Source of the DNA: Gammaproteobacteria bacterium
GTDB lineage: Bacteria; Pseudomonadota; Gammaproteobacteria; G965209235
NCBI GenBank assembly: GCA_965209235.1
Contig: OZ242382.1
Location: 1,327,010 to 1,391,009, forward strand
Length of the DNA: 64,000 nucleotides
Reading direction: 5' to 3'
In this document: positions 1 through 64,000 of the stretch, in pieces
Position numbering within the stretch: the first letter of the stretch is position 1
How the letters are laid out: the number at the start of each line of letters is the position of its first letter
Notes under the pieces: model-generated
The model's database searches: none
What the model was told of the DNA's origin: nothing
Seen by the model: the letters and a program-made list of their open reading frames with translations, nothing else
Translations under genes and position numbers: made by a program

Positions 1-1
1 G

Positions 2-721
2 GCTGCATCACCGGCTATCGCAGTAATGGAGCAAAGTCTGGCGTTTGATGCGGCATTTGTGTCGACGTGGCAGACGGAGGCCACGGGTGGTGAGAGCGCT
101 GTCATCTTGAATGGTGAGAAGCGATTGGTGGCGCGCAGCGGCTCATATTTAGTGTGTGCACGGCGCGGCAAAGAGGCGGTGATCGCGATGGTGTCTGCGA
201 CCGATCCTGGCGTCACGGTGACGGAAGATGGTGCCATGGGACTAGGCGCAATGAAGCCGCAGAAAGTCACACTTGACGGGGTCTCGGTGCCATCATCACG
301 CGTGGTTGCCATTGATGAAAACATTCTCGCATGGCGAATGAGGCTAGCGCACATTATGCTAGCTGTGGGGTGCGGTCAAGGTGTTATTGATTACGTTGTA
401 CCGTACTGTAATGAGCGCGTTGCGTTTGGCGAACCCATCAGTCACAAGCAGGCTGTGGCCTTTGCTGTGGCAGACGCCGCCACACATGTCGAAGTGGTTC
501 GGCTGTCAGCGCTTCGCGCGCTCGCCCGCATGAGCGCTGATGTCCCATGGGTGGAGCAAGCACGCCATGCTTGGCGCCTCGCCAAGGAGTATCTCCCTGC
601 GGTCGGATCAACCGGCGTGCAGGTGCTAGGTGGACACGGTTACACGCGGGAGCATCCCGTTGAGATGTGGTATCGCAACCTACGATCCGTTGGCTCGATT
701 GATGGAGTGGCCTGTCTATGA
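2..721 (+). CDS. acyl-CoA dehydrogenase family protein, 5'-truncated by window edge
   Basis: The frame is open from base 2. The product ends with the ACAD C-terminal pattern 'GGHGYTREHPVEMWYRNLRS'. Its stop overlaps the next ACAD start (ATGA at 718-721). Confidence 0.7.
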   Translation, partial: AASPAIAVMEQSLAFDAAFVSTWQTEATGGESAVILNGEKRLVARSGSYLVCARRGKEAVIAMVSATDPGVTVTEDGAMGLGAMKPQKVTLDGVSVPSSRVVAIDENILAWRMRLAHIMLAVGCGQGVIDYVVPYCNERVAFGEPISHKQAVAFAVADAATHVEVVRLSALRALARMSADVPWVEQARHAWRLAKEYLPAVGSTGVQVLGGHGYTREHPVEMWYRNLRSVGSIDGVACL

Positions 722-1902
722 ATGATCAACGCGCTGCGGTGTGGCTGGATCCACCGCCGTCTGTCGTCGAAAGCTCGAAGCTGGCTCGTGTGGCTGCAGA
801 ACAACTGTTTCGGCCGATCTCGCGTAAGTACGACAAAGCGGAGCACGAGGCTCCCATCGAGCTGGAGGTGATGCGCAATGTGGGAGGCGGCGGAAGCGGC
901 CGTTCGTCTGTGCGTTCCTTGCGTATGTTGTTGATGATTGAACAGTTGTGTTGGGGTGATGTGGGCTTGATGCTCGCTCGCCCCGGCCAAGGTCTTGGCA
1001 ACGCCGCCATCGGTGCCGTGGGCACGCCTGAGCAAAAAGAACAGTGGGGGCGCCGGTTCGCATCCATGGCCATCACCGAACCGCATGCGGGCTCTGATTC
1101 AAAAATGATCAGTACCCGAGCGGTGCGAGATGGCGATTCGTGGGTGCTCAACGGCGAGAAGATTTTTGTCACGGATGGCGATCGCTGCGATTGTGCTGTC
1201 GTATGGGCAACCGTGGATCCTGAGGCTGGGAAGGCGGGGATTCGTTCGTTCTTCGTTGAGAAAGGCACCCCAGGGTTTGCCGTGACCCGCTTGGAACGTA
1301 AGTTGGGCATCAAAGCGTCTGATACCGCCACGTTCGCGTTTACCGATTGCCGCATCCCGGCAGACAACCTCCTAGGCGGCGAACCAAAGCCACGCTCGGG
1401 CGATGGTAAGCGTTCGACGGGTGCGTTTGGTGGAGCGATGCAAACCTTCGACAACACCCGGCCGATTGTGTCTGCCATGGCCGTGGGAGTCGGGGCTGCC
1501 GCCGTGGACCTCGTTCGTGAGTTGCTAGTGAAAGCAAAGATCGACTTGTCCTGTGATCGCCCGGAGCACGAACTAAGCGCGCTAGCTCGCGACGTTGATG
1601 AGATGGAAGCCAAGGTTCAAGCCGCACGGTTGCTGACGCTGAAAGCCGGATGGCAGATGGACCAGAAGATGCCTAACTCGCTGGCCGCCTCAATGGCCAA
1701 AGCCTATGCGGGGCGCACGTGTACGGAGGTCGCGCTGCAGTGCTGTGAGATCGCGGGCGCGGCTGGTTACGGAGAAGAAGAGCTGCTGGAAAAAATTGCG
1801 CGTGATGTAAAGATTCTGGATATCTTTGAGGGAACACAACAGATTCAGCAGTTGATCATCGCTCGAACGTTGTTTGGATTGTCGTCGCGGGAACTGCGAT
1901 AA
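718..1902 (+). CDS. acyl-CoA dehydrogenase
   Basis: 394-aa ORF with ACAD motifs 'MAITEPHAGSDS' and 'ILDIFEGTQQIQQLIIAR'. Confidence 0.85.
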   Translation: MNDQRAAVWLDPPPSVVESSKLARVAAEQLFRPISRKYDKAEHEAPIELEVMRNVGGGGSGRSSVRSLRMLLMIEQLCWGDVGLMLARPGQGLGNAAIGAVGTPEQKEQWGRRFASMAITEPHAGSDSKMISTRAVRDGDSWVLNGEKIFVTDGDRCDCAVVWATVDPEAGKAGIRSFFVEKGTPGFAVTRLERKLGIKASDTATFAFTDCRIPADNLLGGEPKPRSGDGKRSTGAFGGAMQTFDNTRPIVSAMAVGVGAAAVDLVRELLVKAKIDLSCDRPEHELSALARDVDEMEAKVQAARLLTLKAGWQMDQKMPNSLAASMAKAYAGRTCTEVALQCCEIAGAAGYGEEELLEKIARDVKILDIFEGTQQIQQLIIARTLFGLSSRELR

Positions 1903-1969
1903 CGCGCCGCATATAAGAGGGGATCAGGTATTCGGTAGAATCGGCCACTTCTCATCGGCCCCGATTGCC

Positions 1970-3163
1970 ATGAATACACCAGTTATCGTCGATAGCGTTC
2001 GCACTGGCCTAGCCAAGTCGTTCCGCGGCGAATTCAACAACACAAGAGCAGACGAAATGACGGCTCACGTCGTCAAAGCGCTGCTGGAGCGTAACCCCGG
2101 ACTACCCGCGAGCGAGGTTGAAGACATCATCCTCGGTTGTGGTGCTCCCGAAGGTGCGCAGGGCCATAACATTGCGCGAAACGTCGCCGTGCTCGCCGGC
2201 CTTGACGTCTCCACCGGTGGCGTGACGATTAATCGTTACTGCTCATCTGGTCTTCAAAGCATTGCGATGGCTGCATCACAAATCATGGCAAACTGCTATG
2301 ACACCGTGATTGCCGGTGGTGTTGAGTCAATCTCAACCACACAAGGTAAAGCCAATACGCACATGTATGTGAACGAACGCCTCAAAGAGATGAAACCAGG
2401 GATTTATCATCCTATGGGCATCACTGCCGAGAAGGTTGCGAAGCGTTATAACGTCTCAAGAGCGTCTCAAGACGAGTACTCCCTCATGAGTCAGCAACGC
2501 ACAGCTAGCGCGCAGCAAGCAGGATTGTTCACGGATGAAATCATTCCGATGACAACACAGATGTACGTGCAGAACAAAGAAACGGGCGAGATCACGACGC
2601 AAGAAGCGACGCTCGACCGTGACACCTGTAACCGGCCTTCCACAACCCTCGAAGGACTGTCCTCACTCAAACCCGTGTTTGATGAAGAGAACGGATCCGT
2701 GACGGCAGGAAACTCCAGCCAGTTGTCTGATGGTGCATCAGTGACACTCGTCATGAGTGAGCAGAAGGCCAAAGATCTCGGTCTCAAGCCTCGCGCTTAC
2801 TTCCGCGGTTTCACGACCGTCGGTTGCGAGCCGGACGAAATGGGTATCGGTCCTGTGTTCTCCATCCCGAAACTTCTCGGCCGTGTGGGCTTGAAGGTTC
2901 AGGATGTAGACCTGTGGGAGCTGAACGAAGCGTTTGCGTCTCAAGTCTGCTACATCCGGGACGAACTCAAGTTGCCACAAGACCAACTGAACGTTAACGG
3001 CGGCTCCATTTCCATCGGTCACCCGTTTGGTATGACGGGATCACGTCAAGTGGGCCATCTCATTCGTGAGTTGCATCGCCAAGAGAAGAAGTTCGGTGTG
3101 GTGACCATGTGCGTCGGTGGCGGCATGGGCGCAACGGGCTTGTTCGAAGCGATCTACGACTGA
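1970..3163 (+). CDS. acetyl-CoA acyltransferase / 3-ketoacyl-CoA thiolase
   Basis: Thiolase motifs 'NRYCSSGLQ' (active Cys), 'NVNGGSISIGHPFGMTG' and 'CVGGGMG'. The start is moved to the internal ATG at 1970 ('MNTPVIVDSVRTG'), because the 1874 start overlaps the upstream gene. Confidence 0.88.
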   Translation: MNTPVIVDSVRTGLAKSFRGEFNNTRADEMTAHVVKALLERNPGLPASEVEDIILGCGAPEGAQGHNIARNVAVLAGLDVSTGGVTINRYCSSGLQSIAMAASQIMANCYDTVIAGGVESISTTQGKANTHMYVNERLKEMKPGIYHPMGITAEKVAKRYNVSRASQDEYSLMSQQRTASAQQAGLFTDEIIPMTTQMYVQNKETGEITTQEATLDRDTCNRPSTTLEGLSSLKPVFDEENGSVTAGNSSQLSDGASVTLVMSEQKAKDLGLKPRAYFRGFTTVGCEPDEMGIGPVFSIPKLLGRVGLKVQDVDLWELNEAFASQVCYIRDELKLPQDQLNVNGGSISIGHPFGMTGSRQVGHLIRELHRQEKKFGVVTMCVGGGMGATGLFEAIYD

Positions 3164-4607
3164 TCTGACGGCTTCAACTCCCCTGACGAAGATCACTGGC
3201 TCTTTCCATGAGTTGGGAGAGCCATATCGCGTTGGTGTGAAGCAAGAGCCGCTCCGAAAGGGGCGGCTCTTGCACGTCAACCACGCGCTCCTGCAGCATC
3301 TGCAAGTCACTGAGCAAGATACCGAACTTTGCTCCATCGCCAATGGCGACCATCAGCCTTCATGGGTGACGCCCATTGCCACCGTGTACTCAGGCCATCA
3401 ATTTGGCGTATGGGCCGGTCAACTCGGTGATGGCCGGGCGACATGTCTTTCCTCTCCTGTGTCGGAGACTGGTACGTGGGATCTGTGTGCGAAAGGAAGC
3501 GGCCGGACGCCGTACTCCAGGTGGGCAGATGGCAAAGCTGTCTTGCGGTCAACGGTGCGCGAATACGTCGCGCAGGAAGCGATGCACGCACTGGGGGTGC
3601 CTACCTGGCGAAGCGGACTGCTGCTGACATCTTCTGAGTTCGCGCAGCGCGAAGCCGGTCCTGAGCGGTGTGCCTTGCTCTGGAGGGCCGGACGATCAAT
3701 GTTGCGCGTCGGCCACATCGAACACCATGCGCGCGAAGATTCCCAACGGCTCCCTGTATTACTGGCACACTTGTGTCATCGCCTGTGGAACGAACACGTT
3801 GACCCCGGCGAGGTTCCGGTGGATGATGTGTTGATTGATGTTGTTGAGCGCAACGCTCGGATGTGCGCCCGGTGGCAAGTGTTGGGGTTTACACATGGCG
3901 TGCTGAATACTGACAACATCTCATTGACAGGCGAGACGATTGATTACGGCCCATTTGGCATGATGGCCACATTTGTCAACGGATACGTGCCCAATACTTC
4001 GGACACAGAGGGCCGGTATGCCTTTGGCCGTCAACCGTCCATCATTCGCGACAATTGCGGGGTGTTATTGAGTCACATCCTGGCCGCATACCCCAAGTGT
4101 AATGCGCAGGAAGCTATTGATCGCTTTCAGTCAACATACGTCGCGGAATACATGCGCGGCATGGGGGCGCGTGTGGGGCTTCACAACGCGGGAGCTGAGC
4201 ACTGGCCATTGGTGCGGGATCTCTTGAAGTTACTCGAATCACAAAAGATGGATTACGATGACGCCATGAGAAGTCTCGCGCCGCAACAGCGCGACTCGGT
4301 GTTACCTACACAGCAGTTGGATGCTTTGGACAGTCAGGATGCTCGTCAATGGCTGATAGAGTGGCGCGCAACGCTAGCGCAGCAGGGACTGTCAGAAGAG
4401 GAAGCCGGTGAGACCATCACTCGGTCCGTTCCTCGATGTACTCCGCGAACCGCCGTCCTAGATCTGCTGATCGATGCGGCAGAACGTGAAGATGTGCCGG
4501 CGTTTCACGCCCTGTTTCAGCAGATGATTCACCCGTTTGATCGGCCATCAGCGGATGTTCAGCGCGCGATGCGGGCCTCCCATGCACCGTTGAGTTGCTC
4601 GTCATGA
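3117..4607 (+). CDS. selO: SelO/YdiU-family protein adenylyl(UMP)transferase (UPF0061)
   Basis: Motifs 'YSGHQFGVWAGQLGDGRA' and 'GVLNTDNISLTGETIDYGPFGMM'. The true start is probably a non-ATG codon slightly downstream of 3117, which overlaps the thiolase end. Confidence 0.8.
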   Translation: MAAWAQRACSKRSTTDLTASTPLTKITGSFHELGEPYRVGVKQEPLRKGRLLHVNHALLQHLQVTEQDTELCSIANGDHQPSWVTPIATVYSGHQFGVWAGQLGDGRATCLSSPVSETGTWDLCAKGSGRTPYSRWADGKAVLRSTVREYVAQEAMHALGVPTWRSGLLLTSSEFAQREAGPERCALLWRAGRSMLRVGHIEHHAREDSQRLPVLLAHLCHRLWNEHVDPGEVPVDDVLIDVVERNARMCARWQVLGFTHGVLNTDNISLTGETIDYGPFGMMATFVNGYVPNTSDTEGRYAFGRQPSIIRDNCGVLLSHILAAYPKCNAQEAIDRFQSTYVAEYMRGMGARVGLHNAGAEHWPLVRDLLKLLESQKMDYDDAMRSLAPQQRDSVLPTQQLDALDSQDARQWLIEWRATLAQQGLSEEEAGETITRSVPRCTPRTAVLDLLIDAAEREDVPAFHALFQQMIHPFDRPSADVQRAMRASHAPLSCSS

Positions 4608-5536
4608 CGGACGTTCTCACGGAAGATCGTCTTGTTGAAGAGATGACCCGCATCATTGATACGGCCGTTAACGACTGCATCGTGGTGGGCCCAGGTGATG
4701 ATGGGTGTGTCGTGTACCCACCGCCCGGCCATCCTATCGTGTCATCGATTGACCAGCACATCGACAACGTCCACTTTCCTTTGGATGTGGGCGGGGGGCG
4801 AGCTTTTGCCAAGCGTGCCATGGCTGCTGCCTTAAGCGATCTCGCGGCGATGGGCGCAACGCCACTGTGGGCACTTGTCGCGGCAACACTTCCAAAGGCG
4901 CGATTGGGTGCATGTGCGCGGGACATCGCGATGGGTTTGCGCGATGCTGCAAAGGCGTGGGACTGCCCCATTGCCGGCGGTGATATCGCCAAAACTGACG
5001 GACCAGCATCCCTGCATATCAGCGTTCACGGATATACGTCAGTCAAGCCGCTGCTCAGACGAGGCGCCGTGACAGGAGACGACATTTGGGTGTCTCATGA
5101 GTTAGGCGGCGCGCTGTTGGGGCGAGAGCAGCTTCTGGGGACTACTAGCTACCGCGATCACGACTGGCGTCACCGTTACCTCGAACCCGTCCCAGAGATT
5201 GCCTTAGGGCGCGCTTTGGCATCGTTGGCGCATTCGGCCATGGATATCTCTGATGGATTGGCTTCAGATCTGCCGCGCATGTGCCGGATGTCGGATGTTG
5301 GTGCACGTATTGAAGTCAACTTGATCCCAGTAGTAGCGGGGTTGTCACCGCAAGACGTCGTGGCTCAAGCATCTGATGACTACAAGTTGCTGTTTACCGC
5401 GCCGCAGGCATCTCGCAATCCCATTCATCGCGTGTGCAAGGAAGCAAGACGTATTGGTATCTGCACGAGTGATCTCGCGATCCAGTGGTTGGGTATGAGC
5501 GAACCGCCCAAGGGTTTTGACCACATCCAATCATGA
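4604..5536 (+). CDS. thiL: thiamine-monophosphate kinase
   Basis: Motifs 'GDDGCVV' and 'AMDISDGLASDL'. The ATG at 4604 forms an ATGA overlap with the selO stop. Confidence 0.85.
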   Translation: MTDVLTEDRLVEEMTRIIDTAVNDCIVVGPGDDGCVVYPPPGHPIVSSIDQHIDNVHFPLDVGGGRAFAKRAMAAALSDLAAMGATPLWALVAATLPKARLGACARDIAMGLRDAAKAWDCPIAGGDIAKTDGPASLHISVHGYTSVKPLLRRGAVTGDDIWVSHELGGALLGREQLLGTTSYRDHDWRHRYLEPVPEIALGRALASLAHSAMDISDGLASDLPRMCRMSDVGARIEVNLIPVVAGLSPQDVVAQASDDYKLLFTAPQASRNPIHRVCKEARRIGICTSDLAIQWLGMSEPPKGFDHIQS

Positions 5537-6003
5537 CGAAATACGATCCGTACCGCCTCTGGACATCTTTCTTCGGATCGGGCTACGCGCCTTTTGCACC
5601 CGGCACTGCGGGGTCGTTGGCGTCGGTCCCGCTTGGCATCTTGATTGGGATGGTGCCCGTCCCATTGGGTCTGGTGGTTTTAGCGTTGTATGGCGCAATG
5701 AGCCTGTACTGCGTCTCGCGAGTCAGCGCTGCGCTCGCCGAGCACGACTCAAAGGAAATCGTGTGCGACGAGGTGTTGGGTGTGCTGATGCTCGGCGTGG
5801 CACTCGGGGAACCTCGGTTGTCGCTCGACTATGTGCTGGGCTGGGTGTTCGCCATGACGATGTTTCGCGTTTTTGATGCGCTCAAGCCGCAACCGATCAA
5901 AGCTATCGACACGCATGTGAAGGGTGCGTGGGGGGTCATGTTGGACGATGTAGCTGCCGCAGCCATCCCGTGTGCGGCGATTATTGTTTTCACTTTGCCA
6001 TGA
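5533..6003 (+). CDS. pgpA: phosphatidylglycerophosphatase A
   Basis: 156-aa membrane protein with 'FFGSGYAPFAPGTAGSL' and 'DEVLG...FRVFDALKP'. It sits in the thiL-pgpA synteny and has an ATGA overlap with thiL. Confidence 0.85.
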   Translation: MTKYDPYRLWTSFFGSGYAPFAPGTAGSLASVPLGILIGMVPVPLGLVVLALYGAMSLYCVSRVSAALAEHDSKEIVCDEVLGVLMLGVALGEPRLSLDYVLGWVFAMTMFRVFDALKPQPIKAIDTHVKGAWGVMLDDVAAAAIPCAAIIVFTLP

Positions 6004-6033
6004 CCGAGGCCGTTGTCAAGATAATTCATTAAC

Positions 6034-6639
6034 GTGATTACATCACCACTAATGAACCGAGCAGCGTCAGCCACATTGCCACTCCGAGGCCATGTCTTCG
6101 ATATCCATGTCTTCACAGATGGTGAACAGGAGCACGTGGCTCTTTGCCTCGGTGGTATCGAAGCCACCGATTCGTCGAAAGCACCCTTAGTGCGCGTGCA
6201 CTCTAAGTGCCTCACGGGCGACGCATTCGGTAGCACGAAATGCGATTGCCAAGGCCAACTGAATGCGTCGCTCGCGCGCATTGCCGAGGAACAGTGCGGC
6301 GTTTTAGTCTATTTAGACCAAGAAGGGCGCGGGATTGGTCTCGTTGAGAAGATTAAGGCGTATGCGCTTCAAGATCAGGGGATGGATACGGATGAAGCCA
6401 ACGTGGCACTGGGACACAAAGTTGATGAACGGACGTTTGCAGTGGCAGGCAACATCTTGAAGGCGCTCAAGGTGTCTCGAGTCCGTCTTCTGACCAACAA
6501 CCCGTCCAAAGTGAGAGATGTGGAGAGTGCTGGGATTACGGTCGAGTCGCGAGAAGAGCTGTGGGTCGAGATCGGAACCGAAGAAGGTAAGAAATACGCG
6601 GAAATTAAACGTTCACGAATGGGGCATTTGGGCGCGTAA
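6034..6639 (+). CDS. ribA: GTP cyclohydrolase II
   Basis: Motifs 'VRVHSKCLTGDAFGSTKCDCQGQL' and 'EGRGIGLVEKIKAYALQDQG'; C-terminal 'MGHL'. Confidence 0.9.
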   Translation: MITSPLMNRAASATLPLRGHVFDIHVFTDGEQEHVALCLGGIEATDSSKAPLVRVHSKCLTGDAFGSTKCDCQGQLNASLARIAEEQCGVLVYLDQEGRGIGLVEKIKAYALQDQGMDTDEANVALGHKVDERTFAVAGNILKALKVSRVRLLTNNPSKVRDVESAGITVESREELWVEIGTEEGKKYAEIKRSRMGHLGA

Positions 6640-8506
6640 TCGCTTGCTGAAAGGCTTCGGTGATTGCGGTTTCATCGAGGCCTGATTGCTTGAGCTGAAA
6701 GTCGCGCGACCCGTGCGGGATGATCGCGTCAGGGATGCCGAAACGGATCAGGCGCGGAACAGCATGCCCTTGGCCTGCAAGGTCAGCATAAAACTCAAGA
6801 ACAGCGGACCCAGCGCCTCCGCTAGCGATGCCGTCCTCCAGTGTTCCAACGATGGGGCACGTTCCTGCGATCTCTGTCAGCAGACTTTCGTCCAGTGGTT
6901 TCACGAATCGCATGTCTACCAACCCTGAACCAGTCGCTTCTGCGACTTTATCCGCCGTTTGAAGCAGCGTTCCAAAGTTCAAAAGACAGGGTTGTCCCGG
7001 GCTAGGCATGCGAACGACGCGCGCTTCGCCTTGCTTCATAGGGGTGACAGCACCTGTTTGGGCATGCGCCTCTCCTCTTGGATAACGAACGGCAATGACG
7101 CCGTCTCCATCCACCGCATATTCCAACGCTTGAATGAGTTCTTCGCGAGATGAGGGGGCCAAAATCTCGATGTCTGGCAAGACACGAAGCGTCGCCATGT
7201 CGTAGAGTCCGTGGTGCGTCGGGCCATCCTCGCCAACCAAACCACCGCGATCGATGGCAAGGACCAAGCGTGCCCGTTGAAGGGCCGCGTCATGAACCAC
7301 TTGATCGTACGCCCGTTGCATGAATGTGGAGTAGATTGCCACGATCGGGGTGCGGCCCCCGATGCCCATAGCTGCCCCCAACGTGACGGCATGCTGTTCA
7401 GCAATGGCGACATCATGAGCGCGAGTGGGATGCTTCTGAAAGTACTCAAGCAGACCAGATCCCTCACACATCGCAGGTGTGATGACTTCAATAGTAGGAT
7501 CGTGATTTGCGCGTTCGGTTACCCATGAACCAAAGACCGATGAGTAGGTCGGCTGGGTTACCGGTTTGCTCTTTTGAGCTTTGGGAATCGCGTGGTGCGT
7601 GATGCGCTCTGCTTCCGCGGACGCAAACCCCTTGCCCTTATGGGTGATGCAATGCACAAGCCACGGGCCCGATCGTTCATGAACCGCTCGCATGGTCTGC
7701 ATGACTTGTGCCACGTCATGGCCATCGATGGGACCGACATAGCGAATGCCCATCTCTTCAAACAGCGCGCCAGGCACGGTGTGTTTGCGCACAGTTCGTC
7801 CCACTTGACGGGCGAAGTGCAGTCCCCGAGGGAGGTGCTCAAGCACGTGTTTACCGCCGGAGCGCAGGGTCATGTAAGACTTACTGGCCCAGATTCGCGC
7901 AAAGTAGTTGGTTAATGCGCCGATGTTGTGGCTAATCGACATATCGTTGTCGTTCAGGACGATCACCATGGGCAGTTTGACGTGACCGATGTGATTGAGG
8001 GCTTCGAAAGCCATACCGGCGGTGATGCCTCCGTCGCCGATGATGGCGCAGACGCGGCGCTCTTCTTTGGCAGCGCGCGCGGCATACGCCAACCCAATGG
8101 CGGCACTAATAGAGGTCGAGGAGTGGCCCGCGCCAAATACGTCGTATTCGCTTTCCTCTCGCAGCAAGAAGGGTGCGGGCCCGTCTGCCGACCGGATGGA
8201 TGGCATGGCCTCTCTGCGCCCTGTTAAGACTTTGTGAGGGTAGGCTTGATGCCCGACATCCCAGACCAACAGATCGTTGGGCGTGTCGAAGGTGGCATGT
8301 AACGCCACCGTCAGTTCGACGGTCCCAAGGTTACTACCGAAGTGGCCGCCTGACCGATTAGTTGACCACAGTAAAAAGGCCCGTAACTCATCGCAAAGCA
8401 CTTCTAAATGGTCGTCATCCAACGCGCGCAAGTCATGTGGGCTGTTGATCGTATCCAAAAGTGGTGTGTGCGGGCGCTCGTGCGGGAGCTCGTGATAGAT
8501 CTTCAT
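6605..8506 (-). CDS. dxs: 1-deoxy-D-xylulose-5-phosphate synthase
   Basis: N-terminal 'LLDTINSPHDLR' and ThDP motif 'IIGDGGITAGMAFEALN'. The start is set at the internal ATG at 8506, which forms a TAATG 1-nt overlap with the ispA stop. Confidence 0.92.
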   Translation of the reverse strand: MKIYHELPHERPHTPLLDTINSPHDLRALDDDHLEVLCDELRAFLLWSTNRSGGHFGSNLGTVELTVALHATFDTPNDLLVWDVGHQAYPHKVLTGRREAMPSIRSADGPAPFLLREESEYDVFGAGHSSTSISAAIGLAYAARAAKEERRVCAIIGDGGITAGMAFEALNHIGHVKLPMVIVLNDNDMSISHNIGALTNYFARIWASKSYMTLRSGGKHVLEHLPRGLHFARQVGRTVRKHTVPGALFEEMGIRYVGPIDGHDVAQVMQTMRAVHERSGPWLVHCITHKGKGFASAEAERITHHAIPKAQKSKPVTQPTYSSVFGSWVTERANHDPTIEVITPAMCEGSGLLEYFQKHPTRAHDVAIAEQHAVTLGAAMGIGGRTPIVAIYSTFMQRAYDQVVHDAALQRARLVLAIDRGGLVGEDGPTHHGLYDMATLRVLPDIEILAPSSREELIQALEYAVDGDGVIAVRYPRGEAHAQTGAVTPMKQGEARVVRMPSPGQPCLLNFGTLLQTADKVAEATGSGLVDMRFVKPLDESLLTEIAGTCPIVGTLEDGIASGGAGSAVLEFYADLAGQGHAVPRLIRFGIPDAIIPHGSRDFQLKQSGLDETAITEAFQQAITRPNAPFVNV

Positions 8507-9363
8507 TAGAAGGCGCGATATGCCATCGTCTGACCGACGACATTCAACAACTGCGCGGCGTCTCCCAAAGGTTTGAGCAAGGTGGTGGCTTGTTGCCACA
8601 GATTGGCCACACGTTGCTCGGCCTCCTCGCGCCCAAAGACGTGCGGATATGACAATACGGAAGCATGTTGATCTTCCGCGTAATCCAGCAAGTCATCACG
8701 AATTTGAAAGGCAATGCCGATCAGCTTGCCGTACTGTTTGAGGTTCGTTTCCGCAGCATGTGGTTTGTCGGCATCGAGAGCGCCCAACCGGATTGAGGCC
8801 AAAAACAAGGCGCCTGTTTTCAGGGAGTGAACCCGTTCGATGTGCGCCAGCGAGGTCTCTTGCCTTTTTACGTACTGTTGTTCAAGTGATTGGCCGAGTA
8901 CCATCCCATGTGGTCCGCACACTTCCGCCAAAAGCGCGACTGCTTCGATCTTGTGCTGAGGCGAGTGCTTTCCACCTAAGATCACTGCAAAGGCGTGAGA
9001 GAGCAGGGCATCACCCGCCAGAATGGCGGTTGCCTCATCCCACTGGCGGTGAACCGTCGGTTTGCCATGCCGGACATCGTCATCGTCCATGGCTGGGAGG
9101 TCGTCGTGAACGAGTGAGTAGGCGTGGACAAACTCAACGGCTACAGCGCATCGGCGCAGCCAGTCCTGATCGGTGTTCCCAACGGCTTGTCCAGCCGCAA
9201 TGACCAACTGACCGCGCAGGCGCTTCCCACCGCACGAGGCGTGGCGCATCGCGTCATGCAGGTCGCAGCCATTGGGGGGCAGGGCATCTTCAACCCATCG
9301 GTCAATCTCGCGTTTCAGTTCCAGTAGCTGAATCGCGGGATTGCCGCTCTCAAGCGTCGTCAA
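8506..9363 (-). CDS. ispA: (2E,6E)-farnesyl diphosphate synthase
   Basis: Two Asp-rich motifs, 'LVHDDLPAMDDDDVRHG' and 'FQIRDDLLD'; xseB-ispA-dxs synteny. Confidence 0.9.
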   Translation of the reverse strand: MTTLESGNPAIQLLELKREIDRWVEDALPPNGCDLHDAMRHASCGGKRLRGQLVIAAGQAVGNTDQDWLRRCAVAVEFVHAYSLVHDDLPAMDDDDVRHGKPTVHRQWDEATAILAGDALLSHAFAVILGGKHSPQHKIEAVALLAEVCGPHGMVLGQSLEQQYVKRQETSLAHIERVHSLKTGALFLASIRLGALDADKPHAAETNLKQYGKLIGIAFQIRDDLLDYAEDQHASVLSYPHVFGREEAEQRVANLWQQATTLLKPLGDAAQLLNVVGQTMAYRAF

Positions 9364-9613
9364 TCTGGCGCTTGATCTTGTCGATACGTTGCTCAGCGTT
9401 ATTCAGTAAGTCCCGAGCTGATGACAGCAGGCGCTCGCCTTTTTCGTAGGACTGAACAGCCTGTTCAAGCGACAGCTCATTGGTTGATAGGGAATCCACC
9501 ACCGTCTCAAGCTCCTTCAGAACTTCTTCGAAGGCTTGTTGGGGAAGTACCGGTTTATCGTCATTCTTTGGCTGCGAATCCGAATCAGACACGTACGCTC
9601 TCAGTGCAGTCAA
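9350..9613 (-). CDS. xseB: exodeoxyribonuclease VII small subunit
   Basis: Motif 'FEEVLKELETVVDSLSTNELSLEQAVQSYEKGERL'. The start is ambiguous: TTG at 9613 or GTG at 9592. Confidence 0.85.
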   Translation of the reverse strand: MTALRAYVSDSDSQPKNDDKPVLPQQAFEEVLKELETVVDSLSTNELSLEQAVQSYEKGERLLSSARDLLNNAEQRIDKIKRQIDDA

Positions 9614-11658
9614 TAGCGGAATTGTAAAAACGCTCGGAAGACTCGCCCTTCATCAGGGTGATGGCGCTCTCCGGAAAAGCGAGAAAAGTCTGCTCTTGTC
9701 GAGTACCGGCGATCCGTGAGGTTGTCCATCTCAATCCCGGCTGTCCACTGGGAACTAGCGTGCCAAGACGCTTTGAGTGTCGCAATGGTATGGCCGTCAT
9801 AGCTGTGAGTCGCAAGAGCATCAATGGCATACGGACCCACATGTTCAATTCCCAGTCCAATGTTCCATGTACTTGTGATGTTGTACTGCCATGAAATTGT
9901 GCCAGATCGCCCCAAACTACCGTCAACTTCTTGTCCTCGATCGATTACGCCTTCAGCAACAGCGATCTGGCGATCATGCAGATGACGTGACCATGACGCT
10001 TGGATACTAATCTGGTGGGAACGTGTGATGCTCCACGTAAGATCCACCTCCAATCCGCGGCTGCGGCGCGCAGCGCCACTCACCCGGCGACCATCACCAT
10101 CAGTGAAGATGAGATCGGTCGTGCGTGCGCTAAAGACAGCGACAGACCAGCGGGTCGCGTCGCCTTTCCCCGAGATGCCGGCTTCGAGTTGCGTCGATGT
10201 CTCGCTATCGATGTCATTGACTGACTGACCGCGTTGGACGCGATACAGCTCAAACGTTTGCGGCGGACGCTCGGCACGTGCGATTGCAACATGCCAGCTG
10301 AGTGCGGTCCAGGTTTGCCGGACCCCTGTGCGCCATCCCGGCAGGGTAAATGTGTCTCTGCGATTATTGGGTCTCAGGTACAGGCATCCGCCAAATCCAC
10401 ACGCGGTGCCGTCTTCTTTGAGGTTGCCAGCGTCTGCAAACGTACGGTAGTCATACGACAGCGTGTCAATGCGGGCAGTGGCGATCAGGTCAGTGTGCTC
10501 ACCCACGGAGAACACGGCGTCTGCGACGACGCCGATGTTCACGGTAGCAACACCAAAATCGTAGTGCACGCCTTCTGGACGCACGGCTTGATTAAAGGCT
10601 GATCCTGTGGTCAATGACTCCTCTTGAATCTGTTTGAGGGACACGTCCGCCACCTCAACTTCCCCGCGAATATTCCAGTGAACCCGCTCTGAGGATCGTG
10701 TCCATTCGACATATGACGCGAGGCTGTCTTGACCGTTGTTTTCCGTTGGCGTGCCCGGCAGGAAGTGTTGTAAAAATTCCATACGAGAGCGCCGTGCGGT
10801 CCAGCCGACACGAAACAATCCTTGTTGATCGTTCGTCGTCTTGGAGACACTTCCGACCCAACGAATGGCATGTAAGTCTCGGTATGCACCAGCGTTGGGG
10901 TTGTCCTGGCGCCGCGCGTCAGTTCGGTAGGAGTTCACACCCACCAGATACCCGGCGCTGTCTTGGTTGAGTACCTTGGCGGAGATCAATGACTCAAACA
11001 CCCATGGACCCTGAGACCGGTACAGATGCCTGATTCCGCCATCTTGCGAAGCCGTCTCGTCGCGAAAACCGTCGGTGACTGATGCAGACACCGACAATCG
11101 GTGCGTTCCGAGCTGCGACGCGGCACCGTAACTCACAAGGCCATGGCTACCTGCTGCTGCGGACACCACAGACGGGGCGTCGACGGGGGCCGGATTCGAC
11201 GAGATCGTGCCATTGATGGCGCCGCCTCCGGACAACGATCCCGTGGGTCCGGGTGAGACCGTCAGTCCTTCCAGATCAAACAACACCACTTCAAACAAGT
11301 TGTTGACATTGCATGTTCCGAGTGGCCGGATGCGCACGCCCATTTCGACATATGAGATGCCGCCACATGAACCCGGTCCTGTGAGAACAGGTGAGCGAAG
11401 GCCCAGCAAGTACTCTTGTCCCGACGTGGAACTCACGACGACGCCAGGCACGTCCCGAAGTGCATCATGAGCCGTTAACGTTAAGACATCGGTCTTGGGA
11501 GACTGATACACCGTTCCTGCACGCTGCCACTGCACATCAGGCGCTGAGCCATGCGTGATGACTTCTTCAATCGCGGCCTGAGCGACAGCGCATGCCGGGA
11601 GCAATGCGAGCGCACAAAGGCTCGCGGCCCCATTGGGGCCGAAAAACCGTACTGTCAT
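9610..11658 (-). CDS. TonB-dependent outer-membrane receptor
   Basis: 682 aa with a signal peptide and a plug-like N-terminus ('IEEVITHG...VPGVVV'). The body is rich in beta-strand-type sequence and ends in an aromatic C-terminus ('FLQFRY'). Confidence 0.75.
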   Translation of the reverse strand: MTVRFFGPNGAASLCALALLPACAVAQAAIEEVITHGSAPDVQWQRAGTVYQSPKTDVLTLTAHDALRDVPGVVVSSTSGQEYLLGLRSPVLTGPGSCGGISYVEMGVRIRPLGTCNVNNLFEVVLFDLEGLTVSPGPTGSLSGGGAINGTISSNPAPVDAPSVVSAAAGSHGLVSYGAASQLGTHRLSVSASVTDGFRDETASQDGGIRHLYRSQGPWVFESLISAKVLNQDSAGYLVGVNSYRTDARRQDNPNAGAYRDLHAIRWVGSVSKTTNDQQGLFRVGWTARRSRMEFLQHFLPGTPTENNGQDSLASYVEWTRSSERVHWNIRGEVEVADVSLKQIQEESLTTGSAFNQAVRPEGVHYDFGVATVNIGVVADAVFSVGEHTDLIATARIDTLSYDYRTFADAGNLKEDGTACGFGGCLYLRPNNRRDTFTLPGWRTGVRQTWTALSWHVAIARAERPPQTFELYRVQRGQSVNDIDSETSTQLEAGISGKGDATRWSVAVFSARTTDLIFTDGDGRRVSGAARRSRGLEVDLTWSITRSHQISIQASWSRHLHDRQIAVAEGVIDRGQEVDGSLGRSGTISWQYNITSTWNIGLGIEHVGPYAIDALATHSYDGHTIATLKASWHASSQWTAGIEMDNLTDRRYSTRADFSRFSGERHHPDEGRVFRAFLQFRY

Positions 11659-11682
11659 TGAGTTAGAGGCGTGAGACGAGAG

Positions 11683-13806
11683 CTATTTCAGTAATCCCGC
11701 TTCTTTGTGGCTGCGCGTTTGCTCGGCGATGAAGGACTGGATGGCTTGGACTTTCTTGACGTCAAGGACATCTGAAAACCCTGTCATCCCCGTACCTGGA
11801 ATGCCGGTAAGAACGGTGCCGACAAACTTCGCATGCCCTTCTGTGGAAAGCAAACGCAAGTCAGGCAGCACGCCACCACCAAACGCGCCAGCACCATGAC
11901 ACACGCCGCAGTACTGGTGGTACACCACTTCACCATGCGCGATCACGATCGGATCAGTGCTCACAGTATTCGGCAGTGTTCCTGTCAGTAACGATGGCGG
12001 TTGTGCGCCAGGCGGAAGTTGGGCGGTCCCGCCGAGTTTAAACGTCATGACGCGACCCGTCGGATGGTGGTATGGGCGCGTCGCAACTCCCGCTGTCAGG
12101 GGGAACGCGCCGCCGTATCCCGCCACAACGGTGATGTATTGTTCGCCGTCTTGACTCCATGCGATGGGAGCGGCGATGATCCCTTGACCGGCTTCAAATT
12201 CCCAGACGGCACGGCCTTCATCCGCGGTGAACGCGCGAAGCTTGCCGTCGGATGTGCCTTGGAATACGAGATTTCCAGCGGTTGAGAGCACGCCACCGTT
12301 CCAAGAGTGTGCGTACGGTGCACGCCATTCCTCGGTCTGGGTAACCGGATTCCATGCGCTGAGATGTCCTTTGACATCCTTGACAACTTCAGCCAACTGC
12401 GCGAGGTCCCGCGGCGGAATTGTCAGCGCAAAATCAACACCAAGGTTCCAGCGTCCTGGCTCATATTCGTAGTCATGTTCTTTGCCATAGACAAACGGAA
12501 TATCAATGGCGGGGATATAGACCAGCCCTGTGTCAGGGCTGTAGGACATCGGATGCCAGTTATGGCCGCCAAGGGGGCCGGGCAAAACCACTTGCGGAGC
12601 ACCTTCGTAGCCCGCGTTTTGCGTTCGGATCGGCCGTCCGGTCTCGGGATCAATGCTGCTGGCCCATGTCGCCGTGACGTACTTTTCAGCCGAGATAAAC
12701 GTGCCATCTGTCCGGTCAATCACGTAGAAAAATCCGTTTTTGGGCGCTTGCATCAAGACTTTGCGACGTCCTTCTGGGAAATCGAGATCCGCCAGAATCA
12801 GATGTTGGGTGGCCGTGTAGTCCCACGTTTCTCCGGGTGTGGTCTGATAGTGCCACACATAGTCGCCTGTGTCCGGCCGAAGTGCGACGATGGACGACAG
12901 ATACAGGTTATCACCACCGGCCGGGCTTCGAATTTGTTGATTCCATGGTGAGCCGTTTCCAACGCCAATGTAGAGCAGGTCAAGTTCTGCGTCGTAGGCC
13001 ATGGCGTCCCAGACGGTGCCGCCGCCGCCGTTCTCCCACCACGGTGCCCCGCCCCATGTGTCAGCCGCCCGGCGCATGGCATCGTTTTCAAAGCCGTCTG
13101 CTGGATTGCCAGGAACGGTATAGAAACGCCATTCTTGCTTGCCGGTTTCTGCGTCGTATGCCGTGATGTACCCACGTACGCCGTACTCGCCGCCACCGTT
13201 GCCGATGATCACGCGACCTTTGACGATGCGCGGTGCGCCGGTGATCGTGTACGCCTGCTTGCGATCAATCGTGTTGACTTCCCACCGGGGTTCTCCGGTC
13301 GCTGCGTCAAGAGCGAGCAAGCGACCATCTAAGGTTGCGCTAATGACCATGCCCTTGTGGACAGCAACGCCGCGGTTGACCACGTCACAGCAAGCAAACT
13401 TGGCCCATTCGCGAGGCACATGAGGGTCATATCGCCAAATCTCAGCGCCGGTTTTCGCATCCAACGCAATGACGTTGCTCCATGCTGTGGTGACGAACAT
13501 CGTGCCATCCACAACAATCGGGGTTGCTTCGTGACCGCGCTCAATTCCGGTGTCATAGGACCATGTCAGCGCAAGATCGTGAATGCTTTCGTCGTTGATC
13601 TCTTGCAGCGGAGAAAAACGCTGCTCATCGAATGTACGCCCATGCGCCATCCAGTTGCCGGGCTCAGAGTCGGCAGCAAGGATGCGTTCAGCATCCACGT
13701 TCGCAACATCAGATGCCGCTGGAGCTGGGTCATCAGAGCCGCATCCCAGAACCACGCTGGAGGCAGCGGCTGCAAGGATAAGAGAAGGCGGTAAGGGGAA
13801 TCGCAT
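11683..13806 (-). CDS. PQQ-dependent quinohemoprotein alcohol dehydrogenase (type II), predicted lipoprotein
   Basis: Vicinal Cys pair 'FACCDVVNRG', propeller W-motifs, and a C-terminal cytochrome c domain 'CGVCHG'. The start is set at the internal ATG at 13806, giving 'MRFPLPPSLILAAAASSVVLGC' (lipobox). Confidence 0.85.
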   Translation of the reverse strand: MRFPLPPSLILAAAASSVVLGCGSDDPAPAASDVANVDAERILAADSEPGNWMAHGRTFDEQRFSPLQEINDESIHDLALTWSYDTGIERGHEATPIVVDGTMFVTTAWSNVIALDAKTGAEIWRYDPHVPREWAKFACCDVVNRGVAVHKGMVISATLDGRLLALDAATGEPRWEVNTIDRKQAYTITGAPRIVKGRVIIGNGGGEYGVRGYITAYDAETGKQEWRFYTVPGNPADGFENDAMRRAADTWGGAPWWENGGGGTVWDAMAYDAELDLLYIGVGNGSPWNQQIRSPAGGDNLYLSSIVALRPDTGDYVWHYQTTPGETWDYTATQHLILADLDFPEGRRKVLMQAPKNGFFYVIDRTDGTFISAEKYVTATWASSIDPETGRPIRTQNAGYEGAPQVVLPGPLGGHNWHPMSYSPDTGLVYIPAIDIPFVYGKEHDYEYEPGRWNLGVDFALTIPPRDLAQLAEVVKDVKGHLSAWNPVTQTEEWRAPYAHSWNGGVLSTAGNLVFQGTSDGKLRAFTADEGRAVWEFEAGQGIIAAPIAWSQDGEQYITVVAGYGGAFPLTAGVATRPYHHPTGRVMTFKLGGTAQLPPGAQPPSLLTGTLPNTVSTDPIVIAHGEVVYHQYCGVCHGAGAFGGGVLPDLRLLSTEGHAKFVGTVLTGIPGTGMTGFSDVLDVKKVQAIQSFIAEQTRSHKEAGLLK

Positions 13807-13835
13807 CGATCTGGAGAAGCTGTGGGCACCGACAC

Positions 13836-13859
13836 TATTGTCTGAATGTCGCGACAATA
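13836..13859. promoter_or_regulatory. perfect 7-bp inverted repeat TATTGTC-N10-GACAATA in a divergent intergenic region
   Basis: Read directly from the sequence between the PQQ-ADH start (13806, minus) and the ubiG start (13866, plus). The spacer contains the palindrome GTCGCGAC. Confidence 0.3.
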
Positions 13860-13865
13860 CGCTAG

Positions 13866-14561
13866 TTGCTTGGTGTGACACGATTGGATCCTTTTACATC
13901 ACAGGCACCGGATTGGTGGGACGAAGACGCGGGACCCGCGGTCGCCCTGCACAAGATGAATCCGCTGCGAATGGACGCCGTTGAGAAGCACGCATCGCTG
14001 ACCGGGGCGGCCGTCCTTGATGTCGGATGTGGCGCCGGCATCGCGACCGAAGAACTCCACAGGCGCGGCGCTGATGTCATCGGAGTGGATGCAAACCACG
14101 CCATGATTCATGCGGCGCTTGCGCGACCGAACGCGAGTGCCGTGCGCTATGTCGAAGGTGAGATTCCGGGTGCTTTAGAGGATCTTGGAGTTCCGGAGGA
14201 ATCGTTTGACGTTGTGACATGTTTTGAGCTTTTGGAGCATGTGACGACCCCGGACGCATTGATTGATAGTGCCGCGCGTTACTTAAAGCCAGGTGGCATA
14301 CTCGCCATGTCAACGATCAATCGGACATTGCGCGCATTTCTTGCAGCCATCGTTGGGGCAGAACACGTGCTAAAGATCGTTCCGCGAGGCACGCATCAAT
14401 ACGATATGTTTCTGAAACCGAGTGAGGTGGCAAAGATGTGTAGAGATGCCGGTTTATCCACCGTGGAAACGCGTGGAATGTTATATCTTCCAGTGATCCA
14501 GAAGGCTCACTTTGTCAGCGACCATGCTGTGAACTGGCTGGGCGTGTACCGCAAAGGCTAA
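13866..14561 (+). CDS. ubiG: bifunctional 3-demethylubiquinol / 2-polyprenyl-6-hydroxyphenol O-methyltransferase
   Basis: Motifs 'WWDEDAGPAVALHKMNPLR' and SAM motif 'VLDVGCGAGIATEEL'. The start is non-ATG (TTG 13866 or GTG 13875). Confidence 0.88.
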   Translation: MLGVTRLDPFTSQAPDWWDEDAGPAVALHKMNPLRMDAVEKHASLTGAAVLDVGCGAGIATEELHRRGADVIGVDANHAMIHAALARPNASAVRYVEGEIPGALEDLGVPEESFDVVTCFELLEHVTTPDALIDSAARYLKPGGILAMSTINRTLRAFLAAIVGAEHVLKIVPRGTHQYDMFLKPSEVAKMCRDAGLSTVETRGMLYLPVIQKAHFVSDHAVNWLGVYRKG

Positions 14562-15202
14562 TGTCCATCATTCTTTTTGATCTCGATGGCACGCTGGTTG
14601 ATTCGGCGCTAGGCCTGCATCGCGCGGTATCGAGAGCTTTGGACGAATTTGCGCTGCCGTCGCCATCGTTGGAAGTGTTGCGTCCTTGTGTCAATGAGGG
14701 AGTGCGTGCCATGATCGGCGCTGCCGGGCTTCAGTTAGAGGGTGGTCAACAGACCGACGTCGTGAACCGGGCCGTTGAGCTGTATGAAGAGCATATGCTG
14801 GAAGCTCCGTTATTTCATGGGATTGACCAGTTATTGAGTCACTGCCGCGAGACGAACGTGGAATGGGGTGTTGTGACCAACAAGCCTGGGAGATTCGCGC
14901 GGCCTTTGATTCAACATCACAGCGAATTCAACGACTGTCAGGTGGTCATTACTCCAGACGATGCGCCCGCCAAGCCGTCAGGAGATGGTATTCGTCAGGC
15001 TTTGCAAACATTCGCATCATCTGGGCGTTTGGTGTTCTATATCGGGGACCATCCGCGTGATCTCATCGCCGCGCGTGATGCAGGCGTCTCTCCCGTGGCA
15101 GCGGCCTGGGGCTACTGGGGCGACGAGACACCCGATCAGGCTGACCACATTCTTGATCATCCACGTGACATGCTGGCGTTGCTTCAGCCACATGTTGTCT
15201 AG
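14561..15202 (+). CDS. HAD-superfamily phosphatase (phosphoglycolate phosphatase Gph / MupP-like)
   Basis: HAD motif I 'ILFDLDGTLVDS' and motif 'VTNKP'; located directly after ubiG. Confidence 0.75.
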   Translation: MSIILFDLDGTLVDSALGLHRAVSRALDEFALPSPSLEVLRPCVNEGVRAMIGAAGLQLEGGQQTDVVNRAVELYEEHMLEAPLFHGIDQLLSHCRETNVEWGVVTNKPGRFARPLIQHHSEFNDCQVVITPDDAPAKPSGDGIRQALQTFASSGRLVFYIGDHPRDLIAARDAGVSPVAAAWGYWGDETPDQADHILDHPRDMLALLQPHVV

Positions 15203-15925
15203 ATGAATCACAGCATGGCGGTGTTTGGTGCCAGTGGGGCGCTCGGTGGCGCGGTGGTCGACTGTGCGCTGGAAGCAGGGTGGTCGGTGTTGGCGCACAG
15301 TCAACATGGGGTCTCAAGGCAGCACCCGAAGCTGGTGCATTGGCAGCAGGATCTAACCGACTGGCCTGATGGTGCTGAATCCGAGTTGCAAGACGCCATC
15401 AAACACTCGTTTGGAGGCGTGCAGGTTGCCGTCTTCGCATTGGGAGCGACGCATGGTGATCGTCCGCTTACAGGCGTCGACACCAATGACATCAGGAAGG
15501 CGCTGGAGATTGAAGCCATTGCGCCGTTACGTCTTTTCAATGCGTTGAGAGATGTCTGGGTCGGCGCAGGCCTGAGCGTGATGTTTGACGATCGATCAGC
15601 CCGCCATCGCGCTTATGCGGGGGCGCACGGCCTAGGTCAGTGGGCGTCAACAGGACTGGCGATCATGATGCAACGAGAAAACACGGGTCCGGCTGCTCCA
15701 CTTGTCCTTGTGGTTGATCCTCAAGAACCGCAGACGCCACGGCGCAGAGCGAGCTTCCCCTCCGCACCTCGCGCTGAGTTTTCGGCTCGTCACGTGGGGG
15801 AAGCGCTGATGCGCGAGATTCACAAACTTGATGTCAAGCCGCGTGAGGCATCGATGAATCCGTCAGCAGAAGGGATTCTGGCATCAGGGCTGCGCATCCG
15901 ATTGTCGTTGGGCGGCAGCTTGTAG
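15203..15925 (+). CDS. NAD(P)-binding short-chain dehydrogenase-like protein (YciK-position)
   Basis: Rossmann N-terminus 'VFGASGALGGAVV'. The catalytic YxxxK is not clearly retained ('AYAGAHG'). Confidence 0.5.
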   Translation: MNHSMAVFGASGALGGAVVDCALEAGWSVLAHSQHGVSRQHPKLVHWQQDLTDWPDGAESELQDAIKHSFGGVQVAVFALGATHGDRPLTGVDTNDIRKALEIEAIAPLRLFNALRDVWVGAGLSVMFDDRSARHRAYAGAHGLGQWASTGLAIMMQRENTGPAAPLVLVVDPQEPQTPRRRASFPSAPRAEFSARHVGEALMREIHKLDVKPREASMNPSAEGILASGLRIRLSLGGSL

Positions 15926-16642
15926 TCGAGTCATCTCGCCATTGGTTAACCGACGGTAGCGCCCGACGCGCAGGTCAGGCTCCAAGAAAACGGGGCCAAA
16001 CCGAACGCGTTTGAGTCGAGAGACGGGATGATCAATAGCGTCAAAGAGATGGCGAACAATGCGGTTGCGCCCCTCGGTGACGACGACGGTACACCAGCCA
16101 TGACGTGTTTCCGTCTCGTGCGACACGAGATGTTCAAAGCGAGCGAGCTTGCCGTCAATGTAGATGCCCTCTACCAGGCGCCTCAGTCTTGTCTCGCTGG
16201 CGTGTCCACGGTAGCGAACCACATATTCCCTCTCGACTTGAGAACTCGGATGCATCAGATCACGGGCAAGGCGGCCATCGTTGGTGAACAGCAAAAGACC
16301 CGACGTGGCGATATCTAATCGGCCGAGATAGATCCATCGGCCGTCACGGCAGGGAGGCAAGCAGTGATACACGGAGGGAATACCGTGTTCATCGTGGCTT
16401 GACACCACTGTGCCCGGAGGCTTGTGCAATGCAAGGACATCGGTGTCCACGTGATGGTTGGCCGAGAAGTTGTAACGCTTGCCGTCGATGTACGCCACGT
16501 TGTTTTCGCGCGTCAGACGTTGGCCGACCACAGCGCGCTTACCATTGAGTGTGACACGACCATCTTGAATGGCGCGGTCAATTTCTCGGCGAAATCCAGC
16601 GCCGGCTTCCGCAAGAGCTCGGGATAAACGTATGCCTAGCAC
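15884..16642 (-). CDS. rRNA pseudouridine synthase (RsuA/RluB family) with N-terminal S4 domain
   Basis: S4-like 'IRLSRALAEAGAGFRREIDRAIQDGRVTLNG' and catalytic 'GRLDIATSGLLLFTNDG'. Confidence 0.85.
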   Translation of the reverse strand: MLGIRLSRALAEAGAGFRREIDRAIQDGRVTLNGKRAVVGQRLTRENNVAYIDGKRYNFSANHHVDTDVLALHKPPGTVVSSHDEHGIPSVYHCLPPCRDGRWIYLGRLDIATSGLLLFTNDGRLARDLMHPSSQVEREYVVRYRGHASETRLRRLVEGIYIDGKLARFEHLVSHETETRHGWCTVVVTEGRNRIVRHLFDAIDHPVSRLKRVRFGPVFLEPDLRVGRYRRLTNGEMTRLQAAAQRQSDAQP

Positions 16643-17436
16643 GAGTGAATCCGTGTTCGGAGATCAGCTGGGATGTGGCATACCGGCGGGGCGTGCATTT
16701 TGTGTTGAGCAGCTTGATGAAGGGTGCGATACTTTGCTAGGACGTCTTGCTGTGCCGTGTTTAACTCGACGCCGCTTGGGTTCGCCAGCTCTTCCATCGC
16801 CCACTCAAGCTCGTCATATGTCACGCCCAGTTGATCCTCGTCTGTCCGGCCGTCGTCCCATAACCCGTCTGTCGGTGCTGCGGTAACGATGTCTTGAGAC
16901 ACTCCAAGGGCTTCTGCCACCTGACGCACCTGCGACTTGTACAGATCGGCGATAGGTGAAACATCCACGCCGCCATCACCGTACTTCGTGAAAAATCCAA
17001 CACCGAAGTCTTCGACGCGGTTGCCCGTTCCGCAGACCAAAGCGCGTCTCTCGCCGGCTAGTGCATACAGCATGGTCATACGCAAGCGAGAGCGAGCATT
17101 GGCAGCATTTAGAGGGTGAAGAGCATCAGGGATCGTTCGCTCAAACATGCCAAAAAGTTCATCCAAATGCAAGTCCGCAGTATCCACATTCGTGAAGTGA
17201 GTCCTGAGCCATTTGAGGTGCTCGGTCGCTCTAGTGTGCTGCCCAGCTTCTTGTCGCAAGGGGAGTGACACACACAGGACAGGAAGGGTTGTGCGTGCGC
17301 ACAGCGTTGATACCGCTGCCGAGTCAACACCGCCCGATACGCCGCAGACATAGCCGTTGCAACCGGCACCCCGAGCATAGGCTTGCAACCACTGCACGAT
17401 AAAGTCGGCGACGTCAAGAGGAGCATGGAAAAGCAT
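16636..17436 (-). CDS. nadE: ammonia-dependent NAD+ synthetase
   Basis: PP-loop 'GVSGGVDSA' and 'FFTKYGDGGVD'. Confidence 0.88.
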   Translation of the reverse strand: MLFHAPLDVADFIVQWLQAYARGAGCNGYVCGVSGGVDSAAVSTLCARTTLPVLCVSLPLRQEAGQHTRATEHLKWLRTHFTNVDTADLHLDELFGMFERTIPDALHPLNAANARSRLRMTMLYALAGERRALVCGTGNRVEDFGVGFFTKYGDGGVDVSPIADLYKSQVRQVAEALGVSQDIVTAAPTDGLWDDGRTDEDQLGVTYDELEWAMEELANPSGVELNTAQQDVLAKYRTLHQAAQHKMHAPPVCHIPADLRTRIHSC

Positions 17437-17471
17437 AGAAATCAGGCCGAATTGGCGTATAGGAACCTATA

Positions 17472-18107
17472 ATGCTCGTTGAGCACACTATGTTTTCTCG
17501 GGGTTTTGACGTGCATTCGGTTTTTCTGTTGGGGTGCAAGGCGTACAGCCTCTTCGTTGGTATTGTCCCGCAAGTGTTGTTGCGGGCGTATCTCGTTCCG
17601 GTCTTCTATATGGCTGGAAGCACGAAGCTCGATCACATTGATGCTGTTATTCAGCAATTTGGCGAAGGGTACGGCTTCCCGTTTCCTGCGTTGATGGCGT
17701 ACATGGCAGCACTCACTGAGTACTGCGGTGCCATCATGTTGGCGTTGGGATTTGGCGTGCGCCTTATTTGTATTCCCTTGGCAATTACGATGGTGGTTGC
17801 GGCGTTGTCCGTGCACATTGATCACGGTTGGTTGGCCATTGCATCAGGCTCCGATCCGGAAGTTGCGGAACGTCTCCGTGCCGCTAACGGGATCCTGCGT
17901 GAGAACGCCGTGAACTTCAATTGGCTCGTAGAGAAAGGGCGCTTTGTGATTTTGAATAACGGGATTCAGTTTGCCGCCACGTACTTCATCATGTGCTTGG
18001 CATTGATTGGACTGGGCGCTGGACGGTACTTGAGCGTGGATCACTACGTGATGCCTATCATCTGCCGAAAGGTGAAGTCCATCTTCAACATTGAATGTGG
18101 CGCTTAA
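17472..18107 (+). CDS. DoxX-family integral membrane protein
   Basis: Multi-helix hydrophobic protein with 'LRAYLVPVFYMAGSTKL' and 'ILNNGIQFAATYFIMCLALIGLGAGRYLSVD', typical of DoxX. The start may be the ATG at 17490. Confidence 0.65.
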   Translation: MLVEHTMFSRGFDVHSVFLLGCKAYSLFVGIVPQVLLRAYLVPVFYMAGSTKLDHIDAVIQQFGEGYGFPFPALMAYMAALTEYCGAIMLALGFGVRLICIPLAITMVVAALSVHIDHGWLAIASGSDPEVAERLRAANGILRENAVNFNWLVEKGRFVILNNGIQFAATYFIMCLALIGLGAGRYLSVDHYVMPIICRKVKSIFNIECGA

Positions 18108-18139
18108 TCCCTTCAACTATCGACAACTGAGAGAAGAAC

Positions 18140-19687
18140 ATGTTTGACGATACGACCATGCTCGATATCTTCCGCTACGTACAAGGGGCGTTAGATTTCC
18201 TGTCTGTTCTGTTTGTGTTTGCGGTTGGCTTGGCGATCATGTCCATCCCGGTGTTGTACGTCCTTGACCGTGCTCAATCGCAGCAAGCCATTCGACGCAA
18301 CTACCCTGTGGTGGGGCGGTTTCGGTATTACTTCGAAACACTGGGTGAGTTCTTTCGCCAGTATTTCTTTGCGATGGATCGCGAAGAGATGCCTTTCAAC
18401 CGCGCTGAGCGCTCGTGGATCTATAAGGCCGCTAAGAATAAAGACACGACCCAGCCTTTCGGTTCAACGCACACGATCCGGTCGATCGGTAGCAACATCT
18501 TTGCCAACTCTATGTATCCCGTGCAAGAGCAAGACTCAAATGCACCAGCTGAAGTGACGATTGGCCCGGACACCATTCAACCGTACACAACGCGTTCGAT
18601 TTACAACGTCTCCGGTATGAGCTACGGCGCGTTGTCCAAGCCGGCCGTGCTCGCGCTGTCCGCAGGAGCACGGATGGCTGGCTCCTGGCAAAACACTGGT
18701 GAAGGCGGCATGTCGCCATACCACGTGGAAGGTGGAGCAGACATCGTTTTCCAGATTGGAACCGGAAAGTTCGGTGTTCGTAATGAAGACGGCACGTTGT
18801 CGGCGAAGCGGCTCAAGCAAGTCGCTAAGGGTGAAAACGTGCGGATGTTTGAGATCAAGTTAAGCCAAGGTGCCAAGCCCGGTAAAGGCGGGATTCTTCC
18901 GGCAGCGAAAGTCACGGATGAGATCGCGCGGATTCGTGCGATCGAACCGGGATCCGACTGCTACAGCCCAAACCGCCACACTGAGATTCGTAACATCAAC
19001 GACATGCTCGAGATGATCGCCAGAGTGAGAGATATCACCGGGAAGCCCGTAGGCATTAAGTTTGTGATGGGCCAACCCACAGATATCGATGATTTCTGTG
19101 AAGCAGTGATCGCCCGTGGCTGGGAGTATGCTCCTGACTTCATCACTCTTGATGGCGGAGAAGGCGGCACAGGTGCTGCGCCTTTGACACTGATTGACAA
19201 CGTTGGTATGCCAGTGACAGAAAGCCTGCCCTACCTGATTGACTCCTTGGATATTGCTGGTCTTCGGCCACGGATCAAGGTGGCTGTTGCCGGCAAGCTG
19301 GTCAACCCTGTTGGAGTGGCATGGGCGCTTTGCATCGGCGCCGATTTCGTCAACTCGGCCCGCGGGTTTATGTTCGCACTCGGATGTATTCAAGCGCTGC
19401 GTTGTCACGAGAACACGTGCCCCACCGGTATTACGACGCACAACAAACGCCTGCAAAAAGGTTTGAATCCTGAGTCGAAAGCTGTCAGAGTGGCAAACTA
19501 CATCCAAAACATGACGAAGGAAGTGGAAGTGATTGCGCGGTCATGCGGGGTTGATAACCCGCGGTCGTTGCGTCGGCACCACGTCCGGCGGGTGAAAGAA
19601 GACGGCGTTTCCGTCGCTTGGTCCTCACTCTATCAGCCAATCAAATCGAATGGTGACGAACATCGTGTCGGCAGCATCGGTTCGTGA
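18140..19687 (+). CDS. FMN-binding glutamate synthase-domain family protein, N-terminal membrane anchor
   Basis: Motifs 'SGMSYGALS', 'FEIKLSQGAKPGKGGILP' and 'ITLDGGEGGTGAAP' (GltB FMN-domain signature); N-terminal TM helix. Confidence 0.8.
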   Translation: MFDDTTMLDIFRYVQGALDFLSVLFVFAVGLAIMSIPVLYVLDRAQSQQAIRRNYPVVGRFRYYFETLGEFFRQYFFAMDREEMPFNRAERSWIYKAAKNKDTTQPFGSTHTIRSIGSNIFANSMYPVQEQDSNAPAEVTIGPDTIQPYTTRSIYNVSGMSYGALSKPAVLALSAGARMAGSWQNTGEGGMSPYHVEGGADIVFQIGTGKFGVRNEDGTLSAKRLKQVAKGENVRMFEIKLSQGAKPGKGGILPAAKVTDEIARIRAIEPGSDCYSPNRHTEIRNINDMLEMIARVRDITGKPVGIKFVMGQPTDIDDFCEAVIARGWEYAPDFITLDGGEGGTGAAPLTLIDNVGMPVTESLPYLIDSLDIAGLRPRIKVAVAGKLVNPVGVAWALCIGADFVNSARGFMFALGCIQALRCHENTCPTGITTHNKRLQKGLNPESKAVRVANYIQNMTKEVEVIARSCGVDNPRSLRRHHVRRVKEDGVSVAWSSLYQPIKSNGDEHRVGSIGS

Positions 19688-19697
19688 GCGGCAACCC

Positions 19698-19703
19698 TAT
19701 AAT
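19698..19703 (+). promoter_or_regulatory. consensus -10 hexamer TATAAT upstream of the Cys-repeat precursor gene
   Basis: Exact TATAAT 55 nt upstream of the ATG at 19758. There is no good -35. The Shine-Dalgarno GGAGG is at 19744-19748. Confidence 0.3.
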
Positions 19704-19757
19704 ACGCAACCGTTAAGAATAGCGGTATCCCTGAAGGCTAGCTGGAGGTTTTATACC

Positions 19758-20234
19758 ATGAGCCACAAGAACGATCAACAGAAATCCATGCGTACCCCGG
19801 CTGTTGCAGCAGCTTTGGTTGGTGCAAGTGCATTTCTCGGAATTTCCAACGTCAGTGCAGATGTGCTATTCGGTTTCGAAAAGTCCACCTACGGTGAGTT
19901 TGAACATCATCTGAGTGATGATAAGGACGACGCTGCCAAGCCATCTGGCGAGGAAGGTGAAGGAAGCTGCGGCGAAGGCAGTTGCGGCGAAGAATCCACA
20001 TCCGAAGGCAGTTGCGGCGAAGGAAGCTGTGGTGAGTCTGGTGAGAAAGCCGCGCATGGCGAAGGTGACTGCGGTGAAGGCAGTTGCGGCGAAGGATCCA
20101 CATCTGAAGGCAGCTGCGGCGAAGGAAGCTGTGGTGAGTCCGGCGAGAAAGCAGCCCATGGCGAAGGCAGTTGCGGTGAAGGTGAGGAAGCTTCATCCGG
20201 TGAAGGTTCCTGTGGCGAAGGCTCCTGCGGCTGA
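19758..20234 (+). CDS. secreted EG[S/D]CG-repeat precursor protein (HvfA / 'EGKCG bufferin'-like RiPP substrate)
   Basis: GGAGG lies 9 nt upstream of the ATG. The signal peptide is 'MSHKNDQQKSMRTPAVAAALVGASAFLGISNVSA', followed by an acidic linker. There are 11 Cys, all within E-G-[S/D]-C-G, and the protein ends on EGSCG-stop. It sits immediately upstream of the DUF692 and DUF2063 genes. Confidence 0.85.
   Translation: MSHKNDQQKSMRTPAVAAALVGASAFLGISNVSADVLFGFEKSTYGEFEHHLSDDKDDAAKPSGEEGEGSCGEGSCGEESTSEGSCGEGSCGESGEKAAHGEGDCGEGSCGEGSTSEGSCGEGSCGESGEKAAHGEGSCGEGEEASSGEGSCGEGSCG
19992..20195 (+). repeat. 2 x 102-bp in-frame tandem duplication within the precursor gene
   Basis: 19992-20093 and 20094-20195 align codon for codon. 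Over codons 2-25 the 7 differences are all third-position synonymous changes. Confidence 0.9.
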
Positions 20235-20279
20235 TACCGTCCCTCAAGATCATCCAATTTGATCATCCGATCGAAATAG

Positions 20280-21113
20280 ATGCTTGATATAGGAGTGAGT
20301 GGTGCAGGCTTAGGTCTGCGCCGCTCGCTCCTTTCTCATTATGAGACCCTCGAATGCCGCAAAGATGGCATTCAATTCTTAGAGTGCGCCCCCGAGAACT
20401 GGATAGATGTCGGGGGGGGCTGGCGCCGTCGGTTTGAAGCAATTGCTGACCGCTTTCCGTTGGTTTGTCACGGGTTGTCGCTGTCTCTGGGAACTCCAGC
20501 TCAAATAGACGTTGAACACGTCAAGAAAGTGGGTGCCTTTCTGAACGAGTTTGGAGTGCGCTTTTACTCTGAGCATCTTTCATACACGGGAGATGAAGCG
20601 TCTGTTTTCGAACTCTGCCCGATTCCATTTACCGAAGACGGCGTCAGACAGACGGCAGATAACATTAAGTTAGTTCAAGATGTTCTTGGCCGCCAGATAG
20701 GCGTCGAGAATGTGTCTTACTACACCACAACAGACGGCTCCATGCCAGAGCATGAGTTTGTGAATCAGGTTCTTGAAGCGGCGGACTGCTTGCTATTGCT
20801 TGATGTGAATAACTTAGAGTGCAATCGGATCAATCACGGTACGAGACCGCAGGAGCTTCTGCAGTCTGTTCCGCATGAGCGGGTTGCCTATCTGCACATC
20901 GCGGGTCACAAACCGGTCGGGGACATGGTGGTGGATACCCATGGTGAAGCAGTGATCGATGAGGTTTGGTCGATCCTTGATCAAACCTACGGAACGTTTG
21001 GAGCAGTCCCCACGTTATTGGAGCGAGACTCCAATTTTCCAGCGTTCGAAGAACTGCTGGCAGAGATCTCGAATATCAACCAGATCATGGGTCAGCATTC
21101 TCTCGCTGCTTAA
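20280..21113 (+). CDS. DUF692 / MNIO-family (multinuclear non-heme iron oxidative) enzyme, MbnB/BufB/HvfB-like
   Basis: Family landmarks in order: 'GLGLRR', 'CHGLSLSLG', 'YSEHLSY', 'GVENVSYY', 'LLLDVNNLECN', 'LHIAGH', 'VDTHG', 'TLLERD'. Confidence 0.88.
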   Translation: MLDIGVSGAGLGLRRSLLSHYETLECRKDGIQFLECAPENWIDVGGGWRRRFEAIADRFPLVCHGLSLSLGTPAQIDVEHVKKVGAFLNEFGVRFYSEHLSYTGDEASVFELCPIPFTEDGVRQTADNIKLVQDVLGRQIGVENVSYYTTTDGSMPEHEFVNQVLEAADCLLLLDVNNLECNRINHGTRPQELLQSVPHERVAYLHIAGHKPVGDMVVDTHGEAVIDEVWSILDQTYGTFGAVPTLLERDSNFPAFEELLAEISNINQIMGQHSLAA

Positions 21114-21150
21114 TTCGTAGCTTGTGCATTTTGAATGTGTTTGTTGAAGC

Positions 21151-21975
21151 ATGAGTGACAAACATCGCGAAGACGCGAATATGACTGAGACTCAGCAATG
21201 GCAGCGATGCTTCCTGTCCTGGATACGCACCGGCGAGGGGGCGATTCCGAAGGGTATGTCGCGTGCTCGTATTCAGGTGTACCGAAACTTGGTGCTCAAC
21301 GGCTACACCTCTTTCTTCTCGAACCTTTTTCCAGCTGCGGCGTTCTTGGTGGGGCAAGAAGCCATGCAGACGCTGATTGCACAGTTCTTTTCTCGCTACC
21401 GCACGCGCGAAACACTGTTTCATGAGCTTGGGCGAGATGTTGTTGCGTTTGCACACGAGATTGACCCAATCGGAAAATTTAGTTCAGCTGGGTGGCGATC
21501 TGCTGTCTCCGTGATGGAGTTTGAGTGGCTGCTCTTCTGGACAAGAAAAGCAAAGGATATCGAACGACGTGATTTCATCGGACTCAGCGACGATGCCTGT
21601 CACTTTGCTGAACACCTTGCGGTGTATCGCTTTGCATGTCGCGTGGTTCAGCTGCGCGAATTAGCGTTGAAAGCGCGAGACGAAAATAATCGACGTCATC
21701 CTGATATCATCAAGATGATGAAGCGACAAGACGTTCAGCATGTCGCCATATGGCGTCAGGAGAGTGAGGAACCGCGTTTTCGGACACTGACCCCGGCGAT
21801 GGCATTTTCTGTACACAAGTTACTTGATGGTGGTGGCATTTCAGCGGCCTCGGTTGTCAAGGAGTTGGCGGAGCGGTCGGGACAGCCTTACGAGCATGTC
21901 CTACAACATGTCCGTCAAGGGTTGACCAACTTCAAGAACGCTGGCGCGTGGGCCGCACATCAGGAAGAGTCATGA
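21151..21975 (+). CDS. DUF2063-type partner protein (MbnC-analog; BufC/HvfC-like RiPP recognition/maturation subunit)
   Basis: N-terminal DUF2063-like pattern 'QQWQRCFLSWIR...RIQVYRNLVLNGYTSFFSNLFPAAAFLVGQEAMQTLIAQFF'. Obligate-neighbour position after DUF692. The start may be the ATG at 21181. Confidence 0.75.
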   Translation: MSDKHREDANMTETQQWQRCFLSWIRTGEGAIPKGMSRARIQVYRNLVLNGYTSFFSNLFPAAAFLVGQEAMQTLIAQFFSRYRTRETLFHELGRDVVAFAHEIDPIGKFSSAGWRSAVSVMEFEWLLFWTRKAKDIERRDFIGLSDDACHFAEHLAVYRFACRVVQLRELALKARDENNRRHPDIIKMMKRQDVQHVAIWRQESEEPRFRTLTPAMAFSVHKLLDGGGISAASVVKELAERSGQPYEHVLQHVRQGLTNFKNAGAWAAHQEES

Positions 21976-22583
21976 CACAGCATCTGGAGATTGGACCTCA
22001 AACGGTTCAGACAGAGGCACTTTGGGTGCGGTGGCACAAGTGGTTGGATGATGCCAATCGAGCTGGTGCGGTACTGCCAAATGCAATGTGCCTATCGACG
22101 GTCAGTTCCGATGGCAAACCCTCTAGTCGGATGGTGCTGATGAAGCACTCTCAAGCCGGCACGATCACTTTCTTTACAGACCGGACCAGCCGCAAAGCTG
22201 CAGACTTGGCGTCGAATGGCCATGTGAGCATGACATGGTGGTGGCCGCAGGTTGGACGTAGCGTGCGCATGGAAGGATGGTGTGAGTTTACCGACACAGT
22301 GACTGATGACGACTATTTCAGCAGTCGACCTGCAATTAGCCAGGCTTCCGCCATGGCGTCTCATCAATCGCAACCCATTGGCTCAATTGACGACCTCAAA
22401 CAACAGCGTGATGCGCTCTTAAAGCGAGGCAATCTCTCCCGTCCGGATCGATGGGGCGGTTACGTAGTGGCAATTCAAACGACCGAACTATGGCAGGATC
22501 AAGAAGGCCGTCTTCATCAGAGAGAGGAGTACGGTCGAGTGCCAGGTACCGATACGTGGACACGGCGATTGCTTTCCCCTTGA
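21972..22583 (+). CDS. pdxH: pyridoxamine 5'-phosphate oxidase
   Basis: Motifs 'PNAMCLSTVSSDGKPSSRMVLMK', 'WGGYVV...ELWQDQEGRLHQRE' and C-terminal 'RLLSP'. The ATG at 21972 makes an ATGA overlap with the upstream stop. Confidence 0.85.
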   Translation: MTQHLEIGPQTVQTEALWVRWHKWLDDANRAGAVLPNAMCLSTVSSDGKPSSRMVLMKHSQAGTITFFTDRTSRKAADLASNGHVSMTWWWPQVGRSVRMEGWCEFTDTVTDDDYFSSRPAISQASAMASHQSQPIGSIDDLKQQRDALLKRGNLSRPDRWGGYVVAIQTTELWQDQEGRLHQREEYGRVPGTDTWTRRLLSP

Positions 22584-22642
22584 AGTTCTCTATGGTAGAA
22601 TCCGAACGCAGGCCCGACAGATGGGCGTAGAAAAGAAGTCTA

Positions 22643-22927
22643 ATGAATCGTAATGAACTGATTGAAAAGGTTGCTATGTCGAAGGGCTTAACGAGATCGG
22701 AAGCAAAAGCCGCTCTTGACGGCTTCCTTGAAGAGATTGCCGCAGCTCTGGAGTCTGGCGACGGCGTCAGCTTGGTCGGCTTTGGTGCGTTCTCCGTTCG
22801 CATGCGTAGCGAACGGATCGCTCGTGTCCCCAGAGATCCCACCAAGACAGTGACAGTGCCTGCTGCCAAAATGCCGGTCTTCAAAGCTGGTGCAAAGCTG
22901 AAGCGTCGCACGAACGGCGAAGGTTAA
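22643..22927 (+). CDS. hupB: DNA-binding protein HU
   Basis: Motifs 'MNRNELIEKVA...LVGFGAFSVRMRSERIARVPRDPTKTVTVPAAKMPVFKAGAKLK'. Confidence 0.92.
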   Translation: MNRNELIEKVAMSKGLTRSEAKAALDGFLEEIAAALESGDGVSLVGFGAFSVRMRSERIARVPRDPTKTVTVPAAKMPVFKAGAKLKRRTNGEG

Positions 22928-22950
22928 TCACCTCCAACGTCTAAATCGCA

Positions 22951-22971
22951 ACTTTGGTTGCGGACCAAAGT
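22951..22971 (+). terminator. 8-bp perfect hairpin (ACTTTGGT-tgcgg-ACCAAAGT) after hupB
   Basis: Read directly from the sequence. No U-tract follows, so terminator function is uncertain. Confidence 0.35.
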
Positions 22972-23006
22972 ACACATAACAGGGGATTTACGCCACGGCG
23001 GACTGC

Positions 23007-24932
23007 GTGTTCGCTCGTGGCAGGCGTTTGCTCGTGATTGAAAAACTTCGCACAAAGCTCGAGACTGGCCTTGCCAAGATCGTGCTTATGATCATTTTGG
23101 TACCGTTTGCACTCGTTGGTGTTGACTCTCTCGTCGGAGGATTCCTCCCGAGCGTAGAGCTGGGTTCAGTGAACGGTAAGTCGGTGAGTCCGTCCGAATT
23201 TCGCTTAGCCGAAGGGTCAGTGAGATCCCGGTTGGAGTCTGTGCTCGGTGACCAAGTCGACACTTTGACACCTGCCGATATCGTCACGTATGCATTTCCC
23301 TCGATTATTGCACGTCGCGTCATGATTGACGAAGCTGAGAGAGTCGGATTGGCAACCTCGCGACAGAGTGTCGACACGATGCTGCTGGAACAGCACAAGT
23401 CAGACGGCACCGGCGAATTTAACTCTGTTGAATTCGAATTGGCGGTGCGCAATATGGGTCTAACTCCAACTGAGTACCGCTCGGTTCTGGCAGAAGATTT
23501 GTTGCGTTCGCAGCTTGCTGCTGGCATCGCGCAGACTGCGTTTGTGCTAGATGAAGAAGTGACCTTAGCCGTCGATCTCGTCACTGAACAACGTGACGCG
23601 GTGGTTGTCAAGTTTTCCGTAGACGATATCGCCGTTGAGATTTCCGGTGAAGAGGTCGACGCACAAGACATCTATGAATTACATGCGGAGTCGTTTCGCC
23701 GTCCCTCAACACTGACGCTTCAACTGCATGCGCTAGATCCACAAGCAATTCCAACCGTCGACCCCGACGAATTTGATTTGCGAGTGGCGTACGATGATCA
23801 GTACGGCGATTCCACAGATCAACCAGGTGAGTATTCGCTCATCAGGGTTGACGATCATGATGCGGCCATGTCGATCCAAACACAAATTGAAGGCGGAGCA
23901 GATGTGGGTGAGTTAGCTCGCGCGCATTCGACGGACCCGACGGCCTCAGATGGTGGGTACTTGGGGTTCGTTGCGTCTGAAGATCTTGAAGGTGCAGCGC
24001 AGTCTGCGATTGCCAACACCGAGCCCGGTGCCGTATCGGAAGTCATTGAGGATGAGGGAGCTTGGGTGCTCTTCTTCCGTCATCCCGAGCCGCAACCTCC
24101 GACGTTTGATGAAGTCGTGAGCGCACTGCGTTATGAAATCGTCGAGGGCGATCGCTCGACGCAACAAACAGAAATCGAGTTCTCGATCGTCGCTGCGCTG
24201 GCATCCGGTGATACCGCTCCTTCAAGTGCCGTGCGCGTGGATGAGATTTCTAGCGTCGTCGCGAGTGCTGACTCTGTGAATGGTGTTCTGATCTCACGAG
24301 GCATTGAAGTGCCAGCGAGCTCGTCGCTGGCTTCAGACATTGCCTCCGGGCGTGAAGGCTGGCACTCACAGTGGGTCACGGCGACGGACGGCACCCGTTA
24401 CCTCGTCCATGTGGCAGCTCAGGTGCGCGGGGAGCTCAAACCACTTGCAGAGGTTCAAGACGATGTTCTTGAGATTGGACGCCGTGAGTCCGCCATCGAC
24501 AAGGCTGAAGCATGGTCGTCCCAACTTGTCGAGACCGTCGTGGGTAATGGCATTCCGTTGAACCTTGCGGCACAAGATATTGATGGCGCGAAAGCAACCG
24601 CGTACCGTGGTGTTTCGCGAAATACCCTGTTATTCCCTCGGGAAGTGGCTGCGGCACTCTTTCGAGCTGTCCCGACCGGCCCTGACCGTGTGGTCTCGGT
24701 CTATGACGCCACGCAAGAAACGTATTACGTTGTTGAAATGACCGGGCGCGCTGCGCGGGAAGGTGACGGTGTTGAGGAGCAAGAGCTCGCAGCTGAAGAG
24801 GTTGGCGCAGATCTTGGTAACTTACGGCGGGCAGAGGATATCGACAGCCTCACGTACTATCTCAGTGGCGCTGCCGATGTTGAACGCCCCACGGGCTTCG
24901 ATACAACCGAGTTGAGGGAAGAGTTCGAGTAA
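23007..24932 (+). CDS. ppiD: periplasmic chaperone / peptidyl-prolyl isomerase PpiD
   Basis: 641 aa with an N-terminal TM anchor ('IVLMIILVPFALVGV') and a parvulin-like central region ('HSTDPTASDGGYLGFV'); hupB-ppiD synteny. Confidence 0.8.
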   Translation: MFARGRRLLVIEKLRTKLETGLAKIVLMIILVPFALVGVDSLVGGFLPSVELGSVNGKSVSPSEFRLAEGSVRSRLESVLGDQVDTLTPADIVTYAFPSIIARRVMIDEAERVGLATSRQSVDTMLLEQHKSDGTGEFNSVEFELAVRNMGLTPTEYRSVLAEDLLRSQLAAGIAQTAFVLDEEVTLAVDLVTEQRDAVVVKFSVDDIAVEISGEEVDAQDIYELHAESFRRPSTLTLQLHALDPQAIPTVDPDEFDLRVAYDDQYGDSTDQPGEYSLIRVDDHDAAMSIQTQIEGGADVGELARAHSTDPTASDGGYLGFVASEDLEGAAQSAIANTEPGAVSEVIEDEGAWVLFFRHPEPQPPTFDEVVSALRYEIVEGDRSTQQTEIEFSIVAALASGDTAPSSAVRVDEISSVVASADSVNGVLISRGIEVPASSSLASDIASGREGWHSQWVTATDGTRYLVHVAAQVRGELKPLAEVQDDVLEIGRRESAIDKAEAWSSQLVETVVGNGIPLNLAAQDIDGAKATAYRGVSRNTLLFPREVAAALFRAVPTGPDRVVSVYDATQETYYVVEMTGRAAREGDGVEEQELAAEEVGADLGNLRRAEDIDSLTYYLSGAADVERPTGFDTTELREEFE

Positions 24933-24970
24933 CCAAACTCAACCCTCCTCCCTCATATCGACGGTACGTT

Positions 24971-25762
24971 TTAGCCTTGGATATCGTCTTCGCTGACGAG
25001 TGTTGTGTGCAAGCCAGCATCCACATACAGAACGGTTCCTGTCACACCCGCTGCCAGCGGTGAGCACAAGAAAGCTGCGGCATTTCCGACATCCGCCGGC
25101 GTCACATTGCGCCGCAGGGGTGCGCGCGTGCGACCTGTGGCTAGCAATTTGCGAAAGTGTGGAACGCCTTGTGAGGCCAACGTGGGGATGGCTCCCGCAG
25201 AAATCGCATTGACGCGTGTTCCGTCTGGTCCCATGTGTGTCGCGAGGTACCGAGTGGCGGACTCAAGAGCCGCCTTCGCCAGGCCCATCGTGTTGTAGTT
25301 GGGAAGTGCGAGGTTCGCGCCAATGTAGGTCAGGGTGAGTAACGCAGCATCATCTGACAAGTGCTCGTGAAAGGACTTTGCCAGTTCGATGAACGAGTAA
25401 GCGCTTACGTTCATGGCGTAGGTAAAGCCATCAATGGTTGTGCTCTGCAGCCAATCCCGAGCGAGCTCGTTCGCTGGTGCAAAGCCGACGGAATGGACGA
25501 TACCATCCACTTCACCAAACGTCTTGACAACAGCGTCGCGCATCTCGCCAATCGACTCTTTGGACGACACATCGCATTTGACGAGAAGCTCACCGTCTAA
25601 CCGCTCAGCAATCGGTTTCACGCGTTTGAGCAAGCGATCATCCTGGTAGCTAAACGCGAGGCGGGCCCCTTCGCGATGCATCGCTTCCGCGATGCCGGTG
25701 GCAATTGAGTGTGTATTGGCGACACCGACAATAAGGAATCGGCGGCCGGAAAGTAGTCCCAT
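24971..25762 (-). CDS. fabI: enoyl-[acyl-carrier-protein] reductase (NADH)
   Basis: Motifs 'GRRFLIVGVANTHSIATGIAEAM', 'HSVGFAP' and 'YNTMGLAKAALES'. Confidence 0.9.
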   Translation of the reverse strand: MGLLSGRRFLIVGVANTHSIATGIAEAMHREGARLAFSYQDDRLLKRVKPIAERLDGELLVKCDVSSKESIGEMRDAVVKTFGEVDGIVHSVGFAPANELARDWLQSTTIDGFTYAMNVSAYSFIELAKSFHEHLSDDAALLTLTYIGANLALPNYNTMGLAKAALESATRYLATHMGPDGTRVNAISAGAIPTLASQGVPHFRKLLATGRTRAPLRRNVTPADVGNAAAFLCSPLAAGVTGTVLYVDAGLHTTLVSEDDIQG

Positions 25763-25859
25763 AACGAGGCTCTTTGAGTATCTCCAAATTATCGTTCATT
25801 CCCTCGACGTCACCAAAAAAATAGAATCAAGCAACCCCAGCGGCATGCTGGGTCTGTGT

Positions 25860-25936
25860 GGTGGGCGTAGCTCAATAGGCAGAGCTCTGGTTTGTGGTAC
25901 CAGCGGTTGTGGGTTCAAGTCCCACCGTCCACCCCA
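25860..25936 (+). tRNA. tRNA-His (GUG)
   Basis: Hand-folded cloverleaf. G-1 pairs with discriminator C. Acceptor GTGGGCG/CGTCCAC, anticodon loop TTGTGGT, T-loop GTGGG-TTCAAGT-CCCAC, encoded CCA. Confidence 0.9.
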
Positions 25937-26010
25937 TTCACTCGTAGCCCATACACAAACATGGCGGCCCCACGAGTGTTTCCCGAGGCGAATGACATGA
26001 ACACAAGCAC

Positions 26011-27228
26011 GTGACGGAATGGTGGGCCTCACTAGGCATCCCAGACGGTACGACACGGCTACTGATCGGTGCGGTCGTCGCTGTCATCGTCGGAGCGTTT
26101 GTACTCCCAATGTACGTAGCGAAGCGGTTGCCACGCGACCCGAAGCTTAGTCAATCTGTCATTGCACGGAGACTCCGGTGGCGATTTGGTGGCTTTGGGG
26201 TCACGTTGACATTGGCCACCTACGCTGCCCATCATGCGTCCATTGGAGAGGATGCGTGGCTGCTGGCTGCCCGTCTCGGAATGGCCATGACAATTGCATT
26301 TGCGGCGATGGCGCTGTCATCTTTGCTGACACTGACAGTGGCGTTCTCAAGGCGGTGGGAAATCTCCAAGATGCTGCCAATGAAGGGGTATGCCCAGTTG
26401 GCTCGGATTGGCTTGTGGCTGGTCGCGCTGGTCTTAATGGTGGCCAGCTTAGGCGGTCAGCCGATTGGCTACTACTTGGGTGGTTTGAGTGCTGTCGCTG
26501 CGGTCCTTGTGTTTGTCTTTCGAGACACATTGTTGTCGCTGGTGGCCGTGCTACAGATCCACCAACTGAAGATTTTGCGGATTGGAGACTGGATTGAGGC
26601 TCCGGCGTTTCATGTGGATGGTGAAGTCACTGACATCTCGTTGCACACGGTTGTCATCCGTAACTGGGACCACACCCTTAATACCATTCCGACCATGCGA
26701 GTGATTGATACTCCGCTACGTAACTGGAACGGGATGATAGATTCCGGCGGGCGGCGCATCAAGCGGGCCATCCCCATTGACATGTGGAGTGTCAGCTTCT
26801 TAAAGCCTGAGGAAATTGAGAGTTTCAAGGAACTGCCGCCCCTCACGCGATACATTGAGACGCGGGTGCAGGAGATAGCCGATTACAACGACCGTCTTCA
26901 AGCACACAATCCTGACGGTCGCGATTTGAGACGGTTTACCAACATTGGGATGTTTCGCGCCTACGCTCAAAACTACTTGCGTCAGCATCCCAAACTCAAC
27001 ACCATTGACTTCACGTGCATGGTGCGTCAGCTACCTCCGAATGAAGCCGGGATCCCGTTGGAGGTGTATGCCTTCACCAACACCGTTGATTGGGCGGAGT
27101 ATGAGTCCATTCAGGCGGATGTGTTCGACCATTTGCTCTCAAAAGTAGAGGCATTTGGCTTGCGTGTCTATCAACGTGGAACGACACGGCCCCAACAGCT
27201 GCCGGTCTTAATTCCGACGCTGTACTAG
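26011..27228 (+). CDS. mechanosensitive ion channel (MscS family)
   Basis: Multiple N-terminal TM helices and MscS beta-domain 'LRIGDWIEAPAFHVDGEVTDISLHTVVIRNWDHTLNTIPT'. Confidence 0.8.
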   Translation: MTEWWASLGIPDGTTRLLIGAVVAVIVGAFVLPMYVAKRLPRDPKLSQSVIARRLRWRFGGFGVTLTLATYAAHHASIGEDAWLLAARLGMAMTIAFAAMALSSLLTLTVAFSRRWEISKMLPMKGYAQLARIGLWLVALVLMVASLGGQPIGYYLGGLSAVAAVLVFVFRDTLLSLVAVLQIHQLKILRIGDWIEAPAFHVDGEVTDISLHTVVIRNWDHTLNTIPTMRVIDTPLRNWNGMIDSGGRRIKRAIPIDMWSVSFLKPEEIESFKELPPLTRYIETRVQEIADYNDRLQAHNPDGRDLRRFTNIGMFRAYAQNYLRQHPKLNTIDFTCMVRQLPPNEAGIPLEVYAFTNTVDWAEYESIQADVFDHLLSKVEAFGLRVYQRGTTRPQQLPVLIPTLY

Positions 27229-27319
27229 TCTCCCTTTTCTCTCATCGCTGCGTGTTTATTCGCTGTGGGCGCGCAATACGGCACAATACACGCAGACGAC
27301 TGGATAGGGGGGTGCCACC

Positions 27320-28651
27320 TTGCCTGAATTAACTAAAGAAGAGGGATTTCAGCGAACCATTGCTGGGTCTGTTTCACAAACTCTGATTGAAGAACAAGTC
27401 CATACGGCGCTGACAGAGCGCGCAAAAACGTTTCAGCGCGCGGGATTTCGACCTGGCAGAGTGCCAATGCATCTCATAAAGCAGAGCATTGGCGATCCGT
27501 TGCAACGTCAGATTCGCGCAGATCTCCTTGAAGCAGATCTCCGTGACGCGATGGAAACGCTCAAGATGGTGCCGGCGACGCGACCCAACATCAAGGTGGT
27601 GAGCGATGATGCCGAAGCGTTGAAATGGGAGGCCGAGTTTGAGGTGATGCCCGAAGTGTCTTGCCCCGATGTTGATGCCTTGGCAGTTTCTAAGCCGACG
27701 GCGGAGATTAGCGACGAACTCGTGGAACAGGAACTGCGTATGGTGCGGCAAGCATCTGCATCGTGGGAGCCTGTTGATAGCGACATCCAACCAAAGGGCG
27801 CATTGCGCGCTGATATCGAAGCGACAAAGGACGGCGAACCTGTGGCCGGAATGTCGGGAACTGATTTGGTCGTGGACTTGTCTAAGCCGCTACCCGATGC
27901 GCTTGCGGAAGCTTTGCGCAGCGCGAAAGTAGGTGCCCAAGTGAACGTGACCGCGACGATGCCCGATGAGTGGCCGTCTGACCCTGACCTTGCTGGACAG
28001 GACGTAACGTTCGATCTGAAAGTGAAAACAGCCGTTGAACTCAAGAGTCCTGAAGACAACGACGAGTTCTATGCGAAGTCTCAACTCGGGACCACCCGAG
28101 ATGAGTTTGCCAAGCGCGTCCGAGATAACCTCTCAATGAGGCTTGACCGCGCGTTGGAACAGCAGTTTCGGACGAACGTGTTCGATGCGTTTGCTGCCAT
28201 TGCACCCACTGAACTTCCGGAGCGCCGGCTTCAGGAAGAGGAAATGCAAGTCATGCATGAAGTGACGCAACGCGGTGCCAAAATCGAAGATTTGATGAAA
28301 GACGATGAAAGCAAGTCGTGGATCCAACAGCGTGCACGGCACCGGTTTTCTGTGACCCTTGTGATGAAAGCCATCATGGACGAACATGAAATCCAACCGT
28401 CACCAGCGGTCATGTCTCAGCTGATCGAAGAGCGTGTGTCTCAGGAGCAAGATAGCAAGAAGCGGAGGCAGCTTGCGGAACAGATCATGCAAGACAGTGA
28501 TGCCATGGGATCGGTACGGGCGATGGCGCTCGAACAGGAAATTGTTGAATTCGTGATGAAAAAGGCCAATATCACAGAAGTGCCCGAAGATGCTCGCACC
28601 ATCTTGAAAATGCCCGCGGATCCTGAAGCCTCGGAGACCAGTTCGTCATGA
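27320..28651 (+). CDS. tig: trigger factor
   Basis: Motif '[14 protein letters not shown]'; tig-clpP-clpX-lon synteny; TTG start. Confidence 0.88.
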
Positions 28652-29262
28652 ACAACTTCTTGGTGCCTATGGTCGTTGAAAACAGCGGTCGAGGCGAACG
28701 TGCCTTCGATATCTACTCCCGGATGCTGGGGGAACGCGTCGTGTTTCTGACCGGTCCGGTGACCGATGAAAGCGCTAGCCTTGTGATTGCGCAGCTGCTG
28801 TACCTCGAATCAGAGAGTCAAAGCAAGGACATCCATCTGTACATCAACTCACCTGGTGGGTCGGTGACTGCAGGTCTCGCCGTGTACGACACAATGCAAT
28901 TTATTGCCCCCGAAGTATCGACGGCATGTGTGGGTATGGCTGCAAGCATGGGAGCCGTATTGCTCGCTGGCGGAGCTCCCAAGAAGCGGTTCATCTTGCC
29001 CCATTCGAGCGTGATGATTCACCAAGTGCATGGCGGAACTCAAGGACCAGCTGTTGATGTCGAGATTTATGCCAAAGAGATGGTTCGATCTCGGCAGGCT
29101 ATCTACCAGATACTCGCCTCGCACTCGGGGCGGACGGTTGAAGAAATAGAATCTGCAAGCGATCGGGATAACTACCTGAGCGCTCAGGAGGCAATCGCCT
29201 TTGGTCTGGTTGATTCGCTGATCAAACGTCGCCAAGGCAAGGACGCCGCGAAAGGGGAGTAA
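28648..29262 (+). CDS. clpP: ATP-dependent Clp protease proteolytic subunit
   Basis: Motifs '[11 protein letters not shown]', '[11 protein letters not shown]', 'GMAASMGA' and 'MIHQ'. Confidence 0.95.
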
Positions 29263-29265
29263 TGC

Positions 29266-30642
29266 ATGACTGATGAAACTAGCTCCAGCGGCGGAGGCTC
29301 GGATGATAAAACCCGGGCAATGTGCAGTTTCTGCAGCGCGCCTGCGGATAAGGTTGGCCGACTGGTAAGCTCGCCTAACCAAAACGTTTTCATCTGTAAT
29401 GACTGCGTGAAGCTGTGTTCGGACATGCTTGAGCGTGTCCAACAGGGTGTGAGGCCGCAACGCGAAGAAGCGTCTGTTCCCAAACCGATAGACATCAAGG
29501 CCTACTTAGACGAGCATGTGATCGGGCAGGATCGGGCAAAACTGGTGTTAGCGGTTGCTGTTTACAACCACTACAAGCGTGTTTTCGACAACGATGTCAG
29601 TCAGATCGAAGAGTCTCTGCAGAACATTGAGACTCAGAAGAGCAATGTCTTGTTGATTGGCCCTTCAGGTTGCGGAAAGACGTTGTTGGCCCAACGGTTA
29701 GCGGACCTGTTGAGTGTCCCGTTTGTTGTGGCAGACGCGACGTCGTTGACGGAAGCTGGCTACGTGGGCGAAGACGTTGAGTCCGTGCTGCAAAAGCTTC
29801 TCATTCAAGCCGATTATGATGTGGAACGTGCTCAGCGTGGGATCGTTTATCTGGATGAAATAGATAAGGTTGCTCGCAAGGGGCAACATGTCTCCATCAC
29901 GCGCGATGTCTCTGGTGAAGGGGTTCAGCAAGCACTGCTGAAAGTCATTGAAGGAACTGTGGCGTCTGTGCCACCACAAGGCGGACGTAAACACCCGCAT
30001 CAAGAATTTGTGCGCATTGACACATCGAATATCTTGTTCATCTGCGGCGGTATGTTCGCTGGATTGGATAAGGTGATTGAGCGACGTCTGGAATCGGTCT
30101 CGATTGGCTTCCATTCAACGCCTTCTGGGCAAGCTGATCCGGAAGCGGCTCGCCCGGATTTGTTAACGTCAGTGGAGCCCGATGACTTGGTTCGCTATGG
30201 GTTGATTCCTGAGTTTGTTGGCCGTTTGCCGGTCATTGGCGTATTGAGCGAGCTGACGATTGAGCAACTGAAGCGGGCGATGATTGAGCCTCGTAACAAC
30301 CTCGTTGATCAGTTTCGCTACTTGTTTGCGTTAGATCAGATCGACTTGAAAATTACCGATGGCGCTTTGAACGAGATTGCTAGCCAAGCGCATGAGCGCA
30401 AGGTGGGTGCACGCGGCCTAAAGTCGGTGTTGGAGCGTTTACTTCTAGAACCGATGTATGAGGTTCCGTCCAATAAGGAAGTGACAGGAGTGAGCATCAC
30501 TTCTGAGGTTGCAAAAGGCGATGCCAAGCCCAAATTTGTGAAAGGAAGTCGCCCGAAGACAGCGCCAAAGGACAAGGACTCAAACAATAACAACGACCCT
30601 GACGATCAGGGACCGAGTCTGCTTGAGGCTCAAGCGGGATGA
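29266..30642 (+). CDS. clpX: ATP-dependent Clp protease ATP-binding subunit ClpX
   Basis: C4 zinc finger 'CSFC...CNDC' and Walker A 'GPSGCGKT'. Confidence 0.95.
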   Translation: MTDETSSSGGGSDDKTRAMCSFCSAPADKVGRLVSSPNQNVFICNDCVKLCSDMLERVQQGVRPQREEASVPKPIDIKAYLDEHVIGQDRAKLVLAVAVYNHYKRVFDNDVSQIEESLQNIETQKSNVLLIGPSGCGKTLLAQRLADLLSVPFVVADATSLTEAGYVGEDVESVLQKLLIQADYDVERAQRGIVYLDEIDKVARKGQHVSITRDVSGEGVQQALLKVIEGTVASVPPQGGRKHPHQEFVRIDTSNILFICGGMFAGLDKVIERRLESVSIGFHSTPSGQADPEAARPDLLTSVEPDDLVRYGLIPEFVGRLPVIGVLSELTIEQLKRAMIEPRNNLVDQFRYLFALDQIDLKITDGALNEIASQAHERKVGARGLKSVLERLLLEPMYEVPSNKEVTGVSITSEVAKGDAKPKFVKGSRPKTAPKDKDSNNNNDPDDQGPSLLEAQAG

Positions 30643-33080
30643 GCGACCTGAAAGCTTCGGAAGACATGTCGTCTTTGCGGATACCGGTGTTGCCACTACG
30701 GGATGGGTTACTTCTCCCTGATCAAACGGTGTCTTTCCTCGTTGGGCGCAGTATTTCTGTGACCGGCGTCCGGCAGGCCGCGGTCAGTGATGGATTACTC
30801 GCTGTTGTTCGTCAGACGGATATCAGCAAGTCTGTGCCTCGTCAGAGTGATCTCGAGCGTATCGGATGCGTGGCTCGGGTCATCCGGATTGCCGAACTGA
30901 AACATAAAGTTTTAAAAGTTGAAGTGGCTGGATTGCACGCAGCCCGCGTGTCGCACCTGCGCTCCCAGCGCCGCGCGCTCACTTGCACGGCTGAAATCCT
31001 CCCCATCTCTGAGCGCCCGGTGAACTCGGTTGAACGTGACGCCCTGTGGGAAAGCGTGCGCCGAGCCGTCGCGAGCTTGATGGAAAAGGATGAAAGATAC
31101 CGCAAGAAGCCGTTCAGTGATGTCGTATCGGCCGATGCATCCAATCGGTTGGTGGCAGACCTGACGACCGAACTTCAGTTGCCATCAGATCGACTGCAAC
31201 CGTTCCTTGAGGAAACATCACTCGATAAGCGTATCGAGTTGTTGCTGGTTGCCTTTGAAGTGACGGCCCAGCGACATGAATTGGAAACCGCTGTTCAAGC
31301 GCGCGTCCGGTCTCAAATGGAGAAGTCCCAGCGGGAATACTTCTTACGTGAGAAGATTTCGGCGGCGCGACGTGAGTTGGGCGACGATAAGGATCCAGAG
31401 TCTGAGTTGGATCGGCTGGCGCGCGATGTTCGCGATTCCGGGATGCCTCAGGAAGCGATGGATAAGGCCCTCAGCGAGATCACCCGTACGCGCAGCATGC
31501 CTGCCATCTCAGCCGAGGTCGCAGTGGCGCGCAACTGGATTGATTGGCTCCTGAAAATGCCGTGGAAGGCGTCAACGTCTTCGACAGTCTCTCTCAAATC
31601 AGCCGCCGAATCTCTGGATGCTGAGCACGCGGGCCTCACCGACGTGAAAGAGCGGATCCTTGAGCATATCGCCACGAATCGGCGATCCAAACGTCAAGGC
31701 GGAGCTGTGCTTTGCTTAGTCGGTCCACCAGGAACCGGAAAGACATCGTTAGGGCAGTCTATCGCCAAGGCATGCGGACGTGAATATGTTCGTGCTGCTC
31801 TTGGTGGCGTGCGCGATGAGGCTGAAATCCGAGGCCATCGACGCACGTACGTTGGAGCTATGCCAGGCAAGATCGCGCAACGCTTAGCGCGATGCGGGGT
31901 TGATGATCCGCTCTTTCTGCTGGATGAGCTTGATAAGCTCAGCAGCGACTACCGAAGCGATCCTGCGTCCGCACTTCTCGAAGTGCTAGACCCAGAGCAA
32001 AACTCGGCGTTCAATGATCATTATCTGGACGTGGATTTGGACCTGAGTAAGGTTCTGTTCGTGTGCACGGCCAACTCGATGCGCATCCCTCCCGCACTGT
32101 TGGATCGTCTTGACGTGATTAACCTTGACGGCTACACCAATGACGAGAAAGTGCGTATTGGGGATCTTCACCTTGTTCCGCGTTCTCGCGAGAGACTGGG
32201 CCTCAAAGAAGCGGAGTTTGACCTGTCAAAGGAGACGTTGGAACGACTCGTGTGGCAGTACACGCGAGAGCCTGGCGTGCGCGATCTCGAGCGCATCATC
32301 ATGCGGCTCGGGCGCAAGTGCTTGTTGCGTGAAAGTGGCTATGAGGGCAATAAGAAAGCCCTACCGAAAGACCTTCCGCTCAACGCTGATACTCTGCCAA
32401 AGTGGTTAGGCGCTCCTCGGTATTCAGTCGCCGAACGGAAAGGCGGTGATGTCGGTGTGGCGACAGGATTGGCATGGACCGCAGCATCAGGGGATACGTT
32501 GCCTGTTGAAGTCGCTGTGGTTGAAGGAAGTGGGCGAGTGGTTACCACTGGCTCGCTTGGTGATGTCCTGAAAGAAAGTGTGACGACAGCGCTTGGCTAC
32601 ATCAAGCTGCGGTCTGAAGAACTGCGCGTGGACCCGGGCGTGTTACGTAAGCGCGACATCTATGTTCACTTTCCTGAGGGAGCTGTCCCGAAGGATGGCC
32701 CCAGTGCGGGTATTACGCTGGTGACTGCTTTGGTGTCAGCATTGACACGTCGTCCTGTGCGGCATGACGTGGGGATGACTGGAGAGACCACGCTGCACGG
32801 AAAAGTACTCCGGATTGGTGGATTGCGAGCGAAGCTGACAGCAGCGAAGCGTGCTGGACTGCGAGAAGTCGTGTTGCCTGCAGAGAATGCCGGCGATATT
32901 GATGATATTGAGGAAGATCTGTTGACAGGGCTTGTTGTGACATTCGCATCGACTGTGGATGAAGTGCTCCGCCACACTCTGTTGGATCCGATCCCTTCGA
33001 ATGATGACGTTGATCTGTCTTTGGTTGCTCAACAAAAAGTTGAGGAGTCATCTGGTCAGACATCAACTCTCGCTGACTAA
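30639..33080 (+). CDS. lon: Lon protease
   Basis: Walker A 'GPPGTGKT' and catalytic 'PKDGPSAGIT'. Confidence 0.95.
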   Translation: MSDLKASEDMSSLRIPVLPLRDGLLLPDQTVSFLVGRSISVTGVRQAAVSDGLLAVVRQTDISKSVPRQSDLERIGCVARVIRIAELKHKVLKVEVAGLHAARVSHLRSQRRALTCTAEILPISERPVNSVERDALWESVRRAVASLMEKDERYRKKPFSDVVSADASNRLVADLTTELQLPSDRLQPFLEETSLDKRIELLLVAFEVTAQRHELETAVQARVRSQMEKSQREYFLREKISAARRELGDDKDPESELDRLARDVRDSGMPQEAMDKALSEITRTRSMPAISAEVAVARNWIDWLLKMPWKASTSSTVSLKSAAESLDAEHAGLTDVKERILEHIATNRRSKRQGGAVLCLVGPPGTGKTSLGQSIAKACGREYVRAALGGVRDEAEIRGHRRTYVGAMPGKIAQRLARCGVDDPLFLLDELDKLSSDYRSDPASALLEVLDPEQNSAFNDHYLDVDLDLSKVLFVCTANSMRIPPALLDRLDVINLDGYTNDEKVRIGDLHLVPRSRERLGLKEAEFDLSKETLERLVWQYTREPGVRDLERIIMRLGRKCLLRESGYEGNKKALPKDLPLNADTLPKWLGAPRYSVAERKGGDVGVATGLAWTAASGDTLPVEVAVVEGSGRVVTTGSLGDVLKESVTTALGYIKLRSEELRVDPGVLRKRDIYVHFPEGAVPKDGPSAGITLVTALVSALTRRPVRHDVGMTGETTLHGKVLRIGGLRAKLTAAKRAGLREVVLPAENAGDIDDIEEDLLTGLVVTFASTVDEVLRHTLLDPIPSNDDVDLSLVAQQKVEESSGQTSTLAD

Positions 33081-33093
33081 GTTGGGTCACTAA

Positions 33094-34746
33094 ATGACCC
33101 CCACGGATCGTCCGAGGGGGCACCGGTACATCTTTGTGACGGGTGGCGTTGTGTCGTCGCTTGGGAAAGGTGTGGTTTCGGCATCGCTCGGCTCGCTGTT
33201 GAAGTCAGCGGATCGAAAGATCACGATCATCAAACTGGACCCGTACATCAACGTCGACCCGGGCACGATGAACCCGTTCGAACATGGCGAGGTGTTTGTG
33301 ACGGCTGACGGTGCTGAGACGGACCTTGATCTTGGTCACTACGAACGGTTTACCGGCATCGAAACAGGATCTGGGAATAACATCACAACTGGGTCCATTT
33401 ACAAGCACGTCATCGAGAAAGAACGCGAAGGGGCGTTTCTGGGGCAGACGGTGCAGGTTATTCCGCACATCACCAATGAGATCTGTCGGCGCGTCGAAGA
33501 GATTGCCTCGCAGTTTGACATCACGATTGTGGAAGTAGGCGGAACGGTTGGAGACATTGAGTCGTTGCCGTTTCTCGAGGCGGTGCGACAACTTCGCCTC
33601 GCGCATGAGCGCCATGAGACGGCTAGTATTCACGTCTCGCTGGCACCTCGATTAGCGGCCACTGGTGAGATCAAAACCAAACCCACGCAACACTCTGTTC
33701 GAACGTTGGCGTCGTTGGGTATCAACCCTGACTTCATCGTGTGTCGGTCTGTTGAGCCACTCACCGAAAGTATCTCGGACAAGATTGCTAACTTCTGTAA
33801 CGTTAAACGACAGCACGTGTTTAGCTCGTACAACGTTCCTAGCATTTACGAGGTCCCGATCGTATTGAGCGAACAAGGGATCGTCGAGAGCGTGACGCAG
33901 CACCTACGAATTGACGCACAAGAGCCTAACACTGGCATCTGGCAGAACTTGATGGCTCGGCGCGCTCAGGCGGTCCAATCGAGCCCGATCCGCGTGGCCT
34001 TCATTGGCAAGTACATCCATAACCTTGACGCGTATGCGTCGCTTGTGCAATCGTTGCATCACTCAGGCTGGGCCGAGGGTGTTGACATTCAGGTTGAGCA
34101 GCATGATGGCGAATCTGTTGAGACCGAAGAGACGCGACGTGCCATTGAGGAAGCTGATGCGGTGATGGTGCCGGGTGGGTTTGGAAAACGGGGATCTCAA
34201 GGCATGATTCAAGCCATTCAGATCGCCCGAGAGCAACGCAAGCCCTATCTTGGGATTTGCTACGGCATGCATCTTGCGGCTGTTGAGGTCGCAAGGAATG
34301 TCGGCGGACTGCACGATGCATCTTCGACGGAAATTGAGCGCGAGACTGCCGTGCCGCTGGTGTCATTGGTTGAAGAGTGGGAAAGCGCTGACGGCAGCAA
34401 GCGAGTGGGTGAGACTGCTCGACGAGGTGCCACCATGCGCCTAGGTGCCTATCCGACAAACCTGCAACCTGGCACCAAGATCGCAGAGAGCTACGGCGAC
34501 GTCGCCATCGTGGAGAGGCATCGCCATCGATATGAGTTCAATCCCAAGTACGAAGGAGCATTAGCCAAAGCCGGACTTGTGCTATCAGGGCGCTCGCCAG
34601 ATGGCATTGTCGAAGCTATTGAACTGAAAGATCATCCCTTTTTCGTGGGGGTACAGTTTCATCCAGAATTTAAGTCGACGCCCGACGCCGGGCATCCACT
34701 CATTCGGGCATTTATACGAGCTGCGCGACAAGAATCTGAGGCTTAG
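33094..34746 (+). CDS. pyrG: CTP synthase
   Basis: Motifs 'IFVTGGVVSSLGKG' and 'LGICYGMH'. Confidence 0.95.
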   Translation: MTPTDRPRGHRYIFVTGGVVSSLGKGVVSASLGSLLKSADRKITIIKLDPYINVDPGTMNPFEHGEVFVTADGAETDLDLGHYERFTGIETGSGNNITTGSIYKHVIEKEREGAFLGQTVQVIPHITNEICRRVEEIASQFDITIVEVGGTVGDIESLPFLEAVRQLRLAHERHETASIHVSLAPRLAATGEIKTKPTQHSVRTLASLGINPDFIVCRSVEPLTESISDKIANFCNVKRQHVFSSYNVPSIYEVPIVLSEQGIVESVTQHLRIDAQEPNTGIWQNLMARRAQAVQSSPIRVAFIGKYIHNLDAYASLVQSLHHSGWAEGVDIQVEQHDGESVETEETRRAIEEADAVMVPGGFGKRGSQGMIQAIQIAREQRKPYLGICYGMHLAAVEVARNVGGLHDASSTEIERETAVPLVSLVEEWESADGSKRVGETARRGATMRLGAYPTNLQPGTKIAESYGDVAIVERHRHRYEFNPKYEGALAKAGLVLSGRSPDGIVEAIELKDHPFFVGVQFHPEFKSTPDAGHPLIRAFIRAARQESEA

Positions 34747-35568
34747 ATGACAAAGCACATTGGTATCGGCGAGGTCACTCTCGGCAATGACTTGCCTATC
34801 GCGGTGATCGGTGGAATCAATGTTCTTGAGTCTCGAGAGCTCGCCATGACAGTGGCTGATGCATTTGCTGAAGCGACGACTGCGAATTCCATTCCATGGA
34901 TCTTTAAGGCGTCTTTCGATAAAGCCAATCGATCCTCAATGCACTCCCCCCGAGGACCGGGGTTAGATGCGGGTCTCTCGTTGTTGCAAGAAGTGAAAGA
35001 GATGTTTAACGTGCCAGTGATCACGGACATCCACGAAGTGTCTCAGGCGGGTCCGGTCGGTGAAATCTGTGATGTTATCCAGATTCCTGCATTCTTATGT
35101 CGGCAAACGGATTTGATTTGTGCTGCCGCAAAGACGGGGAAGCCTGTCATGGTGAAAAAGGCTCAGTTCTTGGCGCCTGAAGATATGGCACACGTCCTCG
35201 CAAAGCTTGAGGCCGCTGGCTGTGATCGAGGGTTTCTCTGTGAACGAGGGTCGCAATTCGGGTACCACGGTCTCGTGGTGGACCCCGTGGGACTTCACCG
35301 CCTGAAGAACCACGATGTTCCTGTCGTGCTGGATGCGACTCATGGTGTGCAGATTCCTGGTGGGAAAGGCGGCGCCGCTGGCGGCGTGCGTGATGCGGTT
35401 GCGCCTTTAGCGCAGTGCGGCACGGCGATCGGGATTGCCGGGTTGTTTTTGGAAGCACATTCCCACCCGGATCAAGCGCTATGTGATGGCCCAAGTGTCA
35501 TACATATGGATAGCCTACCTGCTCTTTTAAAGCGTATTGCCAATATTGACAAGATTGTCAAGGAGTAA
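34747..35568 (+). CDS. kdsA: 3-deoxy-8-phosphooctulonate synthase
   Basis: Motifs 'FKASFDKANRSS' and 'QIPAFLCRQTDL'; pyrG-kdsA-eno synteny. Confidence 0.92.
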   Translation: MTKHIGIGEVTLGNDLPIAVIGGINVLESRELAMTVADAFAEATTANSIPWIFKASFDKANRSSMHSPRGPGLDAGLSLLQEVKEMFNVPVITDIHEVSQAGPVGEICDVIQIPAFLCRQTDLICAAAKTGKPVMVKKAQFLAPEDMAHVLAKLEAAGCDRGFLCERGSQFGYHGLVVDPVGLHRLKNHDVPVVLDATHGVQIPGGKGGAAGGVRDAVAPLAQCGTAIGIAGLFLEAHSHPDQALCDGPSVIHMDSLPALLKRIANIDKIVKE

Positions 35569-35572
35569 CGAT

Positions 35573-36880
35573 ATGATGTCACAAAAAATTGAGGATGTAT
35601 GCGCTTGGCAGGCGTATGACTCGAGAGGACGCCCAACCGTTGCAGCGCGTGTACGACTAGAAAGTGGCGCCAGCGGACTGGCGATGGTGCCTTCCGGAGC
35701 CTCGACGGGATTACATGAAGCCGTTGAACTCAGAGATGGCGATGGCAGTGTCAATGCTGGAGCTGGCGTGCTGAAAGCCGTGGCGAATGTCAATGCGGAG
35801 ATTCGGTCGCAGCTTCTCGGGTGTGATGCGGAAGATCAAGAACGTATTGACCAGCTACTTATTGCAGCAGATGGCACGCCAGATAAATCTCACCTTGGTG
35901 CAAACGCTGTGCTTGCGGCTTCACTCGCGACGGCGAGGGCTTTTGCCGAGCACAACCATGTCGGCCTCTATCGGCATCTGCATCAGCTGTACCGGCGACT
36001 AGGGCGACCGTCTGCAGAGACCCGTCTGCCCGCTCCGATGTTCAACATCTTGAATGGTGGGCGGCACGCAGCCAACAAACTAGATATTCAAGAGTTCATG
36101 GTGCAGCCTCTGCGATCTGAGGACATGGAAGAAGCACTGCGAATTGGCGCTGAGATTTATCACGCTCTTGGCGTGCTGTTGCATGAAAAAGGCATGATGT
36201 GTGGTGTGGGTGATGAAGGTGGATTTGCTCCCGCGATTTCATCCACAAAAGAGGCGATCGAGTTGGTTCTCCTGGCGGCCGAACGCGCGAAGTGGCGTCC
36301 GGGCTATGACATCGGCATCACACTTGATGTAGCGGCATCTGAAATGTATCACGATGGCCGGTATGCATTTACCGGCGAAGACATGACGATGGATGCGTTT
36401 GAATTCAGTGGCTGGCTTGAGGGTCTAGTGGCGCAGTACCCCATTATTTCCATTGAGGATGCGTTGGCTGAAGACGATTGGTTGGGATGGGGAATCATCA
36501 CCCAACGGCTGGGTGAGCGCATTCAATTGGTCGGTGATGACTTATTTACTACGCAGACTGAGCGGATTAAACGTGGCGTCGACGAAGGATGTGGGAACGC
36601 GTTGCTCGTCAAAATGAACCAAGTTGGGACGTTGACAGAGACTTTTCAAGCGATGGCTCTGGCTGAGAATCACGACTATGCGCGCATTGTGTCGCATCGA
36701 AGTGGCGAAACCGAAGATACCAGCATTGCTGATCTGGCTGTCGCCACCGGGGCCGGACAAATTAAAACCGGTGCGCCAGCGCGATCTGAGCGCGTGGCAA
36801 AATACAATCGTCTGCTACGAATCGCACGAGAGCTTGACGCTCCTATGGTGACACGACACGGCGCCCATAAGTGGAGGTGA
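35573..36880 (+). CDS. eno: enolase
   Basis: Motifs 'DSRGRPTV' and 'SHRSGETEDT'. The start is set at the ATG at 35573, downstream of the AAGGAG at 35559. Confidence 0.95.
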   Translation: MMSQKIEDVCAWQAYDSRGRPTVAARVRLESGASGLAMVPSGASTGLHEAVELRDGDGSVNAGAGVLKAVANVNAEIRSQLLGCDAEDQERIDQLLIAADGTPDKSHLGANAVLAASLATARAFAEHNHVGLYRHLHQLYRRLGRPSAETRLPAPMFNILNGGRHAANKLDIQEFMVQPLRSEDMEEALRIGAEIYHALGVLLHEKGMMCGVGDEGGFAPAISSTKEAIELVLLAAERAKWRPGYDIGITLDVAASEMYHDGRYAFTGEDMTMDAFEFSGWLEGLVAQYPIISIEDALAEDDWLGWGIITQRLGERIQLVGDDLFTTQTERIKRGVDEGCGNALLVKMNQVGTLTETFQAMALAENHDYARIVSHRSGETEDTSIADLAVATGAGQIKTGAPARSERVAKYNRLLRIARELDAPMVTRHGAHKWR

Positions 36881-37029
36881 TCAAACGAGAACGGTGGCTC
36901 ATTCGCTTGCTGATGTTAGGTCATCTTGCGATTGGTGCCGTTCTCATCATTGCTCTGCTCGTCGTGACAGATCGGCTCACGTCGTCTGAGGCTGGCGAGT
37001 CGCAGGCCGCGACACAAACGGACGGATGA
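36877..37029 (+). CDS. hypothetical 50-aa single-pass membrane protein (below ORF-track cutoff)
   Basis: Hand translation gives 'VIKRERWLIRLLMLGHLAIGAVLIIALLVVTDRLTSSEAGESQAATQTDG'. GTGA overlaps the eno stop and ATGA overlaps the next ORF. No good SD. Confidence 0.25.
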   Translation: MIKRERWLIRLLMLGHLAIGAVLIIALLVVTDRLTSSEAGESQAATQTDG

Positions 37030-37418
37030 GCAGAGACGAACCCAGGACTTTCGCCCAACGGTGGAAGTGGGTCGGGATTAACGCAGGACTCTTGTGTTTT
37101 CTCTTGCCGCTCTTGGTATATCAAGCCACATCGTGGTATGACAAGCGCCAAGAGACGGACAAGCATCGCGCTGATTTGATGAGCGACCTCGTGGCGGAGC
37201 ATGACAGAGTCACGGAGGGGATTGTTCGATGCGAGCAATTTCTCGAACAATTGGAGGAAGGTGCAGTAAGCGGCGATGACCATGTGCTCGTGGATGAGCG
37301 CCGTGAACTGATGGGATATCTCCCGGACGACGAAGAGTTTCATCTGACCACGGCTGATAGCTTCAAAAGCGAGCGGCGCGATGGCTTGTCGACGCCAACG
37401 TGCTTTGCCGGTGAGTAA
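37026..37418 (+). CDS. FtsB-like (septum formation initiator) membrane protein, divergent
   Basis: Occupies the ftsB slot between eno and ispD. It has a TM helix ('WVGINAGLLCFLLPLLVY'), then a coiled-coil-like segment, then 'DERRELMGYLPDDEEF', which resembles the FtsB C-terminal 'EERAR.ELG..K.GE..F'. Confidence 0.5.
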   Translation: MSRDEPRTFAQRWKWVGINAGLLCFLLPLLVYQATSWYDKRQETDKHRADLMSDLVAEHDRVTEGIVRCEQFLEQLEEGAVSGDDHVLVDERRELMGYLPDDEEFHLTTADSFKSERRDGLSTPTCFAGE

Positions 37419-38109
37419 GCCGCAAAGCACGGCCCCATGGTCCGTCATTGTCGTGGCAGGGGGGCGCGGAGCGCGCATGGATCAACCCACTCCCAAACAG
37501 GAGCAGCTCTTAGGAGAGGTCGCTGTTGTTGAGCATGCGATGAAGGCCTTTGATGGCCTTGGTGCACAACACCACGTGCTCGTGGCTCCCGAGCATATTC
37601 AGCATGGCGAAGCATGGTCGCAAGCGTCGCCTGGTGCAACGCGGTGCCGATCGGTGTTGAATGGATTGCGCCAACTTCAAGTGGACGCCGATCACTGGGT
37701 TGCGGTGCATGATGCCGCACGACCATTTGTTAGCCACAAAGACATCAAGAGGGTATTAGCGGCACGCGATCGTTGCCCAGAGTCGAGTGACGGCGTTGTT
37801 CTATGTGCGCCGCTGGCCGACGCGGTGTATGCGGAAGTGGGAGTGGCAGGATGGCTACAGCCAGCCGGCGGGCGTGTCTCTTTACGCGGGCAAACGCCCC
37901 AACTGTTTCGCTACGATCCCTTGGTGACAGCTTTGGAAAGTGCGCTCAGCCTCGGGCGATCGGTGGCCGATGAAGCGAGCGTCGTCATGCGCCATGTTGG
38001 CGGTCGTGCGATTGCGGTCATGGCCTCGAGCTATAACGATAAATTGACAGTTCCTGCTGATCTTGAGGTAATGGATGGACTCATTAAGTCGCGTCGGCCT
38101 CGGGGTTGA
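37381..38109 (+). CDS. ispD: 2-C-methyl-D-erythritol 4-phosphate cytidylyltransferase
   Basis: Motifs 'VIVVAGGRGARM' and 'VAVHDAARPF'. An alternative GTG start lies at 37411. Confidence 0.88.
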   Translation: MACRRQRALPVSKPQSTAPWSVIVVAGGRGARMDQPTPKQEQLLGEVAVVEHAMKAFDGLGAQHHVLVAPEHIQHGEAWSQASPGATRCRSVLNGLRQLQVDADHWVAVHDAARPFVSHKDIKRVLAARDRCPESSDGVVLCAPLADAVYAEVGVAGWLQPAGGRVSLRGQTPQLFRYDPLVTALESALSLGRSVADEASVVMRHVGGRAIAVMASSYNDKLTVPADLEVMDGLIKSRRPRG

Positions 38110-38563
38110 TACCCACCGACTCAATCCCGGAAAAGGGCTGTCGCTTGGACTGGTGCATTTCCCGTGCGACTTTGAAATCGAAGCCCACTCTGATGGTGAT
38201 GTGGTGGTGCATGCGATCATTGATTCCCTGCTTGGAGCAGCAGCTCTTGGAGATCTGGGTGAGTATTACCCGGGGAATGACACATGGAAGGATGCGTCTG
38301 GAGATCGGATGCTTCGTCACTGTGCCAGCGTACTTCAGGATGCAAAGATGGTGCCCTTCAATCTTGATGTGACGGTCATTTGCGAGAAAATCCGCATCAA
38401 GCCCTATCGCCAAGCGATGCGAGAGGCATTGGCTGAAGTACTGGGCATGGCAACGAGCCACGTTTCTGTCAAAGCCACAACCACGGATGGCCTAGGGTTT
38501 GCGGGGCGTGGCGAAGGGATTGCAGCTATGTGCGTGAGCCTGATCCGACCGGTGACCACGTAG
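38075..38563 (+). CDS. ispF: 2-C-methyl-D-erythritol 2,4-cyclodiphosphate synthase
   Basis: Motifs 'VGLGVDTHRL' and 'HSDGDVVVHAIIDSLLGA'. Confidence 0.93.
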   Translation: MDSLSRVGLGVDTHRLNPGKGLSLGLVHFPCDFEIEAHSDGDVVVHAIIDSLLGAAALGDLGEYYPGNDTWKDASGDRMLRHCASVLQDAKMVPFNLDVTVICEKIRIKPYRQAMREALAEVLGMATSHVSVKATTTDGLGFAGRGEGIAAMCVSLIRPVTT

Positions 38564-38564
38564 G

Positions 38565-39425
38565 ATGCGATCGTGGGTGACCGCTGTGTGCGGATTTGGT
38601 ATGGGTGTTGCTGAGACCATACCAGGCGTCTCTGGCGCAACGATTGCGTGGCTATTTGAACGATACCACCGATTTGTTGTGGCGCTTTCCCGGATTCCGT
38701 CGGCGGCCATGATGGCCATGCGCGGCCGTATCGTTGACGCGTTTCATCATGTTGACGGGGTCTTTATGCTCACCCTTGGCATCAGCATGGTCGTGGCATT
38801 AGGCGTTTCGTCTGTCATCATTTCGCGTTTGCTCAGCAGCTTTCCGTTTGAGACGTATGCGTGTCTGACTGGCATCATCTTGGGTGCGCTGGTGAATCTC
38901 ATTCGGTGGCAGGATCGATCCATCGGCGTCATCATCGCTCTTGTTTCGGGGTTGAGCGTGGGGCTAGCGATTTCTGTAATTCCAGAAGTATCTCTTCCGA
39001 CGACGACGATGGGCTTGTTATTCGGCGGAGCACTTGCGGGGGCATCATGGATCCTCCCAGGGGTGTCTGGCAGTTATGTACTCGCATTATTAGGGCTCTA
39101 TGAACCGGTGATTACTGCGGTGGCTTCGGCAGACATCTGGCCGCTGATCCCGCTGGCTTGTGGCGTGATTGGTGGATCTGGTGTGGTCATTGCGACATTT
39201 GCACGATCGTTATCGCAGTTTGCGACGCCGGTCAGCTGGGCAATGGTGGGTCTCGTGGCCGGTAGCGTGCGTGCGTTATTGCCGGAAAGCGAATCGACGG
39301 AAGCGTCGGTTGCAGGCAGTGTTTTGGCGCTGTTAGGCTTTGTTGTTGCCGGAGGGATTCGGTTGTGGGCGACCGCGCCAAAGGGCGTGAGTGGACATTC
39401 GGGAGGACAAAACAGTGGAACATAA
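38565..39425 (+). CDS. DUF368-family membrane protein (putative polyprenyl-phosphate translocase)
   Basis: Duplicated 'PGVSG' motif ('ETIPGVSGATIA' and 'ILPGVSGSYVLALLGLY') in a polytopic membrane protein. Confidence 0.75.
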   Translation: MRSWVTAVCGFGMGVAETIPGVSGATIAWLFERYHRFVVALSRIPSAAMMAMRGRIVDAFHHVDGVFMLTLGISMVVALGVSSVIISRLLSSFPFETYACLTGIILGALVNLIRWQDRSIGVIIALVSGLSVGLAISVIPEVSLPTTTMGLLFGGALAGASWILPGVSGSYVLALLGLYEPVITAVASADIWPLIPLACGVIGGSGVVIATFARSLSQFATPVSWAMVGLVAGSVRALLPESESTEASVAGSVLALLGFVVAGGIRLWATAPKGVSGHSGGQNSGT

Positions 39426-41346
39426 AGATCCGGCGGTTGTGGTGCCATTTCAGCGCCATGACGGTCTGACGGCTGAGAAGTACGCTGACATGAAGCGTCA
39501 GGCTCAGGCAGGTGATACGTTTTGGCTCGACGTTGCAAAGCGACTGCGCTGGAACGTGGCACCGACCCGCGGCAATGAGTCACGATGGTCTGCTGATGAT
39601 GTTCGCATCAAGTGGTACGCCGATGGTGTTCTCAATGCGTGCGATAACTGCGTCGACCGTCATGCTGAAACAGATCCTGATCTGACTGCTCTCATTTGGG
39701 TGAGTGATGACGGTGAAACAGTCGAGCACATCACATTTGCTGATTTGCGGATCAACGTGATGAGATGGGCCGCGATCCTGCAAAACCGCGGGGTCGTTGC
39801 CGATGATCCTGTAACGATGTATCTACCTATGGTTCCCGAAGCGGTCTACGTCATGCTGGCGTGTGCACGCATCGGTGCTGTGCACTCCGTGGTCTTCGCA
39901 GGTTTTTCTCCGGCGGCCCTTGCTGGGCGGATCAATGACTGCGGGTCTCGCGTTGTGATCACAGCTGATTCCAGCACGCGCGGCGGGAAGCACATTCCTT
40001 TGAAGGCGAATGTTGACGCTGCGGTGACTGATACCCCATCGGTCGAGCATGTGGTTGTCGTGAGACGCAGCGGAGAAGATGTCCCCATGCATGAGACGCG
40101 CGATTCATATGCCGATCCTGATAGCATCGATAGCGCGACGCTGGATATTCCATGTGTGCCGCGTGCGGCCACTGATCCTCTCTTCATCCTGTATACCTCT
40201 GGGTCCACGGGCACGCCGAAGGGTCTCGTGCATAGCACAGGGGGGTACCTCACCTACGCCAGCTTCACTCACCAACTGGCATTTGACCCCGTGCCGGGTG
40301 AACCGTTTTGGTGCAGCGCAGATGTGGGATGGGTCACAGGCCACTCGTACATCGTTTATGGCTCTTTGGCCAACAAGACAACCAATGTGATTTATGAAGG
40401 TGTTCCGAACGTTCCGGATGCGTCGCAGATGTGGCGCATTGTGGATCAGCTCAAGGTGCGCACGGTGTACTCGGCGCCCACAGCCATTCGGGCGCTCATG
40501 CGCGCAGGAGACCGTCCAGTGCGCGCCACCTCCCGGGCATCCATTACGTTGCTAGGCACGGTTGGCGAGCCAATCAACCCCGAAGCCTGGCGCTGGTACT
40601 TCGAAGTGGTTGGCGAACAACGCTGCCCGATTGTGGACACTTGGTGGCAGACGGAAACGGGAGCTGCCATGATTACTCCGATTCCCGGAGTGACGCCGCT
40701 TAAACCTGGCTCAGCCACCATGCCCTTACCGGGCATAGACCTGGAGCTGTTGGATGACAACGGTGAAGAAGTCAACGGAGAGGGGAAAGGCGTGCTTTAC
40801 ATCACGCGCAGTTGGCCAGGACAGTCGATGACCATCCACGGCAACCATCAACGCTTTATCGAGACGTACTTTTCCCAGCAATCAGGTCGATATTTCTCAG
40901 GGGATGGCGCACGTCGGGATGCGGATGACTACTGGTTCGTCACGGGTCGCGTCGATGACGCATTCAACGTCGCTGGTCACTTGTTGGGAACCGCAGAAAT
41001 CGAGAGTGCCTTGGTGGCACATCCTGCCGTTTCTGAAGCGGCCGTGGTGGGTATTCCAGACAGCTTGAAGGGACATGCGGTGCACTGTTGGGTCTTGCTG
41101 ACAGAGGGTGTTGACCCGACAGACCAGCTCAATGCTGATCTCGTGCAGCAGGTGCGACGTGAGATCGGTCCTATCGCGACGCCCAGTCGCATCCGCTTTG
41201 CTCCTGGTTTACCGAAAACACGAAGCGGCAAGATCATGCGCCGTATTCTCCGAGCCGTGGCAACGGGTGCGCTCGATTCTTTAGGTGACACGAGCACCCT
41301 CGCTGAACCAAGCATTGTTCAGGAGCTTGTTGACGCCGAGAAGTGA
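39415..41346 (+). CDS. acs: acetyl-CoA synthetase
   Basis: Motifs 'YTSGSTGTPKG', 'TWWQTETG' and 'PKTRSGKIMRR'. The GTG at 39415 is preferred because GGGAGG lies 8 nt upstream; the ORF-track start is 39391. Confidence 0.93.
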   Translation: MEHKDPAVVVPFQRHDGLTAEKYADMKRQAQAGDTFWLDVAKRLRWNVAPTRGNESRWSADDVRIKWYADGVLNACDNCVDRHAETDPDLTALIWVSDDGETVEHITFADLRINVMRWAAILQNRGVVADDPVTMYLPMVPEAVYVMLACARIGAVHSVVFAGFSPAALAGRINDCGSRVVITADSSTRGGKHIPLKANVDAAVTDTPSVEHVVVVRRSGEDVPMHETRDSYADPDSIDSATLDIPCVPRAATDPLFILYTSGSTGTPKGLVHSTGGYLTYASFTHQLAFDPVPGEPFWCSADVGWVTGHSYIVYGSLANKTTNVIYEGVPNVPDASQMWRIVDQLKVRTVYSAPTAIRALMRAGDRPVRATSRASITLLGTVGEPINPEAWRWYFEVVGEQRCPIVDTWWQTETGAAMITPIPGVTPLKPGSATMPLPGIDLELLDDNGEEVNGEGKGVLYITRSWPGQSMTIHGNHQRFIETYFSQQSGRYFSGDGARRDADDYWFVTGRVDDAFNVAGHLLGTAEIESALVAHPAVSEAAVVGIPDSLKGHAVHCWVLLTEGVDPTDQLNADLVQQVRREIGPIATPSRIRFAPGLPKTRSGKIMRRILRAVATGALDSLGDTSTLAEPSIVQELVDAEK

Positions 41347-41382
41347 TAGAATAATGTAGCAATAACGAGTGTCAAAGCTAGG

Positions 41383-41793
41383 TTGGAATTGGAGATCACT
41401 AACCTCGATGCTCCATCCCGCCGGTTACTCGACACTGGTGGGGTCGTCGGCGCAACGGTGTGCGTCATTCACTGCGGTATCACCCTCATTGCGCTCGGAC
41501 TACCAGCACTTCAACTTGTTGCGTGGTTTGAAGGCAGCGAGCTGTGGTTCCATATCGTCACCGTTGCTTTTGTCACAACGATCGCGACCCTGCGCGCCGT
41601 TCCGCTTTTACGGGAAAGGCGCTATGCCTTGGGGTTGGCGTTACTGATTGCGGTGGCGCTTGCTGTCATTGCATTGGGCTTTGAAGCCAGCGGCGAAGAA
41701 TCTCATATATCCACTGTCATGATGTTGTTTGGCAGTTTTGGTGCGATGGCCGTTCACTCGTATCTCCTTCTCAAAGCCAGAACGGTGGTTTGA
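41383..41793 (+). CDS. MerC-domain-like small membrane protein
   Basis: Four predicted helices, with the first carrying 'VCVIHCGITLIALG' (Cys pair in the helix, as in MerC-type proteins). TTG start. Confidence 0.4.
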   Translation: MELEITNLDAPSRRLLDTGGVVGATVCVIHCGITLIALGLPALQLVAWFEGSELWFHIVTVAFVTTIATLRAVPLLRERRYALGLALLIAVALAVIALGFEASGEESHISTVMMLFGSFGAMAVHSYLLLKARTVV

Positions 41794-41822
41794 AGGTCGC
41801 GTTGCTCGATATGGCCTAGAAG

Positions 41823-41853
41823 CCACCGGCCGCCAAGAACAGGCGGTCGGTGG
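41823..41853. terminator. GC-rich 12-bp hairpin between convergent genes (possible bidirectional terminator)
   Basis: CCACCGGCCGCC-aagaaca-GGCGGTCGGTGG (one G-U pair). No clear U-tract on either side. Confidence 0.4.
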
Positions 41854-41873
41854 CCCAAAGAGACTGACTTCGA

Positions 41874-44006
41874 TTAAAAGCCGCGTGCTCTCATGAGTGC
41901 GTCAGGCGTCGGCGCACGGCCGCGGAACTTGATGTACGCTTCCATGGCGTCGATCGATCCACCCTTGGACAGTATCCCATCGCGAAAGCGAGTTGAGATA
42001 TTCTTGTTGAAGATGCCACGCTCTTTGAAGTACTCAAACGTGTCAGCCGCAAACAACTCAGACCAAATGTAGGAGTAGTACCCGGCGGAATACCCACCTG
42101 CGAAGATGTGTGCAAAGTAGCCACTCTTGTAACGCGGTGGAATCCCTGCTGGCATACCAATCGAGGCAAGCACCTGGTCTTCGAATGCGGTGACGTCCGT
42201 CACTTCACCTTTGTCACCATCGTGCCACGCCCAATCGAGTAACGCCGCTGCGGTGTACTCCACCGTAGCAAACCCTTGGTTGAAGTTTTCCGCACGGTTA
42301 ATGCGGGACACCAAATCAGCTGGGATCTCTTCACCGGTGGCATGATGTTTCGCAAACGTCGGCATGAAGTCGGGATGTGTCACCCAGTACTCAAGGACTT
42401 GGGAGGGAAACTCAACAAAGTCGCGTGGCACTGAAGTTCCAGAGAGACCGACATAGGTTACATCCGACAGCAAGCCATGCAAGGCATGTCCGAATTCATG
42501 GAAGAACGTCAGCGTTTGCTCAAGCGTCAGCAGCGACGGTTGGTCGCCCACGGGTGGTGGGAAGTTACAGACGTTGACAACGATAGGATTGACTCGGCGG
42601 CCATCTTCCATGTGTTGGTCACGGAATGTGCTCATCCATGCGCCTGCTCGCTTTCCGATTCGTGAGTAGTAATCCGCGTAGTAGATGCCAATCAACTGAT
42701 TGCGATCGTTGTAGACCTCAAACGTTTGAACGTCATCGTGATACTTCGGCAGATCCGTACGCTCAACAAGCCGTACGCCGTACAGACGGCGTGCCAGATC
42801 GAAGGCGCCGCGCACGACGTTGTTGACCGGCAGATACTGCTGGATGTCGCTACCGCTTACGCTGTAGTCTTGTTGACGCACTTTCTCAGCGTAGTGCCAC
42901 CAGTCAGAACCTTCAATCGGAGAGAAATCGCCTTCCGAGCGAGCAACTTTACGCAGGGCGTTTTTCTCGACTTCGAATTGCTTGATCGCAGCATTCCACA
43001 CTTGAAGCAGAAGATCTGATACAGCTTCCTTGGAAGGCGCAACGCGGTTGTTCAAGGACAGCGAGATGTGATCCTCGTAGCCTAGCAGATGTGCGCGTTC
43101 TTGACGCAGGTCAATCATCTCAAGAATCGCCGCATGGACTTCGTCGCTCATGCCGCGGTCTGTGTATCCCGCAAACAGTTTTTTACGAAGATCGCCGCGC
43201 GTGCTGTAGACCAAGAAGGGGTACATGCTGGAGCGCTCAGGAATGAATAGATGCTTGCCAGCGTACTTGTCTTTCGAACCCGATGTGTCGTTAATACGGG
43301 AGTCCGCGAGCGCCGCGCTTGCGTCCAGGATCGATAACGGGAGACCAGCCAAGTCAGCTTCTGCTGACAGGATCATTTCAAAAGATTCCGTGTCGGCCAA
43401 GACGGCTTCACGGTAGATCTGGCTCAGCTGACCGAGGCGGAGATTAATCTCCGACAACCGCTTCTGCTGCACCGCGTTGAGACCAATTCCTCGCGATTCA
43501 AAGCTTTGGAGGGTTTCCTCCACTAACCGGCGTTGCTCCTGCGTGAGGAGATGTGCCGTTTTACTGACGGTACGAACGCGTTCAAAAAGCACAGGATTCG
43601 TGAAGACAAATGTCGCCAGCTCTGTTTGCTTCGGCTGTATGTCTCTCACCGTCTGATTGATGATGTCGTTGGATTTCGAGCCGACGAAGTTGTAAAAAAC
43701 ATTCGCCACGCGAGAAAACAACGCACCTGCGTTATCCAGAGCTTCGACGGTGTTTTCAAACGTTGCTGGCTCAGGGTTATCGGCAATCACTTGGACATCG
43801 GCTTTTGTTTGGGCAATGCCGATATCGAGCGCTTCAGCGAAATCGCTGTCTTGGATGTCATCAAACGGTGGTATCCCATACACACCATCAAATGGCTTCA
43901 GCAATGGGTTGTCAGAGACCTCTTGTTGTGGAACAGATGCGCACGCAGAGAGTAGTAGCGCCATGCTTGCGACGGCAAGCGGCGTATGGACAGATCGGGT
44001 TTTCAT
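41874..44006 (-). CDS. dcp: M3-family peptidyl-dipeptidase (Dcp), predicted lipoprotein
   Basis: Zinc motif 'FHEFGHALH' and lipobox 'LLLSACAS'. Confidence 0.85.
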   Translation of the reverse strand: MKTRSVHTPLAVASMALLLSACASVPQQEVSDNPLLKPFDGVYGIPPFDDIQDSDFAEALDIGIAQTKADVQVIADNPEPATFENTVEALDNAGALFSRVANVFYNFVGSKSNDIINQTVRDIQPKQTELATFVFTNPVLFERVRTVSKTAHLLTQEQRRLVEETLQSFESRGIGLNAVQQKRLSEINLRLGQLSQIYREAVLADTESFEMILSAEADLAGLPLSILDASAALADSRINDTSGSKDKYAGKHLFIPERSSMYPFLVYSTRGDLRKKLFAGYTDRGMSDEVHAAILEMIDLRQERAHLLGYEDHISLSLNNRVAPSKEAVSDLLLQVWNAAIKQFEVEKNALRKVARSEGDFSPIEGSDWWHYAEKVRQQDYSVSGSDIQQYLPVNNVVRGAFDLARRLYGVRLVERTDLPKYHDDVQTFEVYNDRNQLIGIYYADYYSRIGKRAGAWMSTFRDQHMEDGRRVNPIVVNVCNFPPPVGDQPSLLTLEQTLTFFHEFGHALHGLLSDVTYVGLSGTSVPRDFVEFPSQVLEYWVTHPDFMPTFAKHHATGEEIPADLVSRINRAENFNQGFATVEYTAAALLDWAWHDGDKGEVTDVTAFEDQVLASIGMPAGIPPRYKSGYFAHIFAGGYSAGYYSYIWSELFAADTFEYFKERGIFNKNISTRFRDGILSKGGSIDAMEAYIKFRGRAPTPDALMRARGF

Positions 44007-44076
44007 AGGTTAGTTTCCTCGATATGTGGGTAAGAAAGAGTTACGACACAACACAGTTGCTTGAAGGGCGACTGCG

Positions 44077-45600
44077 TCATACATCGAACTTGACGCCTTG
44101 AGCCAGCGGCAAGTCAGACGAGTAGTTAATTGTCTGTGTTTGACGGCGCATGTACTGCTTCCAACTGTCAGAGCCTGATTCTCGGCCCCCACCAGTGTCT
44201 TTCTCGCCACCGAACGCTCCGCCAATCTCAGCGCCAGACGGCCCGATGTTGACGTTGGCAATGCCGCAGTCACTTCCGGCGGCAGACAGGAAGTACTCTG
44301 ACTCACGGACGTCAGTGGTAAAGATGGAGCTCGATAACCCATGGGCAACTCCACGCAGCATGTCCAGCGCGTCTGATAGCTCTTGATAGGGGATGACGTA
44401 GAGCAGCGGCGCAAACGTCTCTTGCTTCGCAATATCGGTCTGATGCGGCAATTGAACAATGGCTGGAGATACATAGACGCCATCACCCACGCGTTTGAGC
44501 TGCTCGCCTCCTGTGATATGTGTGCCACCTTGCTCAATAGCCTGTTGAATCGCAGCCTTCATGCGCATAAATGTCGGTTGCTCAATGAGTGGTCCAACGT
44601 GCGTGTTGGGATCGCGAGGATCGCCAACGGTGAGTTGCTCGAAGACACGTGAGAGAGATGACACCATCTCTTCAACGCGGGACTCGTGCACCAACAGGCG
44701 GCGAAGGGTTGTGCACCTCTGCCCTGCTGTTCCGGCGGCTGAAAAAGCGCATCCCCGAACAGCCAGTTGCAGATCCGCGCTTGGCGTCACGATCGTGGCA
44801 TTGTTTCCACCAAGTTCGTAAATGCCTTTTCCAAATCGAGCGGCAATGATAGGTGCCAAGGCCCGTCCAGCTTCGGTGCTTCCAGTTACGCTGACCAAGG
44901 GGTAGCGTGCGTCGGCTGCGAACGATTGAGCGGTGCTGACGCCGCCTTGAACTAACTGGGAGATGTCGGTGTTCAGTCCTTTACTGACAAGGACTTGATG
45001 GAGTAGGTGAGCGGATGCGATGGCCGTGAGGGTGGTGCGTTCTGATGGCTTCCAGACGACGGGATTACCGCATACAAGCGCGATGGCTGTATTCCATGCC
45101 CAGACCGCAACCGGGAAGTTGAAAGCAGAAATGATGGCAGTGGGACCGAGAGGGCACCAACGCTCAATCAGATGGTGTCCGGGACGCTCTGACGGCATCG
45201 TTCGACCGTACAGCTGGCGGGAAAGTCCGACGGCAAAATCGCAGACATCAATCATTTCCTGCACTTCACCTTCGGCTTCTGATTGGATCTTTCCAGCTTC
45301 GATCGAAACGAGCAGGGAGAGATGAGGTTTGGCCGCGCGAAGAGCCTGACCAAATTCCCGGACAACGTCCCCGCGCAGCGGTGCCGGCATATCGCGAAAC
45401 GACGCAAAAACGTCGTGGGCGCGTTGAGCGACGTGGTTTAGTTCGTCGGTTGATGTCCTTGGGACGTATGCCAATATGTCCCCATCAATTGGTGACGTGG
45501 CGCAAATGGCATCGTCTTGGTGTGTCTGCATTGCCGCGATAGTCTGCGACAAGCCAATGGCGCCTAGCGCTTCGGCAGCTGCTTTTGACGTGCTCAACAT
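44077..45600 (-). CDS. aldehyde dehydrogenase, ALDH7 / piperideine-6-carboxylate dehydrogenase-like
   Basis: Motifs 'YELGGNNATIV' and 'FSAAGTAGQRCTTLRRL', which match the ALDH7 (antiquitin/AmaB) signature. Confidence 0.75.
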   Translation of the reverse strand: MLSTSKAAAEALGAIGLSQTIAAMQTHQDDAICATSPIDGDILAYVPRTSTDELNHVAQRAHDVFASFRDMPAPLRGDVVREFGQALRAAKPHLSLLVSIEAGKIQSEAEGEVQEMIDVCDFAVGLSRQLYGRTMPSERPGHHLIERWCPLGPTAIISAFNFPVAVWAWNTAIALVCGNPVVWKPSERTTLTAIASAHLLHQVLVSKGLNTDISQLVQGGVSTAQSFAADARYPLVSVTGSTEAGRALAPIIAARFGKGIYELGGNNATIVTPSADLQLAVRGCAFSAAGTAGQRCTTLRRLLVHESRVEEMVSSLSRVFEQLTVGDPRDPNTHVGPLIEQPTFMRMKAAIQQAIEQGGTHITGGEQLKRVGDGVYVSPAIVQLPHQTDIAKQETFAPLLYVIPYQELSDALDMLRGVAHGLSSSIFTTDVRESEYFLSAAGSDCGIANVNIGPSGAEIGGAFGGEKDTGGGRESGSDSWKQYMRRQTQTINYSSDLPLAQGVKFDV

Positions 45601-45628
45601 AGGTGGGTTAGAAGTGGGAGAGACTGTG

Positions 45629-47245
45629 TCATATTGTCCGTCCTGGAGAGATATCCACGACGTCAGTCACGCACTCAATCAACACCGGGCCGTCGCTTTG
45701 AAACGCATCACTCAAGACACTTTCGATATCTGAGTCGCGTTCGAGACGCATCGCTTTCCAGTGGTTCGCACGCGCTAGCATGACAAAGTCAGGATTTGCG
45801 AGGTTTGTGTTCGCAATGCGTCCAGGGTAATGGCGTTCCTGATGCATGCGTATCGTGCCGTACGAGCTGTTATTGAACAACAGTACCACGAGGTTGAGTT
45901 GCAGGGTGGTCGCCGTGCAGAGATCAGGCGACGCCATCATCAGACACCCGTCGCCTGCGAGCGTCACCACCCGTTTCGATGGATGTTCAAGGCACGCGGC
46001 GATACCGGCAGGTAAGCCGTATCCCATGGCGCCACTGGTCGGTGCCAAAATCGAACCGAGCGTGCGATACTGATGGTATCGGTGGCCGTAAGCGGCATAG
46101 TTGCCTGCGCCGTTGGTCACGATGGAATCGTCTGGCAGCATCGTCGTGAGCTGCGAAACGATCAACGCGGGATTGAGCGGTCCCTGTGCAGGTTTGGGGG
46201 TGGTCCATGCTTCGTAAGAGCGTCTCAATTCGAGGGGTTGATCGGCAATTGGCTGCTGAGATACTGCAGAGGCGAGGCTTATAACCATTTCAGCGGGATC
46301 CGCACACGCACTGATTTCAGCTGTGAAGAGCCGTCCGATCTCGTGCGGATCCGGATGCACGTGCACAATCCGCGATTGCGATGATGGCAGCTGGAAGCCT
46401 TGGGATGGGTTCTCTCCCATGCGGGCACCGAGGATCAGAAGTTGCTTGCACGCAGAGGCGTATGAGACTAGGGAGGGATTAGCTCCTAGTCCCAAATCGC
46501 CGACATACGCTGCATGATGGTTATCAAACAGGTCTTTGCGACGAAACGAGGTCGCGACAGGCCACTGGGTGCGTTGTGCCAAATCGCGAAGGGCATTCCA
46601 AGCCCGTGCGTTCCAACCAGTGCCGCCTGCAATGATCAATGACTCACTCGGATTTCCGCTGGCCATGAAGTGGCTGATCTGCGCCACTGTTGTCTCGGTG
46701 GGGCGAAGAGCGGTGCGCGTCACGACCGGCATGTCAACCGGCTCAGCTGGGGCGCTGAGTACGTCTTCCGGGAAGCTCACCACAACGGGACCGGGTCTGC
46801 CTTGGATTGCGCGCGACCAAGCGCGGCTCATGAATTCGGCGACGCGATCTGCGCTGGGGACTTCCACCGTCCATTTCGCAAGTGGCGCAAACCATTCCGT
46901 CAATTCGGTTTCTTGAAACGCATCTCTTCCGCGCTGATACGTCGGCACTTGGCCCACGCAGAGCAACATTGGTGTTGAGTCGTGGTGCGCTGTGTGCACG
47001 GCGATGGAGGCATGGGTGGCTCCTGGCCCACGGGTCACCCAGGCGACACCTGGCAGGCTTGTGAGCTTTCCTGTCGCTTCCGCCATATTGGCGGCATTCG
47101 CTTCGTGACGGCATGTCACCATCTCGATTGATGAGTCAAGAGCCGCATCCATCACAGATAGGAAACTTTCCCCTGGCACGCAAAACATCCGTGACACACC
47201 TTGTCGTTCCAAGAACTGAACGACCAAATCTGCTCCTCGTGGCAT
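45629..47245 (-). CDS. thiamine diphosphate-dependent enzyme (acetolactate synthase-like family)
   Basis: Motifs 'VPGESFLSVMDA', 'TRGPGATHA' and ThDP motif 'LAGDGCLMMASPDL...NNSSYG'. Confidence 0.8.
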   Translation of the reverse strand: MPRGADLVVQFLERQGVSRMFCVPGESFLSVMDAALDSSIEMVTCRHEANAANMAEATGKLTSLPGVAWVTRGPGATHASIAVHTAHHDSTPMLLCVGQVPTYQRGRDAFQETELTEWFAPLAKWTVEVPSADRVAEFMSRAWSRAIQGRPGPVVVSFPEDVLSAPAEPVDMPVVTRTALRPTETTVAQISHFMASGNPSESLIIAGGTGWNARAWNALRDLAQRTQWPVATSFRRKDLFDNHHAAYVGDLGLGANPSLVSYASACKQLLILGARMGENPSQGFQLPSSQSRIVHVHPDPHEIGRLFTAEISACADPAEMVISLASAVSQQPIADQPLELRRSYEAWTTPKPAQGPLNPALIVSQLTTMLPDDSIVTNGAGNYAAYGHRYHQYRTLGSILAPTSGAMGYGLPAGIAACLEHPSKRVVTLAGDGCLMMASPDLCTATTLQLNLVVLLFNNSSYGTIRMHQERHYPGRIANTNLANPDFVMLARANHWKAMRLERDSDIESVLSDAFQSDGPVLIECVTDVVDISPGRTI

Positions 47246-47288
47246 TCATAGAATCCGCCAATGGCATGGGAGTCTACGGGTTACCCGA

Positions 47289-49007
47289 ATGAAGCAAGTA
47301 AGAACTGACAACATTGCGATGATCTGCGCAGTGATCGCGCTTTGTGGGCTCAGCGCGGGCCCAGCCTTTGCGTATGACCGCATTAACGGTGCGCCCTTCG
47401 CGTCGAGGTCGCCGGTTATGGCTCCTCATGGGATGGTGGCGACGAGCCACCCGCTTGCAACGCAGATCGGGCTTGAGGTTCTCAAGAAAGGTGGGAATGC
47501 CATTGATGCGGCCATCGCCGCCAATGCCGCCTTGACGTTCATGGAACCAACGGGCTGCGGTATCGGAGGCGACCTCTTCGCCATCTATTACGACGCGAAG
47601 ACCCAGAAGGTGTACGCCCTCGATGCCAGCGGGCCTGCTGGCTCAAAAGCATCTATTGAAGACCTGCGGCGAGCGGGACATACCAAGATGCCATCGTATG
47701 GTGCGATTCCTGTGACCGTTCCTGGTGCAGTCGGGGGCTGGTTCTCTCTCCATGATCGATTTGGGAAACTTGCGATGTCGGAGTTGCTGAAACCGACGAT
47801 TCAGTACGCGAGAAAGGGCGTGCCGGTCACACCGGTCATTGGCCTGTACCTGCAGGTGTCGCAAGAGCGCTATAAGGATTTCGCCAATATCGCTGAAACG
47901 TGGCATCCAGAAAGCCGTGATATGCCGAGGGAAGGCGAGATCATGTCTAACCCGTTCCTCGCTGACACGCTGCAAGTCATCGCTGATGAGGGACGTGACG
48001 GTTTTTATCGGGGAAGAGTGGCTGATGAAGTTATCAGCTTTTTAGATAAGCACGGTGGGCTGCTGACCCTGAAGGATCTCGCGGACTACTCGCCGCGTTG
48101 GGTGGAACCAGTTTCAACAAGTTACCGTGGACACGAAGTGTATGAGTTGCCGCCGCCGACACAAGGGATCGCGGCCTTGCAAATGCTCAACATTCTTGAA
48201 CGGTTTGAGATCTGGCGCCTGGGTCTTGACTCGCCTCAATACCTGCACTACCTTGTGGAGTCGAAAAAGATCGCGTTTGCTGATCGGGCGCGTTACTACG
48301 CAGATCCTGCCTTTGAGGATGTGCCCACGGACTACCTCGTCTCGAAAAAGTACGCGAAAGCCCGTGCCAAAGAAATTGACTTACTCAACCCCGCGCTGGC
48401 CGACGTATCGCCAGCTGTGTTGGAAGAGGGGGACACGATTTACTTGGCTGTCGGTGACGATGAAGGAAATATGGTGTCACTGATTCAGAGCAATTACCGC
48501 GGCATGGGGTCTGGCATGGTGCCGCCAAAACTTGGTTTCATGCTCCAAAATCGGGGCGAACTCTTTTCGCTTGATTCAGATCATCCCAATGCGTTAACGC
48601 CCGGAAAGCGCCCTTTTCACACGATCATTCCAGCCTTCGTGACACGCGGGGGTGATCCGTGGCTCGCGTTTGGTGTCATGGGCGGAGCCACGCAGCCGCA
48701 GGCTCACGTGCAGATCTTGGTCAATCTGATCGACTACCACTACAACCTGCAAGAAGCTGGAGATGCACCGCGGATGGTCCATACGGGCTCGCCGCAGCCA
48801 ACGGGTGAAGCGGGACGCGGCACCGGCGTCGTCAATCTTGAATCGGGATTTTCAATCGAGACTGAACGTGAACTCACGAGACGCGGGCATGCAGTGCAGC
48901 GCGCTTTCGGTATTTACGGTGGATACCAAGCCGTCATGCGTCATGAGAGTGGATACTATGTCGGCGCGTCTGAAGCGCGCAAGGACGGCCAAGCGGCTGG
49001 ATACTGA
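47289..49007 (+). CDS. ggt: gamma-glutamyltransferase
   Basis: Signal peptide; motifs 'GGNAIDAAIA', 'GDTIYLAVGDDEGN' (Thr nucleophile region) and 'GVMGG'. Confidence 0.9.
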   Translation: MKQVRTDNIAMICAVIALCGLSAGPAFAYDRINGAPFASRSPVMAPHGMVATSHPLATQIGLEVLKKGGNAIDAAIAANAALTFMEPTGCGIGGDLFAIYYDAKTQKVYALDASGPAGSKASIEDLRRAGHTKMPSYGAIPVTVPGAVGGWFSLHDRFGKLAMSELLKPTIQYARKGVPVTPVIGLYLQVSQERYKDFANIAETWHPESRDMPREGEIMSNPFLADTLQVIADEGRDGFYRGRVADEVISFLDKHGGLLTLKDLADYSPRWVEPVSTSYRGHEVYELPPPTQGIAALQMLNILERFEIWRLGLDSPQYLHYLVESKKIAFADRARYYADPAFEDVPTDYLVSKKYAKARAKEIDLLNPALADVSPAVLEEGDTIYLAVGDDEGNMVSLIQSNYRGMGSGMVPPKLGFMLQNRGELFSLDSDHPNALTPGKRPFHTIIPAFVTRGGDPWLAFGVMGGATQPQAHVQILVNLIDYHYNLQEAGDAPRMVHTGSPQPTGEAGRGTGVVNLESGFSIETERELTRRGHAVQRAFGIYGGYQAVMRHESGYYVGASEARKDGQAAGY

Positions 49008-49029
49008 TCGAATCACACAGAGAGGATGA

Positions 49030-49767
49030 ATGATGGACAAAGTTTGTATCGTGACCGGAGCGAGCTCCGGAATTGGCGAAGCCACGGCAATCGCACTGGT
49101 CAAAGATGGCGCGAAGGTCATGCTGGCTGCTCGCCGCGAAGATCGCATGAAAGCACTGGCTGACAAGTGCAATGCCATCAATGCTGGCTCAACGGAATAT
49201 GTGAAGGTTGATGTTTCCAATCATGCTGAGATGGTGGCACTGGGTCAGAAAACGATCAGTGTGTTCGGACGGGTCGACGTTCTGGTGAACAATGCAGGTG
49301 TCATGCCGCTATCAGCACTGGCTCGTCGTCGTGTTGATGAATGGGATCAGATGATCGATGTGAACATCAAAGGCGTGCTATATGGCATTGATGCTGTGTT
49401 GACTCACATGCTTGAGCGCGGCTCCGGCCACGTGATCAATGTGGCGTCTGTTGCAGGACACCGCGTGACCCCAACGGGAGCTGTGTACGCCGGCACCAAG
49501 TTCGCCGTTCGGGCGATTAGTGAAGGACTCCGTCAGGAAACTGTGGGAAAAGTCCGGTCCACAATCATTTCTCCCGGCGCGGTGACAACGGAGCTTGGTA
49601 ATTCGATTAAGGACGAAGTGACGCGGGCTCAATTGATGGAGAAGTTCTCAGGATTTGAGTTCCTAGCGTCCGAGGACATTGCAGCGACTATCGTTTTTGC
49701 GATCAACCAACCTGAGCGTTCGTCGGTCTCCGAAATTGTTGTGCGCCCGACTGAGCAGCCGTTTTAA
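49030..49767 (+). CDS. SDR-family oxidoreductase
   Basis: Motifs '[13 protein letters not shown]', 'NNAG' and 'YAGTKFAV'. Confidence 0.88.
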
Positions 49768-49846
49768 GGAAACATGCCGAGATGTCACAACTTTGCACGA
49801 TAGAATTCGTCAGCGGATGCTGTCGTGCTAGTTTGAGACAACCCTG

Positions 49847-50572
49847 ATGTCAAAACGCCGAAATTTCCCCTCGTGGCTGCGCGATACTCCAATTGCGCAC
49901 CGAGGACTACACTCCGCCGATATTCCGGAAAACTCCATGGCCTCCTTTGAGGCAGCATGTGAGGTCGGGCACGCCATTGAGCTTGACGTTCGTTTCACGA
50001 ACGATCATGAGATCATCGTCTTCCATGACGCGACAGGCCGCCGCTTGCTCGGGACCGGTCGACGGGTCGACGAGTGCACGTACTCTGAACTGTCAACCAT
50101 GAGGATCAGTAACACTGATCAGACCGTACCGCGGCTACGGGATGTGTTTAGCGTGGTCAGGGGTCGTGTGCCCATTTACATTGAAGTCAAGGGAACCTCT
50201 CGGCGCGTGCGTGGACTCATCAGACATCTCTACGCATACAACGGACCGTTTTGTGTCATTTCATTCAATGTGAAGTCTGTGCGGGCTGTTCGCGAGGCCG
50301 CCACGCACATCTTGACTGGGCTGACGTATCCGGCGCTACCGAACCCAGCAGGTAATGTGAAGCACAAATCACTCACATGGCTGATGAGCTTGATGAATGC
50401 CAAGCCTTCCTTTGCTCTAGGACACTTACGGAGTGCTGACTCGCGGGTGTTGCAGTTCATGCGTAAGCGCTTGCCGCTCGTGACTTGGACGTGTCGTTCT
50501 CATGACGATATTGACCGTGCCAAAGTTGTGGCGGACAACTATATGTATGAGGCTGTTAAACCCAAAGCGTGA
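49847..50572 (+). CDS. glycerophosphodiester phosphodiesterase family protein
   Basis: Motif 'IAHRGLH...PENSMASFEAA...AIELDVRFTNDHEIIVFHD'. Confidence 0.8.
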   Translation: MSKRRNFPSWLRDTPIAHRGLHSADIPENSMASFEAACEVGHAIELDVRFTNDHEIIVFHDATGRRLLGTGRRVDECTYSELSTMRISNTDQTVPRLRDVFSVVRGRVPIYIEVKGTSRRVRGLIRHLYAYNGPFCVISFNVKSVRAVREAATHILTGLTYPALPNPAGNVKHKSLTWLMSLMNAKPSFALGHLRSADSRVLQFMRKRLPLVTWTCRSHDDIDRAKVVADNYMYEAVKPKA

Positions 50573-50614
50573 TTTGCGCTGCCTCTTGAAATTTCTGCAA
50601 AAACCTCTATGGCC

Positions 50615-50620
50615 TATAAT
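50615..50620 (+). promoter_or_regulatory. consensus -10 hexamer TATAAT upstream of a small ORF
   Basis: Exact TATAAT, with a weak -35 (TTCTGC at 16-nt spacing). It is followed by the hairpin CGCAGAC-gtgg-GTCTGCG (50637-50654). Confidence 0.3.
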
Positions 50621-50675
50621 TTGGACACTATGTCCGCGCAGACGTGGGTCTGCGTGTTAGCTTTCTGGAGTTCCA

Positions 50676-50807
50676 ATGCCCCAACGTAACGCGATTAAAC
50701 CCGAAGATGATGGCAGCCAAGGCGGTCTGAAGATCGGGCGCCTCATCATGCTGATAGCTGTTTTTGGGGTGTGTATTTATCTCAACTATATGGTCTGGAC
50801 TGGCTAG
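50676..50807 (+). CDS. hypothetical 43-aa membrane peptide (below ORF-track cutoff)
   Basis: Hand translation gives 'MPQRNAIKPEDDGSQGGLKIGRLIMLIAVFGVCIYLNYMVWTG'. GGAG lies 5 nt upstream of the ATG. One TM helix. Confidence 0.35.
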   Translation: MPQRNAIKPEDDGSQGGLKIGRLIMLIAVFGVCIYLNYMVWTG

Positions 50808-50860
50808 TATCGCTGGCGGCCATTGCGCCGATCTAGCACCAGTCCGTACGCATCCAGCCG

Positions 50861-51949
50861 CTATCGCGGCTGGAATCTGAAGTGCATGATATCCCCGTCG
50901 TGCACGATGTAGTCTTTGCCTTCTAGGCGTACGTCGCCACGCTTCTTTGCTTCGGCAAGAGTGCCTGCCGCGATATAGGCATCATACGAGGTGGTTTCGG
51001 CACGGATAAAGCCGGTTTCCATGTCTCGATGTATTTCTCCGGCAGCTTGTCGCGCCGTCGCTCCCTGCCTGATGGTCCATGCGGCAACCTCTTGTTCCCC
51101 AGCAGTAAAGAAACTATGGATCTTTAATAGTTCCCGGGTTTGTTGAATCATCGCTGATAATCCGGAATGAGCAAATCCCAGTTCATCCCGCATGTCTGCC
51201 TGCTCTTCGGTTGACATCTGCGCAATCTCACGCTCTGTCTCGGCATCGAGAGGCACGAAACCAAACCCAAGAGACGCCGCTTCTTCCTTCAGTTTGATGG
51301 CCTGATCCGACAACGTATCTGCGCCATCAACATTGGCGACGACAAGCGCACGTTTGGCTGTGAGTAGATGAAGGGCCATGATGGATGGGTCGGTCATCAG
51401 ATCTTGGCGTTTGCTGATCGGCTCGCCCTGGTTGACGTACTCAAACGCTTCTTCCAGTAGCTGCAATCGGTCTCGAGCTTCCGCTGTCCCATTACGTGCT
51501 TGCGTTTTGGCTTTGACTCGTGCCCGATCGAGCGTCTCTGTGTCCGCCAGTGACAGTTCAGTCATGATTGTGGCAAGATCCTCGATAGGGTCACTTTGAA
51601 CATCGACGTGCACCACATCAGAGTTCTGAAAGCACCGCACCACGTGCGCGATCACAGGAACCTCGCGAATAGCTGCGAGAAACTGGCTGCCTAACCCTTC
51701 GCCTGACGACGCGCCACGCACCAAACCAGCAATGTCGACGAATCGGCATGTGGTGGGGCGAATAGACTTCGGATTGATGAGCTTCGCAAGAGCATCCAGT
51801 CGCGCGTCTGGGACGGCGACTTCCCCCACATTCGGATCAATCGTGCTAAACGCACGAGGTGCCATGATGACATCTCGTGATGTAAGAGCATTAAACAAGG
51901 TCGACTTGCCAGCATTGGGGAGGCCGACGAAGCCACAACTAAGTTTCAT
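50861..51949 (-). CDS. ychF: redox-regulated ATPase YchF
   Basis: Motif 'GLPNAGKSTLFNAL'. The start is set at the internal ATG at 51949, which makes a 4-nt overlap with the pth stop. Confidence 0.92.
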   Translation of the reverse strand: MKLSCGFVGLPNAGKSTLFNALTSRDVIMAPRAFSTIDPNVGEVAVPDARLDALAKLINPKSIRPTTCRFVDIAGLVRGASSGEGLGSQFLAAIREVPVIAHVVRCFQNSDVVHVDVQSDPIEDLATIMTELSLADTETLDRARVKAKTQARNGTAEARDRLQLLEEAFEYVNQGEPISKRQDLMTDPSIMALHLLTAKRALVVANVDGADTLSDQAIKLKEEAASLGFGFVPLDAETEREIAQMSTEEQADMRDELGFAHSGLSAMIQQTRELLKIHSFFTAGEQEVAAWTIRQGATARQAAGEIHRDMETGFIRAETTSYDAYIAAGTLAEAKKRGDVRLEGKDYIVHDGDIMHFRFQPR

Positions 51950-52581
51950 AGGGCGGTAGGGTCCATTCGCGGATTGTGAAGATGCTGAAATGCATCGTTC
52001 CACTCGCCGCGCATCATGAAGGGGAGGGCGGGAAACGCATCTTGCATTGCTGCCAGTGCGCTTTGGCGGTCTTCAGTCGGAGCGACGCTCAGCACCCAGC
52101 TATGGGGAGGTTGCGCGCTTGTTGGGCGGCCGATGCCAAGGCGCAAGCGCCAAAAGTCACGGGTGCCTAGATGCTGAACCACACTCTTGATGCCATTATG
52201 GCCGGCTGCACCACCGCCAAATTTCAGTTTGATTTGGTCGCGAGCCAGGTCCAATTCGTCGTATGCAATCATGATCGAATCGGGCGTGTGATTGAAGTAG
52301 GCAGCCAGTCGTTGAACGGCCTCACCTGAGTCATTCATGTACGTCAAAGGTTTCGCGATCGTGAGAGGGTGGCCGCCGACATCAATTGTTGTGTAGGCCG
52401 TCTTTAGCCGCGTGTCCTCTTTCAGCGTGTGATGCTCCGCCAATAAGTCAACAAGCCAGTGGCCATAGTTATGCCGCTGAAGGGCGTAACGCGGGCCTGG
52501 GTTGCCTAATCCAAACAGTGCGCGCAATGGCGTGCCAAGGTGCGGCGATTGCCGCACCTTCTCTTGCTGGCCTTGCGGCAC
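51946..52581 (-). CDS. pth: peptidyl-tRNA hydrolase
   Basis: Motifs 'LFGLGNPGPRY' and 'GGGAAGHNG'. Confidence 0.92.
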   Translation of the reverse strand: MPQGQQEKVRQSPHLGTPLRALFGLGNPGPRYALQRHNYGHWLVDLLAEHHTLKEDTRLKTAYTTIDVGGHPLTIAKPLTYMNDSGEAVQRLAAYFNHTPDSIMIAYDELDLARDQIKLKFGGGAAGHNGIKSVVQHLGTRDFWRLRLGIGRPTSAQPPHSWVLSVAPTEDRQSALAAMQDAFPALPFMMRGEWNDAFQHLHNPRMDPTAL

Positions 52582-52587
52582 GTTATC

Positions 52588-53220
52588 TTACGTCTCGCGA
52601 GTGGCGTTAATGGCTTCTTCTTGCGCGCGGACCGCAGCTCCTTGGCCACGACGTGCCACGAGGCTCACGATGGACGGATTGCGGTTACGCTGATGCTCTG
52701 TGTACATCACTTTGTCTGGTAATGGTTGATCAGAGAGATACACCGTTTTCCCAACACCCACGTCATACAAGTCCACAACGATGTTGTGAGGTAAGAGTTC
52801 AACGGGACCGCGCACTTCTGCCACTGACAGCTGACGTGCCACGATTCCACCAGCCCGAACGCCTTTGCACTCTGCAGCGCGCTCAAACAGGATCGGCAAC
52901 ACCCGTTTAACCACGGAACCATCGCTCACATGCTGGAAGTCAATGTGTGTGACTGTGCCGGTGACAGGGTGTCGCTGGACAGATTTCACGATGGCGTGCA
53001 CACTGGATGCGTCCGTTTTGATTTCCACGATTCCGGTGAAGAACAACTCATTACGCATGGCCTTTTGTAGGTCTTTGTTGACGATCGACACCGTTGTGGC
53101 AGCCGAGCCTTCGCCATAAATCACGCCCGGTGTCGAATCTTCCAGTCGACGAATGCGCCTCGACGCTGATGTGCCAAGCTCAGTCCTTGAGGTGGCCGGT
53201 AACGTTAATGTGGCTTTCAT
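52588..53220 (-). CDS. rplY: 50S ribosomal protein L25 / general stress protein Ctc
   Basis: Motif 'RRLEDSTPGVIYG'; two-domain length (210 aa); prs-rplY-pth synteny. Confidence 0.9.
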   Translation of the reverse strand: MKATLTLPATSRTELGTSASRRIRRLEDSTPGVIYGEGSAATTVSIVNKDLQKAMRNELFFTGIVEIKTDASSVHAIVKSVQRHPVTGTVTHIDFQHVSDGSVVKRVLPILFERAAECKGVRAGGIVARQLSVAEVRGPVELLPHNIVVDLYDVGVGKTVYLSDQPLPDKVMYTEHQRNRNPSIVSLVARRGQGAAVRAQEEAINATRET

Positions 53221-53223
53221 GTT

Positions 53224-54198
53224 CTAGTTCCGAAAAAGAAGAGAGAGTGTTTCAGGGTCTTCCCACAATGAACTGAGGGAATGCGCGTTGATCACGCGCT
53301 CTAGCGCATCAGCGAGAAACGCTGTGCAGTCGATTTGTCGAATTTTGGGGCTTGGGTCAACCGCGATGCTGTTGGAGACAACCAGCATATCGAGATCAGA
53401 CTTCTCGACCCTCTCGCGAGCACCAGCGGATAACACAGGATGTGTCACCAATGCCGTCACAGAGTTTGCGCCAGCCTCCATGAGAGCGGTGGCACCGCTG
53501 CACAACGTTCCTGCTGAGTCAACGATGTCGTCATGGACCAAGCAATCCTTATTGCGAACGTCGCCGATCACCTGAAGCGCCTGCGCGCGTCCATCAATGT
53601 CAGATCTTCTCTTGTCGATAATCGCCAGATCCCCGTTCGCGCAAGCGCGAGCAAGGGCTCGAGCTCGAACGACTCCGCCGACATCAGGTGAGATCACGAT
53701 CGGGCGATCTAGGCCCATCTGCGCCACTTCGTGCGCGAATAAGCCCGTGGTGTAAATGTTATCGACGGGGATATCAACGAACCCTTGCATTTGCTCGGAG
53801 TGCACATCCATCGTGACGATGCGGGAAATACCCGACTGTTGCATCATTTCTGCAGCAACTTTCGCGGAAATCGGTACACGCCGCGAGCGCACGCGGCGAT
53901 CCTGGCGGGAGTACCCGAAATAGGGAACCAACGCAAACACACGTTCGGCTGAGGCACGGCGGCACGCGTCAGCCATCAATATCAGTTCCATGAGATGATG
54001 GTTGGTTGGCGCGCAGGTCGACTGAACTAGGCAGACAACCTTGCCTCGCATGTTGTCATACAGCTCAATCTCGCTCTCGCCATCAGCGAATCGCCCGACT
54101 TTTGCCTTGCACTGCCGAATGCCAAGGGCATCGGCGAGCCCATGGCCCAGTCGCGGAACTGAATTCCCGCATAAGATCACGACGTCGGAGAGATTCAT
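53224..54198 (-). CDS. prs: ribose-phosphate pyrophosphokinase
   Basis: Motifs 'YFGYSRQDRR', 'MDVHSEQMQGF' and 'DDIVDSAGT'. Confidence 0.95.
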   Translation of the reverse strand: MNLSDVVILCGNSVPRLGHGLADALGIRQCKAKVGRFADGESEIELYDNMRGKVVCLVQSTCAPTNHHLMELILMADACRRASAERVFALVPYFGYSRQDRRVRSRRVPISAKVAAEMMQQSGISRIVTMDVHSEQMQGFVDIPVDNIYTTGLFAHEVAQMGLDRPIVISPDVGGVVRARALARACANGDLAIIDKRRSDIDGRAQALQVIGDVRNKDCLVHDDIVDSAGTLCSGATALMEAGANSVTALVTHPVLSAGARERVEKSDLDMLVVSNSIAVDPSPKIRQIDCTAFLADALERVINAHSLSSLWEDPETLSLLFRN

Positions 54199-54219
54199 GT
54201 TCCTGCTACATGTGTCTGT

Positions 54220-54294
54220 TGGCTGGGGTGGTAGGACTCGAACCCACGAATGGCGGGACCAAAACCCGCTGCCTTACCACTTGGCTACACCCCA
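54220..54294 (-). tRNA. tRNA-Gln (UUG)
   Basis: The reverse complement folds as a cloverleaf. Acceptor TGGGGTG/CACCCCA, anticodon stem GCGGG/CCCGC with loop TTTTGGT, T-loop TTCGAGT, discriminator G plus CCA. It closely resembles E. coli tRNA-Gln. Confidence 0.9.
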
Positions 54295-54569
54295 GAGCAA
54301 TTTCCCGCCGTGCACCTCGCTGAGACCGAAGGTCGTAACGAGGCGTACGCTGACGTGCCATGAGCACGTGGGTTGACTACATTATCGGGTCAACGCGCGG
54401 AGCCGTACCGCAACGCTATTGACAGGCACTTGATCAGCACCGCGTCGTTGTGCTGTTCTTGGTGACATATGACTGGCTGAAAACTTCAAAAGTGAGACAG
54501 TATCCAGTTTCTATTTATTGCGCTGGAATTGAAGTTCTTTGGTTTTTCGCTGCCGCTTCATAAAGGCAA

Positions 54570-55385
54570 TCAACACGTCGAGCAGATCCATGATGGCCAA
54601 GCGTTGTTCAGTGTTCTCTGCCAGAACTCAGCATCCTCTCGGCGTTGAGTAGACAGGAAGAGAGCGCTCCCGCTGCCCGATAGGCGCGGTCTCCCCAAAC
54701 GCGAGAGCGCTTCCCAGCACCGCTTCACTTCAGCGTGTTGCCTCGCGGCGTCTTCAAATCCATTGTGACCTTCTTGTATGGCGGCCGCAACAGAATCTGC
54801 TGAAGCGGGCACGCGAACTGGCAGTTCTCGGTGCACCAGGCGCTTGTCATTGAACATCTCTTGCGTGGATAACCCGATGTGCGGCATCACGACCAAAAAT
54901 ACCGTGTCAACCGGAGCCATCGGCTGAGTCTCTGTGCCTGTCCCCCAGACCTGAGCGGGTTGTCTGGGAATGAAGAAGGGCACATCAGCGCCCAGCGTCC
55001 CGCCGATCGTGCGTAGCTCGCGATCGGGCAACCGCAATGTCCACAGTTGATTGAGGGCGAGGAGCGTTGTTGCGGCGTCGCTTGATCCGCCTCCCAATCC
55101 TGCGCCAATGGGGATATGCTTCATCAGTCGTATGTCGCACCCTAAGTCCGGGCGACGGACATGCGTACGAAGCGCCGTTGCTGCGCGCTCACACAGGTTG
55201 GCGTGACCTTGAAGAGGGTGATGCCCTGTGTTGAAGGCAATGACGTGGTCGTTGCGCGTCACGATCTCAAGCTCATCGCATAACGAGATAGGGGTCATGG
55301 CGGACCAGATGTCGTGATATCCGTCGTCGCGCCGGGATCCGATGTGCAGGAACAGATTGAGCTTTGCGCAGGCTTTAAACCTCAA
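54570..55385 (-). CDS. ispE: 4-(cytidine 5'-diphospho)-2-C-methyl-D-erythritol kinase
   Basis: Motifs 'KLNLFLHI' and GHMP motif 'PIGAGLGGGSSDAA'. Confidence 0.92.
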   Translation of the reverse strand: MRFKACAKLNLFLHIGSRRDDGYHDIWSAMTPISLCDELEIVTRNDHVIAFNTGHHPLQGHANLCERAATALRTHVRRPDLGCDIRLMKHIPIGAGLGGGSSDAATTLLALNQLWTLRLPDRELRTIGGTLGADVPFFIPRQPAQVWGTGTETQPMAPVDTVFLVVMPHIGLSTQEMFNDKRLVHRELPVRVPASADSVAAAIQEGHNGFEDAARQHAEVKRCWEALSRLGRPRLSGSGSALFLSTQRREDAEFWQRTLNNAWPSWICSTC

Positions 55386-55885
55386 CCCGACAGCGCCTCA
55401 GATGATGTGGCCACCACGATGAGCCGAACGCGATTCGGGTGAAACAGCAGTGTTAATGAGCGCGGCGCTCCTTCCGAGTGCACTCCCAAGCGTAATTTCG
55501 GAAGATCTCGCAACAGTGAGCGGTCTTTCACTCTCGCAACCAGATCTAACGAGGCGGCGAGCGCGCGAGGATTCAACGATGACAGTTTGTTCACTTCATC
55601 GGGGGCCGCATCCCAGTTGAGTGATAGCTTCCCGCGCCCGCGGCATCTCGGCCACACGATGTTGAGGACTTCAACGCCCTGAGGGGTTTGCAGCGACAGA
55701 GAGCAGCGGGTGGGTTCCTCGACGGTAAAAATAGCAACACCTGTATCCACCAATGTGCGTCCTTGATGCCACGCGTACTTCATGGTGTACGCGCTGTTGT
55801 CCGCGGGAGACAAAGGGATGCTCTGACATCCCACCAAAAAGAGTGTGAGCGTCAGGATCGCATAAGGGCTAGTGAACTGGCGCAT
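55382..55885 (-). CDS. lolB: outer-membrane lipoprotein LolB
   Basis: The start is set at the ATG at 55885 (TGATG overlap with the upstream stop), giving 'MRQFTSPYAILTLTLFLVGCQS' (lipobox). lolB-ispE synteny. Confidence 0.8.
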   Translation of the reverse strand: MRQFTSPYAILTLTLFLVGCQSIPLSPADNSAYTMKYAWHQGRTLVDTGVAIFTVEEPTRCSLSLQTPQGVEVLNIVWPRCRGRGKLSLNWDAAPDEVNKLSSLNPRALAASLDLVARVKDRSLLRDLPKLRLGVHSEGAPRSLTLLFHPNRVRLIVVATSSEALSG

Positions 55886-57522
55886 CAGTGGCCGGTTTCC
55901 GTGTCTGGCCCTGACAGTCCGAGCGTTTCTATCACGACGTCGAAGTGCTCCGTAATTTCCGGATCGGGGCATCCGTCGCTACAAATACGCTCAAGAAGAT
56001 CGTATGCCTCTGCAGATCGCCCATCAAGATGCATGACCCACGCATGAGTATCGACATACGAATCAGTGTCTGGACTGAGCTTCAGTGCTTTCAGCACGTG
56101 GGTCTCTGCCTCCCGCAAATCGCCTCCTCTAATGGCAAGCACGTAGGCATAGTCGTTATGCAGCCCAGCGAGAGCGTGGCGCTGGGACGCTGCTTCCTTC
56201 CAGAGCACCAGTGCAGCGGGTATATCGCCGCTGGCGTACGCGACTTGACCCCGCAACCAACCAAGACCCGGATCGGCGATTTGATGTCCCAAATGGGTTT
56301 TCAGCAGCCATATCGCTGTTGAGGGTTGCTGTTGCAATGCACTGACCCACATGTCTCGTTCGGCATCAAAATCTGAGTCGCGAAGTCGTGCGCGCGTTTG
56401 TCTCGCAATCCGGGAGAGTGTGAGCAACAGCGCAGTCGGTGCCGGGCCTGCAACGTTGCTGAAGTCGCTCAAGATTGCCGTGATGGAGTCGGCCGACAGA
56501 CCGTCTTGATGACTCAGTGCGAGGTAGTGAGCTGCGAGCTCGAAATTGCCGATGAACGCCAGGCAAAAAATACGTAAAAAGCGCGCTGTTTGCCCGCGAT
56601 CAGGATCTTCGACCAGCGTTTGGGCAATTTGAAAACCGGCATCGAAATATCCGCTGTTGGCCAACCAAATCGCGGTGAGCAGTTGTACATCCGGATCGTC
56701 TTGTTCCCACATGGTGCGCAGTCCCAGTTGGGAGACGGCGTTCGCACCTTTAATGGTTGCGCGTTCTTCTGTCGGCAACGAGACGACGCGTCTGAGGTAG
56801 GTGGTCGTGAGCACGTGGCGAAAGGCGGGGTCGTTCACCAGTCCGTCCGCCACGTTCCCGAGTGACCGCCACCGACTGGGGTGAAGCGCGAGATATCGAA
56901 CCACGGTGACGCGCACGCCGGGCGGTGCGGCATTGAAGAGCTGGGTCAGCGAAGTCATGAAAGACTCGTCTGGCGCGAGCATCATCGTGATAGCAGTGTC
57001 TGTAAGGCCCGCATTGGCGCAGTTGAGCACCTCGATCTCTCGAACAAGCCATGGTGCGCTGAGCACGATTGAGGCGGCAAGGCCATCAGCCGGTTGCGAC
57101 TCACGGACGCCACAGGCACTCTGTCGCGAGATCGTTCCCTGTTGAGAGAGGGACGCCAGAGCGATGTAACGCAAGTGAGAAAACGCGGGAGTGATTTCAG
57201 ACGAGGCAGTCGTATGCTCATCGCTCAGACGCATGATCGGGAGCGTCGATGGGGAGGTGCGCGCCGTTAAAGCCGAAATGACTCGGCGCGCGGCAACAAC
57301 AATATCCGTGTCTGAGGTGGCCAGTCTGAGTATCTCACGCGTCGTCAGTTCGGGGGACCCAAGGCTGCGATCAGCGACAAATGCGCGTGCCGCCGAGCGT
57401 AAGCCTTCATAATTCGCGGAACTCTGTGTTCCCGATTGACGTGGGACACCCATTGCGGTTGTGGTCGCTATGCCAAGCGCACACAAGGTAATACACCAAC
57501 GGCTGACATCGGTGACTGACAT
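55885..57522 (-). CDS. tetratricopeptide-repeat protein (conserved neighbour of lolB)
   Basis: TPR-like repeats in the C-terminal half. Signal-like N-terminus from the internal ATG at 57522 ('MSVTDVSRWCITLCALGIATTTAMG'). Confidence 0.65.
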   Translation of the reverse strand: MSVTDVSRWCITLCALGIATTTAMGVPRQSGTQSSANYEGLRSAARAFVADRSLGSPELTTREILRLATSDTDIVVAARRVISALTARTSPSTLPIMRLSDEHTTASSEITPAFSHLRYIALASLSQQGTISRQSACGVRESQPADGLAASIVLSAPWLVREIEVLNCANAGLTDTAITMMLAPDESFMTSLTQLFNAAPPGVRVTVVRYLALHPSRWRSLGNVADGLVNDPAFRHVLTTTYLRRVVSLPTEERATIKGANAVSQLGLRTMWEQDDPDVQLLTAIWLANSGYFDAGFQIAQTLVEDPDRGQTARFLRIFCLAFIGNFELAAHYLALSHQDGLSADSITAILSDFSNVAGPAPTALLLTLSRIARQTRARLRDSDFDAERDMWVSALQQQPSTAIWLLKTHLGHQIADPGLGWLRGQVAYASGDIPAALVLWKEAASQRHALAGLHNDYAYVLAIRGGDLREAETHVLKALKLSPDTDSYVDTHAWVMHLDGRSAEAYDLLERICSDGCPDPEITEHFDVVIETLGLSGPDTETGH

Positions 57523-57556
57523 CCGATGGCGAGCCACACGTCGACGATAAACGGTT

Positions 57557-58891
57557 ATGCCCAACATTATCCAACGTTCCAGAGATTCGCATCACAACTT
57601 TTTGTGTTTGACGATTGCCTGGCAACGTGCTGACATTGCAACGCGCGAGAGAGTTGCGCTCACGCGCAGCGACGTCGTCAAGTTCGGGGCGTTCATCGTG
57701 GCTCGTGCTGGTGTCGATGGGTGCATCGTTATCAGCACCTGCAATCGTTTTGAGGTGTACGTTTCGCGATCGGGACCAGACATCAAAGTGGAGGTCTGCG
57801 AAGCAACCATCGCTGAATTTTTTGGCATTGATCGCACATTCTTCTCGGAAATTGCACACCTGCACGTCGGCACCGAAGCGGTGCTGATGCACGCAGCGCG
57901 GCTGGCGAGCGGGCTTGAGTCTCGTATTGTTGGCGAGAAGGAAATCTTGGGTCAATGGCGCCGGGCTGCCCGTGACGCGAAACAGTACGGATTTGTCTCA
58001 CCGGCTCTGAGCAGGTTGTCCTCCGAAGTCATTAGTGTGGCTCGGACAGTGCGCAAACGGGTGGGATTTCAGATCAATCCGCCCAACATCAGTGCGATGT
58101 CGAAGCGCTTGGCGCGCTTGGTGTTTGGCCACGAGCCGCTCAATATCACGGTGCTAGGCACGGGTGAGGTGGCCACAAGCCTCTTGCGTTATTGGTCCAG
58201 GCACAGCCCAAAATCGTTGTCGGTAATATCACATGCACCAGAGCGCGCCAACGCCTTAGGCAGACGTTACAGCGCGCAGCCGTACAGCATTCGTGATTTA
58301 ACGACAGCCTTAGAGCACGCGGATCTTCTTCTTTGCGCGAGTGAGGCCAATCGGCGCCTGATTACGCACAGCGCATTAGATGAGGCAACCAGTCGTCGCA
58401 AGCGCCCCATGCTCGTCGTGGATTACGCAGTGCCAAGAAATGTCGAGCCATCGTGCGCGTCCTTGACGAGTGTGTATCTGCGCGACCTTGAATCCATTGC
58501 CAAAATGGTGGATCAGGAGATGGCCCACTGGCATGAAAAGGTCGCACTTGCTGAGTCTTTCCTCGATGATCTCGTTCATATGGACGTGGTATCTGACGGG
58601 ATTGAAGACATCAGCGCCGCGCATCAGTGGCTAGAGCGGGTGTCAGAGTCCTACAAGGAAGCGGCCATGCGTATCGCGCGCAGCGAACTACGCAGCGGCA
58701 TATCCCCTGACGCTGCGCTTGAGCGATTGGCGGAGCAATTGAGGCGCTCCATGTTGCATCTGCCGAGGGTGTGGCTGAATCACGGCAGTGTCTGGCTGCC
58801 AGATCAATTGCGCGTGGATGTTCCATCCGCAAAGAGACAACGCGAGGATAAAGCCGAGCTCACCTCCGCTGAGGGTCGCCATGGAAGCTGA
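57557..58891 (+). CDS. hemA: glutamyl-tRNA reductase
   Basis: Motifs 'ATRERVAL' and 'ISTCNRFEVY'. An alternative TTG start lies at 57602. Confidence 0.9.
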   Translation: MPNIIQRSRDSHHNFLCLTIAWQRADIATRERVALTRSDVVKFGAFIVARAGVDGCIVISTCNRFEVYVSRSGPDIKVEVCEATIAEFFGIDRTFFSEIAHLHVGTEAVLMHAARLASGLESRIVGEKEILGQWRRAARDAKQYGFVSPALSRLSSEVISVARTVRKRVGFQINPPNISAMSKRLARLVFGHEPLNITVLGTGEVATSLLRYWSRHSPKSLSVISHAPERANALGRRYSAQPYSIRDLTTALEHADLLLCASEANRRLITHSALDEATSRRKRPMLVVDYAVPRNVEPSCASLTSVYLRDLESIAKMVDQEMAHWHEKVALAESFLDDLVHMDVVSDGIEDISAAHQWLERVSESYKEAAMRIARSELRSGISPDAALERLAEQLRRSMLHLPRVWLNHGSVWLPDQLRVDVPSAKRQREDKAELTSAEGRHGS

Positions 58892-59951
58892 TTTCCGTCA
58901 AGTGGCATTGGATGCCGAAGCGCGTCTCAAGTCGATTGATGACCAACTGCTCGATCCCGTCATCGTGTCCGATCAGACGCTCGTGGCAGATTTGCTGAGG
59001 CGTCGATCGAAAACAGCTGAACTTGGGGAGTTCGGAAGAGCGCTTATGGAGTGCGAGGAAGAATTGGCGGAAGCGCGGGAAATGTTGTCTACTGGCGACG
59101 CGGACATGGTCGGCATGGCTAAGGATGAAGTCGCGCAGTTAGAAAAGAGGCATGGTTCCGTCATGGGGGACATCCGATCGTATGTCGCGAGCAAGGCGGA
59201 GCGTGATGATCGCGCGTGCTGGGTGGAGGTTCGCGCAGGAACAGGAGGCGGTGAAGCTTCTATTTTTGCGGCAGATCTCGCTCGTATGTATTTGCGTTAT
59301 GCCGAGCGCCAAGGCTGGCAAGCTGAAATCGTCAACTCCCAAGAAACCGAGGTCGGTGGCCTGCGATTGATGGTGATGCATATTGATGCTGAAGGTGCAT
59401 ACACCTTGCTGCGCCATGAGTCTGGTGTCCATCGCGTGCAGCGTGTGCCAGCAACTGAGAGCCAGGGGCGAGTCCATACATCAGCTTGTTCCGTCGTGGT
59501 GCTGCCCGAAGCTGATGCAGAGATTGTGGAAGGACTTGAGAAGAGTGATCTGCGCGTTGATACGTTTCGGGCGTCCGGAGCGGGCGGGCAGCACGTGAAC
59601 AAGACGGACTCAGCCATCCGAATCACGCACTTGCCGACGGGGCTCAAGGCGGAGTGCCAGTCTGAACGCTCGCAGCATCAAAACCGCGCGAGAGCACTGG
59701 CTGCGCTCGCAGCGAAATTACAAGATCGCGCCGATCAACAACGGCGCCAACAACTGGATGACGTCAGACGGAAAACTGTGGGTAGCGGGGATCGTTCGGA
59801 AAAAATCCGCACCTACAACTTTCCGGCCAACCGTGTCACCGATCACCGCATCAAGCTTTCCATTAATGCCCTGACTGATGTGATGGCCGGTGACTTGCAT
59901 CGCATCCTCACAGCGTTGGATGATGCGGCCATGGCTCGCGTGGCCGTATGA
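58881..59951 (+). CDS. prfA: peptide chain release factor 1
   Basis: RF1 'PAT' tripeptide ('RVPATESQGRVHTS') and 'SGAGGQHVNKT'. The start is set at the ATG at 58881. Confidence 0.95.
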   Translation: MEADFRQVALDAEARLKSIDDQLLDPVIVSDQTLVADLLRRRSKTAELGEFGRALMECEEELAEAREMLSTGDADMVGMAKDEVAQLEKRHGSVMGDIRSYVASKAERDDRACWVEVRAGTGGGEASIFAADLARMYLRYAERQGWQAEIVNSQETEVGGLRLMVMHIDAEGAYTLLRHESGVHRVQRVPATESQGRVHTSACSVVVLPEADAEIVEGLEKSDLRVDTFRASGAGGQHVNKTDSAIRITHLPTGLKAECQSERSQHQNRARALAALAAKLQDRADQQRRQQLDDVRRKTVGSGDRSEKIRTYNFPANRVTDHRIKLSINALTDVMAGDLHRILTALDDAAMARVAV

Positions 59952-60769
59952 CGAGAGCACCATCCATTGCTCAGATCTTGTCTTTGCACACAACGTTGGA
60001 TGCGATGGATGTACGCCTCATGATTTCCAAGGCCGTCGGACGTTCGATGTCATGGGTCTACGCACACCCTGAAGCGACGATCAATGATGAAGAGTATGCC
60101 ACGCTACGATGCTGGATTGATCGACGGCTTGATGGTTGGTCGGTCTCCCACATAACCGGGGAAAAAGAGTTCTTTGGATTACAGTATCTCATCACAAAAA
60201 ACGTCCTCTCTCCGAGAGAGGAGACAGAAATCTTGGTGGAGCTGACCTTGAAAGAGCTGCCACGCGGTGGTCGGTTTGCAGACCTTGGTACTGGCAGCGG
60301 CGCGATCGCTGTTGCGGTCGGTCATCGACGTCCGGATGCTGTTGGGTTAGCCATCGATATTTCACCTCGCGCCGCTGAGTGCGCCATGGCAAACGTGCGA
60401 ACACATGCGCTTCGCAATGTGTTTGGCCTGGTTGGTTCGTGGGCCGATGCCATCGCTGATCACTCTCTGGATGTGTTGGTGTCGAACCCGCCGTACATCA
60501 AAGAAGGGGATGCATGGTTGCTGGGTGACGGGGTGAGCCGTGAGCCGAGCCTTGCCCTCACGAGCGGCACAGATGGCTTGTGTGCGCTGAAGAATCTGAT
60601 TGCGGCATCTCGTCGGGTTTTACAGCCCAAGGGATGTTGTATCGTGGAGCATGGCGCCGAGCAGCGCGATGAGGTGGTGGCGTTGTTCCGTGCCGATGGG
60701 TATGAGAATCTTGACACCGCTGACGATATAGCAGGACTGCCACGCGCCGTGGTCGCGCGCCTCTCGTGA
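59948..60769 (+). CDS. prmC: release factor glutamine N5-methyltransferase
   Basis: Motifs 'DLGTGSGAIAV' and 'SNPPYI'. Confidence 0.92.
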   Translation: MTRAPSIAQILSLHTTLDAMDVRLMISKAVGRSMSWVYAHPEATINDEEYATLRCWIDRRLDGWSVSHITGEKEFFGLQYLITKNVLSPREETEILVELTLKELPRGGRFADLGTGSGAIAVAVGHRRPDAVGLAIDISPRAAECAMANVRTHALRNVFGLVGSWADAIADHSLDVLVSNPPYIKEGDAWLLGDGVSREPSLALTSGTDGLCALKNLIAASRRVLQPKGCCIVEHGAEQRDEVVALFRADGYENLDTADDIAGLPRAVVARLS

Positions 60770-61533
60770 AGCCAGAAGAGCTCCTTCGGTTCTCTCGTCA
60801 CCTTGTCCTTCCAAGCGTCGGCGCAACCGGACAAGACCGCCTTCGTCAAACCCGCGCATTGGTGATCGGAGCAGGTGGTATTGGCATCCCGGCTGCAACG
60901 TATCTGGCGACGAGTGGCATTGGCCAGCTAACGATCGTGGATGACGACTGCGTGGATATCACAAACCTACCACGTCAAGTTGTCTTCACCCCATCGGACA
61001 TCGGACGTCCCAAAGCGAAAGTGCTGGCTGACCATCTGATGCCACGCGCAACTGGAGTCATTCAATCACGCCACCAGCGAGCACAGCTAGGCACGATCTC
61101 GTTATTGATTGACGGACATGATGTTGTCATCGACTGCACGGACACATTTCCATCGCGTGACTTGGTAGCGAAAGCCTGTTTTGCCCGGCGTCGTCCTCTC
61201 ATTCGGGCTGCGGTCATTCAGACGACCGGGCAGTTGTTGTGTCTGTCTCATCAGTCTCCTCAGCTCTGTGCGCGATGTGTCTTTCCGTCGGTATCCCAAG
61301 ATGGTTCTGACTTGTGCGCAGACCTTGGCGTGCTGGCACCTCTTGCGGGGATGGTTGGCATGATGGCAACTGCCGTTGTCATTCAGGCGCTCAGTTATCC
61401 GGAGATCAACTGGCCAGACCGCCTTGTCGCGATGGAACTAGCGCCTTGGCGCATGCGTGATCTGTCCATACAGCGCGATGAGCACTGCGAATGGTGTTCG
61501 CTAAAGGAGGCAGGTGATGCGCGGATACATTGA
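60766..61533 (+). CDS. moeB: ThiF/MoeB-family adenylyltransferase (molybdopterin-synthase adenylyltransferase-like)
   Basis: Motifs 'RFSRHLVLPSVGATGQDRL', 'VIGAGGIG', 'CARC' and 'CEWC'. Confidence 0.85.
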   Translation: MKPEELLRFSRHLVLPSVGATGQDRLRQTRALVIGAGGIGIPAATYLATSGIGQLTIVDDDCVDITNLPRQVVFTPSDIGRPKAKVLADHLMPRATGVIQSRHQRAQLGTISLLIDGHDVVIDCTDTFPSRDLVAKACFARRRPLIRAAVIQTTGQLLCLSHQSPQLCARCVFPSVSQDGSDLCADLGVLAPLAGMVGMMATAVVIQALSYPEINWPDRLVAMELAPWRMRDLSIQRDEHCEWCSLKEAGDARIH

Positions 61534-62584
61534 AGGGTGGTGGGGTCAAAAGCTGACTCCCGACGATCGAACGATCATCCTCCAAGCTCTGGGATCCCTC
61601 CCGTACCCGTGTACGTACCTGCACGCGCCAAAACATGATGCGTGGCATCGCGCACGCTGGCGCGATCCTTACCCCCAGTCCACGCAGCTCGAACTGGTTG
61701 ATCTCGTGCGGAAAGCGCAGCAGTACAAAGTCAAAGTCGCCTTGGGAATTTCGCCGGGTGTCGGCTGGCAAGGGACACCAGCCGATATGGATGCGCTAAA
61801 ACGCAAAGTGGCATCGTTGGTGTCGTTGGCGCCGCAGACGATTTGCGTGCTGTTTGATGACGTTACCGTGGGGAACAAATTGGAGCAGGCAGGACAGTCG
61901 CATGCGCAAGCCGCGGCAGCGATAAAAACTATGCTACCGCAACAGTGCGACCTTTGGCTCGTCCCCACTCACTATTGCGATCAAGTGGCCAAAACGACCC
62001 CTGACCAATCGTTGTACTTGCGCGGTCTTTTGAGCAAGCTTCCACAGAGCGTCCGATTTGTGTGGTGTGGTGATCGGGTTATCCCCGAAACCCTTGATGC
62101 AACGGAGGTGCGTAGGGTTACTGATACTGTATCCAGTAACCCGATTGTGTTGTGGGACAACCTGTACGCGACAGATTACCGGCCGGAGCGGCTGTGGTAC
62201 ACCGCTCCGGTTGGCCGTGAGCCACACGATATCGATCGTCACGTGGAAGGGTGGTTGCTGAACATGTCAGGTCGTCCAAGAACGGACGCACTGATGTTGG
62301 CGTGGGCCAACGGAATGACAGGGTCAGATATGGAGCAGGCGATCACGAAAGAAGGGGCACCTGCGGGGCTGCACGAGATGCTCATAGCGGTCGGGGCACC
62401 GCTCTCGAATGAGGCATGGAAAGCGCACTCCACCGAACAGTTGCGGGCGTGGTTTGATCTTACGTACAGAACTCTATTTTCGTGGGCAGGCGACCTTGCT
62501 GAAGAGTGGTATTTACCGCTACATGCCATGCGCCGGGCGATGGGAGACGAGATGGCGCGTCGCACACGCCATAATTCCAAGTAA
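61514..62584 (+). CDS. GH84-like beta-N-acetylglucosaminidase (O-GlcNAcase/NagJ catalytic-domain homolog), no signal peptide
   Basis: Ordered matches to GH84 landmarks: 'GYIEGWWGQKL', 'TYLHAPKHDAWHRARWRDPYP', 'VLFDDV' (catalytic DD), 'LVPTHY', 'FVWCGDRVI' and 'VLWDNLYATDY'. Confidence 0.7.
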   Translation: MMRGYIEGWWGQKLTPDDRTIILQALGSLPYPCTYLHAPKHDAWHRARWRDPYPQSTQLELVDLVRKAQQYKVKVALGISPGVGWQGTPADMDALKRKVASLVSLAPQTICVLFDDVTVGNKLEQAGQSHAQAAAAIKTMLPQQCDLWLVPTHYCDQVAKTTPDQSLYLRGLLSKLPQSVRFVWCGDRVIPETLDATEVRRVTDTVSSNPIVLWDNLYATDYRPERLWYTAPVGREPHDIDRHVEGWLLNMSGRPRTDALMLAWANGMTGSDMEQAITKEGAPAGLHEMLIAVGAPLSNEAWKAHSTEQLRAWFDLTYRTLFSWAGDLAEEWYLPLHAMRRAMGDEMARRTRHNSK

Positions 62585-62605
62585 CGCCCTATACATTCGT
62601 TGATT

Positions 62606-64000
62606 ATGAAAGGCCGCATGAACCCCGCTCCACTCCTGATTTCGGAGCTTATTGACCACGCGGAGCGGTACCACACGGAGCGTGCTGTGATTTCGCGTAC
62701 GCCGCAAGATGGCATTGTGGATACCAACTATGGCAAAGTGGCAGCACGGTCACGCCAGTTCGCATCGCTCTTGGCGAGGCTTGGTGTCAAGAAAGGACAG
62801 ACCGTCGGCACACTAGCGTGGAACACGCACCGGCATCTTGAAACCTACTTTGCCGTGAGCGGCATGGGTGCGGTTCTTCATACCGTCAACCCGAGGCTAT
62901 TTGCCGACCAACTGACGTACATCATGAATCATGCAGAAGACAAGGTCATGTGTGTGGATGTCACGATGGTGCCGATTATTGAGCAGATCCAAGGCGCATT
63001 AGAAACAGTGTCTCACGTGATCGTCTTCGGGCGCGAAGGGGATGTTGATGTCTCTGGCATCACGATTGAAACGATCTTCTACGAAGACGCCATTGCTCGC
63101 GAGAGTGATGACTTTGCATGGGCCATGCTTGAGGAAGATGACGCAGCGGCGCTGTGCTACACCTCGGGGACCACCGGTAACCCGAAAGGCGTGTTGTATT
63201 CGCACCGATCCACGCTCTTGCATGCATGGGGCCTCGCATCAGGCGATGGTCTCGGCCTGAACACGCGTGACTCCATCTTGCCAGTCGTGCCGATGTTCCA
63301 TGTCAATGCATGGGGCGTTCCGTATGCCTGCGCCGCGATGGGTGCCAAGCTCGTGCTACCTGGCGCAGCTCTCGATGGGCCGTCACTGGAAGAGCTGATT
63401 CATCGTGAGAAAGTCACTCAGATGCTGGGTGTGCCCACCGTGTGGCTTGGCTTGTTGTCGCATATGCGTTCCGTCGGCAGAACGCTCGACAGTGTTCGTA
63501 CCGCCGTGGTAGGTGGCTCGGCGGCACCCCGCGCTCTCATCAAAGAATTCGATGAAGTGCATGGTGTGTTTTTGATGCATGCGTGGGGCATGACGGAAAT
63601 GAGCCCCATTGGCACATTCAATCCTCTCACCCCCGAGTTGGAGGCGATGGATAGCGAAAAGCGCTACGATTGCCAAACGTCACCAGGGCGATGCGTCTTT
63701 GGTGTGGAAGCTCGGGTGATCAAAGATGATGGTCAAGAGCAACCGAAAGATGGCAAATCCTTCGGAAGCTTGATGGTGCGAGGCCCGTGGGTGCTTGAGC
63801 GCTACCACAAGATGGATGAGCCGGCCACCGATGCTGACGGCTGGTTCGATACGGGAGACATTGCAACGGTTGATGCGAAGGGATTTATTCGTATCGTGGA
63901 CCGTGCGAAAGATGTCATCAAATCAGGAGGCGAGTGGATCAGTTCCATTGACGTGGAAAACATGGCCGTTGCGCATCCTAAAGTTCAAGAAGCATGTGTG
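62606..64000 (+). CDS. AMP-dependent acyl-CoA synthetase (fatty-acid-CoA ligase), 3'-truncated by window edge
   Basis: The frame is open from the ATG at 62606 to the window end (not in the ORF track). AMP-binding motif '[18 protein letters not shown]'. Confidence 0.85.

Follow-up and report, generated by a model that had tools for sequence, protein, structure and literature searches.

The stretch of DNA analysed here (64,000 nucleotides; the window) very probably carries a five-gene operon of the hvf type, also called 'oxazolin', Buf_EGKCG or captophorin, in the order hvfX (DoxX)-gltS-like-hvfA-hvfB-hvfC, for which we propose conversion of cysteines to 5-thiooxazoles, Sec export and Cu(I) chelation. 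Gene content, family assignment, catalytic motifs, repeat architecture, genomic association and RNA structure were read at the locus itself; the chemistry, the export, the copper binding and the regulatory role of a hairpin are proposed by analogy with characterised relatives, which for the chemistry are FonBC, HvfBC and NgoBC (PMC13097082). A first-pass annotation had described a cysteine-modifying RiPP metallophore system akin to HvfA and the EGKCG bufferins, a core reading with which the curated profiles agree, and the coordinates and features that it gave for the precursor, MNIO and partner ORFs were all found in the sequence, exact to the base. It had delimited a cassette of three genes, and these boundaries are wrong because hvfX and the GltS-like gene, co-directional and directly upstream, were overlooked. 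The features of the locus are the following.

17472..18107, + strand: hvfX, DoxX-family membrane protein, 211 aa as called (NF050144, Pfam DoxX)
18140..19687, + strand: GltS-like (Glu_synthase-domain) flavoprotein, 515 aa, accessory gene (PF01645)
19698..19703, + strand: TATAAT hexamer without mismatch, within the 70 nt that separate the GltS-like gene from hvfA (read from the sequence)
19744..19748, + strand: Shine-Dalgarno GGAGG, 9 nt before the hvfA ATG (read from the sequence)
19758..20234, + strand: hvfA-type precursor gene, 158 aa, 11 Cys (NF050137, homologues and alignment)
19758..19859, + strand: Sec signal peptide, residues 1-34, predicted cleavage VSA/DV (n/h/c regions, family alignment)
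19869..19895, + strand: post-signal motif F38...G46 (conservation in 30 sequences)
19959..20182, + strand: 102-bp tandem DNA repeat, 2.2 copies (TRF score 350, 87% matches)
20280..21113, + strand: hvfB-type MNIO, 277 aa (PF05114, NF003818, PDB 3BWW)
20291..20332, + strand: 19-bp RNA hairpin and U-rich tail, hvfB codons 4-18 (flagged terminator-like)
21151..21975, + strand: hvfC-type partner (PME type 1), 274 aa, divergent (PF09836, PF22106)
21972..22583, + strand: pdxH, pyridoxamine-5'-phosphate oxidase (NF004231, 176 bits, cutoff 129)

Is the hvfA ORF truly coding, or is it a chance low-complexity frame? The start chosen earlier (ATG at 19758 with GGAGG nine nucleotides upstream, opening a 158-aa ORF that ends at 20234) holds, and coding is argued for by the tandem repeat, by the synonymous bias between its copies and by 181 homologues at E <= 1e-3. 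The repeat encodes 34-aa units, each made of two 17-residue EGSCGEGSCG repeats, and between its two full copies of 34 codons there are 10 codon differences, 8 synonymous and 2 non-synonymous; judged by these substitutions the copies are under purifying selection, with every CG dyad kept. All 11 cysteines fall inside (E/G)G(S/D)CG motifs and their spacing (5,10,5,14,5,10,5,14,13,5) follows the 34-aa unit of two 17-residue repeats. At the N-terminus, the Sec-type signal peptide noted earlier is borne out by a basic n-region (K4/K9/R12), a hydrophobic stretch (14-32) and the VSA/DV site. In an alignment with 29 homologues the match runs through the signal peptide, the F...G motif and the paired CG motifs; for HvfA itself, cleavage in E. 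coli is the work of signal peptidase I (PMC11252979). From composition and charge calculation, the mature precursor of 124 aa would have a pI of about 4.05 and a net charge of about -27.

The repeat domain of the 'HvfA family' (NF050137, KCGExKCG_twice) matches the precursor in five stretches with 54.7 bits (cutoff 19.5, E 5.7e-15), and the HvfA equivalog NF050188 gives 32.2 bits against a cutoff of 95; on these profile scores the protein is a member of the HvfA family and not an orthologue of H. influenzae HvfA. Repeats of 17 residues with two Cys motifs each are a trait of the family (PMC12452194), and the precursor has them. No motif carries Lys before Cys (0/11), the position being Ser in 10 and Asp in 1, and because it lacks a literal Lys-Cys motif the precursor goes into the 'other repeat' category of the classification in PMC13097082. 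We found no characterised example of an all-Ser, strongly acidic precursor in the literature. There is no Pfam match for the precursor, so it is not DUF2282, and AlphaFold2 at the hvf locus gave no fold (pLDDT 45.6). Following the signal peptide, the segment previously described as an acidic linker is indeed present, but it is probably more than a spacer, since it holds the conserved F38...G46 motif. All 30 aligned sequences have F38 and G46, and nearly all have P37; the family consensus is (N/S)PFxxxxLxxG(Y/F)M, and on account of this invariance the segment is probably a recognition segment.

The second gene had been called a DUF692/MNIO oxidase, and the profile search returned PF05114 with 302 bits and, as the best NCBIfam model, HvfB, which leads BufB by over 100 bits. 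The HvfB equivalog NF003818 is a near miss (345.8 bits, cutoff 360), and BufB (238.3 bits, cutoff 310) and MbnB (45.6 bits, cutoff 325) fall lower. The protein matches the H. somni HvfB-like structure PDB 3BWW (E 5e-65) and is identical at 47% of positions to FonB (E 2e-84), 44% to NgoB and 41% to HvfB, with which the motifs HGLS, SEHLS, ENxS, LDVNN, HIAGH, DTHG and ERD are aligned and retained. The metal-ligand motifs are all conserved, as are the ERD base (catalytic Asp) and the RR pair, including the GLGLRR arginines, which bind the substrate Glu (residue roles from PMC13097082 and bioRxiv 10.64898/2026.07.17.739211). One substrate-contacting site departs from the family: the equivalent of FonB Phe250, which contacts motif positions 3 and 5 (PMC13097082), is Ser in the window and Phe in 117 of the 120 nearest homologues. 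Product is still formed by the FonB variants F250A and F250D, whose tolerance for substrates is changed (PMC13097082). For the third gene, the DUF2063 assignment of the first-pass annotation was likewise upheld by profiles above their gathering scores, PF09836 (DUF2063/HvfC_N) at 58.6 bits (27.2) and PF22106 (HvfC_C, RRE-like NGO1945_C) at 28.8 bits (27). The HvfC equivalog NF050145 scores 78.8 bits against a cutoff of 142, identity to FonC is 29% over 76 residues, and a PDB sequence search with the partner returned no match. Because the HvfA, HvfB and HvfC equivalog cutoffs are all missed and the nearest MNIO, in a search of 5.8 billion proteins, is only 53-56% identical, we place the locus in a divergent lineage.

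Which chemistry should be expected from this enzyme pair? Characterised relatives lose 4 Da per Cys and bind copper (PMC11252979, PMC13097082, PMC11626156). The first-pass annotation had named two products, of which thiooxazole is now backed by literature of 2026, as 5-thiooxazole, and oxazolone/thioamide is not (PMC13097082; bioRxiv 10.64898/2026.07.17.739211). That the same genes install methanobactin-type oxazolone/thioamide pairs seems to us very unlikely: this structure was assigned in the original HvfA paper (PMC11252979), is still carried by NCBIfam names and has the same product mass as 5-thiooxazole (-4 Da per Cys), and the enzyme is divergent with an unusual Ser at the Phe250 position; yet NMR of alkylated oxazolin, fontiphorin and gonophorin gave 5-thiooxazole (PMC13097082), the same study argues that every type 1 partner-dependent MNIO makes it, the original authors now give six 5-thiooxazoles in oxazolin (bioRxiv 10.64898/2026.07.17.739211), and the window MNIO scores 345.8 bits with HvfB as against 45.6 with MbnB and has a type 1 partner, not MbnC. 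Regarding the substrate, position 3 of the motif can be Ala, Arg or Thr for FonBC, and the residue at position 5 must be small (PMC13097082), which makes EGSCG a plausible MNIO substrate by analogy; NgoA itself carries EGSCG motifs.

A further reading is that the Cys-repeat protein acts unmodified, as a secreted thiolate metal-binding or redox protein, with the MNIO/partner pair inactive or devoted to another substrate. HvfB and HvfC scores below the equivalog cutoffs and the Phe to Ser change at the substrate-contacting site could be read in this way, and so could the existence of stand-alone precursor genes without an adjacent MNIO (L161-L163) and of hvfA-gltS-doxX triads (L125, L127, L143 and L148, with the full 6 kb on both sides covered only for L127 and L143). 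However, the MNIO conserves every metal ligand as well as the catalytic Asp and the Arg pair, the A-B-C genes keep the canonical order in one direction with tight spacing (45 nt between hvfA and hvfB, 37 nt between hvfB and hvfC), purifying selection on the repeat copies keeps every CG dyad, and the FonB Phe250 variants F250A and F250D yield product (PMC13097082). We consider this the least probable of the alternatives weighed here, and a highly improbable one.

In the preferred model, modification to 5-thiooxazoles, HvfA would be synthesised in the cytoplasm and engaged by the HvfB-HvfC complex, probably recognised through F38...G46 after the signal peptide. HvfB, a multinuclear non-haem iron oxidase, together with HvfC, a DUF2063 and RRE-like partner, would then carry out the O2-dependent four-electron oxidation of each Cys in the 11 (E/G)G(S/D)CG motifs to 5-thiooxazole, and the modified HvfA would be expected to show a loss of about 4 Da at each Cys (about 44 Da for all 11) and a chromophore near 305 nm. 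Modified HvfA would be exported by Sec and cleaved after VSA34, and the acidic 124-residue periplasmic product may chelate Cu(I) and buffer copper stress. Within about 8 kb there is neither a dedicated protease nor an ABC exporter, in agreement with what had been noted before, and no gene for copper regulation or copper homeostasis turned up within about 10 kb of the locus.

The gene set of DoxX, Sec precursor, MNIO and DUF2063/RRE partner is shared with oxazolin HvfXABC of nontypeable Haemophilus influenzae (PMC11252979), as are the A-B-C order, the paired xGxCG motifs and the lack of a protease or exporter. The precursors differ considerably: HvfA has 95 aa, 8 Cys (6 modified), Lys in its motif, a net charge of about +5 and an N-terminal disulfide Cys pair, whereas the window precursor has 158 aa, 11 Cys, Ser or Asp in every motif, a charge of about -27 and no such pair. 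The window MNIO (41% identical) also lacks an HvfB insert of about 25 residues, the window HvfC is very divergent, and the extra GltS-like gene sits between hvfX and hvfA. The closest characterised MNIO is that of fontiphorin, FonABC of Fontimonas thermophila (PMC13097082); FonB has the same short HIAGH-DTHG spacing, its Arg15/Arg16 and Asp249 have equivalents in the window, and in FonA an F...G(Y)M-type motif follows the signal peptide and the EGxCG repeats are paired. Unlike the window precursor, FonA is of the Lys-Cys type, mildly basic and has 7 Cys, and neither DoxX nor a GltS-like gene is listed for the fon cluster in Table S4 of that paper. Ser at position 3 has its nearest precedent in NgoA of gonophorin NgoXABC (Neisseria gonorrhoeae; PMC13097082), which has EGSCG/QGSCG beside EGKCG; in contrast to the window precursor it is strongly basic (about +11) and mixes Ser and Lys motifs, and the text of that paper gives no site-by-site list of its modified Cys.

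Closer still in precursor type are the EGSCG-type HvfA-family proteins of metagenomes and Wenzhouxiangella, which share the Ser-type paired motifs, the acidic core, the signal peptide and the F...G motif. The type is common in metagenomes, with 97 of the 120 best precursor matches being Ser-type. Their median is 119 aa and 8 Cys against 158 aa and 11 Cys here, they lack the His-containing EKAAHG linkers of the window precursor, their MNIOs keep Phe at the FonB-250 site, and the five context loci of near-relative precursors (L161-L165) have no GltS-like gene. NCBI names some EGSCG-type precursors 'HvfA family' (P0084, P0098). More distantly, the bufferins Buf1 (DUF2282) and Buf2 of Caulobacter vibrioides (PMC11626156) share the MNIO and DUF2063 partner, with or without DoxX, and are Sec-exported, thiooxazole-bearing, copper-buffering peptides, as we propose for the window product. 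Membership in Buf1/Buf2, which calls for a DUF2282 or 6/12-Cys precursor and the BufB equivalog, was rejected on the missing DUF2282 domain (no Pfam match) and on a BufB score of 238.3 bits, below the cutoff of 310 and below the HvfB score. Methanobactin MbnA/MbnB/MbnC has in common the MNIO superfamily fold and four-electron Cys oxidation, with a different heterocycle and dedicated export/uptake machinery that the window lacks, and membership was discarded on the MbnB score (45.6 bits versus 325), the DUF2063 partner in place of MbnC and the Sec signal in place of a leader.

The locus is one more divergent, probably unannotated member of an abundant, recently characterised copper-binding RiPP class, useful for annotation but no surprise to a specialist. 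About 2,000 Buf_EGKCG/oxazolin proteins of this class were gathered in one survey (PMC12452194), and a second put the captophorin clusters of RefSeq at more than 20,000 (PMC13097082). What is unusual is the acidic Ser-for-Lys precursor and the extra flavoprotein gene inside the operon. An all-Ser, acidic, 11-site precursor facing an MNIO with Ser at the FonB-Phe250 site offers a natural test case for how Cys-flanking residues are read.

The two upstream genes are on the same strand as hvfA, with gaps of 32 nt between hvfX and the GltS-like gene and 70 nt between the latter and hvfA. The hvfX product, encoded about 1.65 kb upstream of hvfA, matches NF050144 ('HvfX family Cu-binding RiPP maturation protein') with 177.8 bits (cutoff 80) over residues 32-193 and Pfam DoxX with 63.1 bits. 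Its true start may lie downstream of the called one. The GltS-like protein scores 313 bits with PF01645 and can be aligned with the FMN domain in GltS large chains of solved structure (E 8.5e-35), with the [3Fe-4S] motif CX5CX4CP (CIQALRCHENTCP) and QGAKPGxGG aligned with GltS, and it has an N-terminal hydrophobic segment (membrane anchor, residues 13-45). Among the 80 metagenomic relatives nearest to it, 22 have Hvf genes (HvfX, HvfB, HvfC or HvfA) in their flanks; the linked cases span at least four clades and show several gene orders, and in these Hvf-linked relatives the gene almost always directly adjoins an HvfX-family DoxX. This association, like the hairpin discussed below, goes beyond the literature that we searched.

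Is the GltS-like gene a mere neighbour with its own metabolic function, so that the functional system would consist of the four genes hvfXABC? We give this somewhat less than an even chance. The other 58 of the 80 nearest relatives have no Hvf gene in the available DNA, those with full flanks adjoin unrelated genes (hexapeptide transferase, DUF3806, HAD, DLH), the gene was seen in none of 80 GTDB loci centred on related MNIOs and is absent from published co-occurrence lists, and its QGAKPGxGG loop suggests a small-molecule substrate. On the other hand, many of the relatives' contigs end early, and 22 of 80 is far above the less than 1% that we estimate roughly, not as a computed background, as the chance that an arbitrary gene lies within 6 kb of an MNIO. 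The linkage occurs in at least four separate clades with differing gene orders, with HvfX-family DoxX almost always directly adjacent, and NadE, PdxH, HU and PpiD, housekeeping neighbours of the gene in the window, were seen near none of the 80 relatives. Recurrent linkage across clades with differing gene order is the usual signature of functional coupling.

HvfX and the GltS-like flavoprotein probably form an accessory membrane redox pair, and the flavoprotein, repeatedly found beside HvfX, is a concrete candidate partner for DoxX/HvfX. The stronger proposal that a membrane-anchored GltS-like subfamily with FMN/[3Fe-4S] motifs constitutes, with HvfX, a dedicated redox module in a subset of HvfA-type systems is tentative and, in our judgement, rather doubtful; if true, it would give DoxX/HvfX a biochemical context. 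The pair might move cytoplasmic reducing equivalents across or into the membrane and so keep periplasmic thiooxazole mercaptans and copper reduced, might re-reduce the MNIO and so restore the active Fe(II)/Fe(III) form, or might act on the precursor in place of HvfBC at the hvfA-gltS-doxX loci without a nearby MNIO (the four triads above). In Caulobacter, DoxX is dispensable for modification and copper protection (PMC11626156).

At the other end of the operon, the start of pdxH overlaps the hvfC stop (ATGA), and pdxH is probably co-transcribed with the hvf genes but unrelated to them; PdxH adjoins Hvf genes in none of 160 related loci (L001-L160). No recognisable promoter was found near the locus. 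The TATAAT hexamer upstream of hvfA, which has no good -35 and was not reported by a consensus promoter scan, is a possible -10 element.

Finally, the junction between hvfA and hvfB folds into a strong hairpin, with an MFE of -51.6 kcal/mol for 114 nt (z -7.45), and structure at this junction recurs in nine loci (mean z -3.98, compared with -0.54 in controls; p 7.6e-6). We propose that the hairpin acts as an attenuator or translation brake at the beginning of hvfB, which would probably hold expression of the precursor above that of the enzyme. Its conservation suggests a simple control of the precursor:enzyme ratio, one that heterologous expression studies may unknowingly remove.

The cysteine-modifying RiPP/metallophore cassette that the first-pass annotation proposed at 19758-21975 was described as a set of three genes. 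Its precursor, MNIO and partner genes are all present and, on re-reading of the sequence, their positions and features match exactly, but two co-directional genes lying upstream had been missed: one encodes a DoxX protein (hvfX) and the other a flavoprotein resembling glutamate synthases (GltS-like). The genes and elements of the locus are the following:

17472-18107, forward strand: hvfX, DoxX protein (NF050144 HvfX family, 177.8 bits, cutoff 80)
18140-19687, forward strand: gltS-like gene, Glu_synthase-domain protein of 515 aa (PF01645, 313 bits), 32 nt after hvfX
19744-19748, forward strand: GGAGG, nine nt 5' of the hvfA ATG
19758-20234, forward strand: hvfA, precursor of 158 aa, ORF read from the sequence with its ATG at 19758, 70 nt after the gltS-like gene
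19959-20182, forward strand: 102-bp tandem repeat, 2.2 copies, 87% matches (Tandem Repeats Finder)
20280-21113, forward strand: hvfB-type MNIO of 277 aa (PF05114), 45 nt 3' of hvfA
20291-20332, forward strand: 19-bp stem with a U-rich tail, hvfB codons 4-18, terminator-like by consensus scan
21151-21975, forward strand: hvfC-type partner of 274 aa (PF09836 and PF22106), 37 nt 3' of the MNIO gene

Among NCBIfam models, the MNIO is matched best by HvfB (345.8 bits, cutoff 360), with BufB (238 bits), ApyH, ChrH and MbnB (45.6 bits) behind. Its match to 3BWW, an HvfB-like protein of solved structure, has an E value of 5e-65, and it is 47%, 44% and 41% identical to FonB, NgoB and HvfB, the MNIOs of the characterised fontiphorin, gonophorin and oxazolin systems (sequences from the supplement of PMC13097082). 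All the iron-ligand motifs are kept (HGLS, SEHLS, ENxS, LDVNN, HIAGH, DTHG and ERD), as are the GLGLRR arginine pair and the catalytic Asp. The partner scores 78.8 bits with the NCBIfam HvfC model (cutoff 142), and a PDB sequence search with HvfC returned no match. At the Pfam level, the MNIO (PF05114, 302 bits) and both domains of the partner (PF09836, formerly DUF2063 and now HvfC_N, 58.6 bits; PF22106, formerly NGO1945_C and now HvfC_C, 28.8 bits) exceed the gathering scores, which bears out the DUF692/MNIO and DUF2063 identities first given to them. The precursor clears the cutoff of NF050137, the repeat model for the HvfA family, with matches in five stretches (54.7 bits, cutoff 19.5), and stays below that of the H. 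influenzae HvfA equivalog (32 bits, cutoff 95). The closest non-identical MNIO among 5.8 billion proteins shares 53-56% identity. The first reading correctly identified a new, divergent member of the described Hvf family.

Is the precursor a real gene? The 102-bp repeat, the mostly synonymous differences between its copies (eight of ten codon differences between the two full copies) and the 181 homologues found all argue that it is. The encoded protein begins with a basic n-region followed by a hydrophobic stretch at residues 14-32 and then VSA|DV. All 11 of its Cys occur within (E/G)G(S/D)CG, and their spacing (5, 10, 5 and 14) defines a unit of 34 residues that comprises two repeats of 17. 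The post-signal segment bears the F...G motif of the family, in which F38 and G46 are invariant across 30 sequences. With 158 aa and 11 Cys the precursor ranks among the longer and more Cys-rich of its relatives (median 119 aa and 8 Cys). Position 3 of the motif is Ser or Asp in all 11 cases, whereas characterised members have Lys, and the mature protein is strongly acidic (pI about 4.05), with a computed charge of about -27 compared with about +5 for HvfA, +2 for FonA and +11 for NgoA. Nevertheless, judged by its sequence, such an acidic precursor with EGSCG motifs (Ser-type) is already known in sequence space: Ser-type proteins account for 97 of the 120 best precursor matches, many of them acidic, some from Wenzhouxiangella already carry the NCBI label HvfA family, and EGSCG motifs also occur in the characterised NgoA. 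A beta-helix fold has been suggested for such precursors (PMC12452194); AlphaFold2, run on an alignment of 30 sequences, gave a pLDDT of 45.6 and no secondary structure. No further precursor-like ORF was found elsewhere in the window. The DoxX, GltS-like, MNIO and HvfC neighbours have identical copies in a 15-billion-protein collection, all from one 1.47-Mb NCBI/ENA contig, and the precursor is missing from that collection with any of three possible ATG starts; public records probably lack an annotation for it.

These features can be placed against the published systems. The H. influenzae operon is doxX-hvfA-hvfB-hvfC, and its HvfA is a protein of 95 aa, 24 of them signal peptide, in which six Cys within AEGKCGEGKCG lose 4 Da each (PMC11252979). 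The 'Buf_EGKCG/oxazolin' group has about 2,000 members, 31-506 aa long, with 17-residue repeats holding two motifs each, in clusters of RiPP precursor, MNIO, DUF2063 and DoxX genes (PMC12452194). The modification of oxazolin, fontiphorin and gonophorin has been re-assigned to 5-thiooxazole and the class, with more than 20,000 RefSeq clusters, named captophorins (PMC13097082). The original HvfA group now also assigns 5-thiooxazoles (bioRxiv 10.64898/2026.07.17.739211) and reports that the active state is a mixed-valent Fe(II)/Fe(III) pair reached only with HvfC, a reductant being required in vitro. We consider it very probable, from the combined analysis, that the locus encodes an hvf-type system working as its characterised relatives do. 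In the cytoplasm, HvfBC would turn each of the 11 Cys into a 5-thiooxazole, Sec would export the modified protein with removal of its signal peptide, and the exported product would bind Cu(I) in the periplasm, HvfX and the GltS-like protein forming a putative accessory redox pair. In Caulobacter, DoxX is dispensable for both modification and copper protection (PMC11626156).

Substrate recognition at motif position 3 raises a further point. FonBC accepts Ala, Arg or Thr at this position and requires a small residue at position 5 as well as two tandem motifs, and Phe250 of FonB touches positions 3 and 5 and governs tolerance there (PMC13097082). The window MNIO has Ser at the equivalent position (21030-21038, residues around TLLERDSN). 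A co-variation of Lys-to-Ser in the precursor with Phe-to-Ser in the MNIO was ruled out, because 117 of the 120 nearest MNIOs retain Phe; among the others, Ser is found in the window's alone, one has Val and one was unscored. Phe is kept even in P0136 and P0177, presumed partners of the Ser-type precursors P0084 and P0096 because their contigs are equal in length to those of the precursors, so that the Ser is a change specific to this lineage.

Two parts of the locus are worth pursuing: the link with the flavoprotein and the hairpin at the junction. The flavoprotein matches the FMN domain of solved glutamate synthases with an E value of about 1e-34, and the alignment includes the QGAKPGxGG loop as well as the three cysteines of the [3Fe-4S] motif (CX5CX4CP). 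The protein has a single hydrophobic segment, a predicted membrane anchor at its N-terminus, and by the positive-inside rule its catalytic domain should be cytoplasmic. When the flanks of the 80 nearest metagenomic GltS-like relatives (56-64% identity) were scanned by tBLASTn, Pfam and NCBIfam, HvfX, HvfB, HvfC or HvfA appeared in 22 of them, despite many contigs ending early. In these linked loci, which a neighbour-joining tree distributes over four or more separate clades, the gltS-like gene almost always adjoins a DoxX gene of the HvfX family, which may stand before or after it. The arrangements include hvfA-hvfB-hvfC...gltS-doxX (loci L093 and L095), hvfB-hvfC-doxX-gltS (L099 and L119), hvfA-gltS-doxX-hvfB (L102 and L138) and hvfA-gltS-doxX triads (L125, L127, L143 and L148, at about 5350-8150 in each), whose precursor and DoxX pass the HvfA-family and HvfX models. 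MNIO and HvfC are absent within 6 kb on both sides of the L127 and L143 triads; the downstream sequence of L125 and L148 extends for only 1.5-2.9 kb. As an internal control, the window's four housekeeping neighbours gave no match in the same 80 loci. The association is therefore real. It is limited to certain lineages, since those unlinked relatives whose flanks are complete lie among unrelated genes and the gltS-like gene is found in none of the 80 MNIO-centred GTDB loci and in none of the five context loci of near-relative precursors. The searched text and supplements of PMC12452194 and PMC13097082 make no mention of it. For stand-alone GltS-like proteins of ~500 aa the literature holds no established function, the sole lead being C. 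difficile CD0828, a speculative electron donor. That the flavoprotein is a true functional component of the hvf system we consider less likely than not.

The second part is the stem at the start of hvfB. The 114 nt at the junction fold with -51.6 kcal/mol (z = -7.45). In nine Hvf loci whose junction regions have a GC content of 43-78%, the first 120 nt past the precursor stop have a mean z of -3.98, compared with -0.54 for windows taken as controls from within the MNIO gene (n = 36; p = 7.6e-6, Mann-Whitney test). Stable hairpins with z about -7 to -8 also lie just past the precursor stop in L164, L165, L093, L070, L051 and other loci. The pairing partners vary among loci, so what persists is the structure and not the sequence. 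We infer that the hairpin may serve as an attenuator, stabilise an mRNA 3' end or act as a brake on translation, favouring the precursor over the enzyme.

At the borders of the operon, the true start and promoter of hvfX are uncertain, because only 35 nt separate its ATG from the start of the divergent nadE gene (17436) and because residue 32 is the first that the HvfX model covers. A sigma-70 consensus scan found no credible operon promoter. A perfect TATAAT at 19698-19703, in the spacer 5' of hvfA and with no recognisable -35, could be an internal promoter for this gene. The surrounding genes are housekeeping ones (nadE, pseudouridine synthase, UbiG-like methyltransferase, pdxH, HU protein, ppiD and fabI). 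No protease or ABC exporter was found near the locus, as the first-pass annotation had noted, nor any copper regulator. The start of pdxH, encoding a housekeeping FMN oxidase, overlaps the hvfC stop (ATGA at 21972-21975) with a GGAAGAG motif just 5', which suggests translational coupling to the operon. As a component of the system pdxH was ruled out, since PdxH stands beside Hvf genes in none of the 160 related loci (L001-L160). An Rfam scan of the window matched two tRNA genes only, at 25861-25933 (forward strand) and 54223-54294 (reverse strand), and nothing near the locus.

Some observations concern other loci. In L099, L119, L143, L164 and L165 the hvf cluster lies directly 3' of rnf (rnfB/C/D/G/E) and nth, DUF1841 being present in some cases and absent in others; several contigs of environmental gammaproteobacteria share this position, whether or not they carry the GltS-like gene. 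The nearest Ser-type precursors, P0002 and P0011, are stand-alone genes in L161, L162 and L163 (6001-6384), with no adjacent MNIO. They lie directly 3' of genes for an ECF sigma factor and a DUF3379 protein, and the latter may be the anti-sigma factor of that sigma factor.

Follow-up and report, generated by a model that had tools for sequence, protein, structure and literature searches.

The gene described here belongs to a family of precursors whose consensus motif is EGKCG, and a Sec signal is part of the family definition. Members of the family change by -4 Da per Cys and bind about one Cu(I) for every two modifications. The modification has recently been reassigned from an oxazolone/thioamide to a 5-thiooxazole (for oxazolin: bioRxiv 10.64898/2026.06.05.730506), whose hallmarks are a change of -4 Da each, an absorbance near 305 nm and an alkylatable thiol. 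Cu(I) binding has been described for oxazolin, fontiphorin and bulbicupramide, and a role in copper stress has been proposed for the Buf_EGKCG family (PMC12452194; PMC12538549). Research on the family, which includes a virulence factor of H. influenzae and is linked to copper stress, is very active.

In Fontimonas thermophila, the EGKCG-type repeats of FonA (fontiphorin) are converted to 5-thiooxazoles by FonBC (bioRxiv 10.1101/2025.11.18.689057). According to the same study, Arg15 and Arg16 of FonB recognise Glu1 of the motif, Asp249 acts as catalytic base, and position 3 is gated by Phe250. At that position, FonBC tolerates Ala, Arg and Thr, does not tolerate Phe and is severely impaired by Glu; Ser and Asp lie outside the panel as the text describes it. 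FonB F250A and F250D are still active, and FonBC modifies a two-repeat substrate and not a one-repeat substrate. In NgoA (gonophorin) of Neisseria gonorrhoeae, which has a QGSCG, 2 EGSCG and four EGKCG motifs, 7 of 7 Cys residues are modified by NgoBC (bioRxiv 10.1101/2025.11.18.689057).

The precursor gene and its motif core

We searched all six frames of the window (the whole stretch of DNA analysed, 64 kb) and found that a single ORF had at least 2 G-x-C-G motifs; it has 11. The features of this gene are listed below.

19744..19748, + strand: Shine-Dalgarno-like GGAGG, 9 nt upstream of the hvfA ATG (read from the sequence)
19758..20234, + strand: hvfA-type precursor gene, 158 aa plus stop (translation; NF050137; homologues)
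19758..19859, + strand: predicted Sec-type signal peptide, residues 1-34, MSHKNDQQKSMRTPAVAAALVGASAFLGISNVSA then DV (sequence; alignment)
19860..19958, + strand: leader/linker, residues 35-67, DVLFGFEKSTYGEFEHHLSDDKDDAAKPSGEEG (alignment A1)
19959..20231, + strand: core, 91 aa, 11 x E-G-[S/D]-C-G with short acidic spacers (translation; repeat analysis)
19959..20182, + strand: tandem unit of 102 bp (34 aa), 2.2 copies, 87% identity (Tandem Repeats Finder score 350)
20061..20075, + strand: the single EGDCG motif, Asp104 and Cys105 (translation)

The best choice of start is the ATG at 19758, and the stop is the TGA at 20232..20234. The predicted signal peptide reads as a basic n-region, a hydrophobic h-region and a V-S-A|D cleavage motif, and this region aligns with the signal peptides of 50 homologues. 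The leader is a degenerate copy of the family motif [PL]F-x4-L-x2-G-[YF]-M. Alignment A1 shows F38 as invariant and G46 as nearly so, while the near-invariant Leu is replaced by Ser43 and GYM by GEF. AlphaFold2, run on the precursor with a 51-sequence alignment, returned a pLDDT of 47, no confident structure and no secondary structure, and the beta-helix reported for a mid-size Lys-type member was not reproduced.

The core consists of 10 EGSCG motifs and 1 EGDCG motif, arranged as 5 back-to-back doublets and 1 singleton (residues 136-140), and a motif also forms the C-terminal end of the protein. Every Cys (residues 71, 76, 86, 91, 105, 110, 120, 125, 139, 152 and 157) lies in an EG[S/D]CG motif, and position 3 is Ser in 10 motifs, Asp in 1 and Lys in 0 of 11. 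The basic residues of the core are 2 Lys and 0 Arg, giving a net charge of about -20 over 91 aa; that of the mature 124-aa protein is about -27. The core string written out in the first-pass annotation is an exact match to the translation of 19959..20231 (+), and the translation likewise agrees with its tally of ten EGSCG, one EGDCG, 5 doublets and 1 singleton, with no Cys elsewhere and a motif at the terminus. It also called the mature protein extremely acidic, with two Lys as the only basic residues of the core, which is correct. Its statement that His occurs only in EHH and in the two AAHG spacers holds for the mature protein and fails for the full precursor, whose signal peptide has one more, at residue 3.

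The repeat periods of the core are 15 and 19 residues, within the 34-aa unit, and Tandem Repeats Finder also detected 15-nt sub-repeats inside the 102-bp unit. The Ser codons in the motifs are AGC (4), AGT (4) and TCC (2). AGC/AGT and TCC represent Ser codon families that are not interconvertible by one synonymous change, and the mixture of both families is common to four related genes too. Because Ser uses both codon families, the repeat is kept at the protein level as well as in the DNA. Chance is ruled out as the origin of the motif pattern.

When the precursor was scanned against NCBIfam and Pfam, two HvfA-family models only were found. NF050137 ('HvfA family ... RiPP metallophore', 'KCGExKCG_twice'), which has a cut-off of 19.5 bits, scored 54.7 bits over 5 stretches with E = 5.7e-15, and this places the precursor in the EGKCG/oxazolin/"captophorin" family. 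NF050188, the HvfA equivalog, gave 32.2 bits against a cut-off of 95, so that the precursor is a family member and not an orthologue of H. influenzae HvfA. Judged by these profiles, it lies within the wider HvfA family or captophorin class and strictly outside the 'Lys-Cys' subgroup. A protein database search yielded 181 homologues at E<=1e-3, which have in common a signal peptide, a leader F...G motif and EGxCG doublets. A 15-billion-protein collection that includes HvfB and HvfC from this contig lacks the exact precursor protein.

The MNIO enzyme and its neighbours

The other features of the cluster are as follows.

17472..18107, + strand: hvfX, DoxX-family membrane protein (NF050144, 177.8 bits vs cut-off 80; DoxX, 63.1 bits)
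18140..19687, + strand: Glu_synthase-domain (FMN-type) protein with an N-terminal hydrophobic segment, between hvfX and hvfA (PF01645, 313 bits)
20280..21113, + strand: hvfB, MNIO (multinuclear non-haem iron oxidative enzyme, DUF692) (PF05114, 302 bits)
20291..20332, + strand: 19-bp RNA hairpin then a U-rich tract (terminator-like scan; fold -54.1 kcal/mol, z = -7.3)
21027..21032, + strand: codons of Asp250 (= FonB Asp249, catalytic base) and Ser251 (= FonB Phe250, gatekeeper) (comparison)
21151..21975, + strand: hvfC, DUF2063/RRE partner (PME type 1) (PF09836, 58.6 bits; PF22106, 28.8 bits)

The cluster genes, all with intact ORFs, lie on one strand with short gaps and form a compact operon. 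NF050144 is the 'HvfX family Cu-binding RiPP maturation protein' model, and hvfX is parted from hvfA by one gene. This Glu_synthase-domain gene lies on the same strand, 32 and 70 nt from its neighbours, and tblastn revealed no counterpart in 170+ related loci. Together with pdxH it was considered as a conserved cluster member, which was rejected because both are absent from all related loci; the Glu_synthase-domain gene probably stands outside the conserved system. HvfC scored over the gathering scores of both PF09836 and PF22106, reached 78.8 bits with NF050145 ('HvfC family') against a cut-off of 142, and showed no PDB or BLAST-level similarity to HvfC or NgoC. The hairpin starts 57 nt past the hvfA stop, within the first 18 codons of hvfB, and analogous hairpins are present in related loci; it is a candidate attenuator or mRNA stabiliser.

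That the core lies beside a DUF692/MNIO enzyme, as had been annotated, is supported by the PF05114 score of the neighbour. The enzyme reached 345.8 bits with NF003818 ('HvfB family'), just short of the cut-off of 360, and 238 bits with the BufB model. Its identity is 41% with HvfB and 44% with NgoB, and its nearest solved structure is 3BWW (E = 5e-65). The family has 97 conserved positions, of which the enzyme retains 83; these take in Asp250, the conserved His, Asp and Glu residues and every putative metal-ligand and catalytic position, and the Arg14-Arg15 pair for recognition of motif Glu1 is kept too. It departs from 119 relatives at 14 positions where these are conserved to 95% or more, and the gatekeeper Phe, changed to Ser, is one of these. 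The motif reads ERD-S-NFP here, with TCC as the Ser codon, and ERD-F in 80 of 80 genome loci and 117 of the 119 nearest homologues. Given that FonB F250A and F250D are active, Ser251 is no argument against MNIO activity.

MNIOs encoded beside all-Ser precursors share the ERD-F active-site signature with Lys-type MNIOs, so that such precursors need no special enzyme. We also considered a co-variation of enzyme and substrate, in which the Lys to Ser change would accompany the MNIO Phe to Ser change, and discarded it, since ERD-F is found in six independent all-Ser loci; it is contradicted as well by NgoB, in which Phe is present and S-C-G is modified. In a rough NJ tree without support values, the Ser-associated MNIOs formed two groups outside the Lys-type group, a pattern confounded by taxonomy because the Lys-type sample is mostly Lysobacterales. 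About 13 alignment columns split Ser- from Lys-associated MNIOs, and the window's enzyme shares 3 only. Close relatives of this cluster were not found: for the MNIO, nothing was over about 53% identical in genome and metagenome collections, and nothing over about 56% in a search of 5.8 billion proteins. The nearest genomic relatives (loci L001-L007, L010 and L017) have no adjacent precursor. The host genome itself is deeply divergent, its PyrG being at most 53% identical to anything, and the oddities of the MNIO may thus be lineage drift.

Motif position 3 and the reading of the cluster

Of the 120 best database relatives of the precursor, 66 lack K-C altogether, and in 42 all Cys residues are part of S-C-G. 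Counted over these relatives, position 3 is S 706 times, K 163, A 48, T 14, R 8 and N 7, and S, K and A are mixed inside single precursors. Position 3 is thus variable, and Lys is its consensus residue and not a requirement. Asp was found there in 0 of about 960 motifs in the 120 homologues; elsewhere it occurs in P0318 only, a protein without a signal peptide that looks unrelated. Some of these relatives are already annotated 'HvfA family', and all-Ser relatives occur in canonical A-B-C-X clusters (L082, L083, L087, L089, L171 and L173). A HMMER search of the precursor against 1.84 billion cluster representatives gave 125 hits, mainly Lys-type with a few eukaryotic low-complexity false positives, so that this list is unusable for counting Ser-type members. 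Cores of the Ser type are frequent among Gammaproteobacteria of marine and saline habitats, and NCBI's family model already catches them. The literature searched holds no experimental study of any all-Ser member, nor of this protein, and no Ser-only core was found in the published EGKCG-family texts or supplements searched.

These data bear on what had been made of the motif. The first-pass annotation took EGKCG as the family consensus, with Ser, once Asp, in place of Lys in 11 of 11 motifs, and this is borne out. The distinct, novel motif class that it implied is not supported, given the 42 of 120 relatives with S-C-G throughout and the K/S/A/T/N/R continuum at position 3. It had allowed for EGSCG-type cores being widespread and known from earlier characterisation: they are common, and they are characterised in part (7 of 7 Cys in NgoA; Ala, Arg and Thr accepted by FonBC). 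Its suggestion of Ser as an extra O-nucleophile found no support in anything we saw. We conclude that the Ser-for-Lys motif is common natural variation inside a recently described family and not a new system. What is particular here is the absence of Lys from 11 of 11 motifs with a very acidic core, the one EGDCG, and the MNIO Phe to Ser change.

We consider it likely that hvfA is the substrate gene of an hvf/buf-type RiPP cluster (hvfX, the inserted gene, hvfA, hvfB and hvfC) with a Cu(I)-binding 5-thiooxazole product. This reading starts from what was observed directly (the gene, its motifs, the cluster composition, the profile-based family membership and the abundance of Ser-type relatives) and extends, by homology with oxazolin, fontiphorin, gonophorin and bulbicupramide, to modification, export and copper binding. 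In the cytoplasm, HvfC would bind the leader, and the repeats would be presented to the iron enzyme HvfB. With O2, HvfB would build a 5-thiooxazole from each motif Cys and the carbonyl of the residue before it, a Ser here. At -4 Da per Cys, the predicted total is -44 Da; it would be -40 Da with the EGDCG Cys left out. Because an acidic position 3 severely impairs FonBC, Cys105 may stay unmodified, and the singleton may be poorly processed because FonBC left its one-repeat substrate unmodified. The modified protein would then reach the periplasm via its Sec signal peptide, where the two thiooxazole thiolates of each doublet would chelate Cu(I), ~1 Cu per doublet and about 5 Cu in all, and copper would be buffered or sequestered. 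Ser at position 3 is a natural, frequent state of a variable position; it makes the product strongly acidic and would leave the chemistry unchanged.

A different possibility is that a motif-Lys-free, hyper-acidic core and a Phe251Ser enzyme mark a functionally distinct subclass, with another modification (e.g. with Ser participating), metal selectivity, affinity or localisation. The 0 of 11 motifs with Lys, the core net charge of -20, a Ser under protein-level selection, a unique enzyme Ser at the very residue governing selectivity for position 3, and the all-Ser-associated MNIOs lying outside the Lys-type group would all fit this. But ERD-F is kept in six other all-Ser lineages, NgoB with its Phe still modifies S-C-G motifs, S, K and A are mixed in single precursors, the NJ tree is taxonomy-confounded and lacks support values, and in a genome whose PyrG is at most 53% identical to anything the oddities of the enzyme may be drift; we regard the subclass as unlikely. 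Doubtful, too, is the idea that all-Ser/Asp, motif-Lys-free, hyper-acidic cores form a functionally separate thiooxazole branch whose gatekeeper, in this lineage, co-evolved (Phe251Ser) to fit a small or acidic side chain before the modified Cys, like that of Asp in EGDCG. If true, it would mean a different metal affinity or selectivity, aggregation or periplasmic retention, e.g. as a saline/marine adaptation.

The precursor might instead be an acidic Cys/Gly-rich periplasmic protein that is unmodified or no longer modified, with plain thiolate metal binding or disulfides and with an MNIO or partner inactive on it. The 14 deviations at conserved MNIO positions, the HvfB and HvfC scores under the NCBIfam equivalog cut-offs and the degenerate leader motif speak for this, and the same three observations, together with the low AlphaFold2 confidence, count against the 5-thiooxazole reading that we prefer. 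However, the putative metal-ligand and catalytic positions of the MNIO are all retained, the ORFs are intact in a compact operon, and the E-G-x-C-G skeleton is perfect 11 times with varied synonymous codons, the pattern to expect while selection still acts on the recognition motif of the enzyme, so that an unmodified protein seems very improbable. That the region is no gene, only a GC-rich tandem DNA repeat open by chance in several frames, could be argued from the several overlapping ORFs on both strands and from the exact protein missing from the 15-billion-protein collection, unlike HvfB and HvfC of the same contig. Yet only the precursor frame has a Shine-Dalgarno sequence and a signal peptide, NF050137 matches at E = 5.7e-15, many homologues are equally placed relative to MNIO genes, and synonymous variation goes with amino-acid conservation; this reading is effectively refuted already.

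Comparison with characterised systems

The gene adds to the family a natural substrate without the group-naming Lys at 11 of 11 sites and with one Asp site, a residue class that blocks FonBC, and the cluster adds an enzyme naturally substituted at an experimentally defined gatekeeper. It is a convenient natural test case for how an MNIO reads the residue before the target Cys, and for any effect of side-chain charge on copper binding or aggregation.

The hvfXABC cluster of nontypeable H. influenzae (PMC11252979), like the one here, encodes a DoxX protein, a precursor, an MNIO and a DUF2063 partner, with hvfX before hvfA. The oxazolin precursor HvfA shares with ours the Sec signal peptide and the C-terminal back-to-back E-G-x-C-G doublets. 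It has Lys at position 3 in 6 of 6 motifs and two extra N-terminal Cys residues that are disulfide-bonded (PMC11252979), whereas the precursor here has 11 motifs, no motif Lys and no Cys outside the motifs. The locus here differs further by the extra gene between hvfX and hvfA and by Ser, not Phe, after the catalytic Asp.

The Buf_EGKCG/oxazolin family (PMC12452194; Leprevost/Jacob-Dubuisson) and bulbicupramide MmrA (PMC12538549) also resemble this cluster in having a signal peptide, an MNIO with a PME-type-1 partner, and DoxX. Buf_EGKCG repeats are about 17 residues long with two motifs each, which is similar to the periods of 15 and 19 here. The published descriptions name Lys in the motif, which the precursor here lacks. 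The bufferins Buf1 (DUF2282) and Buf2 and the methanobactins are likewise copper-binding products with MNIO-modified Cys. The bufferin enzymes and ours share one MNIO subfamily, although the precursors are of different families, and a C-K motif is absent from the core. The methanobactin enzyme MbnB is distantly related to the MNIO here (45.6 bits), and its product is an oxazolone/thioamide.

Relative to FonB, the MNIO here keeps Arg14, Arg15 and Asp250 and has Ser251 for Phe250. NgoA is a mixture of Ser and Lys motifs in which the Ser motifs are singletons set apart by Lys-rich spacers, and it is a basic protein, whereas the precursor here has all Ser/Asp motifs, mostly in doublets, and is very acidic. 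NgoA nevertheless provides the direct precedent for Ser before a modified Cys.

The precursor gene and its locus

Translation of 19959..20231 (+) gave exactly the string read in the first-pass annotation, and its description of the core was confirmed: all 11 cysteines lie within E-G-x-C-G motifs (10 EGSCG and one EGDCG), set out as five doublets and a singleton, and the protein ends on a motif with the stop immediately after. Its sole imprecision concerned His, which it had placed correctly except for one extra His at signal-peptide residue 3. The frame is open from 19650 to the stop TGA at 20232..20234 and encodes a 158-aa protein if ATG 19758 is used; this ATG, 9 nt 3' of GGAGG, is the likely start. 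Residues 1-34 resemble a Sec signal peptide, with a basic n-region, a hydrophobic stretch and V-S-A followed by D; residues 35-67 form an acidic linker with His, and the core spans residues 68-158. Two Lys and no Arg occur in the core, whose net charge is about -20 (about -27 for the mature protein), and the AlphaFold2 model of the precursor is disordered (pLDDT 47). The gene lies in a locus of five ORFs on one strand with short gaps.

The five ORFs of the locus
17472..18107 (+), hvfX, DoxX protein (NCBIfam 'HvfX family', 177.8 bits vs cut-off 80)
18140..19687 (+), Glu_synthase-domain FMN protein of 515 aa with an N-terminal hydrophobic segment, between hvfX and hvfA
19758..20234 (+), hvfA, the precursor
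20280..21113 (+), hvfB, MNIO/DUF692 (Pfam PF05114, 302 bits; NCBIfam 'HvfB family', 345.8 vs cut-off 360; BufB model, 238)
21151..21975 (+), hvfC, DUF2063 and NGO1945_C, both Pfam domains above cut-off (NCBIfam 'HvfC family RRE', 78.8 vs cut-off 142)

NCBIfam NF050137, which models the doublet repeat of the 'HvfA family', matched the precursor at 54.7 bits (cut-off 19.5) in five stretches that correspond to the five doublets; the H. influenzae HvfA equivalog model stayed below its cut-off (32 against 95). The family leader motif [PL]F-x4-L-x2-G-[YF]-M is degenerate in the precursor (LF-x4-S-x2-G-E-F). Judged by sequence, we take the gene to be a new, rather divergent member of the HvfA/EGKCG (captophorin) family. 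With either possible start, the protein was absent from a 15-billion-protein collection that holds HvfB and HvfC of the same contig; apparently the gene was never called in the source assembly.

In all six frames of the 64-kb window, the precursor was the only ORF with at least two G-x-C-G motifs, and it carries eleven. Its DNA contains a 102-bp unit in 2.2 copies at 87% identity, together with 15-nt sub-repeats. The motif Ser codons are AGC (four), AGT (four) and TCC (two), and the same mixture was found in four related genes. The two Ser codon families cannot be interchanged by one synonymous step. Because the motif amino acids are kept across varied codons from both families, selection for Ser in the motif appears to act on the protein.

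The flanks are housekeeping genes (NAD synthase, rRNA pseudouridine synthase, pdxH, HU, PpiD, FabI, trigger factor, ClpX, Lon, PyrG), with no sign of a copper regulator among the genes flanking the cluster. Neither the Glu_synthase-like gene nor pdxH had a counterpart in any of the more than 170 related loci checked, and we therefore rejected both as parts of the system. pdxH (pyridoxamine 5'-phosphate oxidase, 21948..22583), if started at a GTG, shares 28 nt with the end of hvfC and may thus be co-transcribed with it. A very stable 19-bp RNA hairpin (20291..20332; -54.1 kcal/mol, z = -7.3), with a U-rich tract after it, is located 57 nt 3' of the hvfA stop and inside the first 18 hvfB codons; it could be an attenuator or mRNA stabiliser setting the precursor-to-enzyme ratio. 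Strong hairpins also turned up at this site in each of the six Ser-type loci folded and in several loci of the Lys type. Apart from tRNA-His (GTG) and tRNA-Gln (TTG) genes at 25861..25936 and 54220..54294, no Rfam family reached the gathering threshold in the window.

Family chemistry and proposed mechanism

In nontypeable H. influenzae, HvfA carries three AEGKCGEGKCG repeats as well as a signal peptide; HvfB together with HvfC alters every repeat Cys (-4 Da each), and modified HvfA takes up roughly one Cu(I) for every two modifications (PMC11252979). Named Buf_EGKCG/oxazolin, the family counts about 2,000 members, most of them from Pseudomonadota, in clusters of precursor, MNIO, DUF2063 and DoxX genes (PMC12452194). 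The modification was initially described as oxazolone/thioamide and is now 5-thiooxazole for fontiphorin, oxazolin, gonophorin, bulbicupramide and bufferins; NCBIfam family names have kept the earlier assignment. In the literature, the proposed role is to sequester or buffer copper. One precursor-search match, a 78-aa EG[K/S]CG precursor (P0336), ends its signal peptide in a lipobox-like LAGC and fits the recently described NedA-type RiPP-lipoproteins (PMC13056109).

Beyond gene and family identification, we infer every step of the mechanism by homology. HvfC would bind the precursor leader, HvfB would turn each motif Cys into a 5-thiooxazole via the carbonyl of the preceding Ser, the Sec pathway would export the modified product, and one Cu(I) would be chelated per doublet, about five per molecule. 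Modification of Cys105 is uncertain, since Asp precedes it and an acidic residue before Cys (position 3) blocks FonBC, the fontiphorin enzyme of Fontimonas thermophila (bioRxiv 10.1101/2025.11.18.689057); that of the singleton Cys139 is doubtful, since FonBC left a one-repeat substrate unprocessed.

The MNIO enzyme and its residue 251

The MNIO reads ERD-S-NFP, whereas ERD-F was found in all of the 80 closest genomic relatives and in 117 of the 119 closest relatives from the database. Codon 251 of hvfB (21030..21032) is TCC, placing Ser directly after the catalytic Asp; Phe to Ser here is a single transition, TTC to TCC. By position, with the one-residue offset also seen for the Arg pair, Asp250-Ser251 corresponds to FonB Asp249 (the catalytic base) and Phe250. 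FonB Phe250 contacts Lys3 and Gly5 of the substrate, and its mutation alters position-3 acceptance, F250D handling a substrate with Phe there.

We tested whether Ser251 tracks Ser-type substrates, and rejected this: Phe is present in six independent all-Ser clusters and in NgoB of the gonophorin system (Neisseria gonorrhoeae). The MNIO deviates at 13 more positions that are at least 95% conserved and retains 83 others, among them the His/Asp/Glu positions and Arg14-Arg15. Leaving aside one exact match for each of the two proteins, the MNIO was at most 56% identical to any protein in a 5.8-billion-protein database, and CTP synthase (pyrG, 33094..34746) at most 53%; the genome is an outlier from a deep or poorly sampled lineage. 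Because the whole genome is an outlier and Ser251 does not track Ser substrates, the simplest reading of the MNIO oddities is general lineage divergence; Ser251 and the EGDCG motif, itself unique, may be linked. Taxonomy confounded the rough tree and the comparison of discriminating columns that looked for an MNIO 'Ser clade'. The MNIOs closest to the window enzyme (related loci L001-L007, L010 and L017, around 5900..7600) lie in the order hrpA-MNIO-HvfC, with no Cys-rich ORF adjoining the MNIO in these loci; L087/L088 share this gene order, there interrupted by an all-Ser precursor.

The Ser-for-Lys motif compared with known systems

Among 5.8 billion proteins, a search with the precursor found 181 relatives (E<=1e-3), and motifs were counted in the best 120. 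Every Cys was in S-C-G in 42 of these, and K-C was entirely absent from 66. Position 3 across their motifs was S 706, K 163, A 48, T 14, R 8 and N 7, with no Asp; many relatives mix S, K and A within one precursor. Several of the relatives stem from Wenzhouxiangellaceae, other Gammaproteobacteria MAGs and Tara Oceans assemblies, and two relatives already carry an 'HvfA family' annotation. Other all-Ser cores match the acidity of the window precursor, and all-Ser precursors were found in ordinary A-B-C-X clusters. In an exhaustive search of cluster representatives with the precursor, Lys-type representatives dominated the matches. A few all-Ser EGSCG precursors are orphans, lacking an MNIO in their vicinity (L081, 6001..6384; L085/L086, 6001..6381; L172, 3560..3985). 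Genes for an ECF sigma factor and a DUF3379 anti-sigma-like protein lie directly 5' of them, an arrangement suggesting that their expression is stress-regulated and their modification occurs in trans.

No description of EGSCG doublets or of an all-Ser member was found in the literature and supplements searched; the Lys-free subclass is thus on record in sequence databases, while no study of it came up in that literature. The characterised gonophorin precursor NgoA has one QGSCG and two EGSCG beside four EGKCG, and all 7 of its Cys are modified; the authors of that work also saw FonBC take Ala, Arg and Thr at position 3 and refuse Phe and Glu. The interpretation in the first-pass annotation is partly supported. 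The Ser-for-Lys motif is largely not new: it is common in nature, and for single motifs there is experimental precedent. Particular to the window, as read from its sequence, are a core whose motifs are fully Lys-free, one EGDCG and the Phe-to-Ser gatekeeper change; together they would not surprise specialists, but make a useful test case for specificity.
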